From an uncultured Acidobacteriaceae bacterium (lineage in GTDB: Bacteria > Acidobacteriota > Terriglobia > Terriglobales > Acidobacteriaceae), in the NCBI GenBank assembly GCA_963749985.1, contig CAVVOS010000006.1, positions 429,590-493,589 of the forward strand: DNA of 64,000 nt, given 5' to 3'. Positions 1 to 64,000 of the stretch are shown here, piece by piece. Position 1 is the stretch's first letter. Every line of letters begins with the position of its first letter. The notes below the pieces were generated by a model. The model was not told where the DNA came from. It worked only from the letters and a program-made list of their open reading frames with translations, and searched no databases. The position numbers and the translations under genes are program-made.

Positions 1-2180
1 ATTGCACCTTCGAGAACAAGCCCTTCGAGCCCGGCGTCCCCGCCTTTGAACTGACCAACACCGATGGCAGTGGCCGCTACCGGATTTACAAGGAGATCCT
101 CACCGATCCTTACCGCAACGTGGTTCTGCAGAAGATTCGCTTCGAACCGCTGCAGGGACAACTCTCCGATTATCGCCTCTACGCCCTGCTCTCGCCGCAC
201 CTGGCCAATTGCGGAAACGGCAACACCGCCTGGGTGGGTGACTACAAAGGCGTACCCATGTTCCTCGCCGGGCGCGACGGCACTGCGCTCGCCCTGGCCT
301 CATCCGTGCCCTGGAAAAAAATGTCCGTCGGATTCGTCGGTGCCTCCGACGGATGGCAGGATCTTTCCGCTCACTTCCAGATGGAGTGGGAATACCAGCG
401 CGCCGAAAATGGCAACCTCGCCTGCACCGGAGAGATCGATCTCGCCGCTTGCAATGGAGAGTTCGTCCTGGCCCTGGGTTTCGGCTCGAAGTGGACCGAG
501 GCCGGGCAGCAAGTCCGCTCCACCCTCCTCGAAGATTACTCGGAACTTCGCGAGCAGTACGTCTTCCACTGGAAAAACTGGCAGAACACTCTGCTCAAAC
601 TCGATGAACCCCCGCGCCAGTACGATCTTTACCGCTCTTCCACCGCGGTCTTACGCACTCACGAGTCCAAGGATTTTCTGGGCGGCATCATCGCCAGCCT
701 TTCCATCCCCTGGGGATTTAGCAAAGGCGATGAAGACCTCGGCGGCTATCACCTGGTATGGCCGCGCGATCTCGTCGAGACCGCGGGAGCGCTGCTCGCC
801 GCCGGCGCCGTCTCTGACGCAGTTCGAGTGCTCCGCTACCTCGAGGCCACGCAGGAGGCTGACGGCAACTGGGCGCAGAATCTCTGGCTCGATGGCCGCT
901 CCTATTGGGCCGGCGTCCAGATGGACGAAACCGCCTTCCCCATCCTGCTGCTGGATCTGCTGCGCCGCGAATCCGCGCACGGTCTGGGCAAATTGGAGCG
1001 CTGGTGGCCCATGGTGCGCAACGCCGCCAGCTATATTCTGCGCAACGGCCCGGTCACGCAGCAGGATCGTTGGGAAGAAGATGGCGGCTATTCTCCCTTC
1101 ACGCTCGCCGTGGAGATCTCTGCGCTCCTCGCAGCCGCCGACATCGCCGAACTCACCGGACACAGTGACGCTGCCTCCACTCTTCGCGACGCCGCCGATG
1201 CCTGGAACGACAACATCGAACGCTGGGTTTACGCCACCGGCGGCGATCTCGCCCAGCAGGTCGGCGTGGAAGGCTACTACGTGCGCATCGCTCCTCCGGA
1301 CACCGACGACGCCGCGTCTCCCACCCAGGGCTTCGTTCCCATCAAGAATCGTCCTCCCGGCAAAGACGGACAGAACACGGAGCGCGCCTTTCGCATTATC
1401 AGTCCGGACTCGCTGGCGCTTGTGCGTTTCGGACTGCGCGCGCCCGATGATCCCCGCATTCTAAATACGATTCGCGTCATCGACGCTCTGTTGCGCGTGC
1501 AACTACCGCAGGGCCCATGCTGGTACCGCTACAACGGCGATGGTTATGGCGAGCACGAGGATGGCTCGGCTTTCGACGGCACCGGCATCGGCCGCCCCTG
1601 GCCGCTGCTCGCCGGAGAGCGCGCTCACTACGAACTCGCCGCAGGCCGCCCCTCCGCAGCCGAAGCTTTGCTCTCGATGATGGAACAATGCCCCACCGGC
1701 CACGGCCGCCTGCTGCCCGAGCAGGTCTGGGACGCCGCCGATATTCCCGCGCTGGAGTTATTTCGCGGTAAACCCTCCGGCTCGGCCTGCCCTCTGGTCT
1801 GGGCGCATTCCGAATACATCAAACTTCGCCGCTCGCTGCGCGACGGTAAAATCTTCGACCAACCTCCCCAAACCGTACAACGCTACCTGGTCGAGAAACC
1901 CGCGCGGCAAGTTTTCGGCTGGAGGTTTAACAACAAGTGCCGCTCCCTGCCCCGCAACAAGAAGCTGCGCATCGTGCTACTCACCCCCGCTCTCGTGCAC
2001 TGGAGTATCGACGGCTGGACAACTTCCCAGGACACCAACACCCGCGACACCGGCCTGGGCACCCACGTTCTCGACTTGCCGACCGCCTCACTGCCCGCGG
2101 GAAGCCAAGTCACATTCACGTTTTACTGGCCGCAGGAGAGTCGCTGGGAGGGAACAAATTACAGCGTGGCTGTCGAGTAG
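1..2180 (+). CDS. Glycoside hydrolase family 15 glucoamylase/glucodextranase-like protein (5' partial)
   Basis: Track ORF 120..2180. The same frame stays open back to nt 3, so the start lies upstream of the window. Motifs typical of bacterial GH15: QQDRWEEDGGYSPFT, GRPWPLLAGERAHYEL, LLPEQVWD. About 100 aa of beta-rich C-terminal tail. Confidence 0.85.
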   Translation, partial: CTFENKPFEPGVPAFELTNTDGSGRYRIYKEILTDPYRNVVLQKIRFEPLQGQLSDYRLYALLSPHLANCGNGNTAWVGDYKGVPMFLAGRDGTALALASSVPWKKMSVGFVGASDGWQDLSAHFQMEWEYQRAENGNLACTGEIDLAACNGEFVLALGFGSKWTEAGQQVRSTLLEDYSELREQYVFHWKNWQNTLLKLDEPPRQYDLYRSSTAVLRTHESKDFLGGIIASLSIPWGFSKGDEDLGGYHLVWPRDLVETAGALLAAGAVSDAVRVLRYLEATQEADGNWAQNLWLDGRSYWAGVQMDETAFPILLLDLLRRESAHGLGKLERWWPMVRNAASYILRNGPVTQQDRWEEDGGYSPFTLAVEISALLAAADIAELTGHSDAASTLRDAADAWNDNIERWVYATGGDLAQQVGVEGYYVRIAPPDTDDAASPTQGFVPIKNRPPGKDGQNTERAFRIISPDSLALVRFGLRAPDDPRILNTIRVIDALLRVQLPQGPCWYRYNGDGYGEHEDGSAFDGTGIGRPWPLLAGERAHYELAAGRPSAAEALLSMMEQCPTGHGRLLPEQVWDAADIPALELFRGKPSGSACPLVWAHSEYIKLRRSLRDGKIFDQPPQTVQRYLVEKPARQVFGWRFNNKCRSLPRNKKLRIVLLTPALVHWSIDGWTTSQDTNTRDTGLGTHVLDLPTASLPAGSQVTFTFYWPQESRWEGTNYSVAVE

Positions 2181-2198
2181 GGAAGTTGGTACGTGTGG

Positions 2199-2218
2199 AG
2201 CGGACACTCCTGTCCGCT
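2199..2218. terminator. Hairpin between convergent genes (possible bidirectional terminator or dispersed element)
   Basis: Perfect 8-bp stem AGCGGACA/TGTCCGCT with CTCC loop, between stops at 2180 and 2286. It is followed by GCCTTTGACTTTGA, not a clean U-tract. Degenerate look-alikes occur near 24010 and 24365. Confidence 0.3.
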
Positions 2219-2285
2219 GCCTTTGACTTTGATCTTGCCTCTGCCTTTGATTCCAACTCTGAATGCCGTTGTGCCGATAGGAGCC

Positions 2286-4010
2286 TTACGCCTCCGCCGC
2301 ACTCGAATAAACGATCTCCACCACCGTGCAATCGTCATTCAAGGGATTCCCTGCGCAGAACTCCGAGACCGCCGAGAAAATTCCTTCCAGCGTCGGAGCC
2401 TTAGCTGCCGCCGCTTCCAGCCTGAAGTCTTCGAAGAAATCGCCCATGGCATTCTCCGCCTCGGTCACACCATCCGTTACCAGAATAAAGCGATCACCCG
2501 AATTGAGCTGGCAGCGCGCGCTTTCAAAGGTCGCATCGGCCAGCAAACCGACCGGCACATTGCCGTGCGGCGGCCGCATCACTTCCCCGCCACACACCAG
2601 CAGCGGCTGCACGTGGCCGCAGTTCACATATTCCAGGTCGCCGTCGCGGCGCAGGCGCGCCAGCAGCACGGTGGCATATTTTTCGCCCACCAGCTTTTCG
2701 GTGAAAAAACGGTTCACCGCCGCCACCACCTCCAGCAACGGCATGCCCGAACTCAAATGCGAATAAATCATCCCTTGCAAAGTGGAAGCCAGCAGCGCCG
2801 CCGACACTCCCTTGCCGCTCACGTCGGCGAGCACCACGGCGAGACCTTCCTTTGTATTCACCGCATCGAAGAAGTCTCCACCGATTTCCTTACAAGAAAG
2901 ATTCTTCCCGCGCAGCTTGGCAAACGGCACTTCGGGAATCTTCACCTGCATCAGCCGCTGCTGAATGCTGGCTGCAATCGTCAACTCCTGCTGGTAGCGC
3001 CGCGATTCTTCTTCCGCCTGCACCAGCCGCGCGTTCTCGATCAGCGACGCGGCTTCTGTCGCGATCGCCCGCAGAATGTCGTGGCCCACGCCGGAAAATT
3101 CCCGCGAAGCAAACCGCGAGTCCACATACAAAACTCCCGTCACCTCCGCCGCCGCGTCTGACACCGGCGCCTGCTGCTCGCGCGTCGACTGCACCTGCCG
3201 CTTGCGCAGCGGAATGCAAATCACGGTACGAAGATCGTAGGCCACAATGCTCTGCCGCGCCGCCAGGTCCATCGAACTGCCGGTGTCGGTGAGCAGAAAC
3301 TCCGAATTCGAACGCAGCGACTCGTCCAGCGCGGAATGCGAAATTGTCTTGTCATCCAGCAGCGGCTCGCCTTTGTTGTTGCGTCCCGCCATCAACCGCA
3401 GCTTGCCCTCGTCGTCCTTTAGAAAAACGTAGCCCCGCTCGGCCCGCGTCAGCCGCAGCGTTACGTCCAGCATGGTCATCAGGATTTCGTCGAGCACACC
3501 GGCGGTGTTCAACTTGGCCGCAGCCTCAAGAAACAACGTCAACTTTTCCAGATCGGTGGTTTCCTGCGAAATCTGGATTCCGGAAATCTGGCTTAAAAAA
3601 TCACGCGCCGTATTCGACGTGCGGTGCGCCGGATTGAAAATGGCATAGGTCGAATCGCGCGCCCCAAATTCCAGCCGGTCATTGCGCTCCAGCTTTTGCC
3701 GCTGAATGCGTTCCCCATTCACGAACGTGCCGTGCTTGCTGCCCAGGTCGACCAGAAAAAATCCGTCTTCTTCCAGAATGATCTGCGCATGATCGCGCGA
3801 CACCCGCGGATCGGCAATCACCAGATCCTTATCCACCTTGCGCCCCACACTGAAAGGAGTCCGGTTGAGAACAATATTTTTCTGCTCGTTTCCCTGCACC
3901 AGCACCAGCGCCGGAAACACGCCGGAACCGGAAGACGAACGAGCTATCGCATTTAAGGCCATGAGATTTCGCGCTGAAAGCGGCTCCATCCTTGTCGGGT
4001 TCTTTGCCAC
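2286..4010 (-). CDS. FHA-GAF-PP2C (SpoIIE-type) serine/threonine phosphatase
   Basis: N-terminal FHA (FSVGRKVDKDLVIADPRVSRDHAQI...GSKHGTFVNGERI), central GAF-like (RAERGYVFLKDDEGKLRL...ICIPLR), C-terminal PP2C/SpoIIE (CKEIGGDFFD...VLADVSGKGVSAALL...ILVTDGVTEA). Confidence 0.9.
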   Translation of the reverse strand: MAKNPTRMEPLSARNLMALNAIARSSSGSGVFPALVLVQGNEQKNIVLNRTPFSVGRKVDKDLVIADPRVSRDHAQIILEEDGFFLVDLGSKHGTFVNGERIQRQKLERNDRLEFGARDSTYAIFNPAHRTSNTARDFLSQISGIQISQETTDLEKLTLFLEAAAKLNTAGVLDEILMTMLDVTLRLTRAERGYVFLKDDEGKLRLMAGRNNKGEPLLDDKTISHSALDESLRSNSEFLLTDTGSSMDLAARQSIVAYDLRTVICIPLRKRQVQSTREQQAPVSDAAAEVTGVLYVDSRFASREFSGVGHDILRAIATEAASLIENARLVQAEEESRRYQQELTIAASIQQRLMQVKIPEVPFAKLRGKNLSCKEIGGDFFDAVNTKEGLAVVLADVSGKGVSAALLASTLQGMIYSHLSSGMPLLEVVAAVNRFFTEKLVGEKYATVLLARLRRDGDLEYVNCGHVQPLLVCGGEVMRPPHGNVPVGLLADATFESARCQLNSGDRFILVTDGVTEAENAMGDFFEDFRLEAAAAKAPTLEGIFSAVSEFCAGNPLNDDCTVVEIVYSSAAEA

Positions 4011-4169
4011 AAGGTCGGGCTTTGCCCGGCATTCGCGCCGCTATGCATAATGACAGGAATCAGGCCCCGGCGGGAAGAGCCTTTCGCTTCCTCAGTTTTG
4101 TTTTACCACCAGCGCCTGTTTTCGCGCACAGGAACACCCGTTATTTTCGGCCTATCCGTGCCCGCACCT

Positions 4170-5483
4170 TTACGCTTGCGGCCCCTGCTGTCTCCCTCGG
4201 ACATCCACCAGAATCATCGCAAACACCAACACCGGCGTGGCGAACGTCGCCAGGAAAGGCCACTTCCACCCGCTGAGCGCCCACGCCGTCGCCCCGCTTA
4301 GAAAAACAACGCTCAAGCCCAGACTGGCAATCCACTGCCAAGCCAGGACGAAGCCTCCCATCCCATATCCCAATCGAAACCCGCGCGACCGTGCCACAAA
4401 AAACGTTCGATCCCGTACCACCGCCAGCACTGCAGGCAGAAGCAACACCTGGTTATAGGGCGCGTACATCGGGACCACCAGCACGGTCAGCGCCATTACC
4501 AGCGCCGTCGCCCCGCCGAATTCCACCTCCTCGGCGCGCTGTCGTCGAAGTTTCCACAGAAACACAGCGCACGCCAGCACCGCCCCCGCCGCCAAAATCT
4601 TACCCGCAAACCCCCACGGCACCAGTTGATCCAGCACCGATTGGTTCTGCGTATAGCGGTGATATTGCCCGATCGCGTGCACAAACATCCGCCACCACCC
4701 CGGCAAAATAATCTCCGAGCCCGCCAGCAACAGCACCATCACCAGCCCAAAGCCAAACACCAATTTCCGTCGCGCCCGCCAATCGCTCACCGCCCACACC
4801 AGCAGCCACGCCACCAAAGGCCACGCCAGTTGCGGTTTGATCGTCGCCAGCGCCAGCAACGCTCCGCCGCAAAACAAGAACCCGCTGGCCACGCACGCCG
4901 CCGACCCCGCCAGCAGTGCCGCCACCAACAAGCTCAATTGCTGCAGCTTGATCCCTTGCACTGCTGGCACGCTCCCCAGCGTCAGGACGACAGCAGTAGC
5001 AGTTGCCAGCGGTGGCAACCGCCAGCGCAGCGCGCATAGCCACAGCCAAACGCTCGCTGCCGTCAGCCCCACGAGTAGCCAGTGAAAAAATATCTGCACT
5101 TCGTGAAACGGCAGCCCGATCAGCGGCGCCAGCAGAAACACCACATAAACAGGATAAGCAAACCCCTGCTGGTCCTTGGGATCATTCGGCCGCGCTGCAT
5201 CCAGCACGCGCCCGTAATATCCCTTCTGGATTTCTATCGCGATATCGTCGCCGTAAGGATTGCGCTGGTGCAGCAGCAGTTCCCTTGCACCCAGCCAGCG
5301 CGGATAAAGATCCGACAAATTCCCGCGCGGACGCTCATGCGCCGCCGCATCCGCCACCTGGTAGCCCACCAGAATTCGGTCGACATAGAACCACATACTC
5401 GCCGCGGCGATCACGGCCGCTAAAAACCCGAATTGCGCGCGCTTCCCCAAGGTCGCCGGCCATCTCCTCAATTCAGATCTCAA
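4170..5483 (-). CDS. DUF2029 / GT87-type polytopic membrane glycosyltransferase
   Basis: 437-aa protein with many hydrophobic helices. N-terminal region LSDLYPRWLGARELLLHQRNPYGDD...GFAYPVYVVFLLAPL matches the DUF2029 pattern. Paralog of 6620..7897. Confidence 0.7.
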   Translation of the reverse strand: MRSELRRWPATLGKRAQFGFLAAVIAAASMWFYVDRILVGYQVADAAAHERPRGNLSDLYPRWLGARELLLHQRNPYGDDIAIEIQKGYYGRVLDAARPNDPKDQQGFAYPVYVVFLLAPLIGLPFHEVQIFFHWLLVGLTAASVWLWLCALRWRLPPLATATAVVLTLGSVPAVQGIKLQQLSLLVAALLAGSAACVASGFLFCGGALLALATIKPQLAWPLVAWLLVWAVSDWRARRKLVFGFGLVMVLLLAGSEIILPGWWRMFVHAIGQYHRYTQNQSVLDQLVPWGFAGKILAAGAVLACAVFLWKLRRQRAEEVEFGGATALVMALTVLVVPMYAPYNQVLLLPAVLAVVRDRTFFVARSRGFRLGYGMGGFVLAWQWIASLGLSVVFLSGATAWALSGWKWPFLATFATPVLVFAMILVDVRGRQQGPQA

Positions 5484-5539
5484 ACAATCCGCCCCATGTT
5501 ACAACTGATCGGGCCACGCCCATCGGACGAAGATCAAGC

Positions 5540-6418
5540 TTGCGACTGCGGATCGCAATTTCGGCGGCCATCGGACTGGCCAGCGCCTTCTACTGCTGGT
5601 TCCTGCTGGCGCATTTTCAACAAGGCGCTGGCGACTTTACCTGGGCCATCTGGGCCGCACAGGACCTGCTCGCCCATCGCAACCCTTACCTGCGTCCCAT
5701 GCAGCTGTATCCCATCCCCAGCGCTATCTTTGGCCTGCCTTTTGCGTGGATGCGTCTCGACGTTGCCGGCGGTGCCTTCTACGGGATCAGTTCCGCTCTC
5801 ATGGCATTTGGCCTGTCACGCAACGGCTACCGTCGCCTGCTCGTCTTCCTCGCCTATCCTTATTGGGCCGGGTTGCTCACCGTTCAGTGGACGCCCCTCC
5901 TCGTGGCCAGCGCTTTTCTTCCACCGCTGCTGCCCGCCACGCTGGCCAAGCCGCAACTGGGATTGCCCGTGCTCCTTACCCGAGCAACGCGGCGGGGCTT
6001 GCTCGCCTGCGCCCTGGTCCTCGCACTCAGCTTTCTGGTTTTGCCCAGGTGGCCGTGGCTCTGGGTCGGCAACTTTCACTTCTATGCGCGATTTTTCCCG
6101 CTCCTGATCTGGCCCGGCCCATTGCTGGCTCTGGCTCTACTCCGCTACCGCGACCGCGACGCTCGTCTTCTCTTCCTGATGGCGATCACTCCTCAGCGCT
6201 GGTTCTACGACATGCTCATTCTCTGGCTCATCCCCAAATCGCGCCGTGAGCTGTGCGCCACCATCTTCATCAGTTGGGCCGCTGGCATCTGGCGCTGGTA
6301 CTACCCTCCTCACAGCTTCACCCAAGTCGGCCGTTGTGCCGTCCTCGTTTTCTACCTGCCCATGCTGATAATCGTGCTGCTGCGAAACAGACGGGACGAT
6401 ACCCCCTCAACCGTCTAG
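5540..6418 (+). CDS. DUF2029-like integral membrane protein (start uncertain)
   Basis: Track ORF 5003..6418 overlaps the divergent gene. Only the part from about 5540 (in-frame TTG, no nearby in-frame ATG) is membrane-like: GDFTWAIWAAQDLLAHRNPYLRPMQLYPIPSAIFGLPFAWM. Confidence 0.55.
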   Translation: MRLRIAISAAIGLASAFYCWFLLAHFQQGAGDFTWAIWAAQDLLAHRNPYLRPMQLYPIPSAIFGLPFAWMRLDVAGGAFYGISSALMAFGLSRNGYRRLLVFLAYPYWAGLLTVQWTPLLVASAFLPPLLPATLAKPQLGLPVLLTRATRRGLLACALVLALSFLVLPRWPWLWVGNFHFYARFFPLLIWPGPLLALALLRYRDRDARLLFLMAITPQRWFYDMLILWLIPKSRRELCATIFISWAAGIWRWYYPPHSFTQVGRCAVLVFYLPMLIIVLLRNRRDDTPSTV

Positions 6419-6474
6419 CCCGGAATCGCCGCTTGCGCCGTCGACCTCCACCGCGACCGGGTGGTGCAGTTTCA

Positions 6475-6648
6475 TTGTCATCCTGAGCAAGCGCTTTTTG
6501 CGCAGCGAAGGATCTGGGCGGGCCGCGCGACGGAGCCTGCCCTGAGCAAGCGAAGCGCGTCGAAGGGTCGCGGCTTGCCCTGAGAGAGCGCCAGCGACCG
6601 AAGGGTTCTTTGCGACCCATCAATCGCGCGTTTGGCTCGCTTCCTTAC
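6475..6648. repeat. GTCATYC-family dispersed element (long composite copy)
   Basis: TTGTCATCCTGAGCAAGCG...GCGCAGCGAAGGATCTGGGCG...AATCGCGCGTTTGGCTCGCTTCCTTA. Both termini are shared with 13846..13952; this copy has an extra internal segment. Confidence 0.85.
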
Positions 6649-7897
6649 CAAACTGCACCACTACCCTCGATCGCCCGGCCCCGGAAATCTCCCTGCCAAT
6701 CTCCCACGCCCACCACAACAACGGAATCGCCATCAGATTCACTCGGCCGGCCGCGAGCCAAAGCACGATCCACAGCGGGCTCAGCAAGACCGGCAGAACG
6801 GGAAGCAGCAAGGCAAATCTCCTACTCCGCGTCGGCATCTGCACACAATAGTCCAAAATCAAAACCAGTGGTAAGACGAGCAAACTCAGATCATGCGCAT
6901 TGGTTTGCCAGCCGATCAATCCTGATACCACCACAGCCAATGCAAATTGCAACTCAAGCTTTTCCGGTTGAGCCGTCGTCCGCCCCGCCCACGCTGCGAA
7001 AAGAAACAGTATCACCGAACTCACCAAAGCCACTGCGGACCAAACCACCTTCGGAAACAGGAAAGGCCAACCTTGCACCAAGCCATTCAGGTTCGGCATT
7101 AGTTCCAGCGGGATCCCTCCCAGACTCGGTGTCTTCACCACCTGCAGAACATATTCCGGATAGTGAAGCGCTCCCTCCCACCCCACCAACCCCACTGAAA
7201 CCAGCGCCAGCAAAATCGACACTGCCGCGAACCCCATCGCCACCCGCCTTCGCGTCGAGAGGATGAGTAGCAAAACAATCGGAACGATCAACTGAAACTT
7301 AAATATCCCCAGAGCGAACCAGCAGCCGGCGAGAAAATTCGCTTCTCTCTTCAGCGCATTGAACCCTAATGTGCAAAGCAACAACAGCAGAATAGAGTCC
7401 TGCCCCTGCAATAAACAGGCGAAAACTGGAAAGAATGCCAGGCATCCCAACACAAACTCCCAAGGCGGAATCGCGCCCAGCATACGAACCGATCGGCGCA
7501 GCAGCCAGGCCACCCCAAACAGGGCGCCGAAATTCAGCAGATCCCACGCCGCAAATGCGTGGCGATAAGGCAACTGAGTCAGCGGCATGAAGATCAATGC
7601 TTCAAACGGCGGGTGGATATAGGGCAACGGCCCGCGCCGCGAAGGGATCTCTCCCGCGAAGCTCTTCTGCGCTTGATATTGCACCTGCGGGTCATAAAGC
7701 CGATGCCCGAGTCCCCCGCGCAACACTTTGGCCGCGGTGTAGAAGACCGTGAAGTCCGGATACCCCCGGCTAATCCGCCCCCAAAGATTGACGACCAGCA
7801 GTAGGTGCAAGCCCACCATCCCAGCCACAAACATCCAAGCTAGGCGCCGCCATCTGCTCCCCCCAGCCGCCGCGGATTGTCTTTCCCTGGCCAACAC
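6620..7897 (-). CDS. DUF2029 / GT87-type polytopic membrane glycosyltransferase
   Basis: GYPDFTVFYTAAKVLRGGLGHRLYDPQVQY...LPYIHPPFEALIFMPL. Polytopic. The last ~10 codons (GKEASQTRD*) lie inside repeat 6475..6648. Confidence 0.75.
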   Translation of the reverse strand: MLARERQSAAAGGSRWRRLAWMFVAGMVGLHLLLVVNLWGRISRGYPDFTVFYTAAKVLRGGLGHRLYDPQVQYQAQKSFAGEIPSRRGPLPYIHPPFEALIFMPLTQLPYRHAFAAWDLLNFGALFGVAWLLRRSVRMLGAIPPWEFVLGCLAFFPVFACLLQGQDSILLLLLCTLGFNALKREANFLAGCWFALGIFKFQLIVPIVLLLILSTRRRVAMGFAAVSILLALVSVGLVGWEGALHYPEYVLQVVKTPSLGGIPLELMPNLNGLVQGWPFLFPKVVWSAVALVSSVILFLFAAWAGRTTAQPEKLELQFALAVVVSGLIGWQTNAHDLSLLVLPLVLILDYCVQMPTRSRRFALLLPVLPVLLSPLWIVLWLAAGRVNLMAIPLLWWAWEIGREISGAGRSRVVVQFGKEASQTRD

Positions 7898-8226
7898 GAT
7901 GGATCGCGATTGTACCCCTTACGCGGCGCAACCGGTTCAGATAAACTCCCTAGATCCTCCCGCTCCTGTTCCTCCACTGCGACGAAGTTCGCTTCAGCAC
8001 ACAGCTGTCGCAAGGCAGACCCGGTAAGGACCATCGCGAAACAGCACGGCAGTTACTTTCGGTATCCAAGAAATTACACCTGTGGGAGCATTTTGCGGGT
8101 TATTATGAGTTGGATTAAATCTCCCAGCAGAGTTGTGCGAAACGGGATGAAATCCCCCGGCGGCCACGGGGCGTGAGCCGCGCTGCGGAATGTTTTGCAA
8201 GATCGATCTTAAGGAGGCGGGAAACT

Positions 8227-8388
8227 ATGAATCAGCTTTGGAGATTGTGGCGCGACGAAGAAGGACAAGACATCGCCGAATACGCCGTTATGCTGGCCGT
8301 GATTCTTGTGATTGTCGTCGGCACCATCCGGCTCATCGGCTCGAACGCAAATAACGTTTTCTCGAACGTATCCAGTTCGATTCAATAA
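8227..8388 (+). CDS. flp: Flp family type IVb prepilin
   Basis: 53 aa from the internal ATG of track ORF 8173..8388, with AGGAGG 9 nt upstream. Flp motif EEG/QDIAEYAVMLAVILVIVVG (G-X4-EY plus a hydrophobic stretch). Confidence 0.9.
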   Translation: MNQLWRLWRDEEGQDIAEYAVMLAVILVIVVGTIRLIGSNANNVFSNVSSSIQ

Positions 8389-8473
8389 GAGTTTGCTCGG
8401 CGCGGTGCTAAATCGCCGATTCTCGCCAGCTTACGGCCAGAATCCGTGTCTTCCCACGGTCTAACGGAGTGCT

Positions 8474-9337
8474 ATGAACCGTACTCGTTTGTTGATGATC
8501 GGGGCCCTGGCCTTGGCCTTGGGAGCCATTGTCAGCCTTATCGTCTTCAAGAAGCTGCAAGGCGGAAGCTCGTCCAGCAACGAGCCCGGCGCCGACGTCA
8601 TCGTGGCCGCCGACGACATCCAGGTCGGCGCCAGAATCGGAGAGCATGACGTCCGCACGGTCCGCTACCCTGCCTCTGCTCTGCCCCCTGGGTTCTACAG
8701 CAAGCGCTCTCAAGTCATGGGGCTCGGCGTGATCCTTCCCATCACCAAGGGAGAATTTATTTTGCCCAGCAAACTGGCTCCCGAAAATGCCGGGTCCGGC
8801 TTGCCTTCTCTGATTCCTCGCGGCATGCGCGCCGTCTCCGTCCGGGTCAATGAAGTCGTCTCCGTCGCTGGCTTCGTCGGTCCTGGCACTCGCGTCGACA
8901 TCCTCCTTACCGGAACCCCCAACGGCAGCGCAGAATCTCAAACCACCACCGTTTTGCAGAATGTCGCCGTGATTGCTTCCGGCCACACTCTCGAGCGCAA
9001 TGCCGCCGGCGAAGCCCAGAACACTCCGGTGATCACTCTTCTGGTTTCGCCCGACGACGCCGAACGCCTTACTCTGGCCAGTTCCGAAGGCCACATTCAG
9101 CTCGCCCTGCGCAACCCGCTCGATACGGAGCAGGACGAAGTGACCGCGGCCAATGCCAAGGGGCTATACAAGGGCGGTACCCCAGTAGCGCCTCCGCCCC
9201 GCGTACATGTTCGTCCCGTGAAACAGAAAACTGAGCAACCGCCCCCCGCTCCTTCGGTCCTCAACGTCGAGGTCTACAAAGGTGACAAGAGAACGGTCGT
9301 ACCGTTGCCGGAACAAAGCGGTGAAGACCCTAAGTAG
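8474..9337 (+). CDS. cpaB: Flp pilus assembly protein CpaB/RcpC
   Basis: N-terminal TM helix, then a SAF-like and RcpC/CpaB domain (IPRGMRAVSVRVNEVVSVAGFVGPGTRVDILLT...LLVSPDDAERLTLASSEGHIQLALRNP). Sits directly after flp. Confidence 0.88.
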   Translation: MNRTRLLMIGALALALGAIVSLIVFKKLQGGSSSSNEPGADVIVAADDIQVGARIGEHDVRTVRYPASALPPGFYSKRSQVMGLGVILPITKGEFILPSKLAPENAGSGLPSLIPRGMRAVSVRVNEVVSVAGFVGPGTRVDILLTGTPNGSAESQTTTVLQNVAVIASGHTLERNAAGEAQNTPVITLLVSPDDAERLTLASSEGHIQLALRNPLDTEQDEVTAANAKGLYKGGTPVAPPPRVHVRPVKQKTEQPPPAPSVLNVEVYKGDKRTVVPLPEQSGEDPK

Positions 9338-9408
9338 TCGGAGAAAAGTTCGGCTTACGCGCTCTACGCGTTGCATTGCAGGTTTCTCATGTGGATAGGA
9401 ATCACACG

Positions 9409-10821
9409 ATGAAGGTTCGCACCACACTTTTCGTAGCCGTCGCCCTGTCGTTACTCATCCCGGCCGGTGCACTCGCCGAGCTACTCCAACAGCCCGCGGT
9501 TCAGGCGCCCCAGGAACCCACTCCACCCGCCACCACCCAGACCACTCTTCCGCCCCCGTCCGCCCAGCCTCAAGGCTCCGCTCCACTGCGCGTCATGGTC
9601 GATAAGTCTCTGCTCATCAATACCACCGAGCGCATCAAACGCATCTCGGTCACCGACCCCTCGATCGCCGATCCCCAGGTACTTACTCCCACCCAGATCC
9701 TCGTCCACGGCCGCGCCCCCGGCGAAGTCTCTCTCATCATCTGGGACGAACTCGAGCGCTCCCGCAGCTTCGATCTCCGCGTCGACGTCGACGTCAGCGC
9801 CTGCGCCGAGGAAGAACACCGCATCTTTCCCGACGAGCAGATTTCCGTAACTCCTTCGCGCGCCGCCATTGTTCTCGCCGGCCACGTCACCACCGAAGAT
9901 GTCGCCAAGCGCGCCGGAGAACTCGCTTCCGCCTATTCCAAGAATGTCATCAACGTGCTCACCTTCGGCCCCGTGGGTGCTCAGGAAGTCCTGCTCGAGG
10001 TCAAGTTCGCCGAGGTTGACCGCAGCGCTCTCACCCAACTTGGCGCGAACGCCTTTTCCACCGGCGCCGCCAATCTGGTCGGAACTACCACCACCGGTCA
10101 ATACGGCGGCTTCGCCCCCCAGTCCATCACCCAAACCCAGGGACAAAACTCAAATTTCCAGATCAGCCAGACCGTCAATAACGTCCTCAACATGTTTCTT
10201 TTCTCGCCCAATCTCCACGTGGGCGCCGTCATCGAGGCCTTGCAGACCAAGAACCTTCTCCAGATCCTGGCTGAGCCCAATCTCATCGCCGTCAATGGCA
10301 AGAAAGCCAGTTTCCTCGCTGGCGGCCAATTTCCCTTCCCCATCGTGCAACCTGGACAGGGATTCACCGCCGTAACCATCTCCTTCAAGGAATTTGGCGT
10401 CAAACTCGAATTCACCCCCGTCATCATGCCCAACGGCAACATTCACCTCACCGTTGCCCCGGAGGTCAGCACCCTCGATTTTGCCGATGCTCTCACCATT
10501 TCCGGCTTCACCATCCCGGCCTTGAGTACCCGCAAAGCTGAAACCGAATTCGAACTGCGGGATGGACAAAGTTTCGTCATCGCCGGCTTGATCGACAATC
10601 GCGTCACCGACATCTGGAACAAGGTTCCCGGCCTCGGCGATATTCCAATCCTGGGCGCCTTTTTCAAAAGCAAGAGCATCCAGAAAAGTAATTCCGAACT
10701 GATGGTCCTGTGTACCGTGCACCGGATCTCCCCCAATGCCGAAACCCCGCCCGGTCCCAAGGACCCGGAACCTTTCATCAACAACGATAAATTCGACGGG
10801 AAAAAACCTTCTGGAAAGTAG
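9409..10821 (+). CDS. cpaC: Tad secretin CpaC/RcpA
   Basis: Signal peptide MKVRTTLFVAVALSLLIPAGALA. Secretin C-domain (LQILAEPNLIAVNGKKASFLAGGQFPFP...VPGLGDIPILGAFFKS). Confidence 0.92.
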   Translation: MKVRTTLFVAVALSLLIPAGALAELLQQPAVQAPQEPTPPATTQTTLPPPSAQPQGSAPLRVMVDKSLLINTTERIKRISVTDPSIADPQVLTPTQILVHGRAPGEVSLIIWDELERSRSFDLRVDVDVSACAEEEHRIFPDEQISVTPSRAAIVLAGHVTTEDVAKRAGELASAYSKNVINVLTFGPVGAQEVLLEVKFAEVDRSALTQLGANAFSTGAANLVGTTTTGQYGGFAPQSITQTQGQNSNFQISQTVNNVLNMFLFSPNLHVGAVIEALQTKNLLQILAEPNLIAVNGKKASFLAGGQFPFPIVQPGQGFTAVTISFKEFGVKLEFTPVIMPNGNIHLTVAPEVSTLDFADALTISGFTIPALSTRKAETEFELRDGQSFVIAGLIDNRVTDIWNKVPGLGDIPILGAFFKSKSIQKSNSELMVLCTVHRISPNAETPPGPKDPEPFINNDKFDGKKPSGK

Positions 10822-10840
10822 ACCATTCGAGCAAGATGCG

Positions 10841-11047
10841 TTTGGAATTCGCACGGAAGAAACAACGATGCAGCAGCGGTAGATTACCAGTGGCCAGTTA
10901 AAGGAAAACCCACTGGCAACTGGCAACTGGATACTGGCAACTGAGGGTGCTTTGGAACTCGCACGGAAGAAACAACGATGCAGCAGCGGTAGATCACCAG
11001 TTGCCAGTTAAAGGAAAACCCACTGGCAACTGGATACTGGCAACTGG
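10841..11047. repeat. Tandem ~110-bp duplication built from CCAGTTG/ACTGGCAACTGG motifs
   Basis: Two near-identical units (10841-10943 and 10951-11047): TTTGGAAYTCGCACGGAAGAAACAACGATGCAGCAGCGGTAGAT. The second contains a perfect 12-bp hairpin, CCAGTTGCCAGT (10997-11008) / ACTGGCAACTGG (11022-11033). Confidence 0.9.
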
Positions 11048-11056
11048 ATTTTCGCT

Positions 11057-12229
11057 ATGCCCGAGCTTTCTGTCGTCATCGTAGCCACCGACAACGAACA
11101 GCGCACCGTCCTCCAGGTGCTGGTCGATGGCACCAGTGTGGCCAGCACGGTTCATACCTGTGCCAGTTTTCCCGTCGCTGCCGCCGATCCCATCATGCGC
11201 CGCATCGAGGCCGCCCATCCTGACGTCCTCCTGGTTGATATTCCCGCCGATAATCCCGCCCCCGCCATGCGCGCCGTTGAACTCCTTCGCCAGGAACTTC
11301 CCGACTCCGCCGTGTTCGCCATCGGAAGCCTCAACCAGCCGCACGTCATCGTCAATGCCATGCGGGCCGGCGCTCGCGAGTTCATTGACCGCCCCACCAC
11401 CACCACCGACCTCCTCGAGGCCTTTGTTCGCCTCACCACCGCCCAACGCCGGGTTCAGAAAGAAGGCCCCCGCGGCAAAGTCTTCTCCGTCGTCAACGCC
11501 AAGGGTGGCAGCGGATCCACAACCGTAGCCGTCAACCTCGCCCTCGCATTGCAATCCGCTTACGGCCACACCGCCCTCATCGATCTCGCCCCCCTCGGAC
11601 ATACCGCGCTCCATTTGAATCTCAAACCTCTGTTCACCGTCGCCGACGCCACTCGCAATCTCCACCGCATGGATAGTTCCCTGCTTGAGAGTTTCATGAC
11701 CCGGCATGGCGGCGGCCTGCAGTTGCTCGCCGGTACCAACGCCCCCGCCGCCATCGAACCCTCCACCGCTGAATTTGTCCGGCTCTTCGACATGTTGGTG
11801 GGCCACTACCGCTATGTGGTCGTCGACATTTCCTCGCGCCTCGATGCCGCCAGCCGCCTCGTCGCCAATCTTTCCGAGTACGTGCTGCTCGTCGCCTGCA
11901 CCGACGTCGCTTCCCTCTGGAGTGCCGCCCGCGTGCAACAGTATCTCGGAGAAACCGGCAACCGCGAACGCGTCCGCCTCGTTCTCAACCGCTTCCGCAA
12001 AGTCCCCGGCTTCAGCGAAGCCGACGCCGAAAACGCCGCTGGCGTAAAATTGATTTGGCGCGTTCCCAATCAGTACTTTGCCATCTCCTCCGCCATCGAT
12101 CGCGGGTCGCCGGTCATGGAACAAAGTCACACGGACATTGCCCGTTGTTTTTCCGGCTTGGCTCAGGAACTGACCCGCGACGATGTCGACGTCAAACGCG
12201 CCGCCTGGTCGTTGTTCAAGAGCGTATAA
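11057..12229 (+). CDS. cpaE: Tad pilus localization ATPase-like protein CpaE/TadZ
   Basis: N-terminal receiver-like domain plus a MinD/ParA-like domain with the deviant Walker A NAKGGSGST. The missing signature Lys is as described for TadZ atypical ATPase domains. Confidence 0.85.
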   Translation: MPELSVVIVATDNEQRTVLQVLVDGTSVASTVHTCASFPVAAADPIMRRIEAAHPDVLLVDIPADNPAPAMRAVELLRQELPDSAVFAIGSLNQPHVIVNAMRAGAREFIDRPTTTTDLLEAFVRLTTAQRRVQKEGPRGKVFSVVNAKGGSGSTTVAVNLALALQSAYGHTALIDLAPLGHTALHLNLKPLFTVADATRNLHRMDSSLLESFMTRHGGGLQLLAGTNAPAAIEPSTAEFVRLFDMLVGHYRYVVVDISSRLDAASRLVANLSEYVLLVACTDVASLWSAARVQQYLGETGNRERVRLVLNRFRKVPGFSEADAENAAGVKLIWRVPNQYFAISSAIDRGSPVMEQSHTDIARCFSGLAQELTRDDVDVKRAAWSLFKSV

Positions 12230-12295
12230 GGTTTATTGAAAGATGCGGCTTTGCAAGGGTGCGGCTTAAAGGTTGCGGGAGAAATCGACTTTGCA

Positions 12296-12440
12296 CGTGA
12301 TTTTGGGTGGCGCTTGATTTTGGGTGCGCAGCGCACGCGATTTTGGGTGGCGCAGCGCCCCGGAGGGGCGTTTGACGATAGCCCGGCGCTTTCAGCGCCG
12401 GGTAAGGTGGGGATTTGAAGCGCGTCCCGGAGGGACGCTT
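12296..12440. repeat. Cluster of GC-rich REP-like hairpins in the cpaE-cpaF spacer
   Basis: Three hairpins: CGCCCC-GGA-GGGGCG (12355-12370), CCCGGCGC-TTTCA-GCGCCGGG (12382-12402), GCGTCCC-GGA-GGGACGC (12422-12438). They are preceded by three GATTTTGGGTG repeats. Confidence 0.75.
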
Positions 12441-12523
12441 GAACGTCTCACCCAGACTCTTCGGCGCTACCATAAGCGATTTGTTTTAAGAACGGCTTTA
12501 GCCGACACCGACCGATAAGACTT

Positions 12524-13819
12524 ATGGCCAATCTGCAGACCTTCGAACACAGCGAGTATCAGCAGGTAAAGGCCGATCTCCATCGCAAGATCCTCGACCG
12601 CCTTGACCTGGAAAAACTCGGCCGCACGGCCAACGACGCCGCCCGCGATGAAGTTCTCGTCCTCATCCGCAACTCGGTCAATAGCGAGGTCATTCCTCTC
12701 AGCTTTGCCGAACGCGAGCGCCTCTCCCGCGAAATCCTCGACGAAATCTTCGGCCTCGGTCCGCTCGAACCCCTGCTCAAGGACAACACCATCTCCGACA
12801 TTCTCGTCAATCGTTACGACCGGGTTTACATCGAGCGCGCCGGCAAACTCGAACTCACCGGCTTGTCCTTCAAGGACAACCAGCACCTCATGCAGATCAT
12901 CGAGCGCATCGTTTCCCGCGTCGGCCGCCGCGTCGATGAATCTTCCCCCATGGTCGACGCTCGCCTCGCCGATGGCTCCCGCGTCAACGCCATTATTCCT
13001 CCGCTGGCGCTCGACGGCGCTTGCCTCTCCATCCGCCGCTTCGGCCGCGATCCCGTCACCGCCCGCAACATGATCGAGAACCATACCCTCACCGAAGCCA
13101 TGCTCGAACTGCTCTCCACCATGGTCAAGGGACGTTTAAATCTGCTCATCTCCGGCGGCACCGGCGCCGGCAAAACCACCTTGCTCAATGTGCTTTCCGG
13201 CTATATCCCCAACGTGGAGCGCATTGTCACCATCGAGGACGCCGCCGAACTCCAGCTCAAGCAGGAGCACGTCGTCCGCCTCGAAACCCGCGCCCCCAAC
13301 ATCGAAGGCAAAGGCGCCGTCCGCCAGCGGCAACTGGTCATCAACAGCTTGCGTATGCGTCCCGACCGCATCGTCGTCGGCGAGGTCCGCGGCGAAGAGG
13401 CCTTCGATATGTTGCAGGCCATGAACACCGGACACGAAGGTTCCCTCACCACCGTCCACGCCAATTCCGTCCGCGACGCCCTGGCCCGCGTCGAGAACAT
13501 GGTTTCCATGGCCAATCTCAACATTCCCGAGCGCGCCGTCCGCCACCAGATCGCCTCCGCCATTCATGCCGTCGTGCAAGTCGCCCGCTTGTCCGACGGC
13601 ACCCGCAAGGTGATCTCTATTTCCGAAGTCACCGGCATGGAGGGCGACCTCATCGGCATGCAGGATATTTTCGTGTTTGAACGCCGCGCCATCGACGAAG
13701 CTGGCAAGGTGCGCGGAACCTTCCACGCTACCGGTCTCCGCCCCCAGTTCGCCGATCGCCTGGCCACCTTCGGCGCAAAATTGCGCCCCGCGTTATTCGA
13801 GTCGAAGACCGAAGTTTGA
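12524..13819 (+). CDS. cpaF: Tad pilus secretion ATPase CpaF/TadA
   Basis: T2SS/T4SS ATPase family: Walker [16 protein letters not shown], Asp/His boxes ([32 protein letters not shown]). Confidence 0.95.
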
Positions 13820-13845
13820 GTTCGTTCGTTCGTAGTTTAGTTGGA

Positions 13846-13952
13846 TTGTCATCCTGAGCAAGCGTTCTTTGCGCAGCGAAGGATCTGGGCGAGCCGCGCG
13901 ATGTGTCGCGTTCTTTGCGACACAATAATCGCGCGTTTGGCTCGCTTCCTTA
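13846..13952. repeat. GTCATYC-family dispersed element (short copy of 6475..6648)
   Basis: TTGTCATCCTGAGCAAGCGTTCTTTGCGCAGCGAAGGATCTGGGCGAGCCGCGCGA...AATCGCGCGTTTGGCTCGCTTCCTTA. Confidence 0.85.
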
Positions 13953-13987
13953 TCCCCCTGCGGAGCTTTGCGAATGCCGACTGCCTT

Positions 13988-14956
13988 ATGCCAGCGCTGA
14001 TCGCTCTTCTCGTCTTCTTCTTCGTCGCTCTCGCGGCCTTTGCCGCTGGATCGCTCATCGATCAGCGCAACGCCCGCGCCCGCCTTATCAAAGACCGGCT
14101 CGCCACCGTTCAGAAAGCCCCCGAACGCGATCCCAACGAAGAACTCGCCCTGCTGCGCGACGAGCAACTCAGCCAGATCCCCGCCTTCGACACTCTGCTG
14201 CGGCGTTCCGCCCGCGTTTCCGCCGTCCAGGACGCGCTATTGCAGGCCGGCATGAAGTTTCGCGCCGGCAATTTCCTCATCTTATGCGTGTTCTGCGGTG
14301 TTCTCTCCGCCCTTGCCACCATCCTCTATACCAGGAATGCCCCCATCGCCACAGCCGCGCTCATCATCGGTGCTTTCCTTCCTTATTCGTTCATCTCCTA
14401 CCGCCGCCAGAAGCGCTTTGAGAAATTTGAGGAGCTTTTTCCCGAGGCCATCGACACTCTCGCCCGCGCCGTCCGCGCCGGTCACGCCTTCACCACCGCC
14501 CTCGAAATGATTTCCAACGAAATCGCCGACCCTCTCGCCACCGAGTTCCGCAAACTCTTTGAAGAACAGAAGTTCGGCATGCCCGTGCGCGATGCCCTCA
14601 TGAACCTCGCCGAGCGCGTTCCTCTGGTCGACGTGAAATTCTTCGTCACCGCCGTCATGCTGCAGCGCGAAACCGGCGGCAACCTCGCCGAAATTCTCGA
14701 TAACCTCTCTTACGTCATTCGCGAGCGCTTCAAGATTCAGCGCCAGGTCCGGGTTCACACCGCGCAAGGCCGCCTCACCATGGCCCTGCTCATGGCCATG
14801 CCCCCCACCGTGGTCGCCATTCTTTTCGTGTTCAGCCCGGAATTTGTCGCGCCTCTTTTTCACGATCCCATCGGCCACGCCCTCCTGGTGGCCAGTATTG
14901 CTTTGCAGACGACCGGCTATTTCGTGATCCGCAAGATCATTAAGATTCAGGTATAG
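13988..14956 (+). CDS. tadB: Tad pilus inner-membrane platform protein TadB
   Basis: T2SSF-type domain (FPEAIDTLARAVRAGHAFTTALEMIS...). The start is taken at internal Met MPALIALLVFFF, because the first 49 codons of track ORF 13841..14956 are repeat sequence. Confidence 0.85.
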   Translation: MPALIALLVFFFVALAAFAAGSLIDQRNARARLIKDRLATVQKAPERDPNEELALLRDEQLSQIPAFDTLLRRSARVSAVQDALLQAGMKFRAGNFLILCVFCGVLSALATILYTRNAPIATAALIIGAFLPYSFISYRRQKRFEKFEELFPEAIDTLARAVRAGHAFTTALEMISNEIADPLATEFRKLFEEQKFGMPVRDALMNLAERVPLVDVKFFVTAVMLQRETGGNLAEILDNLSYVIRERFKIQRQVRVHTAQGRLTMALLMAMPPTVVAILFVFSPEFVAPLFHDPIGHALLVASIALQTTGYFVIRKIIKIQV

Positions 14957-14968
14957 GGACTTCTAAAG

Positions 14969-15868
14969 ATGCCGTGGCTTCTAACCATCGTCGTATTCGT
15001 CACCGTCGTGCTGGTGGTGTTCGCCTTCGGCGCCGCCGTCGTCACTCCCTCTTCCACGCTGGGAGCCCGCTTGCGCGCCCTTGGCGGCCACCCCTCCATG
15101 GATCGCGAAAAGCCGGCACTCAAAGTCAGACAGCGCTTCGAGCAGGCCCTCGATCCCATCAGCAAAGCCATCCCTCTTTCTCCTTCCGACGTCTCCCGCA
15201 CCCGTCTCTGGCTGATTCAGGCCGGCCTTCGCGAACCCCGCCATCTCAGCTACTATTTCGGTTCCCGCATCATGCTCGCATTCCTCGGCCTCGCCGGCGT
15301 CGTGGCTTTTTCCGGCGTCGAGAGCATGCCCCTGCTGGTCTGCGTTCCCGCTCTCGGTTTCTTCATTCCCCGCTTCTTTCTCAAGCGCATGATCAAGGAC
15401 CGTCAGCAGCGCATCCGCATCGCGCTCCCCGACGCTCTCGATCTCACCGTCATTTGCGTCGAAGCCGGACTCGCCCTCGACCAGGCCCTCATGCGCGTCG
15501 GCCAGGATCTGCACCACGCTCATCCCGATCTCAGCGACGAATTTCATCTCGTCAACCTCGAGATGCGCGCCGGCAAGCCCCGCGCCGAAGCTCTGCGCAA
15601 TCTCGTCGAGCGCACCGGCGTCGACGACATTCGCGCCCTCGTCGGCACTCTTATCCAAACCGATCGCTTCGGCACCAGCGTCGCCCAGGCCTTGCGCGTC
15701 CACTCCGATTCCTTGCGCACCGCCCGCCGTCAGCGCGCCGAAGAGCAGGCCGCCAAAACCACCATCAAAATGGTTCCTCCCCTCGTCATATTCATTCTGT
15801 TACCCTTCCTCTTCGTCACCGTCGGTCCCGCACTCATTCAGGCCTATCACTCCCTCGTCAGCAAGTAG
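14969..15868 (+). CDS. tadC: Tad pilus inner-membrane platform protein TadC
   Basis: T2SSF-type domain (LPDALDLTVICVEAGLALDQALMRVGQDL...), with N- and C-terminal TM helices. Confidence 0.88.
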   Translation: MPWLLTIVVFVTVVLVVFAFGAAVVTPSSTLGARLRALGGHPSMDREKPALKVRQRFEQALDPISKAIPLSPSDVSRTRLWLIQAGLREPRHLSYYFGSRIMLAFLGLAGVVAFSGVESMPLLVCVPALGFFIPRFFLKRMIKDRQQRIRIALPDALDLTVICVEAGLALDQALMRVGQDLHHAHPDLSDEFHLVNLEMRAGKPRAEALRNLVERTGVDDIRALVGTLIQTDRFGTSVAQALRVHSDSLRTARRQRAEEQAAKTTIKMVPPLVIFILLPFLFVTVGPALIQAYHSLVSK

Positions 15869-15876
15869 CCGGTGGG

Positions 15877-16100
15877 GCAGCGGCGATTCAGTACCGGGAA
15901 GAACGGCAATTTACTACCGTTGAGCAACGGCGATTCAGTACCGTGGAAGAGCGGCGATTCAGTACCGTGGAAGAGCGGCGATTCAGCACCGTGGAAGAGC
16001 GGCGATTCAGCACCGTGGAAGAGCGGCGATTCAGCACCGTGGAAGAGCGGCGCTTCAGCGCCGCGTAAAGCTTCCAAAATGACTGGGGCTTTAGCCCCTG
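15877..16100. repeat. 24-bp tandem repeat x8 ending in a canonical REP hairpin
   Basis: Units GAGCGGCGATTCAG(T/C)ACCGTGGAA at 15877-16068. The last unit is the palindromic form GAGCGGCGCTTCAGCGCCGCGTAA, followed by GGGGCTTTAGCCCCTGAGG. Confidence 0.95.
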
Positions 16101-16153
16101 AGGAACGCCCTTGGGCGCCCGCGGCCGCACAACACTAACCCCAGGAGTCCTTC

Positions 16154-16543
16154 ATGCCGCAACCCATCCCGCACCCTCACGCCTTCAACCAAACCCGCCA
16201 GCGCTATCTCGCCACCAACCTCGCCGTGGCTCAGACCCACTGGACTCGCCTCCGCGGCCTCCTCGGAACCAAAGAAAGTGACTTCCGTAACGGTGCCGGC
16301 CTCTGGATTCGCCCCTGCCGCGGCGTTCATACTCTAGCCATGCGATTCCCCATCGACGTCGTCTACCTCGACCGCAGCGGCATCGTAGTTCACCTCGAGC
16401 CCAACCTCCACCCCTGGCGCTTCGCCCCCATCCGCCTGCAGGCGGCCTCGGTCCTGGAATTGCCTAGCCACACAATCGTTCAAACAGAAACCGCTTTGGG
16501 CGATAGAATTGAAATCAAGATAAAGGGGGAAGCCGGGCTTTGA
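16154..16543 (+). CDS. DUF192 domain protein
   Basis: LWIRPCRGVHTLAMRFPIDVVYLDRSGIVVHL...ASVLELPSHT matches the DUF192 pattern. Confidence 0.75.
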   Translation: MPQPIPHPHAFNQTRQRYLATNLAVAQTHWTRLRGLLGTKESDFRNGAGLWIRPCRGVHTLAMRFPIDVVYLDRSGIVVHLEPNLHPWRFAPIRLQAASVLELPSHTIVQTETALGDRIEIKIKGEAGL

Positions 16544-16545
16544 AA

Positions 16546-16645
16546 GGGTGCGGCTTCAGCCGCGCCGCGTAAGGCTTTTGGGTGGCGCAGCGCTTCAGCG
16601 CTGCGATAAGTTACTTGCTTTCAACCGGGGCTTTAGCCCCTGAGG
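16546..16645. repeat. Composite REP (three hairpin modules)
   Basis: GGGTGCGGCTTCAGCCGCGCCGCGTAAGG + GGTGGCGCAGCGCTTCAGCGCTGCGATAAG + GGGGCTTTAGCCCCTGAGG. The same modules recur at 16045-16100, 19228-19255, 22278-22345 and 24456-24533. Confidence 0.85.
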
Positions 16646-16675
16646 CTCATCCCCCGAAACACATTCAATAACTCC

Positions 16676-19210
16676 GTGACCGACACTCTCCAACTCGAAC
16701 CCACCACCCACCTCCACGACGCTCCCAAGCTCCTGGTCGAGTGGTCTCCGCGTTGGCACGAGTTCGTCACTTCCATCCGCCCCGCCTTTGCCCGCTCCGG
16801 CGCCCGCCTCGCCGGAGAAGCTCCCCACGGTCTTTTCCCGTATCGTGGACTCTTCGCCTCCTGGTTTCTCGAAGCCCTTCTGCTCTTCGCGGTCATCATC
16901 ATTCCCCGCGAAGTCAACCGACTGCGCCCCTACGCCCCGCCCCGTCTGCAGCCCAATGAAGTCATTTACTATTCCGGCGACGAACTCCCCCGCATCGAAG
17001 ATCTCGGCGGAGCCCAATCCGGCGCTACTGCCCGCGCCGGAGGCCACGAAGCCCATCACCGTACCCAGACCATTCACGTCGCGCGCGGCGCATCGCTCAC
17101 CCCGCAGGTCGTCGACGCCCCCGACCTTAAGCTTCCCGCTTCCTCCATCGCCGTCGCCAACCTGCTCGCCTTCAAGTCCCACCCCGGACCGCCTCCCGCC
17201 GAAGGCCTGCATTCTTCCCTCGTCGCGCCCAGCCTTCCCACCAACATAATTCCTCCCGCCCAGCTCAACCTCGCCCGCGACCAATCCCGCGCCGGCCTCA
17301 CTCTCAATTCCAGTCCCATCGTCCCGCCGGCTCCCAGCGTCTCTGCCGACAGATCCCGCACCGCACCTGCTCTGAATGCCGCAGTCGTGCCGCCCGCGCC
17401 CACCGTCCATACCGAGCACACCCTCATCGCGCCGTCTCTGAACCCCAGCATCATCGCCCCGGCGCCAAATGTCTCGCGCGATCAGTCGCGATCCGCGCCC
17501 GCTCTCAACCGCGGCGTCGTCCCGCCCGCACCCGCATCCGTCAGCCATGAAGTTTCCCAATCGCGGGTGCAGATGAACAACGTCACCGTCGTCCCTCCAC
17601 CCGTCTCTGCGCCGGAGCGTGAAACTTCACGCACTGCGAAACTCAATCTGCCCGCGCCTTCCGTCGTCGCTCCTCCACCTTCCGCCGATTCCGTCCGTGA
17701 CCTGCGTCGCCTCGAAAGCGGCAGCCTCGGCTCTTCTTCGCCCAGAGTAGTCCCGCCTCCACCCACTCAAGCGAATAGCGGATCGCTCGTCAGCAACCTG
17801 ATCGGCAAGCTTTTCGGCACGCAGGACGTTGTCCCGCCTCCGCCCACGGTCACCGCGGGATCCTCCTCGGCAACCTCGCGCAACTCCTCCGCCGGATCAG
17901 CCGCCACGCTCGCCAACAACGTCATTCCACCTCCGCCTTCGTATGCCGCTTCCGGCGCAGCCAGCGGACGCTCGCCCTCTGGACGATCTCCATCTTCTCC
18001 CGGCGCATCGAACGTGATCCCTCCGCCTCCCTCCGTCTCCGGCTCTGGCAACGCTGGTGGGTCAGCTTCCGGAACCTCGCGTCGCGCCTCTCTCGGCACG
18101 AATAACAACGTTGTTCCCCCGCCTCCATCCCTGCCCGGCTCAACTGCGAATGGATCTTCAGGATCGTCAGGAAATCGAAGCGGAATCCCAGGCGGCATGG
18201 GCAACGGCCTCGCCAGCAACATCGTTCCGCCCCCACCCTCGCTCGGCGGCGCTTCGGATTCCTCTGGTTCCGGTTCCGGCAGAAAAGGCCTCGGCCTCGG
18301 CGGTCCCGGCGACGCCGGTTCCGTTCTCGCTCCTCCCAAAGGCGCAGGCGGAAGCAGCGACCGCTCCGGCATCGTGGTCTCGACCCAGCCCGGCCCCAGC
18401 GTCGGCGTACCCAGCGGCGGCAAAGGTTCGCTCGCCCTGTCGCCCGCTGGTGGCGACCAGCCCGGCCTCGGCGGCTCTGGCGGCGGCTCCGGCATCGGCC
18501 ACGGCACAGGCCCCGGCAGCGGTTTAAACACAGCGCCCACAGAAAAATCCGGCACAGCCACAGGCGCAGGCAAAACCGGCTCAGGCCATGGCTCCGACCC
18601 CAACGCCCGCGCCGGAATCTCTCCCACACCCGGTCCCGGCGGCGCAGGCACCGCTCCCACCGGATCTCCCGCCGTCCCCGGCGTCGACGTTCGCGGCGGC
18701 AGCTCCGTCGTCACCCTGCCCAGCTTCGGCTCAGGAGACAGCAGCGCCCCCACCGTTCCGGGACGTTCCTCCGTAAAAGGCGCCCAGGGCCCCGCCATCA
18801 CCATCGTCGCCACCGCCAGTTCCGGCGGAGGATTTGATTTCTACGGCAAGCTTCCCGGTGACAATTACACCGTCTACGTCGATACCTCGATCGGCATGGT
18901 CGTCATGCAATTCGCCGAAGCCGATCCCAACTCTGCCGCGCATCACCCCGGCGCACTCATCGGCCCCCAAAGCCTTCGCACCGATCTCCCCGCAAATCTT
19001 CCCCACGCCCGCGTCGTCATCAAATGCAAACTTGACGCTTCCGGCAACCTGAAAGATCTCCAGGTCCTCGAACCCGGTCCCGCCGCCATGACCGCGAAAA
19101 TCATGGCCGCCCTGCCCAGCTGGAAATTCCGCCCCGCCACCCGCGGCGCTCAGCCCGTAGAAGTCAACGCCATCCTCGGCTTCAACATCGACACCAACGA
19201 CCGCAATTAA
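16676..19210 (+). CDS. Proline-motif repeat membrane protein with TonB C-terminal-like domain
   Basis: GTG start. One TM helix (FLEALLLFAVIIIP). About 14 copies of a (V/I)(V/I)PP(P/A)P motif separated by Ser/Gly-rich linkers, then a Gly-rich tract. C-terminus ...KCKLDASGNLKDLQVLEPGPAAMTAKIMAALPSWKFRPATRGAQPVEV resembles TonB_C. Confidence 0.75.
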   Translation: MTDTLQLEPTTHLHDAPKLLVEWSPRWHEFVTSIRPAFARSGARLAGEAPHGLFPYRGLFASWFLEALLLFAVIIIPREVNRLRPYAPPRLQPNEVIYYSGDELPRIEDLGGAQSGATARAGGHEAHHRTQTIHVARGASLTPQVVDAPDLKLPASSIAVANLLAFKSHPGPPPAEGLHSSLVAPSLPTNIIPPAQLNLARDQSRAGLTLNSSPIVPPAPSVSADRSRTAPALNAAVVPPAPTVHTEHTLIAPSLNPSIIAPAPNVSRDQSRSAPALNRGVVPPAPASVSHEVSQSRVQMNNVTVVPPPVSAPERETSRTAKLNLPAPSVVAPPPSADSVRDLRRLESGSLGSSSPRVVPPPPTQANSGSLVSNLIGKLFGTQDVVPPPPTVTAGSSSATSRNSSAGSAATLANNVIPPPPSYAASGAASGRSPSGRSPSSPGASNVIPPPPSVSGSGNAGGSASGTSRRASLGTNNNVVPPPPSLPGSTANGSSGSSGNRSGIPGGMGNGLASNIVPPPPSLGGASDSSGSGSGRKGLGLGGPGDAGSVLAPPKGAGGSSDRSGIVVSTQPGPSVGVPSGGKGSLALSPAGGDQPGLGGSGGGSGIGHGTGPGSGLNTAPTEKSGTATGAGKTGSGHGSDPNARAGISPTPGPGGAGTAPTGSPAVPGVDVRGGSSVVTLPSFGSGDSSAPTVPGRSSVKGAQGPAITIVATASSGGGFDFYGKLPGDNYTVYVDTSIGMVVMQFAEADPNSAAHHPGALIGPQSLRTDLPANLPHARVVIKCKLDASGNLKDLQVLEPGPAAMTAKIMAALPSWKFRPATRGAQPVEVNAILGFNIDTNDRN

Positions 19211-19274
19211 TCGCTATTTGCTTTCGGTTGGCGCAGCGCTTCAGCGCTGCGATGACTCCGTGGCAACAGCCGCC

Positions 19275-19638
19275 CTCGGGCTTCGGGCTTCAGGCTCCAG
19301 GTTTCGGCAAACCCGCTGATGATCGTTCCACCCAGTCACCGGGCAAAACCCACGTGTGTCACAACACAGAATGGATAACGCGAGCACGACGAGCCGAAGC
19401 CCGATTGCCAAAGCCCGAAGCCCGCCTTTGCCGAAGCCCGAAAGCCGAAGCCCGAAGCCCGGCCTACTGCAGCGACGAGCCGAAGCCCGATTGCCAAAGC
19501 CCGAAGCCCGCCTTTGCCGAAGCCCGAAAGCCCGAAGCCCGGCCTACTGCAGCGACGAGCCGAAGCCCGATTGCCAAAGCCCGAAGCCCGCCTTTGCCGA
19601 AGCCCGAAAGCCGAAGCCCGAAGCCCGGCCTACTGCAG
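19275..19638. repeat. GAAGCC-hexamer inverted-repeat element plus 3 tandem ~80-85-bp units
   Basis: Left arm GGGCTTCGGGCTTCAGG (19279-), conserved core GTGTGTCACAA...TGGATAACGCGA, then GACGAGCCGAAGCCCGATTGCCAAAGCCCGAAGCCCGCCTTTGCCGAAGCCCGAAAGC...CCTACTGCAGC three times (19388-19472, 19473-19552, 19553-19638). Confidence 0.9.
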
Positions 19639-20370
19639 CCGCATCCGCGCCAGCAGCGTATACGCCTTCCTAAACCACACCCGCTCCCGCCGCTGCTGAT
19701 ACCCCGGCATCGTCCGCCGCTGATCCAGAATCTTCTGCGCCCACTCTCGCGCTTCCGCAGCCCGCCCCTGCGACTGCAGAAATGTCGCGTAGTTGTAATA
19801 CGTCTCGCAGCTCGTCGAAATCTTCGTCGCCTGCCGAAAGAGATTCTCCGCCTTTTCCGCTTGCCCCGTCTGCGCATAAGCATGCGCCAGCAATCCCTTA
19901 GCCCGGTGAAAGTCGTAATCGGCGTCCGCCGTCACCGCGCGTTCCAGGTCCGGCACCGCCGCCGCAAAATCTCCCAACTCCACCTCGGCCACACCCCGCC
20001 GGTAAAATGCATCCACGGAATCCGTTCGCGACGCAATCGCCTTGTCGTAACTCGCCCGCGCCCGCGCAAAATTTCCATCGTCCAAATACAGCAGTCCCAA
20101 CTCTTCGTAATTCCCCGCTGAAGGATTGTCCAGGATCGCCCGCTCCAGCTCATGTATCCGCCGCCGCCGGGGAAACATCTGAAACGATCCCCGCAGCAAC
20201 CCGGCGTCCGGTATCACTTCCGCCACAATGTAAACCAGCGCCCCAATCCATCCCAGAAACAGAATGACGAAAATCCAATACGTGTCCGGCCGCCGGCGAA
20301 TAAAATGCACAATCGCCACCGCCTGCAGCACAAATCCCCATCCGCCTAGAAAAAATAGAAGCGATCCCAT
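19630..20370 (-). CDS. Membrane-anchored TPR repeat protein (PLDc_N-like N-terminus)
   Basis: N-terminus GWGFVLQAVAIVHFIRRRPDTYWIFVILFLGWIGALVYIVAEVIPD (two TM helices, PLD-nuclease-N-like), followed by several TPR-like repeats. Confidence 0.75.
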   Translation of the reverse strand: MGSLLFFLGGWGFVLQAVAIVHFIRRRPDTYWIFVILFLGWIGALVYIVAEVIPDAGLLRGSFQMFPRRRRIHELERAILDNPSAGNYEELGLLYLDDGNFARARASYDKAIASRTDSVDAFYRRGVAEVELGDFAAAVPDLERAVTADADYDFHRAKGLLAHAYAQTGQAEKAENLFRQATKISTSCETYYNYATFLQSQGRAAEAREWAQKILDQRRTMPGYQQRRERVWFRKAYTLLARMRLQ

Positions 20371-20394
20371 GCGTCAGCGAATATAGCACGCGTT

Positions 20395-20498
20395 CAGGCT
20401 TCGGCTTTCGGGCTTCGGGCTTCAGCAAACCGGCAGCCCCTGTGTCACAATGTGGAGTGGATGACGCGAAAACGACCAGCCGAAGCCCGAAGCCCGCC
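20395..20498. repeat. GAAGCC-hexamer inverted-repeat element (second copy)
   Basis: GGCTTCGGCTTTCGGGCTTCGGGCTTCAGCAAACC...TGTGTCACAATGTGGAGTGGATGACGCGAAAACGACCAGCCGAAGCCCGAAGCCC. Same orientation and core as 19275-19404. Confidence 0.85.
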
Positions 20499-21329
20499 TC
20501 CATCCGTCTCCTCGCCACCGACATCGACGGCACCCTCCTCAATCCCCAATTCAAGATTTCCCCCGACGACCTCGCCGCCCTCCGCCGCGCCCACGCCGCC
20601 GGCATCGAAATCGTCCTCGTTACCGGCCGCCGCCACACCTTCGCCCTGCCCATCGCCCAACAGCTCGGCTTCGACCTCTGGCTCATCAGCTCCAACGGCG
20701 CCATAACCCGCTCCCTCGCCGGAGAAACTTTCCATCGCGACCTCATGCCCCGCGAAACCTGCCGCGATCTCTGCTCCGCCATGCAAGATTTCCGCGGCCA
20801 CACCGTTCTTACCTTTGACAAAGAGACCAAAGGCGCCATCGTCCTCGAGCACCTCGAAGCCCTGAACGCCAGCATCCGCCGCTGGCTCGAAAAGAACATG
20901 GAATACATCGAGTTCGTCGTTCCCATCGAACGCTCCCTGGTCGCCGACCCCGTGCAAACCATGTTCTGCGGCTCCATGGCTCGCATGGCCGAAGCCCTCG
21001 TCGCTCTCGAAGCCAGCGGCATGAGCGACCGCATCACCGTTCTTCGCACCGAATATCCCGATCGCGATCTCTCCATGATCGACATCCTCAATACCGGTTG
21101 TTCCAAGGGACACGCCCTCAGCCGCTGGGCCGCCCATCGCGGCTTCCGTCGCGATCAGGTCATGGCCATTGGTGACAACCATAATGATGTCGAAATGCTT
21201 GAGTTTGCCGGCTATCCGGTTATCATGGGGAATGCCTGTGCGGAGCTCCGCAACCGCGGCTGGAGCGTCACCCTCGCCAACGACCGCTGCGGCGTAGCCG
21301 CCGCCGTCGCCGAGTTAGGAATCGGTTAG
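20442..21329 (+). CDS. HAD-IIB (Cof-type) phosphatase
   Basis: LLATDIDGTLLN (motif I), VLVTGR, AIGDNHNDVEMLEFAGYPVIMGNA (motif IV). GTG starts at 20442 or 20457, and the first ~20 codons lie inside repeat 20395..20498, so the start is uncertain. Confidence 0.85.
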   Translation: MSQCGVDDAKTTSRSPKPASIRLLATDIDGTLLNPQFKISPDDLAALRRAHAAGIEIVLVTGRRHTFALPIAQQLGFDLWLISSNGAITRSLAGETFHRDLMPRETCRDLCSAMQDFRGHTVLTFDKETKGAIVLEHLEALNASIRRWLEKNMEYIEFVVPIERSLVADPVQTMFCGSMARMAEALVALEASGMSDRITVLRTEYPDRDLSMIDILNTGCSKGHALSRWAAHRGFRRDQVMAIGDNHNDVEMLEFAGYPVIMGNACAELRNRGWSVTLANDRCGVAAAVAELGIG

Positions 21330-21376
21330 CAACTAAATTCAGATGTGGAAGAGACTCGAAGCGCAATGCCAACGCT

Positions 21377-21429
21377 GTCATCCCGACCGGAGCGCAGCGC
21401 AGCAAGCGAAGTGGAGGGACCTGCTTTTC
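21377..21429. repeat. GTCATYC-family REP
   Basis: GTCATCCCGACCGGAGCGCAGCGCAGCAAGCGAAGTGGAGGGACCTGCTTTTC. Confidence 0.8.
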
Positions 21430-21458
21430 TGTCGTTCGCGGATGAACGAATCTCGTAG

Positions 21459-22238
21459 ATGATGAACCCAACTCAACTCGGCCTCTGCGCAGCGCTACTC
21501 ATCGCGCTCGCCCTTCCCTGCGCAGCCGCCGACTCCGCCGTCCTCCGCAACGGATTCTCCATCCGCCACCAGCGCCGCCAAATCATCGGCACCGTAACCC
21601 GTCTCTATATCGACGGAGATCAATCTAGCTTCGTCGACATCCCCACCGCCGAAATCGACCACTTCGAAGCCCTTCCCGACGATCCCACTCCACCCGCCGA
21701 TCCCCAACCCGCCGCATCCACCACGGCTCATCCCTTCGATCTCACCGAAGCCGTAAAAGCCGCCAGCGGCACTTACAAACTCGATCCCGATCTCGTCACC
21801 AGCGTCATCCGCGCCGAAAGCGGATTCAACGTCCGCGCCGTCTCCCCCAAAGGCGCCCAAGGCCTCATGCAGTTAATGCCCCAGACCGCCTCCCAACTCG
21901 GCGTGCACAACGCCTTCGACCCCCAGGCCAACGTCGAGGCCGGCACCCGCTATCTCCGCGAACTGCTCGAGCGCTATGACTTCGATCTCGTCAAGGCCCT
22001 CGCCGCCTACAACGCCGGGCCGCAGCGCATCGACCAATACGGCGGCGTCCCTCCCTACTTCGAAACCAAGGCCTACGTCGCCCGCATCGTCCGCGACTTC
22101 AACCAAAAGAAAATCGCCGCCGGAACCGTACCCAACAAGGTCCCATCCAAATCGCCCGCCCATCCCCCCGCCAAGAACCCCCCCGCGCCCACCGTCACCA
22201 AAGCCCAAACAAAATCCACCACCACCCCCACTGAGTAG
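21459..22238 (+). CDS. Lytic transglycosylase (SLT domain), secreted
   Basis: Signal peptide. SLT motifs VIRAESGFNVRAVSPKGAQGLMQLMPQTA and AYNAGPQRI. Pro-rich C-terminal tail. Confidence 0.9.
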   Translation: MMNPTQLGLCAALLIALALPCAAADSAVLRNGFSIRHQRRQIIGTVTRLYIDGDQSSFVDIPTAEIDHFEALPDDPTPPADPQPAASTTAHPFDLTEAVKAASGTYKLDPDLVTSVIRAESGFNVRAVSPKGAQGLMQLMPQTASQLGVHNAFDPQANVEAGTRYLRELLERYDFDLVKALAAYNAGPQRIDQYGGVPPYFETKAYVARIVRDFNQKKIAAGTVPNKVPSKSPAHPPAKNPPAPTVTKAQTKSTTTPTE

Positions 22239-22277
22239 CGTCCTCGGATTGCGAAAAAATCGAAAATGCCGGCACAA

Positions 22278-22345
22278 CCGTGGAAGAGCGGCGCTTCAGC
22301 GCCGCGTAAAGCGTCCAAAATGATTCCGGGCTTTAGCCCCTTGAG
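22278..22345. repeat. REP hairpin pair
   Basis: CCGTGGAAGAGCGGCGCTTCAGCGCCGCGTAAAGCGTCCAAAATGATTCCGGGCTTTAGCCCCTTGAG. Near-identical to 16036-16100. Confidence 0.85.
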
Positions 22346-22354
22346 CAGACTCTC

Positions 22355-23548
22355 TTATTTCCCCTTCTCCGGCCCAATCTGCACCTGCACCGCCCGCACG
22401 TTATCCGACTTTGCCGTATCCACGCGAACCACGCCCATACTTCCATTCACATCGCGCATCTCAACCGTCTCCGTCGCCTGCGCTCCCGAAGTCCCCGTCC
22501 GCACCGCATCCGTCGTCACAATACTCACCCGCACCCCCGCCCCCGGATCTCCCGCGTCCACCTGCTCCACCTGCCGCACCGTATTCTGCCGCCCATCTCC
22601 GCTTCGCTGCACCGTCGTCTCCCGCTCCACCAGATGCAGACTCCCATCCCTCGGCGTTCCCGGAACATCCTCCGAATAGCTATCCACCGTCTCCCGCTTT
22701 TCCACCCCGCCCCCCGATTCCTGCTTCACCGTGCGCGACACTACCCCCAACTTCCCATCCCCATCCGGCCGCGACACCACTTCTTCCCGGCTGCTGTTCT
22801 CCCCCTCCTGCTTCACCGTGCTGCGCCGCACCTCGCCCACCTGCCAGTTCCCTTCGCCATCCGGAAGCAGCGTAGTCTTTTCGGTTTCCACCACAGTGCC
22901 GCTCCGCTTCTCCCGCTCCACAATCCTCGTCGCCTCCGCCAGTCCGCCATCGATGCCCGGCAGCATCACCGTAGTCTTCGTCTCCTTCACATCCGCGCCG
23001 ATCTTTTTCGTCTCCTCGACTTCCCTCTGCACCACCTGCAAATTCCCGTTCCCATCCGGATTCGACGTCGCCCGCACCACCTTCACATCTCCGCTCGGCA
23101 GCGACCGCTTTTCTTCCTCCGTCTGCTGCACCAGCGTTCTCTCTCCGCTCGCCAGCCCAAACGTGCGAGTCGTAGTTCGCACCGTCGTACCATTCACCTG
23201 CACCGACTCTTTCTCAATATCCTGGTAAGGCTCGTAGTTCCCGTTCTCACCCCGCCGCTCGATCGTTTGCCTATCCGCCGTCCGATTCCCGCTCCGGACG
23301 TGGCTTTCCACCGTCCGCGTCGGATTCACATCCCCATTCTCCGACTCCCTGGTCACCCTCCACGACTCCGCCCCACTCCGCGAAGAAGAACTTGAAGAAG
23401 ACGAAGATGAAGATGAAGAAGAAGAAGCCGCAGAAGACGAATCACCCGTCTGCCCCCACATCCCCACGCAGACAAACAAACTCGCCCCCAGCACCACAGC
23501 TCTGATCAAATATTTATCCCACTCAGAAATTCGATTCAAGCTCAGCAT
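22355..23548 (-). CDS. Secreted repetitive protein with poly-Ser tract (hypothetical)
   Basis: Start taken at MLSLNRISEWDKYLIRAVVLGASLFVCVGMWGQ (signal-like). A run of 16 consecutive Ser within a longer Ser/Ala stretch, then repeated modules of type PDG-G-...VV.R.V..E. Confidence 0.6.
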   Translation of the reverse strand: MLSLNRISEWDKYLIRAVVLGASLFVCVGMWGQTGDSSSAASSSSSSSSSSSSSSSRSGAESWRVTRESENGDVNPTRTVESHVRSGNRTADRQTIERRGENGNYEPYQDIEKESVQVNGTTVRTTTRTFGLASGERTLVQQTEEEKRSLPSGDVKVVRATSNPDGNGNLQVVQREVEETKKIGADVKETKTTVMLPGIDGGLAEATRIVEREKRSGTVVETEKTTLLPDGEGNWQVGEVRRSTVKQEGENSSREEVVSRPDGDGKLGVVSRTVKQESGGGVEKRETVDSYSEDVPGTPRDGSLHLVERETTVQRSGDGRQNTVRQVEQVDAGDPGAGVRVSIVTTDAVRTGTSGAQATETVEMRDVNGSMGVVRVDTAKSDNVRAVQVQIGPEKGK

Positions 23549-23654
23549 CTTCACCCACCCCTCCCCACAAACTCTCATTCTCCGCCCCCCCACCTCCAAG
23601 AGTCCAGCCATACAAATGTGTCGACGGCCCGCCCATTCGAGCGCAGCTCTTCAT

Positions 23655-24410
23655 GTGAGACGCACACTCTTTCCCATCCCCTTTCCCGCTCTGTCACCCT
23701 GAGCGCAGCATAACGTCCACGAAGTGGACGTCATGCGCAGTCGAAGGATCCCTACCCCCCTACACCCCACCGTCGGCCTAGCAAGGCATTTCCACGACGT
23801 ATGCAGCGTAAAGCCTTCGGGTGCGCAGCTTCCAGCGCCGCGAACAACCCCACCCCCACCACAACCCCTGTCATTCCGACGCGCGAGCGCAGCGAGACAG
23901 AAGGAACCTGCTGTTGACTTTCGCATGCACCACTCCCCCGGCGTCATCCCGAGCGCAGCCGTTCTTCCGGCGGAGCGAGGGATCTCCCGCAAATCCTCAC
24001 CGCGCTCCTGTGGGACGCACACTCCTGTCCCTCGCCTTTGCCCCTTCTCTGTCATCCTGAGCGCAGCATAACGTCCACGAAGTGGACGTCATGCGCAGTC
24101 GAAGGATCCCTACCCCCTACACCCCACCGTCGGCCTAGCAAGGCATTTCCACCACGTATGCAGCGTAAAGCCTTCGGGTGCGCGGCTTCCAACGCTGCGA
24201 ACAACCCCACCCCCACCACCAACCCTTGTCATTCCGACGCGCGAGCGCAGCGAGACAGGAGGAACCTGCTGTTGACTCTTGCATGCGCCACTCCCCGGCG
24301 TCATCCCGAGCGCAGCCGTTCTTCAGGCGGAGCGAGGGATCTCCCGCAAATCCTCACCGCGCTCGTGTGAGACGGACACCCTCTCCGTCGCCTTTGACCC
24401 TGATTTGCTT
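23655..24410. repeat. 358-bp tandem duplication (~2.1 copies), each unit made of three GTCATYC-type REPs
   Basis: CTGTCA(C/T)CCTGAGCGCAGCATAACGTCCACGAAGTGGACGTCATGCGCAGTCGAAGGATCCCTACC starts at both 23691 and 24049 (period 358). The internal GTCATTCCGACGCGCGAGCGCAGCGAGACAG and GTCATCCCGAGCGCAGCCGTTCTTC modules are also repeated. Confidence 0.95.
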
Positions 24411-24455
24411 TTGACCTCGCCGCCGAACCAACAGGACCACCACCGCCGCCAGCAC

Positions 24456-24594
24456 GACCGTGGAAGAGCGGCGCTTCAGCGCCGCGTAAAGCCTTTGGGT
24501 GGCGCAGCGCTTCCAGCGCTGCGATAAGAACCACTCAAAAATTAACCTTGTCATTCCGAACCGGGCCGAAGGCCCGGTGAGGGACCTGCTTTTC
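24456..24594. repeat. Composite REP block
   Basis: GACCGTGGAAGAGCGGCGCTTCAGCGCCGCGTAAAGCC + GGTGGCGCAGCGCTTCCAGCGCTGCGATAAG + GTCATTCCGAACCGGGCCGAAGGCCCGGTGAGGGACCTGCTTTTC. Confidence 0.85.
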
Positions 24595-24629
24595 ACTTTG
24601 TGCCCACCCGAGTCGATCATTGCGCGTAA

Positions 24630-24737
24630 GGAAATCCGGGGACACAGAAATCCGGGGACAGACGGGACGTTCACCATTTTCTGGAGAGTTACCTCCTCAA
24701 CGTCACATCACAAATCCTCCACCTTCAACCGCGTATC
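24630..24737. repeat. GAAATCCGGGGACAG-headed element (copy 1)
   Basis: GGAAATCCGGGGACACAGAAATCCGGGGACAGACGGGACGTTCACCATTTTCTGGAGAGTTACCTCCTCAACGTCACATCACAAATCCTCCACCTTCAACCGCGTATC. The last ~75 bp are identical to 26367-26442. Confidence 0.95.
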
Positions 24738-25052
24738 CGCGTAACCGTCTCGCTGCAATGTGATGTGGGAAGAACCTTTGTGCGCCTTAGCAGACCATCC
24801 GATGCGCAACAAAGCTCGATAGCTTCGATGATCGGCTTTTCGTTGGAGTAACATCCGGCGTGCCCTGAGTTTCACGTCCAGCAAAGGCACGGATTCCGCT
24901 TTCCCCGACTGGATTTCCTCCATCCGGCGAGCGACTTCGTGCTGCCATGCCTCCTCAACGTCCAGATCAGGTTCGCCCTCATCCAGACTTTCGATCAGGT
25001 AGCCGCGCTTGTTTTCACCAATTTGGGAGCAAAGCAATTCGCGAATCCCCAA
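24708..25052 (-). pseudogene. In-frame remnant: addiction-module antitoxin-like segment fused to a HicA-like fragment, terminated inside a repeat
   Basis: YLIESLDEGEPDLDVEEAWQHEVARRMEEIQSGKAESVPLLDV parallels the antitoxin at 25960..26196. The following ...LLRIGWSAKAHKGSSHITLQRDGYA resembles the HicA N-terminal half. The last codons (TRLKVEDL*) come from repeat 24630..24737. Confidence 0.45.
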
Positions 25053-25220
25053 TTTGGTTTCGATGGCTACGTCACAGAGGGCCGCGTTTATTCTGATGTT
25101 GAGGAGTTCTTCACGAAGCTAAAAGATGCACTCGGAAAACATTATCCGAACGCGATCATCCCAACGCTCTTCAAGAACCTGAGCAAGTGTAAACACCTAT
25201 ACACCGTTGCGGCATGAACA

Positions 25221-25622
25221 CTAAGTCCTGCGGGGGATCCGGGGTGCCCCATTTCTCGCGTCCTTTGCGAGAAGTGGGCCACCGCTGCAACGTACTCGCT
25301 CCCCCACGCTCTTCCCCACATCCTCAAACTGATTAATCTCCACCGTCCCCTCCGGAAACCGCGCCGTGATCTTCAACTTTCCACCCATCGCTTTCACAAA
25401 ACTCTGCACCGTGCTCACATACATGTCCGCGCGCCGCTCCAGCTTTGACACTGCCGCCTGATTTACTCCCAGAATCTTCGCCAAGTGCACCTGAGTCATC
25501 TCCCGCGCCTCGCGCAGCATGTGCATCGGTAGCTCCGCCTGGTATTTCTCGTACAGAACACGAGAGCGCTCCAGCGATTCCGGCGACATCTTTGCTTCAA
25601 GCTCGCGAAAATTTCTGGCCAT
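25221..25622 (-). CDS. XRE-family HTH antitoxin-like regulator
   Basis: MARNFRELEAKMSPE...MTQVHLAKILGVNQAAVSKLERRADMYVSTVQSFVKAMGGKLKITARFPEGTVEINQF is typical of HigA-type antitoxins. The C-terminal ~25 aa read into the REP at 25239-25278. Confidence 0.8.
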   Translation of the reverse strand: MARNFRELEAKMSPESLERSRVLYEKYQAELPMHMLREAREMTQVHLAKILGVNQAAVSKLERRADMYVSTVQSFVKAMGGKLKITARFPEGTVEINQFEDVGKSVGERVRCSGGPLLAKDARNGAPRIPRRT

Positions 25623-25656
25623 CTCTTCCTCTGGTTAATGTCGCTCCGAAAGCCGA

Positions 25657-25956
25657 TTACGCGCGGTCCATCCAATACCCCGGCCTGCGACGCCCATGTG
25701 CCACCGCCAGCACGAACGTCCTCGAAGCTTCTACACGGTACACGAGGCTGAAGGGAAACTGATGCAGCGTATATCGGCGAAAGTGAGATAAGTAAACAGG
25801 CCAGCGTTCAGGCGCATCCTCCACAACGTGGATTGCTTGCCAAAAGGCGCTGTCGAATTTCTCCGCCGTAGAGAAGTTCCGGTCTCGATACCAAGCCAGC
25901 GATTTCAGGTAATCTTCTTCCGCACCGGGATGAAGCTCCAGCGGCTTGACTGGCAT
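25657..25956 (-). CDS. ParE/RelE-family type II toxin
   Basis: 99 aa. ...AEEDYLKSLAWYRDRNFSTAEKF...HFRRYTLHQFPFSLVYRVEASRTFVLAVAHGRRRP fits the ParE_toxin pattern. The start is 4 nt after the upstream antitoxin stop. Confidence 0.8.
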   Translation of the reverse strand: MPVKPLELHPGAEEDYLKSLAWYRDRNFSTAEKFDSAFWQAIHVVEDAPERWPVYLSHFRRYTLHQFPFSLVYRVEASRTFVLAVAHGRRRPGYWMDRA

Positions 25957-25959
25957 CGA

Positions 25960-26196
25960 TTACTTCCCGTGCAACAGCGCCCGCCCCTTGCGCTGGACCT
26001 CGCGCCACGGAATGGTCTTGACCTTGCCCGAGCGAATCTCATCCATGCGGCGGGCAACTTCCTGCTGCCAGGCTACCTCGGCATCCTCATCCACGGACTC
26101 ATCCAGACTATCGATCAGAGAACAAGCGAGCTCAGCCCGAGCTTCAAGAGGAAGCGTCATGGCTTTCTGCAGCAATTCGTCGGTTTCCGGAGACAT
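25960..26196 (-). CDS. Addiction-module antitoxin (TIGR02574-like)
   Basis: 78 aa. ELLQKAMTLPLEARAELACSLIDSLDESVDEDAEVAWQQEVARRMDEIRSGKVKTIPWREV. Confidence 0.8.
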   Translation of the reverse strand: MSPETDELLQKAMTLPLEARAELACSLIDSLDESVDEDAEVAWQQEVARRMDEIRSGKVKTIPWREVQRKGRALLHGK

Positions 26197-26275
26197 GCCC
26201 AGATTCTAGTCCGCAGTTTGCGGATCGGCAAAAACAAAATGAGATGCCGTCGATGCGGCTTTGCCTAATAACTGG

Positions 26276-26442
26276 GGGAAATCCGGGGACAGGGAAATCC
26301 GGAAATCCGGGGACAGGAAATCCGGGGACAGACAGGAAATCCGGGGACAAGGAAATCCGGGGACAGACGGGACGTTCACCATTTTCTGGAGAGTTACCTC
26401 CTCAACGTCACATCACAAATCCTCCACCTTCAACCGCGTATC
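26276..26442. repeat. GAAATCCGGGGACAG-headed element (copy 2, expanded head)
   Basis: 5-6 tandem GAAATCCGG(GGACAG) units (26276-26366), then the same ~75-bp tail as copy 1. Confidence 0.95.
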
Positions 26443-26791
26443 ACCGGGCCTTTCTGTGCAAAGCCCGTCGATGCTACCCGCCCCTTTTCCTTTCAACAAC
26501 TTACCCCCACCCAATCCCCCATTTCCCCGCTAAACCCCGTTTTTCCCCCATTCGTTGGGATAAAGATGCGCATCTCCTTCCCCTCCAATAGGATGGCCTC
26601 AGACCAACACCCAGGGAAAAGTGTAAGAACCAGGTTCAATTCCCGGGGAGAACCGCAGTTCGTTGGGTTACATGGACTGAGCTTTATTGACCAGGTTTTG
26701 TGGACAGTCCCAGGTGAAGCCAAGCCAAATTTCCGCTAGGGTTTCCCGGACCGAACTCCCAAGACCTGACAACGAGCCAAGAGTCCCAAAA

Positions 26792-26826
26792 GGCTGAAGC
26801 CCGAAAGCCGAAGCCCGAAGCCCGAA
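26792..26826. repeat. GAAGCC-hexamer tract
   Basis: GGCTGAAGCCCGAAAGCCGAAGCCCGAAGCCCGAA, directly upstream of the radical SAM gene RBS (CAGGAGCC). Confidence 0.8.
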
Positions 26827-26846
26827 TTCAGGAGCCAGAAACTAAC

Positions 26847-29042
26847 ATGCGCAAGCCGATCAAGTACGTAGAAAAAGCAGTCACCGTCGCCGCCAAAGGC
26901 GCGTGGGTTGTGTTCGACCGCTTAAATCGCATCAACCCCGGCGCGTCCCCCACCCCCAAGTGGTCCGACAAGCCTCTGCTCAAGTCCTACGAAAAATCCA
27001 AGCCACCCCTCGGCTGGCCCCGCTCCACCGACTCTCTCTGCCCCAAGTGTGTCCCTGAAATCCGCCAGCAGATCCTCGACGGCAAGCTGCCTCACGAGGT
27101 TCTGATGAACGAAAAGGTCGGCGAGATCAAGGCCACCATCGTCGAGCGCGACGGCAAGATCCTCATGGTCAAGGACTGCCCCAAACACGGCCACTTCGAA
27201 GACGTCATGTCCATCGACACCGAGTTCTCCAAGCACTTGGAAGACGTGTTCCCCGGCCGCGACATCGTTGCCCATAACGACGAGAAACTCCATCATCACG
27301 GCTCCTCCACCGTCAAGTACGGCCGCGGCTCGGTCCTCACTATCGATCTCACCAACCGCTGCAACATGATGTGCGATCCCTGCTTCATGGACGCCAACCA
27401 GGTCGGCTTCGTTCACGAACTCACCTGGGAAGAAATCAAGACCATGCTCGACAACGCCATCACCATCAAGCCCCGTCGCCAGATGAGCGTTCAGTTCTCC
27501 GGCGGCGAACCCACGTTGTCTCCGTACTTCCTCGACGCCGTTCGCTACGCCCGCAAAGTCGGATACAACTCCGTCCAGGCCGCCACCAACGGAATCGAAT
27601 TCGCGAAAAGTTTCGAGTTCTGCCAGCAGGCCGTCGAAGCCGGCATGCGCTACGCTTACCTGCAATTCGATGGCATCGGCAACGCCGCCAACGCCCACCG
27701 CATGGTCGGCAACCTGTTCGATGTGAAATTAAAAGCCATCGAAAACCTCCACAACGCCGGAGTCGAAATCGTCCCCGTCGTGACCATCGTGAATGGCATC
27801 AACAACGAACAAGTAGGACGCATCATCAAGTTCGCGCTGGATAATCCGCGCACCATCAGCTTCCTAAGCTTCCAGCCAGTAAGCTTCACCGGCCGCGACG
27901 AAGCCGTAACCGACGACCGCCGCCAAGCCCAGCGTTACACCTTGTCTCACCTCGCCCACGACGTAAAAAACCAAACCGGCCTGGGCGACCCAAGCCGCGA
28001 CTGGTTCCCAATCAGTTTCATGGGCACCTTCAGCGACTGGGCCGACCTAATGCACGCCGAAGACAAAAACAACGACTGGGGCCAACTCTCCTGCGGTTGC
28101 CACCCGAACTGTGGGACTGGGATGGCGGTGATGATCGATAAGGAAACTAAGGAAGCGGTTCCGGTGACGGCGTTTTTGAAGGGGGATCAGCTGGCGAAGG
28201 ATATTGCCAAGGTGAACGATGCGGCGCGGGGGAAGTTTCTTACCGTGTTTGGGATGGCGTTGTGTTTGATGAAGAACTACGATCCGTATCAGGCGCCGAC
28301 GCATTTCAAGCTGATGGATCTGCTGCGGAAGTTCGATAAGAACTTTAATGCTACCGGAAAGAACTACGGTAAGGTTGGACCGGATCGGACAGTCGACGAT
28401 GTGATGAAGCGGAGGCAGGACCGGTGGAACTTCCTGTTCATCGCGGGGATGTGGTTCCAGGATCTGTTCAACTATGACTTCCGGCGGACGGAGCAGTGCA
28501 TTATTCCGTACGCGACGCAGGAAGGCGAGATTTCGTTCTGCGCGTACAACACGGGCGTGGGATGGCGGAACATCATCGAGAAGATGCATATGACGGCCAC
28601 GCTGACCAAGTGGTACGAAGAACACGGACGGCACGAAATTTTTGCGGGCGGGAAGAAAGTGAAGATGGACGACGAGATGCACACGCTTCTGCTGCGCGAG
28701 AATATTGTGACGACGGAGTTGCAGCACGATCTGGATAATTTGGGGATCGCAAAGAACGCGCGGGAAGAGAAGAAGCGGGCGAGAGATGCGAAGGCGGCTT
28801 CCGGCTCTCGGCTTCCGGCTCCCGGAGTGGAATCTGATGTGGAAGGTGAGCACCGCGGGCCGCAGAAGAATGACGATGCTTACAACGCGCGCATGGCATC
28901 GCTTTACCGTGAAGTCGTGCTGAAGGAAAAGCCGGCGGTGGCGGAGAATGGATTCATCCCGCTGGGGGCGCTGGGGAAGGGCAATGGCAACGGAGCGCAT
29001 GCTGCGAAGCCGGAAGTGGCTGAGCCGGTGGCTGGGGATTAG
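26847..29042 (+). CDS. Multi-cluster radical SAM enzyme, COG1964 / tetraether lipid synthase (Tes, GDGT-MAS)-like
   Basis: Radical SAM CxxxCxxC (LTNRCNMMCDPCF). N-terminal rubredoxin-like CPKC...CPKHGHF. Further Cys clusters (SCGCHPNCGTG; EQCIIPYATQEGEISFCAYN). 731 aa with a charged C-terminal tail. Confidence 0.8.
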   Translation: MRKPIKYVEKAVTVAAKGAWVVFDRLNRINPGASPTPKWSDKPLLKSYEKSKPPLGWPRSTDSLCPKCVPEIRQQILDGKLPHEVLMNEKVGEIKATIVERDGKILMVKDCPKHGHFEDVMSIDTEFSKHLEDVFPGRDIVAHNDEKLHHHGSSTVKYGRGSVLTIDLTNRCNMMCDPCFMDANQVGFVHELTWEEIKTMLDNAITIKPRRQMSVQFSGGEPTLSPYFLDAVRYARKVGYNSVQAATNGIEFAKSFEFCQQAVEAGMRYAYLQFDGIGNAANAHRMVGNLFDVKLKAIENLHNAGVEIVPVVTIVNGINNEQVGRIIKFALDNPRTISFLSFQPVSFTGRDEAVTDDRRQAQRYTLSHLAHDVKNQTGLGDPSRDWFPISFMGTFSDWADLMHAEDKNNDWGQLSCGCHPNCGTGMAVMIDKETKEAVPVTAFLKGDQLAKDIAKVNDAARGKFLTVFGMALCLMKNYDPYQAPTHFKLMDLLRKFDKNFNATGKNYGKVGPDRTVDDVMKRRQDRWNFLFIAGMWFQDLFNYDFRRTEQCIIPYATQEGEISFCAYNTGVGWRNIIEKMHMTATLTKWYEEHGRHEIFAGGKKVKMDDEMHTLLLRENIVTTELQHDLDNLGIAKNAREEKKRARDAKAASGSRLPAPGVESDVEGEHRGPQKNDDAYNARMASLYREVVLKEKPAVAENGFIPLGALGKGNGNGAHAAKPEVAEPVAGD

Positions 29043-29368
29043 GCTTCGGCTGACGTGCATCGAGTGGGAAAACCTGGGAGGTTTCTTCCGAGGAAATCGG
29101 GGAACGTCCCGTCTGTCCCCAGGTTTCGCCGGTGGTAAACGCTGACAAGAATGCCAGCCATGATAAGCACAGCGGCGACGCTGGGAAGAAAGAACCACCT
29201 GCTGCGGCGGAGGCCCCCATAGAAGCACAGGACTGCGCCTAACAACATCAGCCCGATCCACAGTGGGAATGAAAAGGCGCTGATGCTCGCGATCAGCAGC
29301 CAGCTTGCGAGAAACAAGGCTGTGCCGCCCCATCCAACCCACAGCGCATCTGCCCGTTGGGCAGCCAT
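29039..29368 (-). CDS. Small hypothetical membrane protein (3' end reads into REP)
   Basis: Three hydrophobic helices (GGTALFLASWLLIASISAFSF, LWIGLMLLGAVLCFYGG, FFLPSVAAVLIMAGILVSV). The C-terminal NLGTDGTFPDF... is REP-derived. Confidence 0.4.
   Translation of the reverse strand: MAAQRADALWVGWGGTALFLASWLLIASISAFSFPLWIGLMLLGAVLCFYGGLRRSRWFFLPSVAAVLIMAGILVSVYHRRNLGTDGTFPDFLGRNLPGFPTRCTSAEA
29090..29127. repeat. REP (GGGGAACGTCCCGTCTGTCCCC type)
   Basis: GAGGAAATCGGGGAACGTCCCGTCTGTCCCCAGGTTTC. Same as 32129..32167 and the inverse of 31298..31333. Confidence 0.9.
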
Positions 29369-29381
29369 TAGATTTGCCTCT

Positions 29382-29876
29382 CTAGGGGCACTGCTTCAGT
29401 GCGTCGTTGAGCTTCCCCTGGCTCTGCTTCTTCAGCAGATCGTCGAGCTGCTTAGCTTTCGCGTTCGGCTTTTGTTTCAGGATTACCTGGTAGGTCTTTA
29501 GTACGCTTTCCACAGCAGCGATAGCAGTTGCCTTTGCGTCGGCGGCCTTGTCAGGATTCTCGATCTGGAAGGCACCGCTGGCCAGCATGTACTGCCGCGT
29601 GATCGTGTGCGCGTAAACGTACTTCATTCCGTTGAACTCGCCCAGCAGCGCCGGACACAGTAGCACGTGGACATCGTGCACATCACTGAGCCGTTTGAAT
29701 GCCGCTTCGCCTTGCTGGTTCATGCTGTCATCCAGCGGGCTGCTCTCCAGTTTGTGCGTGATCTCTACCCACTGCGCCCGCTCCTCCGATGTCGAAGTAT
29801 CCTGTGCTGCGGCCTTCTGCACAATCAATGCCGTGGCGCAGCCGAGCAGAACCCCGATCACCATTTTTTTTTGCAT
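29382..29876 (-). CDS. Hypothetical secreted protein
   Basis: Start taken at MQKKMVIGVLLGCATALIVQKAAAQ (signal peptide). Lower-GC segment. No recognisable family. Confidence 0.55.
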   Translation of the reverse strand: MQKKMVIGVLLGCATALIVQKAAAQDTSTSEERAQWVEITHKLESSPLDDSMNQQGEAAFKRLSDVHDVHVLLCPALLGEFNGMKYVYAHTITRQYMLASGAFQIENPDKAADAKATAIAAVESVLKTYQVILKQKPNAKAKQLDDLLKKQSQGKLNDALKQCP

Positions 29877-29904
29877 GCTTCTTCCTCCAACATTTTCTGA
29901 CAAC

Positions 29905-30123
29905 CTAATGGAGTCGAAACCCGACGAACAGTAGGGTTCCGATTCCAAGTGCCGTTACGAGCCACCAAAGTCTTGAACCATAGATCGCTGATACGGCCGA
30001 TAAGGGTATCGAGCCCAGAATGCAAAACAGCAGAACGATAGGATTGAACGGGCATGCCCTATTTGAAAGTTTGAAAACAGCCAAACAAAACCAAAGGTAT
30101 CCGCTGGGGCATGCAGCGAGCAC
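29905..30123 (-). CDS. Small two-TM protein, candidate immunity protein for the upstream Rhs C-terminal toxin
   Basis: In-frame GTG at 30123 gives 72 aa: VLAACPSGYLWFCLAVF...IVLLFCILGSIPLSAVSAIYGSRLWWLVTALGIGTLLFVGF. It lies immediately downstream of the Rhs-CT stop (30174). Confidence 0.3.
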   Translation of the reverse strand: MLAACPSGYLWFCLAVFKLSNRACPFNPIVLLFCILGSIPLSAVSAIYGSRLWWLVTALGIGTLLFVGFRLH

Positions 30124-30173
30124 ACCAGTAAGAGTCGTCCAATCAATGATGTCTATCCACTCGCGTTGATCGC

Positions 30174-31277
30174 TCACTGCTCGTTTCCGATATGCTGCAG
30201 AAAGGATTGACCTGAAACAGTCGGGTTGGTTTCTCCGGTATGGAGATTGAAAGTCTGAGCCCACGGTACGGTCGCAGAGGGCGTTCGGTCGAGCAGCAGA
30301 TGCGTTGAATTCGCCCCTGTGCCCGGATCGCCGGACGACCGAAAATTAAGTGCGCCAGGATGGTCAACCATTTCACGCAGATTGAAAATGGTGTCCAGCA
30401 TGCTAAATCTGATTCCGGCTGCCCCCAACTTCCTTATGGCGTCCTCTGGCGAACCCACGTGATATCCGAAGGCATTCAGTTTCTGGCCAGTACCGTGCTG
30501 CGCGAATGTAAAATGGAAGCTGTCGTCAAGGGCTCCTCCGCCCGTTATCCCACTCGTCGGATCGCTGCCTTCCTTCCACACTCCCGTTGACGACTGGGTA
30601 CTGCCATTTTGGGTGAAGCTCACATTCGTACCGTCGAACGTGCCGCTATACTGGTTTCCGCTCTGGTCAACCAAATTGCCGTTCTTGTCGTTGCTGATCT
30701 CCGTGGCAGTGAAGGTTGAAGTCGTCGTTTGGTTACCATTGGCATCTGTGGTCGTGGTTGTTGTAGTGGTCCCTTGCAGCCCGCCCTGACACGTAGCGGT
30801 GTCCGGACCAGAGCAGCCGGGGTTAAAGTTCAACCCAGTTGGATCGGTCAACTTGAGCGGATTGTTCCGAACGTAGGCGTAGCGGTTTAGGCTCTGCGGG
30901 TCTTTGGTATCCCCACCCATTGGATCGGGCGACATGAAGCGTCCAAGGCTAGACCCGAGGTATCGAGCCTCGAAGTTATCGAGGCCGGATTCGGCATCGC
31001 GTTCTTTGCCGGTGAATTTGTAGTGGTTCGCGTCGCTGCCGCTCGTGTATGCGATGCCACCAAACGGGTAGTAGTCGGTTTGTTGTTCGATGTTTCCGGA
31101 GGCGTCGGTGATAACGCTGGCCGACCCGAGGTGATTCGAGAAATAGTAATGGATCGTTCCGCTCGGTTGATCTACACGGGCGATGCGTTCGCCGTTGAGG
31201 TAAACATACTCCTCGTTGAGAGTGCCAGTAAGGGCGGCTTCGGTAAGAACTTCTCCGCCGGGACCTGGCCAGTACAT
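30174..31277 (-). pseudogene. Orphan Rhs repeat-associated core end plus C-terminal toxin domain (N-terminally truncated)
   Basis: YYFSNHLGSASVITDASGNIEQQTDYYPFGG...YKFTGKERDAESGLDNFEARYLGSSLGRFMSPDP...LNRYAYVRNNPLKLTDPTGL, then ~225 aa of unrecognised C-terminal domain with a poly-Thr linker. There is no Rhs shell upstream; the track ORF N-terminus reads through REP 31298..31333. Confidence 0.75.
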
Positions 31278-31297
31278 CGTCCCGGAAGACCCGGAGG

Positions 31298-32167
31298 GGA
31301 AACCCGGGGACAGACGGGACGTTCCCCGGTTTTCGGCGACCAATATGGGAACGAGCCACCCAATACTAACCCGAAACCTGTGCTGTCTGGTTCCTAACAC
31401 GCCTTCCCGATGATATTTTCTGGGCATGGCTCGCTTGCCTCGCGTGGTTCTTGCCGACGTTGCTCATCATGTTACGCAGCGCGGCAATGCCCGGCAAGTG
31501 ATCTTGGCCGACGACGCGGACCGCACGGCTTACCTCGACTTGCTGCGGCAATATTCCCAACTCTACCGTCTTTGCGTGTTGGGCTACTGCCTGATGTCCA
31601 ATCACGTGCACTTAGTCGTGATTCCCCGCACCCCTGAGGCCTTGTGGCAAGCTCTCAAACAGATACACGGACGCTATGCGGCGTATTGGAACGCGCGCGC
31701 GTCGTCCAGTGGGCACGTGTGGCAGGGGCGATTTTATTCCTGCCCTCTGGACGACGCGCACCTGTGGGCGGCGCTGCGCTACGTGGAGTTGAACCCGGTG
31801 CGCGCCGGCATGGCATTCGCGGCGCAGGAGTGGCGATGGTCGAGCGCGGCGGCTCACTGTATGTCCGGTGCCGCCGACCCGATGCTGGAAATGGAAGCGT
31901 GGCACAAACGATGGACGGTGGCGGAGTGGAAGGCGCATCTGACGGCCGGAGAGTCGGCGATCGATATTGACGCCCTGCGCCGGTGCACGCACACCGGCCG
32001 ACCGCTTGGAACAACCGAATTCGTCGCTCAGCTCGAACAGGCGACCTCGCGCCCGCTGGCTCCGCGCAAGGGAGGACGGCCCAAAAAGCCCGCCGCCGAT
32101 GCGCAGGATGGTTTTGCATTTGTTGCCTGAGGAAATCGGGGAACGTCCCGTCTGTCCCCAGGTTTTC
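31298..32167 (+). mobile_element. REPtron: RAYT gene bracketed by inverted REPs
   Basis: Left GAAACCCGGGGACAGACGGGACGTTCCCCGGTTTTC (31298-31333) is the near-exact reverse complement of right GAGGAAATCGGGGAACGTCCCGTCTGTCCCCAGGTTTTC (32129-32167). The right copy overlaps the RAYT stop codon. Confidence 0.8.
31426..32130 (+). CDS. IS200/Y1-type REP-associated tyrosine transposase (RAYT)
   Basis: HUH motif (CLMSNHVHLVVIP) and catalytic Tyr region (ALRYVELNPVRAGM). 234 aa. Confidence 0.88.
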   Translation: MARLPRVVLADVAHHVTQRGNARQVILADDADRTAYLDLLRQYSQLYRLCVLGYCLMSNHVHLVVIPRTPEALWQALKQIHGRYAAYWNARASSSGHVWQGRFYSCPLDDAHLWAALRYVELNPVRAGMAFAAQEWRWSSAAAHCMSGAADPMLEMEAWHKRWTVAEWKAHLTAGESAIDIDALRRCTHTGRPLGTTEFVAQLEQATSRPLAPRKGGRPKKPAADAQDGFAFVA

Positions 32168-32308
32168 CATTACGGCAGGAACGGGTGGAAGCTCAGGGCG
32201 GGCGACGAGTTGGAGGTGGCGATTTGGAACCCGCAGAGTGGGATGGGGCCTGCGCTGTACCGTGTGAGGGTGATGGCGTCGCAATGACATTGGTCGGCTG
32301 GAAAAAAG

Positions 32309-32348
32309 CCCCACTTCTCGCGAAGGACGCGGGAAATGGGGCACCCGG
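32309..32348. repeat. REP (CCACTTCTCGCG...GGGGCACCCGG type)
   Basis: CCCCACTTCTCGCGAAGGACGCGGGAAATGGGGCACCCGG. Other copies at 36094-36136 and, inverted, at 25239-25278. Confidence 0.85.
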
Positions 32349-32533
32349 CTACTAGCTTCTGGCTTAAACCAGCGGGCCGCCTGCGGGCGGCCCGATTTGT
32401 TTTGTATTTCGAGGGGCGGGACACATTAAGAGCGCGAGCTGCCGGCAGCATCGTGCCCACCCGTCGAAAACCGCGACGGGTGGGGCAGCCACAGTCGTGG
32501 TGGTGCAAAGGTGGACCAGCCCCCGCTGATAGA

Positions 32534-32593
32534 GATCCTTCGACTGCGCATGACGTCCACTTCGTGGACGTTATGCTTCGCTCAGGATGACAG
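32534..32593. repeat. GTCATYC-family REP (reverse orientation)
   Basis: GATCCTTCGACTGCGCATGACGTCCACTTCGTGGACGTTATGCTTCGCTCAGGATGACAG. Reverse complement of the 23693/24051 type. Confidence 0.9.
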
Positions 32594-32596
32594 GGG

Positions 32597-33172
32597 TTAT
32601 TGGGGCTCTTGGAATTCGATCTCCGGGTCGCAGCCTTCTGGATAGGGTTCCTCTGGATAATCTTCTTCCGGGTAATCGGGGTCGATGCAGGCGTGGATGG
32701 TGATGGGGGGATTGGGCAAGGGGGGATCGAGTAAGGACCAGGCTTCGCGATATTTTTCCAGGCGCATGCGTTTGGCTTGGCGGTGGGGATAGAAGCGGAG
32801 CATGGGTTGGGGAGTGCAGACTTCGACGGGGATGATGTACCAGATGTCGAGGGGGACGACGTGGGCGGCGATGAAGTCGATGTCGCGTTTGGTGTAGACG
32901 GCGCGGCGTTTGCCGACGGTGTAGGTGGCGCGGGTTTCGTAGGCGCCGGCGTGGAGGGAGTCGGTGCACTTGATCTGGACGCGGAAGAGGTGGACTTGCG
33001 GCTGGGGACGGTTGTCGAGGATGAAGTCGTAGCGCTCGCTGTCTCCCCAGGGCTTGGAGATGGCGAAGCGGCGCTGGCTGGCCTGGTAGAGGAAAGCGGC
33101 TTCGGAACGCTCTCCGGTGCGCTTGGGGTTGGGGCGGTTGGGGTTGTCGGGGCGGGAACGCGAGTTGAACAT
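32597..33172 (-). CDS. PD-(D/E)XK endonuclease-like protein (group I intron-associated endonuclease family-like)
   Basis: Start taken at MFNSRSRPDN. GERSEAAFLYQASQRRFAISKPWGDSERYDFILD...FRVQIKCT...DIDFIAAHVVPLDIWYIIPV. Acidic, Pro-rich tail DPDYPEEDYPEEPYPEG. Confidence 0.6.
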   Translation of the reverse strand: MFNSRSRPDNPNRPNPKRTGERSEAAFLYQASQRRFAISKPWGDSERYDFILDNRPQPQVHLFRVQIKCTDSLHAGAYETRATYTVGKRRAVYTKRDIDFIAAHVVPLDIWYIIPVEVCTPQPMLRFYPHRQAKRMRLEKYREAWSLLDPPLPNPPITIHACIDPDYPEEDYPEEPYPEGCDPEIEFQEPQ

Positions 33173-33334
33173 GGGAACTCCTGAGAGTGAAGCTGATTCT
33201 GAAGGAACGAAAAGGCGGAGCTTGCGGGCTCCGCCTGAACTGCGACATTGAGATAATTTCCTATAGCTATTATAGCATTGGGGGTCAAGCGCTATAGGGA
33301 GAGGGATCCGGGCGGCAGTCGTTGCGCCGATAGG

Positions 33335-33394
33335 GATCCTTCGACTGCGCAAGACACCCACTTCGTGGGCGTCATGCTTCGCTCTGGATGACAG
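33335..33394. repeat. GTCATYC-family REP (reverse orientation)
   Basis: GATCCTTCGACTGCGCAAGACACCCACTTCGTGGGCGTCATGCTTCGCTCTGGATGACAG. Direct repeat of 32534..32593. Confidence 0.9.
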
Positions 33395-33483
33395 AGCATC
33401 CAGCTGAGGCGTCGCGCGACGCAAGGGATTTACGCGCGTCCATGCGGCTTCGCTCAGGGTGGGTTTGCTACAATCACCTTATT

Positions 33484-34653
33484 ATGGGGCTGCAAACGTC
33501 ATTTGCGGATGTGCCGACGGCGATCGAGGAGATCCGCGCGGGGCGGATGATTGTGGTTGTGGACGACGAGGATCGCGAGAACGAAGGCGATATCACGCTG
33601 GCGGCGGAGAAGGTGACTCCGGAAGCGATCAACTTCATGGCCAAGTATGGGCGCGGGCTGGTGTGCCTGGCGATGACGGAGGAGCGGCTGGATCATCTGC
33701 GGCTGGGGCCGATGAGCGCGGAGAATACTTCGCAATATGGGACGGCGTTTTGCGAGGCGATTGATGCGCGGGCGGGAGTGACGACGGGGATATCGGCATT
33801 CGACCGGGCGAGGACGATTCAGGTGGCGATTGATCCGGCGACGAAGGCAACGGATTTGGCGCGGCCGGGGCATGTGTTTCCGCTGCGCGCACGAAAGGGC
33901 GGGGTGCTGGTGCGGGCGGGGCAGACGGAAGCGTCGGTGGACCTGGCGCGGCTGGCGGGATTGATTCCGGCAGGAATTATTTGCGAGATCATGAAAGATG
34001 ACGGGACCATGGCGCGGGTTCCTGACCTGATCGAGTTCTGCGGGCAGCATGGAATGAAGATGCTGACGGTGGCGGAGCTGATTCGGTATCGCATGGCGCA
34101 TGAGAGGTATGTGCATCGCGTGGGTGAGGCGCTGGTGGAGACGCGGTTTGGGGAGTTTCGGCTGATCGCGTATGAAAGCGAAGTGGATGGTGGAGAGTCG
34201 CATGTGGCGTTGATTCGCGGCGACGTGGAAAATAGCGAATCCGCGGTGCTGGTGCGCATGCATGCGCATTGCCTGATGGGCGACGTGTTTGGAGCGACGG
34301 GGTGCGAATGTCATGCGACGCTGGAAGGGTCGTTGCGGCGGATTGCGCAGGAGGGACGCGGGGCGCTGATCTATCTGCATCAGACGTCGCAGGGATTTTC
34401 GGTGGAAAAAGTTGGGGAGCGCAGCGGGCTTACGTTTCACAAGGGGCGGAAACTGCCGGCGTTACTCGACAACGAAAGGCAGACGCAGCGGGAAATTGGA
34501 ATTGGGGCGCAGATTTTGTCGGATCTGAATCTGCGGAGAATTCGGTTGCTCACGAACCGTCCGAAACGGGTGGCGGCGCTGGAAGGATTTGGGATTGAGA
34601 TTGTGGATCAGGTGCCGGTGGAGTTGAGCGGAGTGCGGGCGGGAAAGAGCTGA
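33484..34653 (+). CDS. ribBA: Bifunctional 3,4-dihydroxy-2-butanone-4-phosphate synthase / GTP cyclohydrolase II
   Basis: Start at [36 protein letters not shown] (RibB). The C-terminal half has the RibA Cys motif ([16 protein letters not shown]). Confidence 0.93.
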
Positions 34654-34696
34654 GGGTGGCCGGGTTTGATTTCTAGGTGGCGAGAAACAGCGGGTT

Positions 34697-34752
34697 CCTC
34701 CACTCCGCATTCCGTTGCCTACGGCAACGAAATGCTCCGGTCGGAATGACAG
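34697..34752. repeat. GTCATYC-family REP (reverse orientation)
   Basis: CCTCCACTCCGCATTCCGTTGCCTACGGCAACGAAATGCTCCGGTCGGAATGACAG, with internal hairpin CGTTGCC-TAC-GGCAACG. Confidence 0.85.
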
Positions 34753-34774
34753 TTGATATGGGATGAACCGTTCG

Positions 34775-35038
34775 CTAGAACGGTTTGCGGACGACGACTT
34801 CGCTCTCGCGAATGAAAAACTGGGCGGAACATTGCTCGGAGCCGCAGATGACGGGGACGAGGCCGCTGATTTGGCGGCGGGTGATGAGGCCCAGCATGCC
34901 GCAGGATGGACAGGCGAGCACGGCCCAGTAGGGGTCTTCTTTTTCGCCGACTTCGCCGGCGTTCTCGAGCACAAAGACGGTTCCGGGCTGCATTTGTTCC
35001 GGGATCCACTCATTGAGGATGTCCAGTTCGCCGACCAT
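34775..35038 (-). CDS. Small hypothetical protein with CxxC...C..C zinc-ribbon-like motif
   Basis: 87 aa. AAGGGGGAA upstream of the ATG. ...ACPSCGMLGLITRRQISGLVPVICGSEQC... Confidence 0.5.
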   Translation of the reverse strand: MVGELDILNEWIPEQMQPGTVFVLENAGEVGEKEDPYWAVLACPSCGMLGLITRRQISGLVPVICGSEQCSAQFFIRESEVVVRKPF

Positions 35039-35082
35039 GTGTTCCCCCTTGTGAAGCGCTTTCTGAACGCAACCTTTTGTGC

Positions 35083-35556
35083 CTAAGAAACCTTTCTAGC
35101 ACGCCGACGCTGAATCGACGATGTTACGGAGGTACTCGCTTTCCTTGCGATGACATCGGCGCGCACCTGGCGGACCGCGTCGCTGAGGCAAATTCCCAAA
35201 ATGGGCTGGCTGGAATTTCGCAGAATGTCGACGATTTGGCGGGCCGAGGTTTCGAGATAGAGATGGGTGCCGTCGGTGAGCAGGTGAACGTCGGAGTTGC
35301 GGCCGACGATTTCGGCGAGGCCTTTGCCGAGCTCGCGCTCGAGGTAACGCATGACCTTGCGGACTCCCTGCAGGGAAAAACCTTTGCGGCGCAACTCGCA
35401 GATGACGGCGATTTCGGTGAGGTTTTCGATGGAATAAAGACGGCGATGGCCCTGACGCTGGGGCTTGACGACTCCGCGCTCGTCCCACCACTGGAGCTGG
35501 CGGGCGGTGATGCCGGTTAAGGCGATTACGTCGTGTGATGGAAAGCTATCTGGCAT
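35083..35556 (-). CDS. MerR-family transcriptional regulator
   Basis: HTH: VIALTGITARQLQWWDERGVVKPQRQGHRRLYSIENLTEIAVICELRRKGFSLQGV. Confidence 0.85.
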   Translation of the reverse strand: MPDSFPSHDVIALTGITARQLQWWDERGVVKPQRQGHRRLYSIENLTEIAVICELRRKGFSLQGVRKVMRYLERELGKGLAEIVGRNSDVHLLTDGTHLYLETSARQIVDILRNSSQPILGICLSDAVRQVRADVIARKASTSVTSSIQRRRARKVS

Positions 35557-35569
35557 TCTTACCCGTTTC

Positions 35570-35632
35570 TGTTTGAAACAATCTGCGTGCTCAATGTTTC
35601 AAACATTTTAGACATGAGTGGGTGGGTGTCAA
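35570..35632 (-). promoter_or_regulatory. Candidate sigma70-like promoter and inverted-repeat operator upstream of the MerR gene
   Basis: On the minus strand: TTGACA (35632-35627), 16-nt spacer, TAAAAT (35610-35605), then inverted repeat TGTTTGAAACA (35605-35595) / TGTTTCAAACA (35580-35570) in the 5' leader. Confidence 0.35.
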
Positions 35633-35677
35633 CGAAGAATCGGCGGGGAGGGGGTAACTAGAAGAGTGCGGGGAGGG

Positions 35678-35721
35678 GATTTAGTAATTTGGTAATTTTG
35701 TAATTGGGTAATTTGAAAAGC
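35678..35721. repeat. AT-rich GTAATTT-heptad element (solo arm)
   Basis: GATTTAGTAATTTGGTAATTTTGTAATTGGGTAATTTGAAAAGC. Confidence 0.9.
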
Positions 35722-35770
35722 TGAAGGCCAAAGAGCTTCACCACAGTCGGACAGCCGGGTAGGCGCGGGC

Positions 35771-35803
35771 AAACACCAGGTCCCTCGCTGCGCTCGGGAT
35801 GAC
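35771..35803. repeat. GTCATYC-family REP (reverse orientation)
   Basis: AAACACCAGGTCCCTCGCTGCGCTCGGGATGAC. Confidence 0.8.
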
Positions 35804-35816
35804 AATCTGTTCTGGT

Positions 35817-36041
35817 TTACGCTGGCCTGCCACCGCCTACGAAGTGGACGATTTCGAGGCGGTCGCCGTCTTTCAGCAGGGTTTCGGGCCAGCGGTCGCG
35901 GGGGACGATGGCGCGGTTGAGTTCGACGGCGACGCGGTCGGACTGCATGGCGAGGGATTCGATCAGGGCTGCGAGGGTGAATGGGGCGGGAGGCGCGGGG
36001 TCTGGGAAGGTGCGGGGTTCGTCGTTGATGTGGAGGTTCAT
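35817..36041 (-). CDS. thiS: ThiS/MoaD-like sulfur carrier protein with 3-aa extension past the Gly-Gly
   Basis: MNLHINDEPRTF...VAVELNRAIVPRDRWPETLLKDGDRLEIVHFVGGGRPA*. ThiS-like throughout, but it ends GGG-RPA. Confidence 0.6.
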   Translation of the reverse strand: MNLHINDEPRTFPDPAPPAPFTLAALIESLAMQSDRVAVELNRAIVPRDRWPETLLKDGDRLEIVHFVGGGRPA

Positions 36042-36093
36042 GGGACGCGGGATGCCGCATGAAATCGGCTTAGATCAGTTTAGCAGTTGCCTT

Positions 36094-36136
36094 CCCACTT
36101 CTCGCGCAAAGGGCGCGCGAGAAATGGGGCACCCGG
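36094..36136. repeat. REP (CCACTTCTCGCG...GGGGCACCCGG type)
   Basis: CCCACTTCTCGCGCAAAGGGCGCGCGAGAAATGGGGCACCCGG. Confidence 0.85.
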
Positions 36137-36263
36137 CATTCTCTCATGAGCCGCGCTACGCTTGGCTGGACAGCCGAGGCGGCTGTCCCTACATGGTCCA
36201 TCTCCCTACATGGTGCGGGTGTGGCTTCCGACAAAAATGCCGCCGCGCTACGCAGATCGATGA

Positions 36264-36848
36264 TTACTCGGTTTTGCGGAGGGCGAATTTGCGGGTGGCG
36301 GTGCGGCCTTCGTGGGTGGCTTGGACGAGGACGGAGGAGTCGGACAGGACGGACTCTTCGACTTCGATGGAGATGCCGGCGCTGCCGGCGGCGTCGGTGA
36401 CGGCCTGGGTATAGAAAGGAGCGGCGTCGGGACGAGCGAAACGGAAGATGAGGCGAGCCCCGGGGACGGCGGTGCCGGATTCGGTGACGCGGAGTTGCAT
36501 GGTCAGGCTGCGATCGGCGAGGACGGAGGCGGCGTTCACCCATTCGACTTCCAACTGCTTGATGGTGGCCAGAACTTCGGATTCGGCGTGGTCGAGGACG
36601 GCCTCCAACTTGCCTTCGCGAATGGCTTCCAGGACCAGGCGATGCTGGTCGCGGAGTTGCTGCTCTTTTTGGGGATCGCCGAAACCGGCCTGGGTGGCGG
36701 AGGTGGCATAGGAGACCGCCTTCTTGCCGACGCAGCGGCCGCGGACGAAGACCTGGGTCTGGAGCAGTTTTTCGCTCTCGCGGGCCTCACTTTGCACGTG
36801 GTAGATGGTGTCGCCGTGCTTGACGTCGGTATTGAAGCCAAAAATCAT
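36264..36848 (-). CDS. Hypothetical protein
   Basis: 194 aa with a coherent, non-repetitive sequence and an Ig-like beta-rich C-terminal half. No family recognised. Confidence 0.55.
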   Translation of the reverse strand: MIFGFNTDVKHGDTIYHVQSEARESEKLLQTQVFVRGRCVGKKAVSYATSATQAGFGDPQKEQQLRDQHRLVLEAIREGKLEAVLDHAESEVLATIKQLEVEWVNAASVLADRSLTMQLRVTESGTAVPGARLIFRFARPDAAPFYTQAVTDAAGSAGISIEVEESVLSDSSVLVQATHEGRTATRKFALRKTE

Positions 36849-36880
36849 TTTGTAATTTGGTAATTTTGTAATTTGGTAAA
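36849..36880. repeat. AT-rich GTAATTT-heptad element
   Basis: TTTGTAATTTGGTAATTTTGTAATTTGGTAAA fills the whole spacer between the start of 36264..36848 and the stop of 36881..37237. Confidence 0.9.
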
Positions 36881-37237
36881 TTAACCAGCTCGTCGCGCTG
36901 TGTGCTGAGACGCTGTGAAAATCGCACTCGGTTCACGCGCTTCTTTCAAAATGTCTTCGCAACGCTTAACGGGCACGATTTCACAGTCTGACAGCATTTC
37001 CAGCCAGAAGACAGTTTCGTCCGCCTCCTCTACCACCAGTCCGATTTTAGCAATCCACTCGGCACGCGATCTTCCTCTGCATGCAGCTCGATAGTTCGCC
37101 GCGACCGACGTGCCACAACGAAGCAACTGCTTGCCCACAACCTGCGCGTCGGCTGTGTGGGGCAGCGAGCGGTAAAGTCTAACAATCCGAATTGCAAAGG
37201 TCTTCGTCCGGTCACGCAAATCCTCGGGTGTCGACAT
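36881..37237 (-). CDS. Four-helix-bundle protein (23S rRNA intervening-sequence protein / Avd-like family), copy 1
   Basis: 118 aa. LRDRTKTFAIRIVRLYRSLPHTADAQVVGKQLLRCGTSVAANYRAACRGRSRAEWIAKIGLVVEEADETVFWLEML. Confidence 0.85.
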   Translation of the reverse strand: MSTPEDLRDRTKTFAIRIVRLYRSLPHTADAQVVGKQLLRCGTSVAANYRAACRGRSRAEWIAKIGLVVEEADETVFWLEMLSDCEIVPVKRCEDILKEAREPSAIFTASQHTARRAG

Positions 37238-37249
37238 GGGAGAAGTCTA

Positions 37250-37284
37250 ATCTTGTAATTTGGTAATTTAGTAATTTGAAAAAC
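37250..37284. repeat. AT-rich GTAATTT-heptad element
   Basis: TCTTGTAATTTGGTAATTTAGTAATTTGAAAAACC. Confidence 0.9.
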
Positions 37285-37409
37285 CTGGACACCCTGAGCT
37301 TACAACGTTTGGGCGGGTATCTGGGTTCGAATTTCAATCACCCGATTACGCGATCAGACGGTTGCTGAATTTTTCCTTTCCCGAATCTGCAAAATGACGC
37401 GTCCTTCCC

Positions 37410-37439
37410 TTGACACTGTTGCGCACCAGCCCCTAATCT
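37410..37439 (+). promoter_or_regulatory. Candidate promoter of the nuo operon
   Basis: TTGACA (37410-37415), 18-nt spacer, TAATCT (37434-37439), about 45 nt upstream of the nuoA start. Confidence 0.25.
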
Positions 37440-37484
37440 AGAATGTTTAATCAGTGCTGGCGCGAATTATATATATCCCATCCT

Positions 37485-37880
37485 ATGCCCGACAATTATT
37501 TCGCTGGCTACCTGCCGTTTCTGATCCACATTCTGCTGGCGGGCGGGATTGCGACTGCCATTATTGTGCTTTCCTGGCTGATCGGGCAGCGAAAACCGAC
37601 GCGGGCCAAGATGTCGGCGTATGAGTGCGGGATGACGCCGGTGGGCGACTCGCGAGGGCGCTTCTCGGTGCAGTTCTACATGGTAGCTATGCTGTTCATT
37701 CTGTTCGACGTAGAGGCGGTTTTCCTGTATCCCTGGGCGGTAATTCTGCGCGATCTGAAGCATTTCGGGCTGTGGGAGATGCTGGTGTACATCGGGATTG
37801 TTCTGGTGGGCTTCTTCTATATATGGAAGAAGGGCGTGCTGGAATGGGGCCCGGCGAAGGCGCGGAGGGGGGAACTCTGA
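37485..37880 (+). CDS. nuoA: NADH-quinone oxidoreductase subunit A
   Basis: Start at MPDNYFAGYLPFL. SAYECGM...FYMVAMLFILFDVEAVFLYPWA. Confidence 0.92.
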   Translation: MPDNYFAGYLPFLIHILLAGGIATAIIVLSWLIGQRKPTRAKMSAYECGMTPVGDSRGRFSVQFYMVAMLFILFDVEAVFLYPWAVILRDLKHFGLWEMLVYIGIVLVGFFYIWKKGVLEWGPAKARRGEL

Positions 37881-38377
37881 TGCCTTTGGCGCCCGCGATC
37901 ACGGATGTGGAGGAACTGAAGGGTCATCCGGCGGTGGCTTGTCTGCTGGCGTGGAATGCGGCGGCGGTGACGGGAGTGAAGTTCGATCGGGAAGAGATGA
38001 CGATCTGGGTTGATCGGGCAAACATTCGCGAGGCGTGCGCGATTCTGCGGGACGATGCGGAATGCGTGTTCAATTTCCTTTCCGACGTGACTTGTGTGGA
38101 CTGGTATCCGGCGGAGCCCAGGTTTGAAGTGGTCTACCACCTGCTTTCGATTCCCAAGAAAGAACGGGTACGGCTGAAAGTGCGGCTGGATAGTGCGAGT
38201 CCGGCGGTGGAGTCGCTGACCTCGATTTGGCCGGGGGCGAATTATTTCGAGCGCGAAGTGTTTGACCTGTTCGGGATCCGGTTTAACGGGCATCCTTATA
38301 TGAGGCGGATTCTGATGCCGGAGGATTGGGAAGGCCATCCGCTGCGGAAAGATTATCCGGTGGAGGGCTACCGCTAG
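37880..38377 (+). CDS. nuoC: NADH-quinone oxidoreductase subunit C
   Basis: ATG overlaps the nuoA stop (TGATG). WPGANYFEREVFDLFGIRFNGHP...DWEGHPLRKDYP. Confidence 0.93.
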   Translation: MPLAPAITDVEELKGHPAVACLLAWNAAAVTGVKFDREEMTIWVDRANIREACAILRDDAECVFNFLSDVTCVDWYPAEPRFEVVYHLLSIPKKERVRLKVRLDSASPAVESLTSIWPGANYFEREVFDLFGIRFNGHPYMRRILMPEDWEGHPLRKDYPVEGYR

Positions 38378-38383
38378 TTCGCT

Positions 38384-39589
38384 ATGGCCCATCTAGCTCC
38401 CACACCTGTTCTTGAGCCCGGCCAGGATCGGACCATGATCCTGAACATGGGGCCGCAGCATCCGTCGACGCACGGGGTGCTGCGGGTTCTGCTGGAAATT
38501 GATGGCGAAACCATTGTGCGGATCATGCCGGATATCGGCTTTCTGCATACGGGGATCGAGAAGACCTGCGAGGCCAAGTTTTATCAGCAAGTGGTGCCGC
38601 TGACCGACCGCATCGACTACCTGTGTCCGATGACCAACAATCTGTGCTACGTGCTGGCGGTAGAAAAGCTGCTGGGGCTGGAGATTCCGCCGAAGGCACA
38701 GTGGATGCGGGTGCTGATGAACGAGTTGACGAGGATCAACTCACACCTGGTGTGGCTGGGCACGCATGCGATGGATATTGGGGCGCTGACGGTGTTCTTG
38801 TATTGCTTCCGGGAGCGCGAAGAAGTGCTGAAGATGTTCGAGATGATCAGCGGACAGCGCATGATGACCTCGTACTTTCGAGTGGGAGGGATTGCGCTGG
38901 AGCCGCCGCTGGGATTCTTTGAGAGGGTGCGGGAGTTTGCGGGACGCTTTCCGGAGAAGGTGGATGAATACGAAAACCTGCTGACGGGAAATCCGATCTT
39001 TCTGATGCGCACCAAGGGCGTGGCCAAGCTGAGCGCGGAAGATGCGATTGCGTTGGGCGCGACTGGGCCGACGCTGCGCGGGAGCGGAGTGGACATCGAC
39101 CTGCGGCGGGATATGCCGTACTCGGGCTATGAGAACTTTAAGTTCAAAGTGCCGGTGGCGCAGGAAGGCGACGTTTTCGCGCGGTACATGTGCCGCGTGC
39201 TGGAGTTGCGGGAGTCGATTGAAATTGTGAAGCAGGCGCTGGATGGTATGCCGGAAGGGCCGATCAAGGCCGACGCTCCGGGCATTGTGCTGCCCCACCG
39301 GGAGAAGATGAAGACGCAGATGGAAGCGCTCATCTACCACTTTAAGATTATTACGGAAGGCTTTGCGGTGCCGGCGGGCGAGGTGTATCAGGCGGTGGAA
39401 TCGCCGCGCGGCGAGATGGGCTACTACATCGTGAGCGATGGGACGGCGAAGCCTTATCGAGTACACATGCGGGCCGCGTGCTTCGCGAATCTGCAGACGT
39501 TGGCCAAGATGTGCGAAGGCGGGCTGATTGCAGATGTGGTTGCGGCTATCGGATCGATTGATATCGTGCTGGGAGAGATCGACCGGTGA
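38384..39589 (+). CDS. nuoD: NADH-quinone oxidoreductase subunit D
   Basis: LNMGPQHPSTHGVLRVLLEIDGE...IDYLCPMTNN...SPRGEMGYYIVSDG. Confidence 0.96.
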   Translation: MAHLAPTPVLEPGQDRTMILNMGPQHPSTHGVLRVLLEIDGETIVRIMPDIGFLHTGIEKTCEAKFYQQVVPLTDRIDYLCPMTNNLCYVLAVEKLLGLEIPPKAQWMRVLMNELTRINSHLVWLGTHAMDIGALTVFLYCFREREEVLKMFEMISGQRMMTSYFRVGGIALEPPLGFFERVREFAGRFPEKVDEYENLLTGNPIFLMRTKGVAKLSAEDAIALGATGPTLRGSGVDIDLRRDMPYSGYENFKFKVPVAQEGDVFARYMCRVLELRESIEIVKQALDGMPEGPIKADAPGIVLPHREKMKTQMEALIYHFKIITEGFAVPAGEVYQAVESPRGEMGYYIVSDGTAKPYRVHMRAACFANLQTLAKMCEGGLIADVVAAIGSIDIVLGEIDR

Positions 39590-39633
39590 GGAATTTGTAA
39601 TTTTGTAATCGGGTAATTTGTAAATTGAAAAGC
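39590..39633. repeat. AT-rich heptad element, left arm of cassette 2
   Basis: GGAATTTGTAATTTTGTAATCGGGTAATTTGTAAATTGAAAAGC. Begins at the nuoD stop. Confidence 0.9.
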
Positions 39634-39646
39634 GGGCGGTGATCAG

Positions 39647-40006
39647 ATGTCCACCGGGCCCCAAGAATTGCGTGATCGAACGAAGGCTTTTGCTGTTCGA
39701 ATCGTGAGGCTTTATCGATCGCTGCCACACACCGCCGACTCGCAGGTGGTCGGCAAACAGTTGTTGCGCTGCGGCACCGCGGTTGCGGCAAATTATCGAG
39801 CAGCTTGTCGAGGACGTTCGCGCGCAGAATGGCTTGCCAAGATCGGTTTGGTGGTGGAAGAAGCGGATGAGACGGTGTTTCGGCTGGAAATGCTTTCGGA
39901 CTGCGATATCGTGAAGGGTGAGGGCTGCAAGGATATTTTGAAGGAAGCGCATGAGTTGAGTGCGATTTTTACCGCGTCTCAGCACACGGCGCGGAAGGCA
40001 AGTTGA
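39647..40006 (+). CDS. Four-helix-bundle protein (23S rRNA IVS / Avd-like family), copy 2
   Basis: 119 aa. Highly similar by eye (most positions identical) to copy 1: LRDRTKAFAVRIVRLYRSLPHTADSQVVGKQLLRCGTAVAANYRAACRGRSRAEWLAKIGLVVEEADETVF. Confidence 0.88.
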   Translation: MSTGPQELRDRTKAFAVRIVRLYRSLPHTADSQVVGKQLLRCGTAVAANYRAACRGRSRAEWLAKIGLVVEEADETVFRLEMLSDCDIVKGEGCKDILKEAHELSAIFTASQHTARKAS

Positions 40007-40035
40007 ATTACAAATTACCGATTACCGAATTACAA
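40005..40035. repeat. AT-rich heptad element, right arm of cassette 2 (inverted)
   Basis: GAATTACAAATTACCGATTACCGAATTACAA. Reverse-complement type of the left arm. It ends at the nuoE ATG. Confidence 0.9.
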
Positions 40036-40509
40036 ATGAGATTTTCGGACGAATTCGAGGCGCGGTTTGCGGAGATGGTGCCACATTATCCGACCAAGCG
40101 GTCGGCGCTGGTGCCGACTCTGCTTTATGCGCAGGATGAAGTTGGATTTTTGTCCGATGAGGTGATCGCGGAGCTGGCGGGGCGGCTTGAATTGACGGAA
40201 CTCGAAGTGCGGAACGTGATCAGCTATTACTCGATGCTGACCACGAAGCCGCGCGGGAAATTTAATGTGCAGGTTTGTACGAATATCAGTTGCCTGGTGC
40301 GGGGCGGCGAGGACATTTTGCGCCACTGCGCGAAGAAGTTGGGGGTTGGCCACAAAGGAACGACTCCTGACGGTATGTTTACGCTCGAAGAGGTGGAATG
40401 CATTGGGGCGTGCAGTTGGGCTCCGGCGGCGCAGGTGAACTACGATTTTCATGAGAACCTGAGCGTGGAGAAGATGGACAAGATCCTGGAGGACTATCGA
40501 CGTGGTTAA
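40036..40509 (+). CDS. nuoE: NADH-quinone oxidoreductase subunit E
   Basis: Start at MRFSDEFEARF (the earlier codons of the track ORF are repeat sequence). VCTNISCLVRGG...ECIGACSWAP (2Fe-2S ligands). Confidence 0.93.
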   Translation: MRFSDEFEARFAEMVPHYPTKRSALVPTLLYAQDEVGFLSDEVIAELAGRLELTELEVRNVISYYSMLTTKPRGKFNVQVCTNISCLVRGGEDILRHCAKKLGVGHKGTTPDGMFTLEEVECIGACSWAPAAQVNYDFHENLSVEKMDKILEDYRRG

Positions 40510-40615
40510 GGAATTTGTAATTTGGTAATCGGGTAATTTTGTAACTTAAGAACCGGACGGAGTCAGGGGCCGACGGGTTTCAAATTACAAATTTACCCGA
40601 TTACAAAATTACAAA
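40510..40615. repeat. Gene-less inverted pair of AT-rich heptad arms
   Basis: GGAATTTGTAATTTGGTAATCGGGTAATTTTGTAACTT (40510-40547), a 31-nt GC-rich centre, then TTCAAATTACAAATTTACCCGATTACAAAATTACAAA (40579-40615). This fills the nuoE-nuoF spacer exactly. Confidence 0.92.
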
Positions 40616-41929
40616 ATGGCAACTCTGGTTTCCCATCCCGATGAGGTAAAGGTCGTTAGCCGACGCTTTGGTCTGGGCGCGACGAACATCGATCGTTATC
40701 TCGAGCTGGACGGCTACAAAGCCGTGCAGAAGGCGCTTGGGATGGACGCGGACGGCATTATTAATGAGGTGAAGAATTCGGGACTGCGCGGGCGCGGCGG
40801 GGCCGGGTTTTCGACCGGGATGAAGTGGTCATTTGTACCGAAGCAATCGGCTAAGCCGAAGTATGTGCTGTGCAACGGCGACGAGAGCGAACCGGGCACT
40901 TGCAAAGATCGGCTGATTTTTGAGCAGGATCCGCACTCGGTGATCGAAGGAGTGATGATTGCCGCGCTGGCAGTGGGCGCAGCCAGCGGGTATATCTACA
41001 TTCGCGGCGAATATCGATATTTGTCGATCATCATGCAGAAGGCGATTCGCGAGGCCTATGCCAAGGGCTTTGTTGGCAAGAACATTTTTGGCAGCGGGCG
41101 CGATCTGGATATTTACTGGCACGGGGGAGCCGGGGCTTACGAAGTGGGCGAGGAATCGGCGTTAATGGAATCGCTCGAGGGCAAGCGCGGGATTCCGCGG
41201 ATTCGGCCACCGTTTCCGGCGGTGGTGGGACTGTGGGGCGGGCCTACCGTTATTAATAATGCGGAAACTTTGGCCAGCGTGCCGCACATTATTCTGGGGG
41301 GCGCGGATTGGTTTGCCAAGATTGGGACGCCGAAGAATGGCGGCACGCGGCTGTTCTGCTTGAGCGGCAATGTGGCGAAGCCTGGGGTTTACGAACTGCC
41401 GATGGGTTACAACTTGAAGAAGATGATTTACGAGGTGGGTGGCGGCATTCCGAACGGGCGCGCGCTGAAAGCCGTGGTGCCGGGCGGGGCGTCGTGTCCG
41501 TGCCTTACCGCCGACGAGGTCGATGTCAACATGGATTTCGATTCGCTGGCAAAGGCCGGTTCCATGCTGGGTTCCGGCGGCGTGGTGGTGATCGACGACA
41601 CGCAGTGCATTGTGAAGTTCGCGTTGCGGACGATGAAGTTCTATCAGCATGAAAGTTGCGGATGGTGCATTCCTTGCCGTGAAGGCACGGACTGGCTCAA
41701 GAAAACTCTGCTGCGAGTTCACTCCGGCGGCGGTGTGAAGAAAGACATCGACAACATGCAATACCTGGCGGAGAACATGCTGGGGAGGACGTTCTGTCCG
41801 CTGGGCGATGCGGCCGCGATGCCGACGATTGCGTTCGTGAAAAAATTCCGGAAGGAATTTGAGGATCATTTGGAAGGCAGGCCGTGCCCGTATGAAAAGG
41901 CTGGCATGGCGGAAGCGGTGTTGGCGTAG
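40616..41929 (+). CDS. nuoF: NADH-quinone oxidoreductase subunit F
   Basis: GLRGRGGAGFSTGMKWSF (FMN/NADH site). ESCGWCIPCREG (4Fe-4S N3). Confidence 0.97.
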   Translation: MATLVSHPDEVKVVSRRFGLGATNIDRYLELDGYKAVQKALGMDADGIINEVKNSGLRGRGGAGFSTGMKWSFVPKQSAKPKYVLCNGDESEPGTCKDRLIFEQDPHSVIEGVMIAALAVGAASGYIYIRGEYRYLSIIMQKAIREAYAKGFVGKNIFGSGRDLDIYWHGGAGAYEVGEESALMESLEGKRGIPRIRPPFPAVVGLWGGPTVINNAETLASVPHIILGGADWFAKIGTPKNGGTRLFCLSGNVAKPGVYELPMGYNLKKMIYEVGGGIPNGRALKAVVPGGASCPCLTADEVDVNMDFDSLAKAGSMLGSGGVVVIDDTQCIVKFALRTMKFYQHESCGWCIPCREGTDWLKKTLLRVHSGGGVKKDIDNMQYLAENMLGRTFCPLGDAAAMPTIAFVKKFRKEFEDHLEGRPCPYEKAGMAEAVLA

Positions 41930-41934
41930 CGAGA

Positions 41935-41975
41935 CGATTTAGTAATTGGGAAATTTAGTAATTGAGTAATTTGGT
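41935..41975. repeat. AT-rich heptad element, left arm of cassette 3
   Basis: GATTTAGTAATTGGGAAATTTAGTAATTGAGTAATTTGGTG. Confidence 0.9.
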
Positions 41976-41983
41976 GTTGCGGT

Positions 41984-42343
41984 ATGCGTTCGCGACCTGA
42001 AGAGCTTCGAGATCGTACCAAGGCTTTTGCTCTTCGTGTCATTCGGCTGTTTCGCTCGTTGCCGTATAAGACCGATACTCAAGTCTTAGGCAAACAGCTT
42101 TTGCGTTGCGGGACTTCGGTGGCGGCGAACTACCGGGCCGTTTGTCGCGCACGATCGAAAGCGGAGTTCGTAGCCCGCTTGGGAATTGTGGCGGAGGAGG
42201 CGGACGAAGCGGTGCTGTGGCTCGAATTGCTGATCGAATCAGGAATTCTAAAGTCGGAGATGACAGAAGAGATCTTGAAAGAGGCCCGAGAGCTAGCGGC
42301 AATACTGACTGCGTCTCGGGAAACGGCGAGGAAGGCGGCTTGA
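41984..42343 (+). CDS. Four-helix-bundle protein (23S rRNA IVS / Avd-like family), copy 3
   Basis: 119 aa. LRDRTKAFALRVIRLFRSLPYKTDTQVLGKQLLRCGTSVAANYRAVCRARSKAEFVARLGIVAEEADEAVLWLELL. Confidence 0.88.
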   Translation: MRSRPEELRDRTKAFALRVIRLFRSLPYKTDTQVLGKQLLRCGTSVAANYRAVCRARSKAEFVARLGIVAEEADEAVLWLELLIESGILKSEMTEEILKEARELAAILTASRETARKAA

Positions 42344-42345
42344 TG

Positions 42346-42387
42346 TCAAATTACTCAATTACTAAATTGCCCAATTACTAAATTCCC
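42346..42387. repeat. AT-rich heptad element, right arm of cassette 3 (inverted)
   Basis: TCAAATTACTCAATTACTAAATTGCCCAATTACTAAATTCCC. Ends at the nuoG ATG. Confidence 0.9.
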
Positions 42388-44745
42388 ATGGCTGACGTAA
42401 CACTCACTGTCGACGGCAAGAAGGTGACGGCTCCGGCCGGGACGCTCCTTATTGAGGCCTGCAAGAGCGCGGGCATCGAGGTGCCTTCGTTTTGCTATTA
42501 CCCCAACCTGTCGCTGCAGGGCGCTTGCCGCATGTGTTTGGTGAAGATTGAGAAGATGCCCAAGCTGCAGACCGCATGCACGACGGTGATCAGCGAAGGC
42601 ATGATCGTGACTTCCGACAGCGACGAGATCAAGCAGGCGCGGAAGGCGATGCTGGAGATGCTGCTGGGGAATCATCCCCTGGATTGTCCGGTGTGCGATG
42701 CAGGCGGCGAGTGCGAACTGCAGGACATGACGTTCAGTTACGGCGCCGCCGAGTCGAGATTCATGGAGGCGAAGAATCATAAGGATGAGCAGCAGTGGTC
42801 GCCGGTGGTGTTCTTCGACCGGCCGCGCTGCATTCTCTGCTACCGCTGCGTGCGGGTTTGCGGCGAAGGCATGGACGTTTGGGCTCTGGGGGTGCAGAAC
42901 CGCGGCGTGAGTTCGATCATCGCGCCGAATAAAGAGGATCACCTGGAGTGCGAAGAGTGCGGGATGTGCATCGACATCTGCCCGGTGGGCGCGCTGACTT
43001 CGGGCGCGTATCGCTACAAGACGCGGCCGTGGGAGATGAAGCATGTGGGGACGATCTGCACGCACTGTGGTGACGGCTGCAAGACCACGCTGGGCGTGCG
43101 CCGCGCCGATACGGGGATGGAGATTGTGCGAGGCGATAATCGCGATAAGAGCGGCACGAACGGAGATTTCCTGTGTATTAAGGGGCGGTACGGGTTTGAC
43201 TTTGCGAATCATGAAGAGCGGCTGACGCGGCCGCTGATTCGCGTGAACGGCAAGCTCACTCCGGCGACGTGGGAAGAAGCGTTTGCAGTGATCGGCAAGA
43301 AGTTTGCGGAAGTGCGCGACCGCGATGGCGGGGCGGCGATTGGGGTGATTGGTTCAACGCGCACGACAAACGAAGAAGCCTACCTGCTTTCCAAGTTTGC
43401 GCGAGTGGTGCTGAAGACTAATAATGTGGACCACCACCGTACCGCCGACTTCCCTGCCCTGGCGGCTGCGCTTCGCGGCAAGGCTGATGCGACGGCGAGC
43501 ATGGCGGACGTTTTTGCAGCTCCGGCCATTCTGCTGATTGGGAACGATCCGACGGAGCAGCATCCGCTGCTGGCCTGGCAGATTCGTAACAACGTGCGGC
43601 TTCACCGGGCGAAGCTTTACGTGATCAACTCGAAGTCGATCAAATTGCGGCGGCAGGCTGCGAGCTTTATGCAGATTCCCGCGGAAGCGGAAGGGAGAGT
43701 TGCGGCGTTCCTGGCGGGCGATGATTCGGCGGCGGATGCGCTGGTTAGTTCGTCCGCGGGTAATGACGTCTGGGTTGCGCTGCGTGACAAGCTGCGCGGG
43801 GAACAGAATCTGGTTATCGTTTTCGGTTCCGAAGTGCGGGGAGACGACCTGGCGAGTCTGGTGAAGTTCGGGTCAGAAATCTCCGGAGCCAAGTTTATTT
43901 GCCTGGCGGACTATGCCAATTCCCGTGGCGCGGCTGACATGGGGTTGTATCCCGACTTGCTGCCGGGATATCACCCGACGGCGGGGAACAGCGAGTTCCA
44001 CAAGGAATGGGGCGACGTGCCGCAGGGTGCGGGGCTTGATCTGGCGGGCATGGTTGAGGCGGGAAGATCGGGCGCGTTGAAGGCGCTCTACGTCGTCGGG
44101 TCGAATCCGGTGGGACGGTTGGAGATCGATCCGTTCGCATTCTCGAAGAGTTTCGTGGTGGTGCAGGACATGTTTCTGACGGAGACGGCGGTGGTGGCTG
44201 ACGTGGTGCTGCCGGCGGCGAATGCTTACGAGAAGTCAGGCACGTTCACCAACACTTGCGGGGACGTGCAACTGGTAAAGAAGGCCGGCGAAGTCACGGG
44301 CACGAAAACCGATTTCGAGATGATTGTGCGCATGGCCGATGCCATGGGTTTCGATGTGCGTGGACTCGTGCCCTTCGGCGGTGGAACGCACGCGGACATG
44401 GGCCAGTCTCGCGGGGCGCAGTCGGGCGAGGCGGATCGGCATGCGGTGTGGCTGGAGGCGCACGGGCTGGAGCCGAAGATGAGCCCGTTCGACCCCACGG
44501 CGATTCTGGATGAAATTCAGCGGCTGGTTCCGGGCTATGACGTGTCCCGCATGAATTTGCTGGCGGGCAACAGCGAGCATACGTCGCTGGAGAAAGCTGG
44601 GCCGGGGGTTGCGCACAGGGCGGAATCGATTGCTCCGGCGAACGATGATCTTTTTACTTCTGGAACGCTGGGACGGTATTCGCGAGCGCTGAAGGCAGTG
44701 ATGGAGAGTCACGAGGTGAAGCCGGCGGCGGTTGCGGCGGACTGA
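42388..44745 (+). CDS. nuoG: NADH-quinone oxidoreductase subunit G
   Basis: 2Fe-2S and 4Fe-4S motifs (FCYYPNLSLQGACRMCLV; HPLDCPVCDAGGECELQ; CILCYRCVRVC; CGMCIDICPVGAL) plus a molybdopterin-oxidoreductase-like domain. Confidence 0.96.
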   Translation: MADVTLTVDGKKVTAPAGTLLIEACKSAGIEVPSFCYYPNLSLQGACRMCLVKIEKMPKLQTACTTVISEGMIVTSDSDEIKQARKAMLEMLLGNHPLDCPVCDAGGECELQDMTFSYGAAESRFMEAKNHKDEQQWSPVVFFDRPRCILCYRCVRVCGEGMDVWALGVQNRGVSSIIAPNKEDHLECEECGMCIDICPVGALTSGAYRYKTRPWEMKHVGTICTHCGDGCKTTLGVRRADTGMEIVRGDNRDKSGTNGDFLCIKGRYGFDFANHEERLTRPLIRVNGKLTPATWEEAFAVIGKKFAEVRDRDGGAAIGVIGSTRTTNEEAYLLSKFARVVLKTNNVDHHRTADFPALAAALRGKADATASMADVFAAPAILLIGNDPTEQHPLLAWQIRNNVRLHRAKLYVINSKSIKLRRQAASFMQIPAEAEGRVAAFLAGDDSAADALVSSSAGNDVWVALRDKLRGEQNLVIVFGSEVRGDDLASLVKFGSEISGAKFICLADYANSRGAADMGLYPDLLPGYHPTAGNSEFHKEWGDVPQGAGLDLAGMVEAGRSGALKALYVVGSNPVGRLEIDPFAFSKSFVVVQDMFLTETAVVADVVLPAANAYEKSGTFTNTCGDVQLVKKAGEVTGTKTDFEMIVRMADAMGFDVRGLVPFGGGTHADMGQSRGAQSGEADRHAVWLEAHGLEPKMSPFDPTAILDEIQRLVPGYDVSRMNLLAGNSEHTSLEKAGPGVAHRAESIAPANDDLFTSGTLGRYSRALKAVMESHEVKPAAVAAD

Positions 44746-44748
44746 AAA

Positions 44749-44885
44749 GATTTAGTAATTGAGTAATTTTGTAATTGGGTAATTTGAAACCCAAAATCTG
44801 CGCGTGACGAAAGGAAGGTATAGGGAATTAAGGCGAAATCGTTTTTTCCATTACAAAATTACTAAATTACCCCAATTACCCAATC
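44749..44885. repeat. Gene-less inverted pair of AT-rich heptad arms with ~60-nt centre
   Basis: GATTTAGTAATTGAGTAATTTTGTAATTGGGTAATTTGA (44749-44787) ... CCATTACAAAATTACTAAATTACCCCAATTACCCAATC (44848-44885), in the nuoG-nuoH spacer. Confidence 0.92.
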
Positions 44886-44891
44886 AAACCA

Positions 44892-45929
44892 ATGCCGGTG
44901 CCTTTTTACATTTTCATCCTCGTGTCGGTGATCAAGTCGGTGATCGTGCTCGTGGTGCTGCTCACCGCGGTCGCATACACGGTGTGGCTGGAACGCAAAG
45001 TTGTGGGCCACATGCAGAATCGGTGGGGACCCTCGCGGGTGGGGCCGTTTGGGCTGCTGCAGCCGGCGGCCGACGGACTGAAGTTCCTGTTCAAAGAAGA
45101 TCTCACGCCGCCGCACGTTTACAAGCCGCTGTTTCTGGCTGCGCCAATGATGGCGCTGATCTTCGCGCTGACTTCGATCTCGGTAATCCCTTTTGGAAAT
45201 TCGATTACGATTGGCGGCTTAAACATTCCGCTGCAAATCACCGACGTGAACATTGGGCTGCTGCTGATTCTGGGCGTGACCTCGATGGGCGTGTATGGAG
45301 TGGCGCTGGCGGGGTGGTCGTCGAACAATAAATACTCGTTGCTGGGCGGACTGCGGGCGAGCGCGCAGATGATCAGCTACGAAATTGCGCTGGGACTGTC
45401 GCTGGTGGGGGTGTTAATTCAGTCGGGAAGCTTCAGCTTGCGCGCGATCGTCGATGCGCAGGGCGGACATTTCTGGGGATTCATTCCGCGCTGGAATATT
45501 ATTCACGGGCAGTTCATTGGTTTTTTTATTTACTTGATTGCGGCTTACGCGGAAACCAACCGTATTCCATTTGACCTGCCGGAGGCCGAAACCGAACTGG
45601 TGGCGGGATACCACACGGAATACAGTTCGATGAAGTTTGCCATGTTCTTCATGGCGGAATACGCCAACATGATTACGGTGGCTTGCGTGGCCACGCTGTT
45701 GTTTTTTGGAGGATGGCATGGGCCGCTGTTTGGGCCTCCGCTGCTGCAGGCGTTGCTGCCGGTATTCTGGTTTGCGGCAAAGATTTTCTGTTTTCTCTTT
45801 CTTTACATCTGGGTGCGCGGGACGTTGCCGCGCTTCCGTTACGACCAACTGATGGCTTTCGGCTGGAAGTTTCTGCTGCCGCTGGCAATTGCGAATCTGG
45901 TGGCGACGGCGATTGCCGTGGCCTGGTGA
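44892..45929 (+). CDS. nuoH: NADH-quinone oxidoreductase subunit H
   Basis: ERKVVGHMQNRWGPSRVGPFGLLQPAADGLKF...AETNRIPFDLPEAETELVAGYHTEYS. Confidence 0.96.
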   Translation: MPVPFYIFILVSVIKSVIVLVVLLTAVAYTVWLERKVVGHMQNRWGPSRVGPFGLLQPAADGLKFLFKEDLTPPHVYKPLFLAAPMMALIFALTSISVIPFGNSITIGGLNIPLQITDVNIGLLLILGVTSMGVYGVALAGWSSNNKYSLLGGLRASAQMISYEIALGLSLVGVLIQSGSFSLRAIVDAQGGHFWGFIPRWNIIHGQFIGFFIYLIAAYAETNRIPFDLPEAETELVAGYHTEYSSMKFAMFFMAEYANMITVACVATLLFFGGWHGPLFGPPLLQALLPVFWFAAKIFCFLFLYIWVRGTLPRFRYDQLMAFGWKFLLPLAIANLVATAIAVAW

Positions 45930-46107
45930 GGCAGTACTCAGTCCCGAGTACCTAGTGCCCAGTACGACCGGGTGCTTGATTACTGCCGGGTACTGGGTAC
46001 TGGGTACTTGCTATGAGACAGTTGCCAGTACCTAGTACCCAGTTGCCAGTAGAGGCACTGGGCTTTGGTTTACTTGCGACTGGGTACTGGCAACTGGGTA
46101 CTGATTC
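45930..46107. repeat. CCAGTAC/CCAGTTG-motif repeat block occupying the position where nuoI is expected
   Basis: GGGTACTGGGTACTGGGTACTTG...CAGTTGCCAGTACCTAGTACCCAGTTGCCAGTAG...ACTGGGTACTGGCAACTGGGTACTG. 178 bp with no ferredoxin-type ORF. Confidence 0.85.
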
Positions 46108-46626
46108 ATGAGTTTTCATCTCATTTTGTTTCTGGCTTTCGGGGCGGTTTGCGTGGGCGGGGCGGTCAACCTGCTGGCGCAGCGGCATCCCATTAACAGC
46201 GCGCTGTCGCTGATCGCGGTGATGGCTGCGCTGGCCGGCGAATATCTTTTGCTGGGCGCGGAGTTCGTGGCTGCGGTGCAGGTGATTGTGTATGCCGGCG
46301 CGATTATGGTGCTGTTCGTCTTTGTCATTATGCTGCTGAATGCGGGCGAAGAAGAGCGTACGAAAGGAAGCCGTGTCGCGATTCTGCTGGGTGTGCCGGG
46401 GATGCTGACGGGCAGCATACTGACGGCGTGGGTGGTGCTGCGGCATTCGGGGACTGAGGCTGTGCCGATCGGTGCATTGCCGGGACCTCCGAAAGAGATC
46501 GCGCAGCTTCTGTTTCATGAATTTCTGTTGCCGTTTGAAGTCACGTCGGTGTTAATCCTGATCGCCATCATGGGCGCCGTGGTGCTGGCGAGCAGGCCGG
46601 ACTCTGCGGCCGGGAAGGCGGACTGA
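46108..46626 (+). CDS. nuoJ: NADH-quinone oxidoreductase subunit J
   Basis: 172-aa membrane protein. [48 protein letters not shown]. Confidence 0.93.
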
Positions 46627-46940
46627 TGGTGCAATCGTATGTGCCGCTATCTTATTACTTGCTGCTGAGCGGGTTCCTGTTTGCCTGCGGCGTGGTGGGA
46701 TTTCTGATCAAGCGCAACATCATCACCATCTTCATGTCGATTGAGCTGATGTTGAACGGGGTGAATCTTTCCTTCGTGGCGTTCGCGGCGCACTGGCATG
46801 CGCTGGCGGGGCAGGTTTTCGTCTTCTTTGTGATGGTGGTGGCGGCAGCGGAGGCGGCGGTTGGGTTGGCGATCATCATCGCGGTTTACCGCACGCGCGA
46901 GACTTTGAACGTGGATCAGGTGAACCTGCTCAAGCTATGA
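46626..46940 (+). CDS. nuoK: NADH-quinone oxidoreductase subunit K
   Basis: TGATG overlap with nuo[19 protein letters not shown]...[17 protein letters not shown]. Confidence 0.95.
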
Positions 46941-48874
46941 ATTCATCCCTCAATCTTTGGCTGATCCCGATTCTGCCGCTGGCGGGGGCTGCGATCAACG
47001 GCTTTCTGGGCAAGAAGTCGTCGCGCCAGGCTGTGACGACTGTCGCGCTGTTCTTTAGCGGGGCGGCTTTCGCGATGGCGTTTTGGGTTGCGCTGCGCTT
47101 CTCGTCGTTGACGCTTCCCTACCACGAGTATCTGGCGCACTGGATTCGTTCGGGGAGTTTCAGCGCGGATTTCGCCTTCTATCTCGATCAGCTTTCGCTG
47201 GTGATGTTGCTGGTGGTGACCGGAGTCGGATTCCTGATTCACATCTACTCTGTGGGCTACATGTGGGACGACCCCAGCTACTATCGATTTTTCAGCTATC
47301 TGAACCTGTTCATGTTTTTCATGCTGACGCTGGTGCTGGCCAACAACTATCTGGTGATGTTTATCGGGTGGGAGGGCGTGGGACTGGCGTCGTATCTGCT
47401 GATCGGATTCTGGTTCACGAAAGACTCGGCGGCATCGGCGGGGAAAAAGGCGTTCATCGTAAACCGGATTGGGGATTTCGGGTTTCTGATTGCGCTTTTT
47501 CTGCTGATCAAGCATTTTAAGTCGCTGAACTTTGACCAGGTATTTCAGAGCATCTCTCCGATGAGCCCGGAAACCGCGGGCACCGGGCTGCTCACAGCGA
47601 TCGGCATTTTGCTGATGGTGGGGGCTTGCGGAAAGTCAGCGCAGATACCTTTATATATCTGGCTGCCGGACGCGATGGAAGGTCCAACGCCGGTTTCGGC
47701 ATTGATTCACGCGGCGACCATGGTGACGGCTGGCGTGTACATGGTTGCGCGCTCGCATGTGATCTTTGAGCGCGCGCCCACGGCATTGACCGTTGTGGCG
47801 ATCATCGGGACGCTGACCGCGTTCTTTGCCGCGACGATCGGCATCGCGCAAACCGATATTAAAAAGGTGCTGGCCTACTCGACCGTTTCGCAGCTCGGCT
47901 ACATGTTTGTGGCTTGCGGCGTGGGCGCGTTCTCGGCTGGGATTTTCCATTTGATGACACATGCCTTCTTCAAAGGACTGCTGTTCCTGGCGGCGGGATC
48001 GGTGATTCATGCGGTGGGCGGCGAGCAGGACATGCGCAAGATGGGCGGGCTGAAGTCGTTTATCCCGTGGACGTTTCTCACGATGGGGATCGCGACACTG
48101 GCGATCTCCGGGATCCCGCCGCTGGCGGGCTTCTGGAGCAAAGACGAAATTCTCTGGAAGGCTTACCAGGTCAGCTGGGTGTATTGGCTGATCGGACTGA
48201 TTACGGCATTCATCACGTCATTTTACATGTTCCGACTGTTGTACATGACGTTCTTCGGCGACTATCACGGGGTGCAGGTGGACACGCACGGGCACGGACA
48301 CGACGCCCATGGACATGGCGAACCACACGAGAGTCCGATGGTGATGCTGGTGCCCCTGATGATCCTGGCGGCGCTTTCGCTGGTGGGCGGGCTGGTGGGG
48401 ATCGGAAACCGCTTCGAACATTTTCTGGCACCAGTGTTTGGCGCGACGGACGCTGTGGAAGGGGCAAGTCACGGAACAGAGGTGCTGCTGATGGGCGTGT
48501 CCGTGGCAGTGGCGCTTTCGGGATGGTGGCTGGCATATCTTCTCTATTACAAGCGGCCGGAATTGCCGCAGAAGATTGCGGACGCGCTCGGCGGGTTCTA
48601 CCAGACGGTCGTGCACAAATACTACGTGGACGAAATCTACGCAGCGGTGTTCGTCAAGCCGCTGATCGATGGCTCGACGCGAATCCTTTGGCAGGACGTG
48701 GACCGGAAAATTATCGATGCGGCGGTGAATGACGCCGGCGACGGAGCACGCCATGTTTCCGACGAAGCGCGCCATATGCAATCCGGCAACATTCGCTCGT
48801 ATGCGGGCTGGATCGCGGCCGGGTCGGCGGTGGTGATTGCCTTCATGATCTGGATGTGGACGGGAACGCGATGA
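46937..48874 (+). CDS. nuoL: NADH-quinone oxidoreductase subunit L
   Basis: 645-aa antiporter-like subunit. ATGA overlap with nuo[16 protein letters not shown]...[36 protein letters not shown]. Confidence 0.96.
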
Positions 48875-50394
48875 ACGCCGACACCTGGAGCCCATACATT
48901 CTCTCGCTGGTGACGTTCGCTCCCTTGCTGGGCGGATTCCTGCTCGTATTTTTTCCCAGACGCGACCGCGACATCCGGGCTTTTGCGCTGGTCATCTCGT
49001 TGCTGACGTTTGTGTTGTCTCTGCATCTGCCAGTTTATTTCCATCGCGGACAGGCTGGTTTTCAGTATCAAATCGACAAGCAGTGGGTTTCGACTCCGAA
49101 TATTCACTACCACATGGGAGTCGACGGTATCTCAATGTGGCTGGTGGTGCTGACCACATTTCTTACGCCGCTGTGCGTGCTGATTTCGTGGAAGTCGATT
49201 CACGAGCGGGCGAAGGAATTTTTTATCCTGCTGCTGATTTTGGAGACGGCGCTGATCGGGGTTTTCACCTCGCTCGACCTGTTCCTCTTCTATTTCTTCT
49301 GGGAAGCGACGCTGATTCCGATGGCGTTGCTGATTGGGATTTTCGGTCACGGGCGCAAGGTGTATGCGGCGGTAAAGTTTTTCATGTACACCATGATCGG
49401 GTCGGTGTTCATGCTGGCGGCGATCCTGTGGCTTTACGCGCATACCGGCAGCTTCGACTTTGTGGTGATTCGGGAACAGATTGCGAGTGGCGCTGTGCCT
49501 GGGTTTCCAGCCGCGGCGCAGTGGTTGTTCCTTGGATTCTTTCTGGCGTTTGCGGTGAAGGTTCCGCTGTTTCCTTTTCATACGTGGTTGCCGGATGCGC
49601 ACGTGGAAGCGCCGACTGCCGGGTCCGTGCTGCTGGCGGGCGTCTTGCTCAAGATGGGGACGTATGGACTGCTGCGCTTTAATCTTGGGCTGTTTCCCGA
49701 GCAGTCGCGGCACAATGCTCCATGGGTGATGGCACTGGCGTTGATTGGGATCATCTACGGCGCGCTGGTTGCAATGGTGCAGCCGAACATGAAGAAGTTG
49801 ATTGCGTACTCATCGGTCAGCCATCTGGGATTCGTGGTGCTGGGGATCTTCAGCTTCACGCAGGCCGGACTGGACGGCGCGATGTTCGTGATGCTGGCGC
49901 ACGGGATTTCGACGGGCGGGCTATTCATGCTGGCGGGGATTCTGCATGAGCGCCGTCACACCTATGAGATTAGCGAGTTCGGCGGACTGGCTTCAACGAT
50001 GCCGGTGTACGCCGCGTCGTATCTGGTGATCGTGCTGGCATCGGCGGGGCTGCCTTTGTTGAACGGCTTCATTGGGGAATTTCTAGTGTTAAGCGGAGCG
50101 TTCCAAGACAAGGCGATCTACGGAATACTCGGAGCCACCGGCATTATTTGGAGCGCGATCTACTTGCTGTGGATGTATCAGCGAGTTTTCTACGGCAAGG
50201 TGACGCACTCGGTGAACAATTCTCTCAGCGATCTTTCGGGATTTGAGAAGCTGGCGATTTGGCCTTGCGCCGCGGCGGCGCTGGTGATGGGAATCGCGCC
50301 TATCTTGTGGCTGGGGGCGATTGGTCCGGCGGTTCACGCCGTGCTGAATCCCACTCCGTTCGTGCAAGTGGTCGGCCGGGTGGTGGGACAATGA
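48871..50394 (+). CDS. nuoM: NADH-quinone oxidoreductase subunit M
   Basis: ATGA overlap with the nuoL stop. FAVKVPLFPFHTWLPDAHVEAPTAGSVLLAGVLLKMGTYG. Confidence 0.96.
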   Translation: MNADTWSPYILSLVTFAPLLGGFLLVFFPRRDRDIRAFALVISLLTFVLSLHLPVYFHRGQAGFQYQIDKQWVSTPNIHYHMGVDGISMWLVVLTTFLTPLCVLISWKSIHERAKEFFILLLILETALIGVFTSLDLFLFYFFWEATLIPMALLIGIFGHGRKVYAAVKFFMYTMIGSVFMLAAILWLYAHTGSFDFVVIREQIASGAVPGFPAAAQWLFLGFFLAFAVKVPLFPFHTWLPDAHVEAPTAGSVLLAGVLLKMGTYGLLRFNLGLFPEQSRHNAPWVMALALIGIIYGALVAMVQPNMKKLIAYSSVSHLGFVVLGIFSFTQAGLDGAMFVMLAHGISTGGLFMLAGILHERRHTYEISEFGGLASTMPVYAASYLVIVLASAGLPLLNGFIGEFLVLSGAFQDKAIYGILGATGIIWSAIYLLWMYQRVFYGKVTHSVNNSLSDLSGFEKLAIWPCAAAALVMGIAPILWLGAIGPAVHAVLNPTPFVQVVGRVVGQ

Positions 50395-51974
50395 TCGTGA
50401 CTCGGATCGCGACGTTTATCCCAGCCTTATTGCTGACGCTGCCGCAAGGCGCGGATTACGTCCGCATCCTGCCCGAGATTGTGCTCTCGGTGTTTGGCAT
50501 GATCGTGATGGTGCTCGAACCTCTGATTGACGAGGAAAAGAGTCAGAAGGTTCTGGGGCTGATCGCACTGGTGGGCACTCTGGCGGGACTGGGGGCAACG
50601 TGGTTCATGGCACAGTCTCCGGGTCTGGCCTTCTGGAACATGGTGCAAGTGGACGAGTTCAGCGTTTTCTTCCATGCTCTGGTGATTGCGATTGCTGGCG
50701 TCGTCATCCTGATCTCTTACGAATACATGGCCGTGCAGAGGATCAGGGCTGGAGAATACTATGCGCTGATCCTTTTCGGCGTGGTTGGCATGGCGTTGAT
50801 GTCGTCGGCAATCGAACTGGTTCTGATTTTCATCGCGCTGGAGATTTCCTCGATCTCTTCGTATGTGTTGGCGGGATTCCGGCGGCATGAAGCCGCGAGC
50901 GCCGAATCTTCGCTGAAATACTTTTTGCTGGGTTCCTTCGCCACGGCGTTTTTTCTGTATGGAGTGGCGCTGATGTTTGGCGCCACGGGCTCGACGAATA
51001 TCGACCTGATCAGCCAGACATTACGGTCGGGACCGATTCCATTGCTCGCATTCGTGGCGGTGGCGTTCATGTTTGTGGGCCTGGGATTTAAGGTGGGGGC
51101 GGCTCCATTCCACAGCTGGACGCCGGACGTCTACGAAGGAGCGCCTGCGCCGATTGTGGGCTTGATGTCGACCGCACCGAAGGCAGCGGCGTTTGCAGTC
51201 TTGTTGCGCGTGGTTTTCGTGATCAACGTGCATGCCATCTTCTGGGTCATTTGGGTTGCGGCAGCGCTATCCATGACTTTGGGCAACGTGAGCGCTTTGG
51301 TGCAAAATAATGTGAAGCGCCTGCTGGCTTACTCTTCGATCGCGCACGCGGGCTATCTTCTGGTGGCTTTCGCGGCCGCGCCGGGCATGGGAATCTCTGC
51401 GGCGATGTTCTACACCGCAGCCTACGCAGCGATGAACCTGGGCGCGTTTGCGGTGGTGAGCCATTTCGCCAATGCCGGCGAACGCTACGTGACACTGGAG
51501 GACTACGAAGGCCTGGGCCGGAGTTCTCCACTGCTGGCGGCGACGCTCACCATCTTTCTGCTCTCGCTGATCGGTATCCCGATGACCGGCGGCTTCTTTG
51601 CCAAGTTCTATGTGTTCAGCGCGGCGGTGAAAGCTAATCTGATCTGGCTCACGATCATCGGCGTCCTCAACAGCGGAGTGGGGGCGTACTACTACCTGCG
51701 CATCATTGTGATGATGTACATGCGCGAATCGCGGAAGGAAGTTCCGGTAATGCGCGTCCCCTTTGCGCTTCGGCTGGCGCTGGCAGTCTGCCTGACCGCG
51801 ACCATTTATCTCGGAATATTTCCCAACGGCGTTTTGCAGTATGCGCAGGACTCGGCGCGACAACTCGTTCAGCCGGCGCTGCCCGAAACGTTTTCTACGG
51901 CGCCCGTCTCGGCGCTGCCGAGACATTCCAGAGAGTCAGGGAGGCTTGTGGAAATCGTGCAAACTGGCATTTGA
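50391..51974 (+). CDS. nuoN: NADH-quinone oxidoreductase subunit N
   Basis: ATGA overlap with the nuoM stop. Start MIVTRIATFIP. GFKVGAAPFHSWTPDVYEGAPAPIVGLMSTAPKAAAF. ~45-aa non-membrane C-terminal tail. Confidence 0.94.
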   Translation: MIVTRIATFIPALLLTLPQGADYVRILPEIVLSVFGMIVMVLEPLIDEEKSQKVLGLIALVGTLAGLGATWFMAQSPGLAFWNMVQVDEFSVFFHALVIAIAGVVILISYEYMAVQRIRAGEYYALILFGVVGMALMSSAIELVLIFIALEISSISSYVLAGFRRHEAASAESSLKYFLLGSFATAFFLYGVALMFGATGSTNIDLISQTLRSGPIPLLAFVAVAFMFVGLGFKVGAAPFHSWTPDVYEGAPAPIVGLMSTAPKAAAFAVLLRVVFVINVHAIFWVIWVAAALSMTLGNVSALVQNNVKRLLAYSSIAHAGYLLVAFAAAPGMGISAAMFYTAAYAAMNLGAFAVVSHFANAGERYVTLEDYEGLGRSSPLLAATLTIFLLSLIGIPMTGGFFAKFYVFSAAVKANLIWLTIIGVLNSGVGAYYYLRIIVMMYMRESRKEVPVMRVPFALRLALAVCLTATIYLGIFPNGVLQYAQDSARQLVQPALPETFSTAPVSALPRHSRESGRLVEIVQTGI

Positions 51975-52054
51975 CAAGCGCCTCATGCTGCGGCATGATG
52001 TGTGCTTCAAATGCAAGGCTACCCTCACACAGGGAAGATGTCGACTGGAGGGAA

Positions 52055-52222
52055 ATGATGTCCGAGTTCATTCGTAGAATCTGGTCGGAAGATGCAGGGC
52101 AGGATATTGCCGAATATGCGGTAATGCTGGCGGTGATCCTGGTGCTGGTAGTGGGCACGATACGCCTGATCGGATCCAACTCAAATAATGCCTTTTCCAA
52201 CGTAGCCAGTTCGATACAATAA
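52055..52222 (+). CDS. flp: Flp family type IVb prepilin (second copy)
   Basis: MMSEFIRRIWSEDAG/QDIAEYAVMLAVILVLVVGTIRLIGSNSNNAFSNVASSIQ. The mature part is near-identical in protein to 8227..8388, with many synonymous differences. Confidence 0.88.
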   Translation: MMSEFIRRIWSEDAGQDIAEYAVMLAVILVLVVGTIRLIGSNSNNAFSNVASSIQ

Positions 52223-52449
52223 CCGAGTCGGCTGCGCAAGCAACAATGCGGGATCTTAGCGGGAGCTTTTTTATGACGCGATTTACCTCGTTTACCGGGC
52301 AGTTTCGCTACTACTGGTTTACCAGAGTAGCGGCTGCGGCGGAACTTGCGGGGAGATCGAGTGAGCCATGATCGACTAGATTCAAGCAAGTTTCAGCCGG
52401 GGGCCGCGATTCTAGATCGCGGCCCTTGTTTTTTGGAGAGGAAAGGGCT

Positions 52450-52483
52450 TTCACCACGGAGACACAGAGGCACGGAGAAAATC
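52450..52483. repeat. REP (CACCACRGAGRCACAGAG type)
   Basis: TTCACCACGGAGACACAGAGGCACGGAGAAAATC. Confidence 0.8.
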
Positions 52484-52516
52484 GTAAGAAACACAGACTC
52501 ATTCAGGAGAGAGCCA

Positions 52517-53530
52517 ATGATCGTCAATATGTCCGAGAAGGCAAGCGAACAGGAGATTGCGCACGTAATCGAGCGCATTCGCGAGGCAGGCTACCAGCCG
52601 CACGTCACGCGGGGAGTGGAGCGCACCATCGTGGCTGCCGTGGGGAACGGGCGGCGTCACGAAATCGAGGCGCTGCTGGTGGCGCCCGGGGTGGAGAATG
52701 TGGTCGCGATCGCGCAGCCTTTCAAACTGGTGAGCCGGCAGGTGAAGCCGGAGCGATCCGTGGTGAACGTGGGCGGAGTCTTGATCGGCGGACCGGGAGT
52801 TGTGATCATTGCCGGACCGTGCTCGGTGGAATCTCGGGAACAGTTGTTGAGCACAGCGCATGCCGTGAAGCGGGCGGGGGCCACGATGCTTCGCGGCGGG
52901 GCCTACAAGCCGCGGACTTCTCCTTATGACTTTCAGGGGCTTGGCCTGGAGGCGCTGAAGATTTTGCGCGAAGCTCGGGAACAGTCCGGTCTGCCGGTGG
53001 TGACGGAGGTGATGAGCACGGAAGATGTGGACGTGATTTGCGAGCATGTGGACATGTTGCAGGTAGGGGCGCGGAACATGCAGAACTTCGCGCTGTTGCG
53101 GCGACTGGCAACGGTGAGCAAGCCGGTACTTTTGAAGCGTGGGCCCTCGGCGACGGTGAAGGAGTGGCTGCTCGCAGCGGAGTATTTGCTTTCGGGAGGA
53201 AACTCGCAGGTTGTGCTGTGCGAGCGTGGCATCAAGACATTCGAAACGGAAATGCGCAATACCTTCGATCTGGCGGCGGTGGCGTTGGCCCGCGATCTTT
53301 CTCATCTGCCCGTGATCGCCGATCCGTCGCATGGGACGGGCAAACAAAGTCTGATTGCGGCGGTCTCTCGCGCGGCTGTAGCCGTGGGAGCGGATGGATT
53401 GATCATCGAGGTTCACCCTTGTCCGGAGCGGGCACTTTCCGACGGGGCGCAGTCTCTCGATTTCGCCGGATTCGAGAAGGTGATGAAGGCTATTGCGGAA
53501 CCGCTGCGGCGGGCCGCAATTCCGGTGTGA
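52517..53530 (+). CDS. 3-deoxy-7-phosphoheptulonate (DAHP) synthase, type I-beta with N-terminal ferredoxin-like regulatory domain
   Basis: Start MIVNMSEK with AGGAGA upstream. [15 protein letters not shown]...[20 protein letters not shown]...[12 protein letters not shown]...ADPSHGTG. Confidence 0.92.
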
Positions 53531-53544
53531 GTGGCTGAAGGGCA

Positions 53545-53578
53545 TTCACCACAGAGGCACAGAGACACAGAGAAAACC
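53545..53578. repeat. REP (CACCACRGAGRCACAGAG type)
   Basis: TTCACCACAGAGGCACAGAGACACAGAGAAAACC. Same orientation as 52450..52483. Confidence 0.8.
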
Positions 53579-53644
53579 TCTGGACTCTTCTTTTCTTTTC
53601 TTTCTTCAGTCCTCTTCGTGTCTCGGTAGCGGAACCCTGCCGCA

Positions 53645-56600
53645 TTAGTGCGCCGGAGTTGGGACCGGCGGCTTGATTTGCATGGCAGGGTCGCCGAGCA
53701 GATTGTAGGTTTTGCGGACACCGAGATCGGTGATGCCCGATTTCGCTTTAAGGATCGCATCTCCGAGAGCTGGCTGAGGCGAAGACATTGCGCTTTGCAC
53801 GACTAACTTGTCGAGAAGCGTCTGCGGCGGTGCCTGATTGAGGCCGCTCGAAGATAAGACCGCGACCGCGCCTCCGTTGGGGGCGAGCATGAGCGTGACG
53901 GCCAGAGGCTCGTCGTACACGTCCTGGAAGAAACCGTTGAGGCAATCCATGATGAGGAAGACCGGCAAGGAAGATCCGTTGGTCAACGAATTTGCGGCTG
54001 TGTTGTCGAAGAGATCGTCTCCCGACCATTCCTCTTCGGAGCCGTGTCCCGCATAGTTCACCAGCAGTTGCCCGGAGTTGATAGCCGCCAGGATGTCCTG
54101 CTGGGCTTGAGGTATGGTCATGGTGCTGGCGAAAACATCCGTCACCTGCATGGCAGGGGGCAGTTGCGCCTGCACGATCTGGCTGTCTTTCGTAAAGTTT
54201 TCAGTATCGTTTACGTCCGCCACCATGAGGGCCTGCAAGGTCCAGGGACCGTTCGTGGATTGGCCTTCATAGGTGGCCACTTTGCCGGCCACGAGTTGGG
54301 CTTCGGCAACGGTGCTCACGGGGAAGCGTCCGGTTGCGATTGTGGGCAAGCCACTGTCCTTGAAGTCCGAGAACCAGTCGTCGGAGGCCGTCATGAGCAT
54401 GGTTGTGGGCACGATCTTGGTCGGCACGAAATCGAGGTGGCCGAAACCGAGGTAGTTGCGCGGGTCAAGCGAGGCGCGGCCATTGAGTAACAGGTATCGA
54501 GGCGCGGTATGCCAGACGTTGACCGCGGTCTGCAGGAAGTCGCGGATGGCGAACGGGCTGTGCTGGCCGAAAGTAAACTCATCATACAAGTCGTCGATCA
54601 GTATGACAGCGGTTGATTTGCCTTCTTTCTGGTGCGCGTGAAGTACCGGCACCAGAGCGGCCGCGAAGGCCTCAGGCGTTAGCATGACGATCTCACTGCC
54701 GGGCTGAGGGCTGTGCCATTGCGACGGGTGGTTCTGACGAACTCCCGCCGCGGCAGCGACCCGATCCGCCGCCAAAGCCAGAAGCGTGTGGCGAGCTGGG
54801 GCCGCTTGATTCGAGGTTGACCAGGGTACCTGCACCGCAAGTTCGTACTGACTTGGGTTGGAAGTAGCATCGGATGCGATCTGAGGCGTGAGCGCCACCG
54901 GCTGATCCGGGTTCGTGATATCCAACACGGCAACTGGAGCGGAAGTGAAGCCTGCAACTTTCAGTTCTTCCCCAGGGCGTCCGGTGAAAACCAAGCAGTC
55001 GGAATCCGCCACGTAGGAGTGGGGATAAGTGATCCGGATCGACTGCACCAGACTCGTATCGTATTCTCCATTTTGAGCTGTGAAGGTGACGGTGTTATCT
55101 CCCTCCTGTAATGAGCCAGCCGGGAGAGACATACGGAGCCTGCCCTTGCCTTGCCCTGTGAAGGTGATATCGCCGAGGGTCGCGCCGTTCAGCGCAACAG
55201 TGACATCATGGGGGACGGCGAGGATGATTCCTTGCAGAATCACTTCCAGCTGCGCCGGTTCCGCAGCGGCCGTGGCGAGGTGGGACACTTGCAAGACCTC
55301 ATCGACAGACGTGGTGGAGACGATCGGTCCGAAGAAATTGTTTCCGTTGGAAGTGATGAGCGCGGAGAAGTATGTGGTATGGGGCGTGAGTTCTACGGTG
55401 AAGGGGAAGCTTGCCGGAGGCTGGTTCGATCCGGTTGATGGGGGCAGTTGCTGAATTCGCGCGCCCTGCGATTCGCCCACAGCAAGCCAGTAAACTCTGG
55501 TGCCGGAATACGGAGTGTCGATGGGAGTGCCGTAGAAATTAATCGCAGCCTGAGGTCCGAAACCTCCGGGGCCAGCGGATGCGCCGGTGATTTCCATGGG
55601 CTGTTCGATGGCTTCGGCATAAAGATGGAGCAGAGCGGGGTCCACATTTGGGTTCAATCCGGCTGCGATCAGATCCGGCTGGGTCACTTGGTACCAGCCT
55701 TCTTGCTTCACGAAGATCTTCACTGCGGGATTGGCTGCCAGTTCGAATTGTTTCTGATGTTGGATGAGTGTGGGCGGCGTAGCCTGCAAAACGTTTTCGA
55801 GGGGATGGCTAGCCTCGCTAGAGGCTGAGGCAGGCTGCGCCTGATTCAGTTGATTCAACATCAATGCCGCCGCGGGAGTCGCGTCTCCGGCGGATGGCGA
55901 ACTCGTGGCAGCTTCGGCCGGCACCGGCCCATGCAGGGTGCGAGTGCCGTTGGTATCCACATCTTCGAGCCAGTACGAGCCGCCTGCGCCCGGGGACGAA
56001 TCAATCCAGGAGTAAGTCTTGGCGGAGTGTTTCGGCAAGGTTCCGCGCATCAGCAGGGCCGATCCGGCAATCAGCGAAGGATTCAGTTGGACGCGTTGGC
56101 CGTTCTGCTCACGGTAAACGTTGAATCCGAGATTGTGCGCTTCGCCGCCCGTCTTCCAGAAAAGTACAACGCGGTCGGAGCCGGTCTTGTCTTTGCTGCG
56201 CTGGGCAGCGAGAAACTGGAGGCCGATCTTCGTTGCAGCCGTAATGGTTTCAGTTTGGGTGGAGGAATTATTCGCGAGGTTCGGGTCTGTCTGGTCTGCA
56301 CTCACCGTGGCGGTATTGGAAGCCGAGCCTGGCGCTCCCGCAAGCGTGAGGATCGTGACCGTGGCCGTGGCCGCGTTCGCCATGGTTCCCAACAGGCAGG
56401 TGACAGTACCGCCCGCCTCCGAACAGGTGCCCACCGTGGTGTTTACCGAAAGATAGGTGACATCGGAGGGCAACACGTCCGTGACCGTCACATTCGTCGC
56501 GCTGGCAGGACCGTTATTGGTGACCGCGAGGCTGTAGGTGAGAGTGTCGCCGTCGGATACAGTGGGGCTTGGAGTCGCGGTCTTCACGATCGCCATGTCG

Positions 56601-59600
56601 GCACTATTCGCGTTAGCGACGACAACCATAGCGGTCGCGCTGTTGCTGGTCAGGTTCGGAACGATGTTGGTTGCGGTGGCAGTGGCGGTCTCTGCAATGT
56701 TTGTTCCGGAGGCGGTGCCCGCGTTGACTTGAAGTACCAAGGTAAAGGGCGCGGTGGCATTCACGGCCATGCTGGCATTCGTGCAAGTGATGGTGCCGGC
56801 GGCTCCTACGGCTGGCGTAGTGCATGTCCACCCGGCCGCTGGAGTGATGGACTGGAAGTTGGTATTGGGAGGCGTGGTTTGAGTGAAGCTGGTTGCGGTT
56901 GCCGCCGCGGGGCCGTTGTTGGTCACGCTCTGGGTGTAGGTGACGTTACTGCCTGCCGCGACGGAGGACGGCGCGGCGGTGTTGGTGGTGATTAAGTCGG
57001 CCTGGGTGGCGGTCGCGACCACGTCGTTGGCGGTTGCGGTGTTGTTGCCTGGATTAGGGTCGGTCGTTGCGGAACTTACGGTTGCGATATCGTTGATCGC
57101 CGTGCCCGCCGCGGTTCCCGCGTTAACTTTCACGACCACAGTGAAACTGGCGGTTCCGGCGGCGACGCTGGGGTCGGTGCAGGTGATGCTCCCGGTACCG
57201 CCAACAATGGGCGTGGTGCACGACCATCCGGCAGGATTGACGATGGATTGGAACGTGGTGTTCGGCGGCGTGTTCTGGGTAAAGCTTGCGGTGGTGGCCG
57301 TGCTCGGACCGGCGTTCGTTACGACCTGGGTGTAGGTGATGTTATTGCCGGCGATCACTGGAACCGGGCTAGCCGCATTGGTAACGGACAGATCAGCCGA
57401 GTCCGCCACAATTACACTAGCGGTCGCGGTATTGTTGTTGGGGTTGGGGTCAACCGTGGGAGCAGCACTAACGGAATCTGTGTCGGTGATGGTTGACCCG
57501 GCGGCTGCCGTTGAGCTCACGGCCACCACGAAAGTGAAAGTAGCGCTGGTGTGGGCGGCGAGGCTCGCGATGCTGCAAACGTAAAATGGCGAATTGAAGG
57601 CGCAGGTCCATCCCGCCGGTCCGGTCAGCGAAACATAGGTTGTATTTGCGGGAGGCTGATCAAATAACGCGACCACCGTTCCCCCCGCGGTGGCGGGCCC
57701 GTTGTTGGTCACGACCTGGGTGTAAGTGATGTTCTGGCCGGCGTTCACGGGGTTCGGGCTGGCTGAGTTGGTGACACTCAGATCAGCTTCGGTGGCTGAT
57801 GCCACAGCAATATTAACCGTGGCAGAGTTGTTGTTCTGATTCGTGTCGCGAGTGGTCGTGGTCACGGTGTCGGTATCGGTGATGATGGTTCCCGCCGCAG
57901 TACCTGCATTCACCGTCACGACCACGGTAAAGGTGCTGATCGAACCGGGTGCCACACTTGGATTGGTGCAGCCGGCGGCGAAGGAAGTACAAGTCCATCC
58001 CGGCGGAGGCCCGCTATACGAACTGAAGGTTGTATTGGCGGGAATGGCTTCGTTGAAGGCGACGGTGCTGCAGTTGCTGGGGCCGTTGTTGGTTACAACC
58101 TGCGTATAAGTAATATTGCCGCCGGCGGCGACTGGACTGGGCGTACCGCTGTTGGTCACCGCGAGGTCGCAAGCCGTGGCGACAGTCGTGTTGACGGTTG
58201 TGCTGTTATTGGCCAAGTTAGGATCGCTGGTCGCGGAAGAGACTGACGAATTGGCTGTGATGGTCGCGACGGTCACCGAGGGCGCGACATTGACGACAAC
58301 GATGATGTCAGCCGACGCACCCGCCGCCAAGCTGGGATCGGTACAGATCACGGAAGTCGTCGTCGTGCAAGACCACCCGACCGGGGCCGAAACGGAAACG
58401 AACGTGGTATTGGCGGGAATCGCCTCGGTGAAGGTGGCTGTGGTGGCTGCCGCGGGACCATTGTTCGTCACCGTCTGGGTGTAGGTGATGTCATTGCCTG
58501 CAAAAACCGAGAGGGGAGTAGCCGCCGTGCTCAGTGCAAGATCGGCTTGCCCCGCGGTGGCGACGACATCGGTCGCCACGGCGGAATTGCTGCCGAAAGC
58601 CTGGTTCGTAGCATTGACTGTGGCCAGATCGGTGATGATGGTTCCGCCAGCCGTGCCCGCGTTCACCGTATAGATGGCGGTAAATGTTCCCGTGGAGCCG
58701 GCCGCGACGCTGGGGTTGGAGCAACTCACGGGCGGTGCCGAGCAAGTCCAACCGGCTGCGGCCGCGATCGACACGAACGTCGTATTGGTTGGCGTAGCCT
58801 CCGTAAAGGTGGCGCCCGTAGCCGCGACCGATCCCGTGTTGGTGACCACTTGTGTGTAGGTAATGTGGGTCCCGGCTACGACTGGATTCGGTGACGCGGC
58901 GTTGGTTACCGTCAACTCCGCGCCGGCGGTTGTACCAACCACGGTAGACGCGGAGGCGGTATTGTTGGCCGCGTTGGGATCGCTCACCGACGAACTCACG
59001 GTGGCAGTGCCGGTGATCACCGTGCCGTTTGCGGTTCCTGTATTCACCTTTACGACCATGGAGAAGGTGGCTGCGGTGCTTCCCGGCATGTTCAGGTCGG
59101 TGCAGACTACATTGCCAGTGCCGCCGCTGGGAGGTGCAACGCAAGTCCAGCCCGCGGGGGCGGATACGGAAACGAAGGTCGTGTTCGGCGGGACCGCCTC
59201 GACCAGGGTAGCGTTGTCGGCGGCACTGGGACCGTTATTGGTGACAAGCTGCGTGTAAGTGATGTTGCTGCCTGCAGTGACTGGGTTTGGTGACGCTGCG
59301 TTGGTCACGCTCAGGTCTGCACTGGATACGACGTTGGCTACGTTGGTGGCGGTGTCGTTCGAGAGGTTGACCTCGCCTCCGCCGCTGACGGTGGCCGTGT
59401 TGGTTACGGTCGAAGGAGCGGTCTGGGCGACGTTGGCGTTAATGGTGATCGAGGGATAACTGCTGTTCGCCGCCAACACGGTCGAATCGACACAACTCAC
59501 GGTTTGGGATGCGATCGAGCAAGACCATCCGGTACCGCTGGCACTAGTTGGAATCAGTCCCAGCGGCAAGGTATCGTTGACAGTGACCGTGCCGCTGCTG

Positions 59601-62600
59601 GATCCATACGGGCTGATGTTGGAGACCGGAATCGTATAGCTGGCGGTGGAACCGCGAGTGAAAATGCCAGCGGAGTTCTTGCTCAGCGTCATGTCGGGAG
59701 TACATTGCGCGCCTGACTGCGTGCCCGAGGTCTGAGCGATCGATGCATTGGTGACACTGGTGCCTGCGGCACCGGGGGTTGCGCCGTAGGGCACGCCAGG
59801 AGTTTCGGTCAGGCCATTAGTCCCGCCCGTCACACTAATACTCGCCGGAGTGCCGGAAACCAGCACAACACCGCCGCCACCACCGCCGCCGGGTCCGTGA
59901 CGGTTCGCCAAAGTGAAGGGTTCGATTTCCCATGCGTTGCCGCCGTTGCCACCATTTGCTTGCAGAGTCAAGCCGCCTTCACCGCCGTTGGCGGAAAGAA
60001 CGACGATGCTGCCACCGGCTCCACCACCGCCTCCGGCATCGTTGAGGGTCCCGTTATAGGCGTTAATGCCGTTGGCGGTGAGGGTCGCGGTGCCGCTGAG
60101 CGCGTAGGTGCGAATGATGATGATGCCGCCGCCGGTCGAGCCGCCGCTGGCTTGAAAGTCTCCGTCGGAATTGTTGCGCGTACCCGCGCCGCCGCCACCA
60201 CCCAGCGCGATGCGGTTGATGGTTGCGGGAAAAGCAACGCCGCCTTCGCCGCCCACACTCAAGTTGCTGTTCCAGGAGTCGCCGCCGAAGCCTCCAGCGC
60301 CGCCATTACCACCACCGCCGCCGCCTGCATTCTGATCATTGGCTGCGGGATCTCCGTCCGTGCCACCGGCTCCGGCGTTGCCCGGCGCGCCCCGTGCCAT
60401 GCTGCCATCAGTTCCCGCGGTACCGCTGGGATAACCGGTGGTGGTGTGCAAGAAAGTTACGCCGGACTCGACCCAGGAAGGAGTGCCCGCGATTCCTTCG
60501 CCTTTCGGGGCATCATAGCCAGCCGATCCTCCCACTGCCCCGGTGTAGGTGGCCGGAGCGGGTTGCCGATAATCTGTGTTGGCGCCAGCTCCGCCGGTTA
60601 ACTGCATGCCCGCGCCGCCACGGAAGCCCTGTCCGCTGACCGATACGGTTGCGCCGTTCAGAGTGAGGGTGCTCGAAGTATCGATGGCAAGAACTCCGCC
60701 GGTGGAACCATTCCAGGCGAGTGCCATCGGTGGCGTGGTTGCATCGAAAGTGGCCGTGGTGTACTGCGGCACCACAATGACCTGGTAGGCGCTTTGTCCC
60801 TTGGTTGCAGTAGCCGCGGCAGAGTCGTAGGCAAATACCAATCCGCCGCCGAGCCCTGCTCCTGAAACCGTAACCGTTCCTCCGCCGGTGCCCACGGCCG
60901 ATTGCGCAGTAACGAACTCGTAGTCTCCCGCGCTGTTTAGCGCGGTGAAACCCTGACCGGTGTAACCGTTGCCATAAGCGACGGTGTTTGAGTCGTTAAT
61001 GCTGGCATCCTGCATCTGGATCACCAGCAGAAGATTTCCGGCAGCGATTGCAGTTCCCGCGCCGGTTGCCGCACCCACGGGAATCGAGGTCGCTCCGGCC
61101 GCCACGCTCGCCGTTCCCGGATAGTAGGTGTTTAAAACGCCGGTCACGTTGTTGTTGGGCACCGCCTGGGACACGGTCGCGCAAGCGGCTGACTGCACGG
61201 TTGCGACCGCTGTGAACACGTTGTTGCCGGTGTTCAGATCGGGTGGTGTGCCGGAATCGGTAACGGTGGCGGTGTTCGCGTATGCGCCCGAGGCAGTAGC
61301 GGTTTCCACCACCGCGACGGTGGCGGTGGCTCCGCTGGCCAGGGTGCCTATGGTGCAAGTGATCGGGCCGGTGCCGGTGCAGGTCACGCCCGCGCTCGGA
61401 GTCACCGAGACCAGCGTCATCCCCGCGGCGAGAGCGTCGGACAACGAGACGGCATTCGCCGCGGAAGTTCCATTGTTGAAGACGGTGATGTTGTAAGTGG
61501 TGTTCTGCCCCAGAAAAACCGCGCTGCCCACGGTGGTAGTAACTCCGATGTCGGCCGCTGTGGGATTGATCGAAACGGCTCCGAGCGACCAGTTGGAGGT
61601 GCCACTGAAGGTCTCAGAAATCGGCACGGCAGGTGCGCCGGTACGACTGCTGCCCGAGGCGGTCACGTCCGGCGGAGAGACTCCAAAACCGGTCGTCACG
61701 TTCCACTGCTGCACCTGCGGTCCGGGGACGGTAACGTTTTGATCTCCACCTGTAGCCAGTGTGTCCAGAACCATGCCGTTGACGACGCTCGGCACATTGA
61801 GCTGGGTGTACGCCGCGGTTGCACCATCGGCGGATACGAATGAACCGAGGGGCACAGTCTGATCGACGCCCGTGAAAGTAGTGGCGCCGGCAACAATGCC
61901 CACAGTCTGCGCGACAGGGACGTTCACGGACACGATGATCTGATTCGTTCCGGACACCGGATTCAGCAGATACCACATCTCAACCCGGCGCGTGGCTCCG
62001 GCGTCATTGTGAGCGCCGATGAAACTCAGCGGCGTCCCGTTGTAGGTCACACCTACCACTCCCGTGGTAGGCGCGTTCGCGATATTTATAGAGACACCGA
62101 CGATCAGAAGGCGATTCGCCGTGGCGGTGGTCGTATGGTTGAACGTGACAGTAACCGTGCCAGCGCCGGTGCGCTCGTTGCTATGAGAAGTGGTCGCATC
62201 CACCGCGACCTGAGCGCGCAGATACGGCGCTGCCAGCAGAACGATCAGCAGACCCAAGGCTCCGAGGAGATTTGCCGCGCCGCGCATGGGGCGCGAGGTT
62301 TTGGCGCGCGCGGGACGATGGAGTCCCGTGGCGCGCAAGAGGTTGTTGGCGACCGATTGTCCGCGCGCCGCGCCACGCAATAACATGCCGCCGACTCCTC
62401 TTAGGTTGGTTCGCACGCTTCTTCGTCCCAGCCGAACTTCTTTAGCTACGGCCACGCCCAGAATCTGCTCGCCGCGCAGCGGAGGATCGTCCTGCTGGCC
62501 GCAATCACCGCGCGTGATGAAGACGTCTCTAGCGGCATCGGCTTTCACCAGACGATGCAGTCTGAACCCGTAATCGCCCTTCACTAGAACAATGTCGCCT

Positions 62601-62794
62601 CTGCGCAGGTGCACTTCAGCGGAGGGTCTGACATAAACCATCTCGCCATCGCGAATTGCGGGAGACATGCTGGCTCCGCGCGCCTGAAAGCGTACCCGCA
62701 GTCCGTGCTTCAGGCAGTCAAGGACGAAAGATTCGAACTGATTCGATTGCGGACGGTCTTCTCTTTCAAGATCAGTGCTCACAAGGTCATTCAC
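53645..62794 (-). CDS. Giant multidomain protein: S24/S26-type peptidase-like module, signal-anchor, DUF11 repeat array, Gly-rich region, C-terminal C25 (gingipain-like) cysteine peptidase
   Basis: One uninterrupted ORF (track 53645..62869, 3074 aa). Preferred start is GTG 62794, which overlaps the upstream gene's stop (GTGAATGA). Alternatives are ATG 62827, TTG 62869, or internal ATG 62287. Domain evidence is in the sub-features below. Confidence 0.85.
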   Translation of the reverse strand: MNDLVSTDLEREDRPQSNQFESFVLDCLKHGLRVRFQARGASMSPAIRDGEMVYVRPSAEVHLRRGDIVLVKGDYGFRLHRLVKADAARDVFITRGDCGQQDDPPLRGEQILGVAVAKEVRLGRRSVRTNLRGVGGMLLRGAARGQSVANNLLRATGLHRPARAKTSRPMRGAANLLGALGLLIVLLAAPYLRAQVAVDATTSHSNERTGAGTVTVTFNHTTTATANRLLIVGVSINIANAPTTGVVGVTYNGTPLSFIGAHNDAGATRRVEMWYLLNPVSGTNQIIVSVNVPVAQTVGIVAGATTFTGVDQTVPLGSFVSADGATAAYTQLNVPSVVNGMVLDTLATGGDQNVTVPGPQVQQWNVTTGFGVSPPDVTASGSSRTGAPAVPISETFSGTSNWSLGAVSINPTAADIGVTTTVGSAVFLGQNTTYNITVFNNGTSAANAVSLSDALAAGMTLVSVTPSAGVTCTGTGPITCTIGTLASGATATVAVVETATASGAYANTATVTDSGTPPDLNTGNNVFTAVATVQSAACATVSQAVPNNNVTGVLNTYYPGTASVAAGATSIPVGAATGAGTAIAAGNLLLVIQMQDASINDSNTVAYGNGYTGQGFTALNSAGDYEFVTAQSAVGTGGGTVTVSGAGLGGGLVFAYDSAAATATKGQSAYQVIVVPQYTTATFDATTPPMALAWNGSTGGVLAIDTSSTLTLNGATVSVSGQGFRGGAGMQLTGGAGANTDYRQPAPATYTGAVGGSAGYDAPKGEGIAGTPSWVESGVTFLHTTTGYPSGTAGTDGSMARGAPGNAGAGGTDGDPAANDQNAGGGGGGNGGAGGFGGDSWNSNLSVGGEGGVAFPATINRIALGGGGGAGTRNNSDGDFQASGGSTGGGIIIIRTYALSGTATLTANGINAYNGTLNDAGGGGGAGGSIVVLSANGGEGGLTLQANGGNGGNAWEIEPFTLANRHGPGGGGGGGVVLVSGTPASISVTGGTNGLTETPGVPYGATPGAAGTSVTNASIAQTSGTQSGAQCTPDMTLSKNSAGIFTRGSTASYTIPVSNISPYGSSSGTVTVNDTLPLGLIPTSASGTGWSCSIASQTVSCVDSTVLAANSSYPSITINANVAQTAPSTVTNTATVSGGGEVNLSNDTATNVANVVSSADLSVTNAASPNPVTAGSNITYTQLVTNNGPSAADNATLVEAVPPNTTFVSVSAPAGWTCVAPPSGGTGNVVCTDLNMPGSTAATFSMVVKVNTGTANGTVITGTATVSSSVSDPNAANNTASASTVVGTTAGAELTVTNAASPNPVVAGTHITYTQVVTNTGSVAATGATFTEATPTNTTFVSIAAAAGWTCSAPPVSCSNPSVAAGSTGTFTAIYTVNAGTAGGTIITDLATVNATNQAFGSNSAVATDVVATAGQADLALSTAATPLSVFAGNDITYTQTVTNNGPAAATTATFTEAIPANTTFVSVSAPVGWSCTTTTSVICTDPSLAAGASADIIVVVNVAPSVTVATITANSSVSSATSDPNLANNSTTVNTTVATACDLAVTNSGTPSPVAAGGNITYTQVVTNNGPSNCSTVAFNEAIPANTTFSSYSGPPPGWTCTSFAAGCTNPSVAPGSISTFTVVVTVNAGTAAGTIITDTDTVTTTTRDTNQNNNSATVNIAVASATEADLSVTNSASPNPVNAGQNITYTQVVTNNGPATAGGTVVALFDQPPANTTYVSLTGPAGWTCAFNSPFYVCSIASLAAHTSATFTFVVAVSSTAAAGSTITDTDSVSAAPTVDPNPNNNTATASVIVADSADLSVTNAASPVPVIAGNNITYTQVVTNAGPSTATTASFTQNTPPNTTFQSIVNPAGWSCTTPIVGGTGSITCTDPSVAAGTASFTVVVKVNAGTAAGTAINDIATVSSATTDPNPGNNTATANDVVATATQADLITTNTAAPSSVAAGSNVTYTQSVTNNGPAAATATSFTQTTPPNTNFQSITPAAGWTCTTPAVGAAGTITCTNASMAVNATAPFTLVLQVNAGTASGTNIAETATATATNIVPNLTSNSATAMVVVANANSADMAIVKTATPSPTVSDGDTLTYSLAVTNNGPASATNVTVTDVLPSDVTYLSVNTTVGTCSEAGGTVTCLLGTMANAATATVTILTLAGAPGSASNTATVSADQTDPNLANNSSTQTETITAATKIGLQFLAAQRSKDKTGSDRVVLFWKTGGEAHNLGFNVYREQNGQRVQLNPSLIAGSALLMRGTLPKHSAKTYSWIDSSPGAGGSYWLEDVDTNGTRTLHGPVPAEAATSSPSAGDATPAAALMLNQLNQAQPASASSEASHPLENVLQATPPTLIQHQKQFELAANPAVKIFVKQEGWYQVTQPDLIAAGLNPNVDPALLHLYAEAIEQPMEITGASAGPGGFGPQAAINFYGTPIDTPYSGTRVYWLAVGESQGARIQQLPPSTGSNQPPASFPFTVELTPHTTYFSALITSNGNNFFGPIVSTTSVDEVLQVSHLATAAAEPAQLEVILQGIILAVPHDVTVALNGATLGDITFTGQGKGRLRMSLPAGSLQEGDNTVTFTAQNGEYDTSLVQSIRITYPHSYVADSDCLVFTGRPGEELKVAGFTSAPVAVLDITNPDQPVALTPQIASDATSNPSQYELAVQVPWSTSNQAAPARHTLLALAADRVAAAAGVRQNHPSQWHSPQPGSEIVMLTPEAFAAALVPVLHAHQKEGKSTAVILIDDLYDEFTFGQHSPFAIRDFLQTAVNVWHTAPRYLLLNGRASLDPRNYLGFGHLDFVPTKIVPTTMLMTASDDWFSDFKDSGLPTIATGRFPVSTVAEAQLVAGKVATYEGQSTNGPWTLQALMVADVNDTENFTKDSQIVQAQLPPAMQVTDVFASTMTIPQAQQDILAAINSGQLLVNYAGHGSEEEWSGDDLFDNTAANSLTNGSSLPVFLIMDCLNGFFQDVYDEPLAVTLMLAPNGGAVAVLSSSGLNQAPPQTLLDKLVVQSAMSSPQPALGDAILKAKSGITDLGVRKTYNLLGDPAMQIKPPVPTPAH
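53700..54700 (-). other. C25 peptidase-like domain of the giant protein
   Basis: TASDDWFSDF...ATGRFPV...LVNYAGHGSEEEWS (His codon 54044-54046) ... PVFLIMDCLNGFF (Cys codon 53942-53944): a gingipain-type His/Cys dyad in the expected order. Confidence 0.75.
56235..59715 (-). other. Array of ~9 DUF11 (conserved repeat domain) units
   Basis: Recurrent ADLSVTN.ASP.PV.AG.NITYTQ.VTNNGP..A...F......NTTF.S......W.C......C... modules, with a period of about 370-400 nt. Confidence 0.85.
59860..60640 (-). other. Glycine-rich region of the giant protein
   Basis: GQGFRGGAGMQLTGGAGANTDY...NAGGGGGGNGGAGGFGGDSW...ALGGGGGAGTRNN...DAGGGGGAGGSIVVLSANGGEGG...HGPGGGGGGGVVLVSG. Confidence 0.8.
61181..61553 (-). 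other. N-proximal single DUF11-like unit
   Basis: ADIGVTTTVGSAVFLGQNTTYNITVFNNGTSAANAVSLSDAL...TCTGTGPITCTIGTLASGATATV...DLNTGNNV. Confidence 0.7.
62210..62287 (-). other. Internal Met followed by signal-peptide/signal-anchor-like segment
   Basis: MRGAANLLGALGLLIVLLAAPYLRAQ|VAV (residues 195-220 of the track ORF). In frame with the upstream peptidase module, with no intervening stop. Confidence 0.8.
62435..62794 (-). other. S24/S26 (signal peptidase / LexA-like) peptidase module
   Basis: ARGASMSPAIRDGEMVYVRP (GxSMxP Ser motif) ... RRGDIVLV ... RLHRLVK (His where S26A/S24 enzymes carry the general-base Lys, as in SipW/Sec11-type S26B) ... ITRGDCGQQDDPPLRGEQILGVAV. Confidence 0.65.
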
Positions 62795-63734
62795 GGAAAT
62801 TGAGAACCCTCTCCACGGCGCGTTCATCCGGCTCGAAAGAATAGCGATAACAAGGAACGGAATCGGCAACTCGCTCCAGAAAACTCAAGGCGGAGTCAAT
62901 GTATTCGTGACGGTGAAATGGAACGAAGGCGCGAGCAAAAAGTTCGGCGACCACCTGGCTGCGGGTGAGGCGAGTGATCAGGTTGCCGTGGCCGTGTTCG
63001 AGAACGAAGATGCGGTGCAGCGGGGCGCGCTGCGGTAGAGCGAAACATCCCTCACCATGCCACGGAGTTCCGTACATGAAGACTTGGTTGTCGCTTTCAC
63101 GGACAATGATGCGGTCGTCGCTCAGGATTTCTACTTTGTGAAGAGAAGTCCACAGCCGCGCCGTCGTACTCTTCCCCGCCCCGGAGTGACCGACGAACAA
63201 GTTGGTCGCGCCGTCGGGGCCGACGATGCCGACACCATGTAATTCAATAGCCCGCTCTTGCGTGAGGCGGTGCATGATAAGGAGCTCGTCGAGGGGATAC
63301 TCCAGAGGAATGGCGGTGTCGCAACTCTCGAAACCTTCTCGACTTAGGAGCAACGAGGCGCGGCGGAATCGCTCATCGACCAGAAGCCGCTTATAGGAAG
63401 CACCGTCAAGACTCGCAACGCTGAAATCGAATTGAAATCCGGCACTCTTCTCGTACAAGCGCCAGACGCATCCCGAATCGAAAAGCTGGCGCTGCCGCGG
63501 CTTGGGAAGCCTATCGACCCATTTTACCTGGATGCTAATATCGCCCCTGCCGGACTCGATCCGAAACGGCTCCAGGGTTGGATCTAAATTGAGATCTGAA
63601 GCGTGGTCGCCAGCCACTTCTACCGTGACTCCACCCACATGGAAACCGGTGTAGCATGCCGCGCCAAAGGCTGGGGCACACGACACCGCAGGCGCTGAAT
63701 CGTCAACTATCGCGACCCCTAACCTAGCATTCAC
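62787..63734 (-). CDS. HPr kinase/phosphorylase C-terminal-domain-like P-loop protein (HprK-related kinase)
   Basis: ELHGVGIVGPDGATNLFVGHSGAGKSTTARLWTSLHKVEILSDDRIIV parallels the HprK/P P-loop and following DD motif. Start uncertain: GTG 63734 (8 nt after the peptide stop) or TTG 63818 (track). Confidence 0.7.
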   Translation of the reverse strand: MNARLGVAIVDDSAPAVSCAPAFGAACYTGFHVGGVTVEVAGDHASDLNLDPTLEPFRIESGRGDISIQVKWVDRLPKPRQRQLFDSGCVWRLYEKSAGFQFDFSVASLDGASYKRLLVDERFRRASLLLSREGFESCDTAIPLEYPLDELLIMHRLTQERAIELHGVGIVGPDGATNLFVGHSGAGKSTTARLWTSLHKVEILSDDRIIVRESDNQVFMYGTPWHGEGCFALPQRAPLHRIFVLEHGHGNLITRLTRSQVVAELFARAFVPFHRHEYIDSALSFLERVADSVPCYRYSFEPDERAVERVLNFRE

Positions 63735-63742
63735 GGGCGCCC

Positions 63743-63916
63743 CTATGACCCTGAGTTTGGGCAGGTTCCCAGCGGCATACAGCTGCCAACGGGACCGCCC
63801 GACCCGGAGACCTTGCAATGCCCGAGGACAGCCTCCTCGGGACGAAGACTGATCGTCGTCAGTTTCGGTGACGCATACTTTTTCTTGCCGTTGGCACGAT
63901 TCAGTTCGTGATCCAT
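63743..63916 (-). CDS. 57-aa candidate precursor peptide (YxxPxL leader motif, Gly/Ser/Cys-rich C-terminus)
   Basis: ATG 63916 with GAGGG 5 nt upstream. MDHELNRANGKKKYASPKLTTISLRPEEAVLGHCKVSGSGGPVGSCMPLGTCPNSGS*. Confidence 0.5.
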   Translation of the reverse strand: MDHELNRANGKKKYASPKLTTISLRPEEAVLGHCKVSGSGGPVGSCMPLGTCPNSGS

Positions 63917-63941
63917 TGAGCCCTCAATGCTTGCCTTACGG

Positions 63942-64000
63942 TCAGTGACCACCGCAGCTTCCGCAGCCGCCTGTGGCAGCGCTTGCGTTATTCAGAATTT
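63942..64000 (-). CDS. 3' end of a second small ORF with Gly/Cys-rich C-terminus (5' part beyond window)
   Basis: The reverse complement of 63942-63998 reads ...ILNNASAATGGCGSCGGH*. Too short for the ORF track and truncated by the window edge. Confidence 0.3.
   Translation of the reverse strand, partial: ILNNASAATGGCGSCGGH

Follow-up and report, generated by a model that had tools for sequence, protein, structure and literature searches.

Signal peptidases of the ER/archaeal type (MEROPS S26B), such as Sec11/SPC18 and SipW, are held by an N-terminal anchor in the membrane, with the catalytic domain exposed to its outer (trans) face. A related fold occurs in SipA/LepA (PDB 4n31) from Gram-positive pilus loci, which combine a signal-peptidase-fold protein with isopeptide-type Ig stalk domains and a cysteine transpeptidase or protease; SipA itself lacks catalytic residues. 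Cysteine peptidases of family C25 comprise the gingipains and PorU, a type IX sortase. Modified-peptide cassettes of the radical SAM/SPASM, PqqD and ScmC type are the 'SynChlorMet' cassettes of Haft, to which we liken the locus described here. Finally, CLIPPER (DUF11) fibrillar adhesins are large proteins with a signal peptide, a stalk of tandem repeats and a terminal non-repeat domain (bioRxiv 10.1101/2025.04.25.650565).

Likenesses to all of these systems are found at one locus of an uncultured Acidobacteriaceae bacterium, within the 64,000-nucleotide stretch of DNA that was analysed as a whole (the window). Here, an S24/S26-like peptidase module is encoded in one frame with a giant protein predicted to be exported, which carries DUF11 units and a C-terminal C25 domain, directly downstream of genes for a putative modified peptide. 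No such combination of S24/S26, DUF11 and C25 domains is described in the curated families or the literature searched, which bears out the impression of the initial annotation that it belongs to no described family. Hence, the architecture is undescribed, while its parts are known.

One gene for two protease domains

A single ORF of 9.2 kb had been reported to encode the peptidase module, a hydrophobic segment, a domain without assignment, one DUF11 unit, a Gly-rich segment, further DUF11 units, a linker and the C25 domain. Profile scans and an alignment of the units bore out this order, and a scan of the window for ORFs found 3,074 codons, counted from a TTG, with zero internal stops (53645..62869, on the minus strand, as are all features below). 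Amino acid positions of domains are numbered in this ORF from the TTG, not from GTG 62794. The latter codon, which had already been proposed as the start, shares 8 nt with the end of the P-loop gene upstream, in an overlap of start and stop (GTGAATGA); the same RTGAnTGA overlap is common to 58 related loci. These overlaps support GTG 62794 as the likely start codon of the giant gene (53645..62794, conserved GTG to stop), and the protein would therefore comprise 3,049 aa.

The junction between the peptidase module and the giant was reproduced by two JGI contigs (L091 and L092) from independent metagenome assemblies, with 98.75% identity to the window, which show two and zero gap openings across the junction, over 11.6 kb and 7.1 kb, respectively. 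The window and both contigs, three assemblies in all, thus argue against a stop or frameshift between the modules. The S24/S26-like module and the exported giant are one real gene. It is extremely improbable that two genes were joined by a stop or frameshift missed in sequencing or assembly. Such an artefact might be suspected from three long-read assemblies of close relatives (L001, L002 and L003), in which the giant region is broken into several gene calls, but these breaks lie at scattered and differing positions, as assembly indel errors would give. Moreover, the two independent JGI assemblies, which represent the same population, match the window through the junction without indels, and more than 130 loci from different projects, from soil and peat Acidobacteria, carry one continuous fusion frame.

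The fusion, for which a search in other genomes had been recommended, is widespread. In 56 of 80 genome loci, the frame stays open for more than 2,500 aa, counted from the peptidase module; these fused ORFs mostly span 3,004-3,320 aa and end at the C25 domain. The others run off a contig end or have a broken frame, and the broken frames are probably assembly frameshifts. With the domain that follows the hydrophobic segment (domain A, see below) as an independent query, 77 of 80 metagenome loci were fused. Among the hosts are many uncultured Acidobacteriaceae and members of Candidatus Sulfotelmatobacter, with genomes that come from peat, palsa and forest soils. The same S24-DUF11-C25 order is kept in P0249, P0257 and P0261, relatives with only ~40% identity in the S24 module. 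Split and giant-less forms are rare and, in a rough neighbour-joining tree, nest inside fused clades; the split forms L087 and L167 retain a C-terminal remnant of the S24 module in the N-terminal extension of the giant. The tree suggests that the fusion is ancestral, and the family appears to be old.

The peptidase module and the internal signal

The N-terminal peptidase module (62345..62794, aa 26-175) is of the Ser/His(/Asp) type and has the LexA/signal-peptidase fold of clan SF, with the motifs GASMSP, LHRL and TRGDCGQQDD and a conserved C-terminal helix, GGxLLRxAARGQ. Its original assignment to S24/S26 is upheld by several lines of evidence. PF00717 (Peptidase_S24) scores 25.9 bits in a Pfam scan of the N-terminal 210 aa alone, above the cut-off of 23.3 (21.8 bits, and thus below it, in the full-length protein), and many homologues carry a precomputed match to the same family. 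Ser42, His80, Asp97 and Asp103 are invariant across 64 homologues. The AF2 model reaches pLDDT > 90 over most of the core, and its top 50 Foldseek matches in the PDB, nearly all with a probability of 1.00, all belong to clan SF (LexA, UmuD, lambda CI, SPase I, SEC11C and SipA).

The position of the general base is held by the invariant His of LHRL in the 64 homologues, with the Ser present. By motif comparison, the module is hence not an S24 peptidase in the sense of LexA/UmuD with their Ser/Lys dyad, if, as we assume from the motifs and not from a computed alignment, the HR of the module corresponds to the KR of LexA. S26B enzymes share its fold and likewise have His where bacterial enzymes have Lys; their SEC11A and SEC11C members align with the module at the SM, HR and GD..D motifs in a profile alignment with an overall E of only 0.048, and the predicted target site is small at -1 and -3 in both cases. 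In contrast to S26B, the module has no N-terminal anchor, its presumed substrate is a cassette peptide instead of a secretory signal, and it scores 28.4 bits with TIGR02228, below the curated cut-off of 51.85. The likeness to SipA is a resemblance only, since SipA lies outside the membrane, whereas the module keeps Ser and His and is predicted to be cytoplasmic. With the conserved GTG start, no hydrophobic segment is found ahead of the module, in line with the earlier statement that no TM helix precedes it, and it should reside in the cytoplasm because no signal sequence lies ahead of it. Known S26B enzymes work on the outer face of the membrane with an N-terminal anchor, a difference from the module that counts against the mode of action proposed below.

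The self-cleaving LexA, UmuD and lambda CI are among the best fold matches, and the module might accordingly be regulatory, cutting its own chain, for example at AARG/Q, and thereby releasing the giant or licensing its export instead of processing a peptide. The A-R-G-Q sequence behind the catalytic domain is nearly invariant and resembles both V-L-G/H in the peptide and x-x-A/Q in the signal. Yet the motif is also kept in standalone S24 proteins with nothing downstream to release, and the catalytic base is His, not the Lys of LexA-type enzymes; self-cleavage of this kind appears improbable.

The module is followed by a basic linker and a hydrophobic h-region that ends in ...AAPYLRA/QVAVD (62213..62344, aa 176-219). 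Across 55 homologues, the net charge of the linker ranges from +2 to +11, which supports, as a prediction, the topology put forward by the initial annotation with the S24 module inside and the rest outside. The uncharged stretch comprises 13-24 aa, c-region included, and has Pro, Ser, Thr or Gly near its end. Position -1 is Ala in 49 homologues and Gly in five, position -3 is S, L, A, V, G or T, and position +1 is Gln in 54 of the 55, with QVAVD as the commonest start. Giants that are encoded by a gene of their own, and have their signal at the N-terminus, show an identical c-region. While the segment had been called a signal-anchor, its short uncharged stretch and conserved signal-peptidase-I site favour a cleavable signal peptide, and an internal Sec signal peptide of this type is the more likely interpretation. 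Since the hydrophobic segment is likely to be cleaved, the two proteases probably end up on separate polypeptides.

If the segment instead remained uncleaved, as the initial annotation implied, the product would be a permanent two-protease protein of the inner membrane, with the serine peptidase inside and ~2,850 aa, C25 included, outside, and events outside could be coupled to peptide processing inside. Such an arrangement agrees with the positive-inside linker and the single hydrophobic segment, would make the ancient-looking in-frame fusion easier to explain if physical linkage matters, and would account for the retention of a giant that ends just past C25 by means of an N-terminal anchor. 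We nevertheless regard it as unlikely: 13-24 uncharged residues are short for a stable helix and typical of cleavable signals, the residues at -1 (Ala or Gly in 54 of 55) and -3 obey the signal-peptidase-I rule, with Gln nearly always at +1, and covalent linkage seems dispensable because split forms exist with the same site.

The split forms also show that both parts can work as separate genes, and the giant tolerates long N-terminal extensions ahead of its hydrophobic region. Two proteins could hence share one frame, with the giant made mainly from an internal start such as ATG 62386, which has a good Shine-Dalgarno-like sequence (AAGAGGAG) 8 nt upstream; the continuity would then be a tolerated stop loss of no functional meaning. 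We regard this view as improbable, as the Met of ATG 62386 lies inside the GGxLLRxAARGQ helix and is replaced by I, R, A, S or W in relatives, and as ribosomes on S24 would read through anyway where there is no stop. In addition, the linkers of the 55 homologues have 20 distinct lengths, every one in frame, which over such deep divergence argues for selection on continuity. No promoter-like site was found in 62.2-62.8 kb with a sigma-70-type scan, which is weak evidence in the same direction.

The exported protein

The mature N-terminus would be formed by domain A (61556..62212, aa 220-438), an all-beta domain with an AF2 model of pLDDT 92.4. An unknown domain had indeed been noted here, but with ~220 aa it is larger than the ~200 aa first given. 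A Pfam scan of domain A gave no match, and a fold search of the PDB returned none that was significant (best E 9e-3, TM about 0.2-0.3). The first DUF11/CLIPPER unit (61190..61555, from aa 439), recognized by Pfam DUF11 and by unit alignment, is followed by a Gly-rich segment (59699..61189, aa 561-1057) that resembles the AgmC N-terminal domain (AgmC_N-like NF047640 of NCBIfam, 107 bits, under the cut-off of 275). The extreme Gly runs noticed before lie within it, with G6, G5, G5 and G7 starting at aa 849, 890, 946 and 994, respectively. Nine tandem units make up the stalk (56225..59698, aa 1058-2215) and start at aa 1058, 1184, 1317, 1442, 1567, 1695, 1825, 1957 and 2090. The count of one plus about nine units in the initial annotation is matched by Pfam DUF11 (PF01345), which finds ten stretches in total above the gathering score (512.9 bits, E 1e-156); TIGR01451 scores 219.6 bits on the giant.

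The giant shares with CLIPPER adhesins the (predicted) signal peptide, the tandem stalk, the terminal non-repeat domain and the large size. In contrast to these adhesins, the giant has a protease domain as its head and is joined to a cytoplasmic peptidase, and no sorting or anchoring domain was found in it. Moreover, Lys occupies the presumed isopeptide position, as judged by position within the unit and not by alignment to a solved domain, in only two of the ten units (1058 and 2090), with Asn or Thr in the other eight. The Lys-Asn isopeptide bond is absent from some DUF11 domains (bioRxiv 10.1101/2025.04.25.650565).

Between the stalk and the protease lies a region of ~500 aa, previously termed linker (54689..56224, aa 2216-2727), which is partly covered by PorU-type profiles. 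The gingipain-type Peptidase_C25 domain itself (53678..54688, aa 2728-3064) has an intact His/Cys dyad. PF01364 scores 240.8 bits against a gathering score of 23 (E 4e-71), and an alignment with RgpB (1cvr) pairs GHGSE with GHGSE and ACVNG of the gingipain with DCLNG of the giant; the paired catalytic residues of gingipain R are His211 and Cys244. The C25 assignment made at the outset is thereby confirmed. PorU (PDB 6za2) is the best match of solved structure to the C-terminal 675 aa (E 3e-14), and aa 2453-3069 match positions 106-736 of the 1,095 in the PorU profile NF033707 with 218.4 bits, against a cut-off of 420. With half of the cut-off score, a partial profile and no C-terminal sorting domain, the giant is not a PorU type IX sortase in the sense of NF033707. 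It further differs from PorU in that its C25 domain terminates a CLIPPER stalk and in that the host is an acidobacterium, not a member of the Bacteroidota; no PorU partners were seen among the ORFs scanned in the 64-kb window.

The giant ends ~10 aa after the C25 domain, and no further domain is present in these residues. A product of ~2,850 aa that ends in this way has no evident means of getting to the surface of a cell with two membranes or of being retained there, an observation that also counts against the mode of action proposed below.

The peptide cassette and a possible mode of action

The giant gene is the last of a conserved five-gene module, preceded by genes for a PqqD-like peptide-binding protein, a radical SAM enzyme, a Cys-containing peptide of ~57 aa and a P-loop protein. 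The putative precursor peptide (63743..63916, 57 aa, MDHELNRANGKKKYASPKLTTISLRPEEAVLGHCKVSGSGGPVGSCMPLGTCPNSGS) shares with its relatives the motif ISLRPEEAVLGHCK, an invariant GS at the C-terminus and three Cys, wherever the correct frame could be recovered, which for the 80 genome loci was the case in about three-quarters of the distinct sequences. The P-loop protein (62787..63734, GTG start estimated) contains GHSGAGKST and is of the ScmC/HprK-related type. It had been annotated as a kinase, a label that is weak, with P-loop similarity only (HprK_rel_B 18 bits; AAA_33; HPr kinase in the PDB, E 0.16); gene calls of relatives have a 'faint' match to PF27840 (ScmC). The radical SAM enzyme weakly matches ScmE/ScmF and mycofactocin maturase models, and the PqqD protein weakly matches lasso_PqqD (39 vs 80).

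With its PqqD-like protein, radical SAM enzyme, P-loop protein of faint ScmC similarity and short Cys precursor, the module resembles the SynChlorMet cassette. It differs in that all Scm models score far below their cut-offs (in the related locus L004, ScmD 23 vs 100, ScmE 79 vs 400 and ScmF 54 vs 400, with no NCBIfam match for the P-loop protein) and in that an S24/S26-like peptidase is added, in most cases as a fusion with a giant exported protein. A lasso-peptide cluster with a precursor kinase was considered as well. Such clusters of the paeninodin type encode an asparagine-synthetase-like cyclase and a B2 cysteine protease, and genes for neither are found at related loci, where only PqqD, radical SAM, peptide, P-loop and S24(::giant) lie between unrelated flanking genes. 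The cassette genes include no other protease. The module encodes no exporter for the peptide, which counts against the reading given below.

Judged from gene context, the S24 module belongs first of all to the peptide cassette, because standalone S24 proteins occur in the same cassette without a giant: together with PqqD, radical SAM and P-loop genes in L089, with the peptide and P-loop genes on a short contig in L034, and in the more distant L171. The cassette as such can thus do without the giant, a further point against the reading given below. The whole module appears in a different chromosomal neighbourhood in L090, from which it can be concluded that it moves as a unit. This relocation, the 8-nt overlap and the synteny wherever upstream sequence is present support the earlier suggestion that the giant gene and the peptide and 'kinase' genes ahead of it form a single functional unit.

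Taken together, we favour, with a probability of about 50%, a reading in which the cassette peptidase removes a leader and a host signal peptidase then splits off the exported protein. Gene context and the fit of a motif to a general rule make leader peptidase the most likely role of the S24 module. It would most likely act on the precursor at AVLG/HCK, a candidate site because it fits the preference of signal-peptidase-type enzymes for a small residue at -1 and a small or aliphatic one at -3. The internal Sec signal, composed of the positively charged linker, the short hydrophobic stretch and the site A/QVAVD, may target the nascent chain to the membrane, upon which the remaining ~2,855 aa would be translocated and host signal peptidase I would cut after the Ala. 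This would leave the cassette peptidase on the cytoplasmic face, with the signal peptide as a hydrophobic tail, and release a mature protein with a beta-sandwich head, CLIPPER units, the Gly-rich segment, the nine-unit CLIPPER stalk and the PorU/gingipain-like C-terminal cysteine protease. Conceivably, the fusion is a small polyprotein that fixes the co-expression and membrane proximity of both halves. The exported protease might serve to process the peptide or to attach it, or its substrates might be other components of the envelope. A more far-reaching version would have one product supply both the cytoplasmic leader peptidase and a stalked extracytoplasmic PorU-like transpeptidase that processes, attaches or displays the radical SAM peptide, with the halves split by host signal peptidase; that the gene encodes such an envelope-spanning machine for peptide maturation is a rather speculative idea, to which we assign a low probability.

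If the S24/S26-like module removes the leader, a protease family would be added to modified-peptide biosynthesis; we know of no described modified-peptide pathway that uses this peptidase family. The terms S24, S26, signal peptidase and C25 are all absent from a 2023 review of leader peptidases (PMC10885120). For genome annotation, it is relevant that the long-read assemblies L001-L003 carry the gene as several fragments. If a folded cytoplasmic enzyme of ~150 aa is indeed followed by a conserved internal signal peptide that is cleaved, this would represent a natural case of polyprotein-style processing by signal peptidase in bacteria. To our knowledge, a polyprotein split by signal peptidase at an internal signal is not documented for bacterial chromosomal genes. 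For the uncultured acidobacterial cells of soil and peat, a protease-tipped protein of ~3,000 aa is a large investment.

The giant reading frame and its parts

The minus-strand frame at 53645-62869, which the initial annotation had described as a single ORF for a giant protein, is uninterrupted by any stop and counts 3,074 codons from its first TTG. Near its 5' end, three in-frame starts are found. One of them, GTG 62794, forms an 8-nt overlap with the TGA stop of the gene upstream (GTGAATGA), and because an RTGAnTGA start/stop overlap recurs in 58 related loci, this codon, already preferred in that annotation, is taken as the probable start of a predicted 3,049-aa product. Exact look-ups of the giant sequence with three alternative starts returned no identical protein.

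Domain profile scans confirmed the previously listed parts and their order with only small boundary shifts. Counted from the TTG, an S24/S26-like peptidase module (aa 26-175; PF00717, 21.8 bits in the full protein and 25.9 bits with the first 210 aa alone, cut-off 23.3; TIGR02228, 28 bits and below cut-off) is followed by a basic linker and hydrophobic stretch (aa 176-219, from the homologue alignment of the junction) and by domain A (aa 220-438), which is all-beta, has no Pfam match and gave no usable match in a fold search. Then come a first DUF11/CLIPPER unit (aa 439-560, Pfam and unit alignment), a Gly-rich segment with runs of G6, G5, G5 and G7 (aa 561-1057; AgmC N-terminal model, 107 bits, below cut-off) and nine tandem DUF11/CLIPPER units (aa 1058-2215), Pfam recognizing ten stretches overall including the first unit (E 1e-156). 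The region at aa 2216-2727 lies partly under PorU-type profiles (the PorU model spans aa 2453-3069 with 218 bits, below cut-off), and a Peptidase_C25 domain (aa 2728-3064, 240.8 bits) closes the protein.

The CLIPPER stalk matches the use of such domains in fibrillar adhesins (bioRxiv 10.1101/2025.04.25.650565). However, just two of the ten units (56225-59698 and 61190-61555, minus strand), namely those starting at aa 1058 and 2090, carry Lys at the presumed isopeptide position of the first strand, while the other eight have Asn or Thr. Hence, most stalk units may lack an isopeptide bond.

The frame could also be read as harboring a separate surface-protein gene that starts at ATG 62386 or 62287. 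ATG 62386 is preceded by a good ribosome-binding-like sequence; the consensus scan for promoters and terminators, which gave nothing exceeding the shuffled background, found no promoter-like site near it. The Met encoded by ATG 62386 sits in a conserved helix of the S24 family, and relatives have I, R, A, S or W in its place, so that a separate gene was rejected as the main reading. Internal initiation within the giant frame may occur; judged by this lack of conservation, it cannot be a conserved design of the giant.

Occurrence and origin of the fusion

The giant fusion is real and not an artefact, since independent assemblies, a genome scan with the S24 module and a metagenome scan with domain A agree. 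Two independent JGI metagenome contigs, L091 and L092, are 98.75% identical to the window and align to it across the junction with two gap openings over 11.6 kb and none over 7.1 kb, respectively. Inside the P-loop gene upstream, a length difference of ~30 nt (window 63086-63094, L091 2160-2198) sets the window apart from both contigs, which otherwise match it at 98.8-99.3% identity. In the S24-module scan, which covered one genome per species and yielded 80 loci, nearly all of them labelled Acidobacteriaceae, Candidatus Sulfotelmatobacter or Terriglobia, 56 loci have a single frame of >2,500 aa running from the S24 module, typically of 3,004-3,320 aa and mostly up to the C25 end. The remaining loci are mostly contig-end run-offs or scattered breaks in apparent long-read assemblies. 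With domain A from closer sequences as an independent query, 80 further metagenome loci were obtained: 77 carry the fusion in one continuous frame, a single locus is split, and two lie too near a contig end to be judged.

More distant relatives emerged when 1.84 billion representative proteins were searched with a profile; in these, the module stands at the N-terminus of proteins of 2,112-2,335 aa with ~40% module identity. These share the order S24, signal, domain A, DUF11, Gly-rich segment, DUF11 and C25. In one of them, P0261 (2,335 aa; contig L090, 8001-15008), domain A is duplicated in tandem ahead of the first CLIPPER unit, and the protein has only three such units, so that members of the family differ in the length of both head and stalk. 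Several loci with the module (L011, L041, L079, L034/L038 and L066) come from metagenome-assembled genomes labelled Dormiibacterota, Verrucomicrobiia, Candidatus Binatus or Binatia. Their modules are 59-78% identical to acidobacterial ones, and the labels may reflect mis-binning instead of a true spread beyond Acidobacteriota.

Some loci deviate from the fused state. The rare split forms are L084 (seven contigs), L087 and L167, where a stop closes the S24 gene and the giant forms a gene of its own, of the 2,930-aa class. In L089, a full cassette at a chromosomal site matching that in the window closes with a standalone S24 gene, directly followed by convergent DAHP synthase and nuo genes; the short contig L034 shows this giant-less arrangement from the peptide gene onward. 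The more distant L171 encodes PqqD, a radical SAM enzyme, a protein of 320 aa and an S24 protein of 161 aa that stands alone, and no giant. A rough neighbour-joining tree of the S24 module shows only fused members in the distant clade and places the split and giant-less forms inside fused clades. In addition, the separate giants of L087 (10798-11035) and L167 (2981-3224) start with a decayed C-terminal third of S24 (…EQILGLARAREVRLGR…RFRGVGFWLLRSAARAQY…). Because this N-terminal extension keeps a decayed S24 C-terminus, the sequences suggest that the split form arose through partial duplication of a fused ancestor. Together with the nesting in the tree, the remnant indicates that, in this acidobacterial clade, the fused state is probably the ancestral one.

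Two peptidase domains and the junction between them

Both peptidase assignments of the initial annotation are upheld. The best solved-structure match of the C25 region is PorU (6za2, E 3e-14). In an alignment with gingipain R (1cvr), LVNYAGHGSEEEW stands opposite LVNYTGHGSETAW, and FLIMDCLNGFF opposite IFDVACVNGDF. As both motifs pair, the predicted catalytic His and Cys, previously noted as a GHG and DC dyad, are both present. The C-terminal region is a true member of the C25 family, PorU-like yet not PorU.

For the N-terminal module, a profile of 20 homologues matched human SEC11C/SEC11A only weakly (E 0.048), yet the SM, HR and GD..D motifs pair exactly. All of 64 homologues of the module keep Ser42, His80, Asp97 and Asp103 (module numbering), and with these 64 sequences as input, AlphaFold modelled most of the catalytic core at a pLDDT of >90. 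The best 50 Foldseek matches in the PDB were all LexA, UmuD, lambda repressor, bacterial signal peptidase I, SEC11C or SipA. The agreement of these lines of evidence supports a predicted LexA/signal-peptidase fold. Motif comparison identifies His, not Lys, as the catalytic base, which places the module nearer to the ER/archaeal signal-peptidase subtype than to LexA. It was not filed in that family because it scores below the curated cut-off and lacks the N-terminal anchor. The module would work like Sec11/SipW-type peptidases without being a member by curated score or topology.

The two halves are connected by a segment that the initial annotation had called a signal-anchor. Fifty-seven fused proteins were aligned across this junction, and statistics were drawn from the 55 in which both anchoring motifs were located. 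The C-terminal helix of S24 (GGxLLRxAARGQ), which is also found in standalone S24 proteins, leads into a linker, and the stretch from helix to putative cleavage site comprises 31-56 aa in 20 distinct lengths, all in frame. Its charged part has a net charge of +2 to +11, followed by an uncharged stretch of 13-24 aa, often with Pro, Ser, Thr or Gly at its end. At position -1, 49 proteins have Ala and five have Gly; at -3, 54 have Ser, Leu, Ala, Val, Gly or Thr; and Gln follows the site in 54 (commonest start QVAVD). This layout corresponds to the n-h-c regions of Sec signal peptides that end in a site for signal peptidase I. A stable membrane helix would usually need a longer hydrophobic part, and the same c-region is retained where the giant is a separate gene. 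A permanent anchor is disfavored by this length and by the residues at -1, -3 and +1, and cleavage appears more likely. The near-invariant Gln recalls the 'Q-rule' of Bacteroidetes; as this rule was described as specific to that phylum (PMC5837995), it is noted as a parallel only.

The peptide cassette and the proposed role of the giant

Upstream of the giant lie a gene for a P-loop protein with the motif GHSGAGKST (62787-63734) and, preceding it, a 57-aa peptide gene (63743-63916), just upstream of which the window ends. The P-loop protein has weak similarity to HprK-related and ScmC models, and searches of NCBIfam and the PDB gave nothing beyond P-loop similarity. Ahead of these two genes, relatives encode a PqqD-family protein (PF05402, E 2e-16) and a radical SAM enzyme, which best matches heme and mycofactocin maturases and peptide maturases of the SPASM type, in each case far below cut-off. 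The peptide is conserved in most loci with the correct frame recovered and follows the pattern M..KKPYEPPxLxTISLRPEEAVLGHCK, a Gly-rich variable part with two more Cys and an invariant C-terminal GS. DAHP synthase and nuoLMN converge on the giant from downstream, so that the unit ends with it. In L090, the five cassette genes adjoin an isc operon instead, which shows that they travel together, and wherever the contig seems long enough, none of the cassette genes is missing from the 78 metagenome loci that have any upstream sequence. The cassette persists without the giant, and among the loci examined no giant without cassette was found. Hence, the giant seems to depend on the cassette and not the reverse. 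The split and giant-less loci also lead to the conclusion that the peptide cassette is where the S24 family, taken as a whole, belongs.

Elsewhere in the window, the only Rfam match is an Acido-Lenti-1 small RNA (RF01687; 12356-12402, minus strand; 39.8 bits, gathering score 37), which fits the acidobacterial origin, and ARAGORN detected no tRNA genes in the 64 kb. A ~357-bp unit in two tandem copies (23689-24380, 88-99% identical) and a 109-nt repeat (24629-24737 and 26334-26442, 1.7 kb apart, 98% identical) share a 3-kb stretch without any ORF of ≥150 aa. A cluster of small minus-strand ORFs at 24708-26196 (24708-25052, 25221-25622, 25657-25956 and 25960-26196) looks, by eye, like toxin-antitoxin or addiction-module pairs with a helix-turn-helix protein.

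The most likely leader peptidase of the cassette is the S24 module, since no other protease was found among the cassette genes and the site AVLG|HCK fits a small residue at -1 and an aliphatic one at -3. No signal sequence precedes the module. The internal signal would then direct export of the C-terminal 2,855 aa, before host signal peptidase I would separate the two halves. A transporter for the peptide is not encoded in the five-gene module, and the giant has no C-terminal sorting domain. This predicted mechanism may be regarded as half-supported, its strength lying in gene context and sequence rules. The cassette resembles Haft's SynChlorMet-type radical SAM cassettes in gene content, but matches none of their models at cut-off. 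Taken together, the earlier interpretation largely holds for the architecture and for the tight coupling to the peptide and P-loop genes, which translational overlap and synteny corroborate. It needs revision on the anchor, where cleavage is more likely, and on the N-terminal peptidase's home system, in favor of the peptide cassette.

The combination had been recognized from no described family, and this is sustained within the literature searched: a 2023 review of leader peptidases (PMC10885120) names none of these protease families, and searches on SynChlorMet/ScmC, on radical SAM with PqqD and HPr kinase and on S24 in modified-peptide pathways returned nothing relevant and nothing on the giant's architecture. 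Related proteins, where named at source, are called 'hypothetical protein', 'uncharacterized repeat protein' or 'S24/S26 family peptidase, partial'. A protein listing that topped at 432 aa suggested that all S24 homologues are small and standalone; locus analysis overturned this as a database artefact. In three assemblies of close relatives (L001, L002 and L003; ENA ERZ250394xx/ERZ250395xx contigs), scattered frameshifts break the giant into 2-12 gene calls, a 99%-identical copy in L001 being called as 220 aa and 2,801 aa. Annotation pipelines will under-report the architecture of the giant, which is an undescribed but widespread gene architecture assembled from known parts.

Follow-up and report, generated by a model that had tools for sequence, protein, structure and literature searches.

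A group of minus-strand genes at the end of the 64,000-nucleotide stretch of DNA analysed here (the window) probably belongs to a six-part, RRE-dependent radical SAM cassette of RiPP-like type: a precursor peptide, a PqqD protein, a radical SAM/SPASM enzyme, an HprK-like kinase, an S26B-like peptidase domain, and a large secreted C25 protein that is fused to this domain or follows it. Judging from gene content and conservation, the cassette is an undescribed, widespread, non-lasso RiPP-like system. Its product is most likely a small cross-linked peptide that is probably also phosphorylated. The cassette is characteristic of Acidobacteriota and spans hundreds of soil members of the phylum, with a relative present in at least 587 species genomes. 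Acidobacteriota rank among the commonest bacteria of soil and peat, and to our knowledge hardly any peptide natural products have been described from them. A search of the literature on HprK-like kinases, SynChlorMet/ScmC, C25 and Acidobacteria RiPPs returned no description of the cassette; subscription papers were thinly covered, and this absence is not proof.

The initial annotation had read this end of the window (62435-64000) as tandem small peptides, an HprK-like kinase and an S24/S26 peptidase, all on the minus strand and separated by gaps or overlaps of 25 nt or less. The tight packing was confirmed, with spacings of 25 nt and 8 nt followed by an 8-nt overlap (Table 1). Two public contigs (L001 and L002), which match the window over 1301 nt at 100% identity, run beyond nt 64000; directly upstream they carry genes for a PqqD (RRE) protein and a radical SAM/SPASM enzyme, where the initial annotation had expected such genes. 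The two peptides in tandem did not survive this extension. The upstream fragment, read as a truncated ORF with the end ...ILNNASAATGGCGSCGGH*, belongs to the radical SAM/SPASM enzyme as its C-terminus, its CxxC being retained as part of the enzyme in 79 of 81 loci. A single motif-bearing peptide was present in every one of 83 loci.

Table 1. Features of the cassette in the window (coordinates in nucleotides of the window).
Feature	Position	Strand	Remarks
Radical SAM/SPASM C-terminal tail, last 18 codons and stop	63942..64000	-	cut by the window edge
Precursor peptide, 57 aa, one per locus	63743..63916	-	conserved leader and variable core
Precursor leader, 32 aa	63916-63821	-	Y-19 xxP-16 xL-14 ... 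ISLRPEEAVLG
Precursor core HCKVSGSGGPVGSCMPLGTCPNSGS	63820-63746	-	downstream of leader
ScmC-family (PF27840) HprK/PEPCK-fold P-loop kinase-like protein, 315 aa	62787..63734	-	fold, motif
Giant ORF, 3,049 codons	53645..62794	-	uninterrupted frame
S26B (SEC11/SipW)-type Ser-His peptidase domain	62420..62794	-	Pfam, TIGR02228, SEC11 alignment
Internal signal-peptide-like segment MRGAANLLGALGLLIVLLAAPYLRA, followed by Q	62213..62287	-	hydrophobicity scan; Arg-rich linker before
Gingipain-type Peptidase_C25 domain, residues 2703-3039	53678..54688	-	Pfam PF01364, GHG and DC motifs

The order PqqD, radical SAM/SPASM, peptide, kinase-like protein, S26B-like peptidase (with the C25 protein) was found in 80 of the 80 best genome loci, which were the ones examined out of the 587 species genomes. 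Kinase, peptidase and small ORF do co-occur across relatives. Cassette order was identical in distant metagenome clades with kinase identity of ~40%; for four distant representatives the available contigs were too short to inform on gene context. The kinase family comprises 475 clusters (50% identity) at E<1e-30; at E<1e-10 the number rises to 2,467. The sole recurrent extra gene was a Peripla_BP-like one, upstream of the cassette in 39 of 81 loci. No conserved transporter or immunity gene was found among the called genes and Pfam matches of L001/L002 and the relatives' loci; the lack of a transporter leaves export of the product unaccounted for and counts against the explanation proposed below. 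None of the curated NCBIfam models reached its cut-off for any cassette component, and functional assignment therefore rests on remote homology. We also considered and rejected an anti-phage defence system, for which PADLOC returned only generic radical SAM (pVip) similarity.

The 57-aa ORF with its GAGGG Shine-Dalgarno (5 nt before the ATG), annotated earlier as a candidate peptide, was confirmed and proved to be conserved, a precursor being present at the equivalent position in 83 of 83 loci. The 12-residue block LRPEEAVLGxCK occurred in 80 distinct nucleotide versions among 81 loci, with 11 of its 12 positions keeping the same amino acid in all or nearly all loci (a single E became D) and H, A, N or S at x; where codons of the conserved leader block differ, the differences were nearly all synonymous. 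The precursor ORF is far beyond chance. Its leader is near-invariant (YxxPxL…LRPEEAVLG), with the Y, P and L/V of YxxPxL conserved, and its core is hypervariable yet retains xCK, three Cys and a C-terminal Gly-Ser, giving the consensus xCK-x5-GP-x4-5-C-x4-6-C-x-[STN]-x-GS. Three Cys were counted in 135 of 140 pooled peptides, C-terminal GS in all 79 close peptides and 131 of the 140 pooled ones, and S, T or N at position -4 in 124 of 140; the Lys following the first core Cys is invariant. Ser and Thr together make up 23% of core residues. Asp and Glu amount to 0.3% over 79 cores and to zero in the window core. On these alignments, the combination of invariant leader and hypervariable core is the typical layout of a RiPP precursor.

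The PqqD protein scored 60.5 bits against Pfam PqqD, and its best NCBIfam match was lasso_PqqD_Bac (42.8 bits, cut-off 80). The full radical SAM/SPASM ORF encodes 421 aa (L002 8528-9793) and matched Pfam Radical_SAM at 75.1 bits and SPASM weakly at 16.7 bits (cut-off 21.5). The protein has both the radical SAM and the SPASM Cys motifs, namely CxxxCxxC (CPLECQHC), C-x19-C (…G-x4-C) and Cx2Cx5Cx2C (CVQCRIQSLCGMC). For its N-terminal core, scores against PqqE and the mycofactocin maturase were good, and its full-length family matches were GeoRSP, ACGX and PapB. By its motifs and matches the protein is most likely a radical SAM/SPASM peptide maturase, with thioether formation as its predicted reaction.

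The ~315-aa protein with an HprK-type P-loop was confirmed, with a GTG start at 63734, a stop at 62789-62787 and the sequence GHSGAGKST...SDDRIIV. A profile search of PDB sequences gave only P-loop matches (HprK/P 1ko7 at E 0.7), so that a fold search was needed. AF2 run on a shallow 20-sequence alignment gave pLDDT 54.5 and an unusable P-loop domain; with an alignment of 114 diverse sequences pLDDT rose to 93.4. Foldseek with the latter model matched PEPCK at E 5e-8 and HprK/P (1knx/1kkl) at ~3e-6, and members of the kinase family have precomputed matches to Pfam PF27840 ScmC. Along with the PEPCK/HprK-like fold, the protein carries the H...GxxGxGKS...DD motif with all eight residues (H166-G182-G185-G187-K188-S189-D206-D207) spaced within ±1 of lasso precursor kinases, in which an H-G-G-G-K-S-D-D motif is reported to be conserved (PMC10368454). 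Over the 114 sequences the conservation of seven of these residues is complete or at least 90%, and S189 is the consensus residue only. The protein is HprK-like in fold and catalytic motif, and by analogy we predict phosphotransfer to a Ser of the precursor. Lasso precursors are phosphorylated on the C-terminal Ser (PMC8498205), and an RRE stimulates one lasso precursor kinase (PMC10368454). BsfK, an HprK-like RiPP kinase, targets Ser3 and not the C-terminus (PMC10368454), which makes the site in the cassette precursor uncertain.

The earlier view that the kinase is HprK-like yet not a genuine HprK/P agrees with this fold and motif and with HprK models that all remained below cut-off. Pfam Hpr_kinase_C scored 11.9 bits (cut-off 33.3), TIGR00679 hpr-ser was absent from the matches of the window kinase at E up to 1, and its best score among relatives was 26 bits against a cut-off of 240. 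A lasso-peptide cluster, or a kinase that is the genuine PTS HPr kinase/phosphorylase, would fit the YxxPxL of the leader, the lasso_PqqD_Bac match of the PqqD protein, and the fact that lasso clusters include HprK-type kinases. However, the Pfam-called genes 10 kb to each side on L001/L002 contain neither an Asn-synthetase-like lasso cyclase (C) nor a transglutaminase-like B/B2 peptidase, nor is there a ptsH among the called genes over the same distance. The core, nearly free of Asp and Glu, has no macrolactam acceptor at positions 7-9, and the PqqD score is below cut-off. We consider either possibility highly improbable, and both were rejected on gene content and scores. The initial proposal of a RiPP-like but non-lasso system is supported by the same data.

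The kinase and the core composition also bear on another reading, in which the ScmC-like protein would activate Ser/Thr with ATP for elimination to Dha/Dhb and formation of lanthionine-type bridges to the three Cys, or would act as an ATP-dependent scaffold. The radical SAM enzyme would then catalyse something else, with the C-terminal Gly-Ser as one example of a target, comparable to MftC, which acts at a C-terminal Val-Tyr. The abundance of Ser and Thr beside three fixed Cys, the S/T/N at position -4 and the good scores of the radical SAM N-terminal core against the mycofactocin maturase and PqqE are all consistent with this, and phosphorylation followed by elimination is a known route in class III/IV lanthipeptides. 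We nevertheless regard it as improbable: the cassette has no lyase or cyclase domain, the radical SAM families matched over full length work on Cys-rich peptides, and the characterised HprK-like RiPP kinases leave a stable (poly)phosphate on Ser (PMC8498205, PMC10368454).

Downstream of the kinase, the GTG start overlapping the kinase stop (GTGAATGA) was confirmed at 62794, and it leads into GASMSP, LHRLV and TRGD as read initially. The peptidase had been taken for a gene of its own. It is in frame, with no intervening stop, with the giant ORF, and a stand-alone S24 peptidase gene in this genome was rejected. The giant ORF consists of the S26B-like domain (first ~125 residues), the signal-like segment, a conserved N-terminal domain, a Gly-rich region, 10 DUF11 repeats and Peptidase_C25. 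The S26B-like domain matched Pfam Peptidase_S24 at 25.9 bits (cut-off 23.3) and TIGR02228 at 1.2e-6 and 28.5 bits, below the cut-off of 51.85. It aligned to SEC11C (7p2q) and SEC11A in the Ser, His and Asp motifs, and over 79 loci SM, HR and TRGD..D show a conservation of 90% or more. The alignment and these motifs support the earlier assignment to the S26B (His) type, the domain having, in sequence, a Ser nucleophile, a His (not Lys) general base and the Asp box. It is not predicted to be an extracytoplasmic domain after an N-terminal anchor, nor does it reach the cut-off of a curated NCBIfam model. A hydrophobic segment is absent ahead of the domain; an Arg-rich linker and the signal-like segment come after it, and the domain is predicted to be cytoplasmic. 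Signal-peptidase-type domains usually act on the outer side of the membrane, and the predicted location counts against the explanation proposed below. The signal-like segment was detected by the hydrophobicity scan in 72 of 79 loci, and most of the 25 examples listed end in xRAQV(A)VD. In loci with split genes, this point is the start of the C25 protein, which has its own signal peptide.

The link between the peptidase and the giant C25 protease, overlooked in the initial annotation, is conserved in the system. Beyond the peptidase domain the ORF continues for at least 544 codons in 75 of 79 related loci, and the S24::C25 fusion was present in 75 of 79 close loci and in 12 distant ones. The C25 gene is split off but adjacent in L092, L105 and L151 and is split off and upstream of the cassette in L143, and a C25 protein follows the cassette even without the S24 domain (L084/L085). 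The C25 domain itself scored 240.8 bits against PF01364 (cut-off 23) and has the family motifs in its translation (NYAGHGS and FLIMDCLNG). We take this persistence to mark the C25 protein as a conserved functional partner of the cassette. Against the explanation proposed below, it could also be this protein, and not the S26B domain, that matures the peptide.

From the gene content and order, conservation, fusion, kinase fold and catalytic motifs, which were observed directly, we infer the following chemistry. The PqqD protein would bind the invariant YxxPxL leader, as lasso RREs do, and would hand the precursor to the radical SAM/SPASM enzyme, which would cross-link the three invariant core Cys, most likely through thioethers. 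The PqqD protein would also hand it to the kinase for phosphorylation of a Ser, most likely the invariant C-terminal one if the lasso kinases are a guide. A membrane-tethered, cytoplasmic S26B-like domain may then cut off the leader after Val(-3)-Leu-Gly(-1), in agreement with the signal-peptidase -3/-1 rule. The secreted C25 protease would be the conserved partner of this pathway.

The role of the C25 protein admits other readings. Instead of a free natural-product pathway, the whole cassette could be accessory to the giant C25 surface protease. The peptide would then act on this protease as its cognate inhibitor or in trans as a pro-peptide, would activate it or bind it like a cofactor, or would be a substrate that C25 finishes; for example, the C25 domain might finish the peptide outside the cell by a cut after the invariant Lys of xCK. 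Gingipain-type clan CD peptidases have a P1 specificity for Arg or Lys, which the Lys directly after the first Cys suits. C25 is moreover the most persistent neighbour, in fused, split or S24-less loci, and no transporter or immunity gene is conserved. We think this unlikely, because one expects a hypervariable core on an invariant leader from bioactive or signalling RiPPs that diversify and not from a cofactor, because a cytoplasmic peptide would still require export to reach an extracellular protease, and because the peptide-C25 interaction is itself proposed from sequence. A narrower proposal, which we find doubtful as well, makes the peptide and the giant C25 protein a dedicated pair: the radical SAM-cross-linked, phosphorylated peptide would solely control, load or be finished by the protease, with the leader peptidase delivered as an N-terminal cytoplasmic passenger before the signal peptide of the C25 protein. 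The literature searched contained no described precedent for a RiPP-protease partnership or for such tethering of a leader peptidase.

If the RRE-dependent radical SAM pathway proposed above is correct, it would provide the first tractable substrate for ScmC/HprK-related proteins that adjoin radical SAM/SPASM enzymes, whose function has so far been guessed. It would also take HprK-type precursor phosphorylation beyond lasso peptides and combine it with radical SAM chemistry. The precursor signature is sharply defined, with predicted RRE-binding leader, three Cys and C-terminal Gly-Ser all fixed. The conserved fusion of an S26B-type domain before the signal peptide of a ~3,000-residue C25 protease is an unusual tie of maturation to a major surface or secreted protein.

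The phosphorylated lasso peptides (paeninodin PadeK, ThcoK, SyanK, pseudomycoidin and BsfK) resemble the cassette in having a discrete PqqD-type RRE, a YxxPxL leader, an HprK-like kinase with the matching eight-residue motif, and a precursor that ends in Ser. The cassette differs from them in having a radical SAM/SPASM enzyme and no lasso cyclase, B2 protease or Asp/Glu acceptor. Its kinases are only remotely related to theirs in sequence, and its YxxPxL lies at -19/-14 compared to the lasso register of -17/-12.

In SynChlorMet (ScmC/ScmD/ScmE/ScmF, TIGR04248-04251), too, an HprK-like ScmC-family protein has as neighbours a homologue of PqqD and a radical SAM/SPASM enzyme that resembles PqqE, and relatives reach E 2.7e-9 on TIGR04249. 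However, the window protein scored 11.5 bits on this ScmC equivalog model and relatives at most 36.8 (cut-off 125), the radical SAM enzyme scored 92.8 on ScmE and 49.3 on ScmF (cut-offs 400), and the PqqD protein 20.8 on ScmD (cut-off 100). SynChlorMet has two radical SAM enzymes (ScmE and ScmF) where the cassette has one, and the cassette is further set apart by its identified precursor, its S26B-like peptidase and its C25 protein. SynChlorMet is a bioinformatic definition only; no paper on it was found in the literature searched, in which subscription papers were thinly covered.

The sactipeptide and ranthipeptide systems (SkfB, PapB, CteB) share with the cassette a SPASM-bearing radical SAM enzyme, a Cys-containing precursor and an RRE. 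SkfB was the second-best PDB sequence match of the cassette enzyme, and PapB matched it over full length, but at 54 against a cut-off of 340. In the cassette the RRE is a separate protein and not an N-terminal domain of the radical SAM enzyme, the enzyme has an extra conserved Cys-rich C-terminal tail, and there are three further components: the kinase, the S26B-like peptidase and the C25 protein. Finally, the S26B signal peptidases (SEC11, SipW) align with the cassette domain in the positions of the SM(x)P, HR(L/V) and (T)xGD..DD motifs, whereas the cassette domain is without their N-terminal anchor, precedes a signal-like segment, which is predicted to leave it on the cytoplasmic side, and forms one chain with a secreted protein.

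The cassette features in the window lie on the minus strand throughout and span 62787-64000. The initial annotation had described a small ORF, an HprK-type ORF and an overlapping GTG frame on this strand, and coordinates and motifs agreed with that layout. What did not stand was the reading of two peptides, as only one is present, and of the peptidase as a unit of its own, as it is one of the domains encoded by a giant ORF. Elsewhere in the window, Rfam matched the Acido-Lenti-1 sRNA (RF01687; 12356-12402, minus strand) at 39.8 bits, with the gathering score at 37, as would fit DNA of acidobacterial origin. The 64 kb yielded no tRNA genes.

Features of the cassette in the window and domains of the giant ORF
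Feature	Position	Strand	Remarks
Radical SAM C-terminal fragment	stop 63944-63942	-	ends ...ILNNASAATGGCGSCGGH*
57-aa precursor ORF	63916..63743	-	GAGGG upstream; separated from radical SAM fragment by 25-nt gap
315-aa kinase-like ORF	GTG 63734..62787	-	GHSGAGKST and SDDRIIV; 8-nt gap after 57-aa ORF
S26B-like frame	GTG 62794	-	start overlaps kinase stop (GTGAATGA); GASMSP, LHRLV, TRGD
Giant ORF, 3,049 codons	62794..53645	-	continues from S26B-like frame without a stop
Peptidase_S24-like segment	giant ORF residues 37-85	-	Pfam
DUF11 repeats, ten	within giant ORF	-	Pfam
CARDB	within giant ORF	-	Pfam
Peptidase_C25 (gingipain family)	giant ORF residues 2703-3039	-	Pfam, 240.8 bits, strong

An exact-sequence look-up of the 315-aa protein returned three public contigs, among them L001 (a 183-kb ENA contig) and L002 (NCBI GCA_049580945.1, JBAUQY010000353.1). 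Over the 1301 nt compared, both match the window at 100% identity and can therefore represent the sequence past nt 64000. Directly upstream of the precursor, both carry the two kinds of gene that had been predicted beyond the edge, an RRE/PqqD gene and a radical SAM gene. The first encodes a 131-aa PqqD-family protein (Pfam PqqD, 60.5 bits; top NCBIfam match lasso_PqqD_Bac, 42.8 bits, under the cut-off of 80). The second encodes a 421-aa radical SAM protein with CPLECQHC, two motifs of SPASM type, C-x19-C (…G-x4-C) and CVQCRIQSLCGMC, and a further Cys-rich tail. This protein terminates exactly in ...ILNNASAATGGCGSCGGH, and thus the fragment first taken for a truncated small peptide is the C-terminus of the maturase. 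Its tail is conserved within the enzyme (GxCx[FY]C in 81/81 loci, terminal CxxC in 79/81), and the peptide reading was rejected. The extension past the SPASM motifs (L002 9600-9793; window 63942-64000) has the form HGxCEFC in 81/81 loci with a terminal GGCGSCGxH in 79/81, and the four Cys that it adds are possible ligands for a further metal or cluster. The tail resembles the Gly/Cys-rich core of the substrate.

Exactly one precursor was present per locus in 83 loci (79 distinct sequences), not the tandem small peptides of the initial annotation. The 32-aa leader contains invariant Tyr-19, Pro-16 and Leu/Val-14 together with the block I-S-L-R-P-E-E-A-V-L-G, and is followed by a hypervariable core of 23-31 residues (Gly 21%, Ser 16%, Asp+Glu 0.3%). 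The core always starts with (H/A/N/S)-C-K and ends with Gly-Ser in 79/79; 77 of the 79 cores have three Cys, the final one 5-6 residues before the C-terminus. When distant clades were pooled (140 regex matches, a few of them spurious), the consensus became xCK-x5-GP-x4-5-C-x4-6-C-x-[STN]-x-G-S, with a Tyr-to-core distance of 19 in 137 of the 140 peptides. The 12 codons for LRPEEAVLGxCK occurred in 80 nucleotide versions among 81 loci, with 11 of the 12 amino acid positions invariant or near so (one E-to-D change; x = H/A/N/S); the ORF is thus translated and under strong purifying selection. The combination of invariant leader, diversifying core and fixed Cys conforms to the classic pattern of a RiPP precursor.

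Sequence searches with the kinase-like protein gave weak matches, all in one direction. For the window protein these were HprK_rel_B (E 9e-4), ATP-PEPCK (0.014) and Hpr_kinase_C (0.16); among 20 close relatives, PEPCK was matched by 18, HprK_rel_B by nine and ScmC by five. The best E-values of distant relatives were 2.7e-9 for ScmC, 1.1e-7 for HprK_rel_B and 4.2e-6 for hpr-ser, and family members appear as PF27840 "ScmC" in precomputed Pfam matches. A confident AF2 model built from 114 diverse sequences (pLDDT 93.4, pTM 0.90) matched ATP-dependent PEPCKs (E ~5e-8) and HprK/P (1knx, 1kkl; E ~3e-6) in a Foldseek search of the PDB. Lasso-precursor kinases have in common the motif H148-G163-G166-G168-K169-S170-D186-D187 in BsfK numbering (PMC10368454). 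The window protein has all eight residues, H166-G182-G185-G187-K188-S189-D206-D207, at spacings that differ from those of BsfK by one residue at most. Across the alignment of 114 sequences, seven of these eight are either invariant or conserved to at least 90%, and S189 is the consensus residue only. Fold, profile matches and catalytic motif thus indicate that the protein is very probably an active HprK-type kinase, as initially predicted. A genuine HprK/P next to ptsH, the reading that the initial annotation had set against its own, was rejected, as scores were far under the cut-offs and a PTS context was absent.

The N-terminal domain of the giant ORF aligned to the ER/archaeal-type signal peptidase catalytic subunits SEC11C/A, with ASMSP corresponding to GSMEP, LHRLV to VHRVI and TRGDCGQQDD to TKGDNNEVDD. 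Across 79 loci the Ser, the His-Arg and TRGD..D reach 90% conservation or more, which supports the S26B assignment; the frame lacks a stop and is the start of the 3,049-codon ORF, so that the separate peptidase module first described had to be abandoned. No hydrophobic segment precedes the domain. Behind it the sequence continues with an Arg-rich linker and then a segment resembling a signal peptide, MRGAANLLGALGLLIVLLAAPYLRA|QVAVD; a hydrophobic stretch was present here in 72/79 loci, ending mostly in xRAQV in the 25 examples printed. From the positive-inside rule and this arrangement we infer that the S26B-like domain is cytoplasmic and membrane-tethered, with the remainder of the giant protein exported. 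An enzyme domain that stays in the cytoplasm ahead of a signal peptide makes for an odd architecture by itself. The order along the ORF is S26B-like domain, internal signal-peptide-like segment, conserved N-terminal domain, Gly-rich stretch, the ten DUF11 repeats and C25; the Gly-rich stretch is long (GGGGGGNGGAGGFGG...).

In 75 of 79 close loci the S24 ORF runs on for at least 544 codons, and the S24-C25 fusion is no accident. In L092, L105, L143 and L151 the S24 gene is free-standing (168-299 codons between stops; in L092 about 190 aa if counted from the likely Met start), and a separate C25 protein is encoded downstream or, in L143, upstream of the cassette; that of L092 starts with its own signal peptide. 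Twelve other distant loci have both domains in one ORF. Since both split and fused forms occur, this Rosetta-stone evidence argues that peptidase and C25 protein act together. The C25 protein belongs to the system no less than the enzymes do. In one clade (L084/L085) the S24 domain is absent and a 1,391-aa C25 protein directly follows the kinase.

Relatives of the kinase-like protein number more than 4,598, almost all without names, in a collection of 5.8 billion proteins. Among 1.84 billion cluster representatives, searched exhaustively with a profile, 475 clusters were matched at E<1e-30 and 2,467 at E<1e-10. When each species was represented by a single genome, a relative was encoded on 587 stretches, of which the best 80 are nearly all labelled Acidobacteriota/Terriglobia MAGs, e.g. 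Candidatus Sulfotelmatobacter. All best 80 loci have the order PqqD, radical SAM, peptide, kinase-like protein and S24 domain as far as the contig reaches, so the proposed co-occurrence of small ORF, kinase and peptidase in relatives was found. Three of them (L040, L045, L061) are labelled Candidatus Aquilonibacter (two) or Dormiibacterota (one), with kinases 59-71% identical to the window protein; the labels suggest that the bins are contaminated or that the cassette has moved horizontally. Across 81 loci only the cassette genes are conserved and the flanks vary, with a Peripla_BP-like gene upstream in 39/81. On L002 the gene for this 314-aa Peripla_BP_1/4-like protein (6765-7709, minus strand) lies upstream of PqqD in divergent orientation, outside the window, and in L092 a similar gene (13681-14661) lies downstream of the C25 gene; the protein may serve the cassette as sensor or regulator.

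A metagenome contig scan with a profile of family members at ~40% identity found the same cassette and leader motif in distant clades. The divergent cassette of L086 (5545-7867) has the order peptide, radical SAM, ScmC-like protein, with no PqqD gene seen in the 7 kb upstream; downstream, a peptidoglycan-binding-like protein takes the place of S24/C25. The L086 peptide retains YxxPxL, SCK, three Cys and a C-terminal IGS. In front of the distant cassette of L084 (648-2130) stand another PqqD gene, a 53-aa ORF and a gene for a nucleotidyltransferase of the NTP_transf_5 family (PF14907). In the lasso peptide pseudomycoidin, sugars are put on phospho-Ser by a nucleotidyltransferase; together these hint that phospho-Ser might be further decorated in some lineages.

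We propose that PqqD would bind the YxxPxL leader, by analogy with the RREs of lasso pathways, and that the radical SAM/SPASM enzyme would cross-link the three fixed Cys. The links are most likely thioethers, because the curated families matched at full length (GeoRSP, ACGX, PapB) all act on Cys-rich peptides and SkfB was the second-best match among PDB sequences, after PqqE. The kinase would phosphorylate a Ser of the precursor with the leader still on; stimulation by the RRE has been shown for the kinase BsfK (PMC10368454). BsfK phosphorylates Ser3 (PMC10368454), and for this reason the site is not certain here. The cytoplasmic S26B-like domain would cut the leader off after Val(-3)-Leu-Gly(-1), a site in keeping with the signal-peptidase -3/-1 rule. 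The C25 domain might trim at the invariant Lys, on its C-terminal side, or the peptide might instead regulate the C25 protease.

Gene content, including the RRE and radical SAM genes past the edge, supports the non-lasso RiPP-like system originally suggested, here an RRE-dependent radical SAM system with predicted chemistry. No NCBIfam model (release of June 2026) reached its cut-off for any cassette component, and we found no published description in the literature on HprK/radical SAM/SPASM/PqqD, SynChlorMet, ScmC, C25 with RiPP, or Acidobacteria RiPP kinase. Three things set the cassette apart: it is widespread in Acidobacteriota, it has a kinase of HprK type although it is not a lasso pathway, and its link to a giant secreted C25 protease is conserved. 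The nearest described relative is SynChlorMet, defined by bioinformatics alone, with ScmC, the PqqD-like ScmD and two radical SAM/SPASM proteins; the present cassette stays under the equivalog cut-offs and has one radical SAM protein instead of two. With phosphorylated lasso peptides it has RRE, leader motif and kinase motif in common, but it lacks a cyclase, a B2 protease and an acidic acceptor residue. Sacti- and ranthipeptide pathways follow the same radical SAM/SPASM logic, whereas the discrete RRE, kinase, S26B-like peptidase and C25 partner, absent from those pathways, are all present here.
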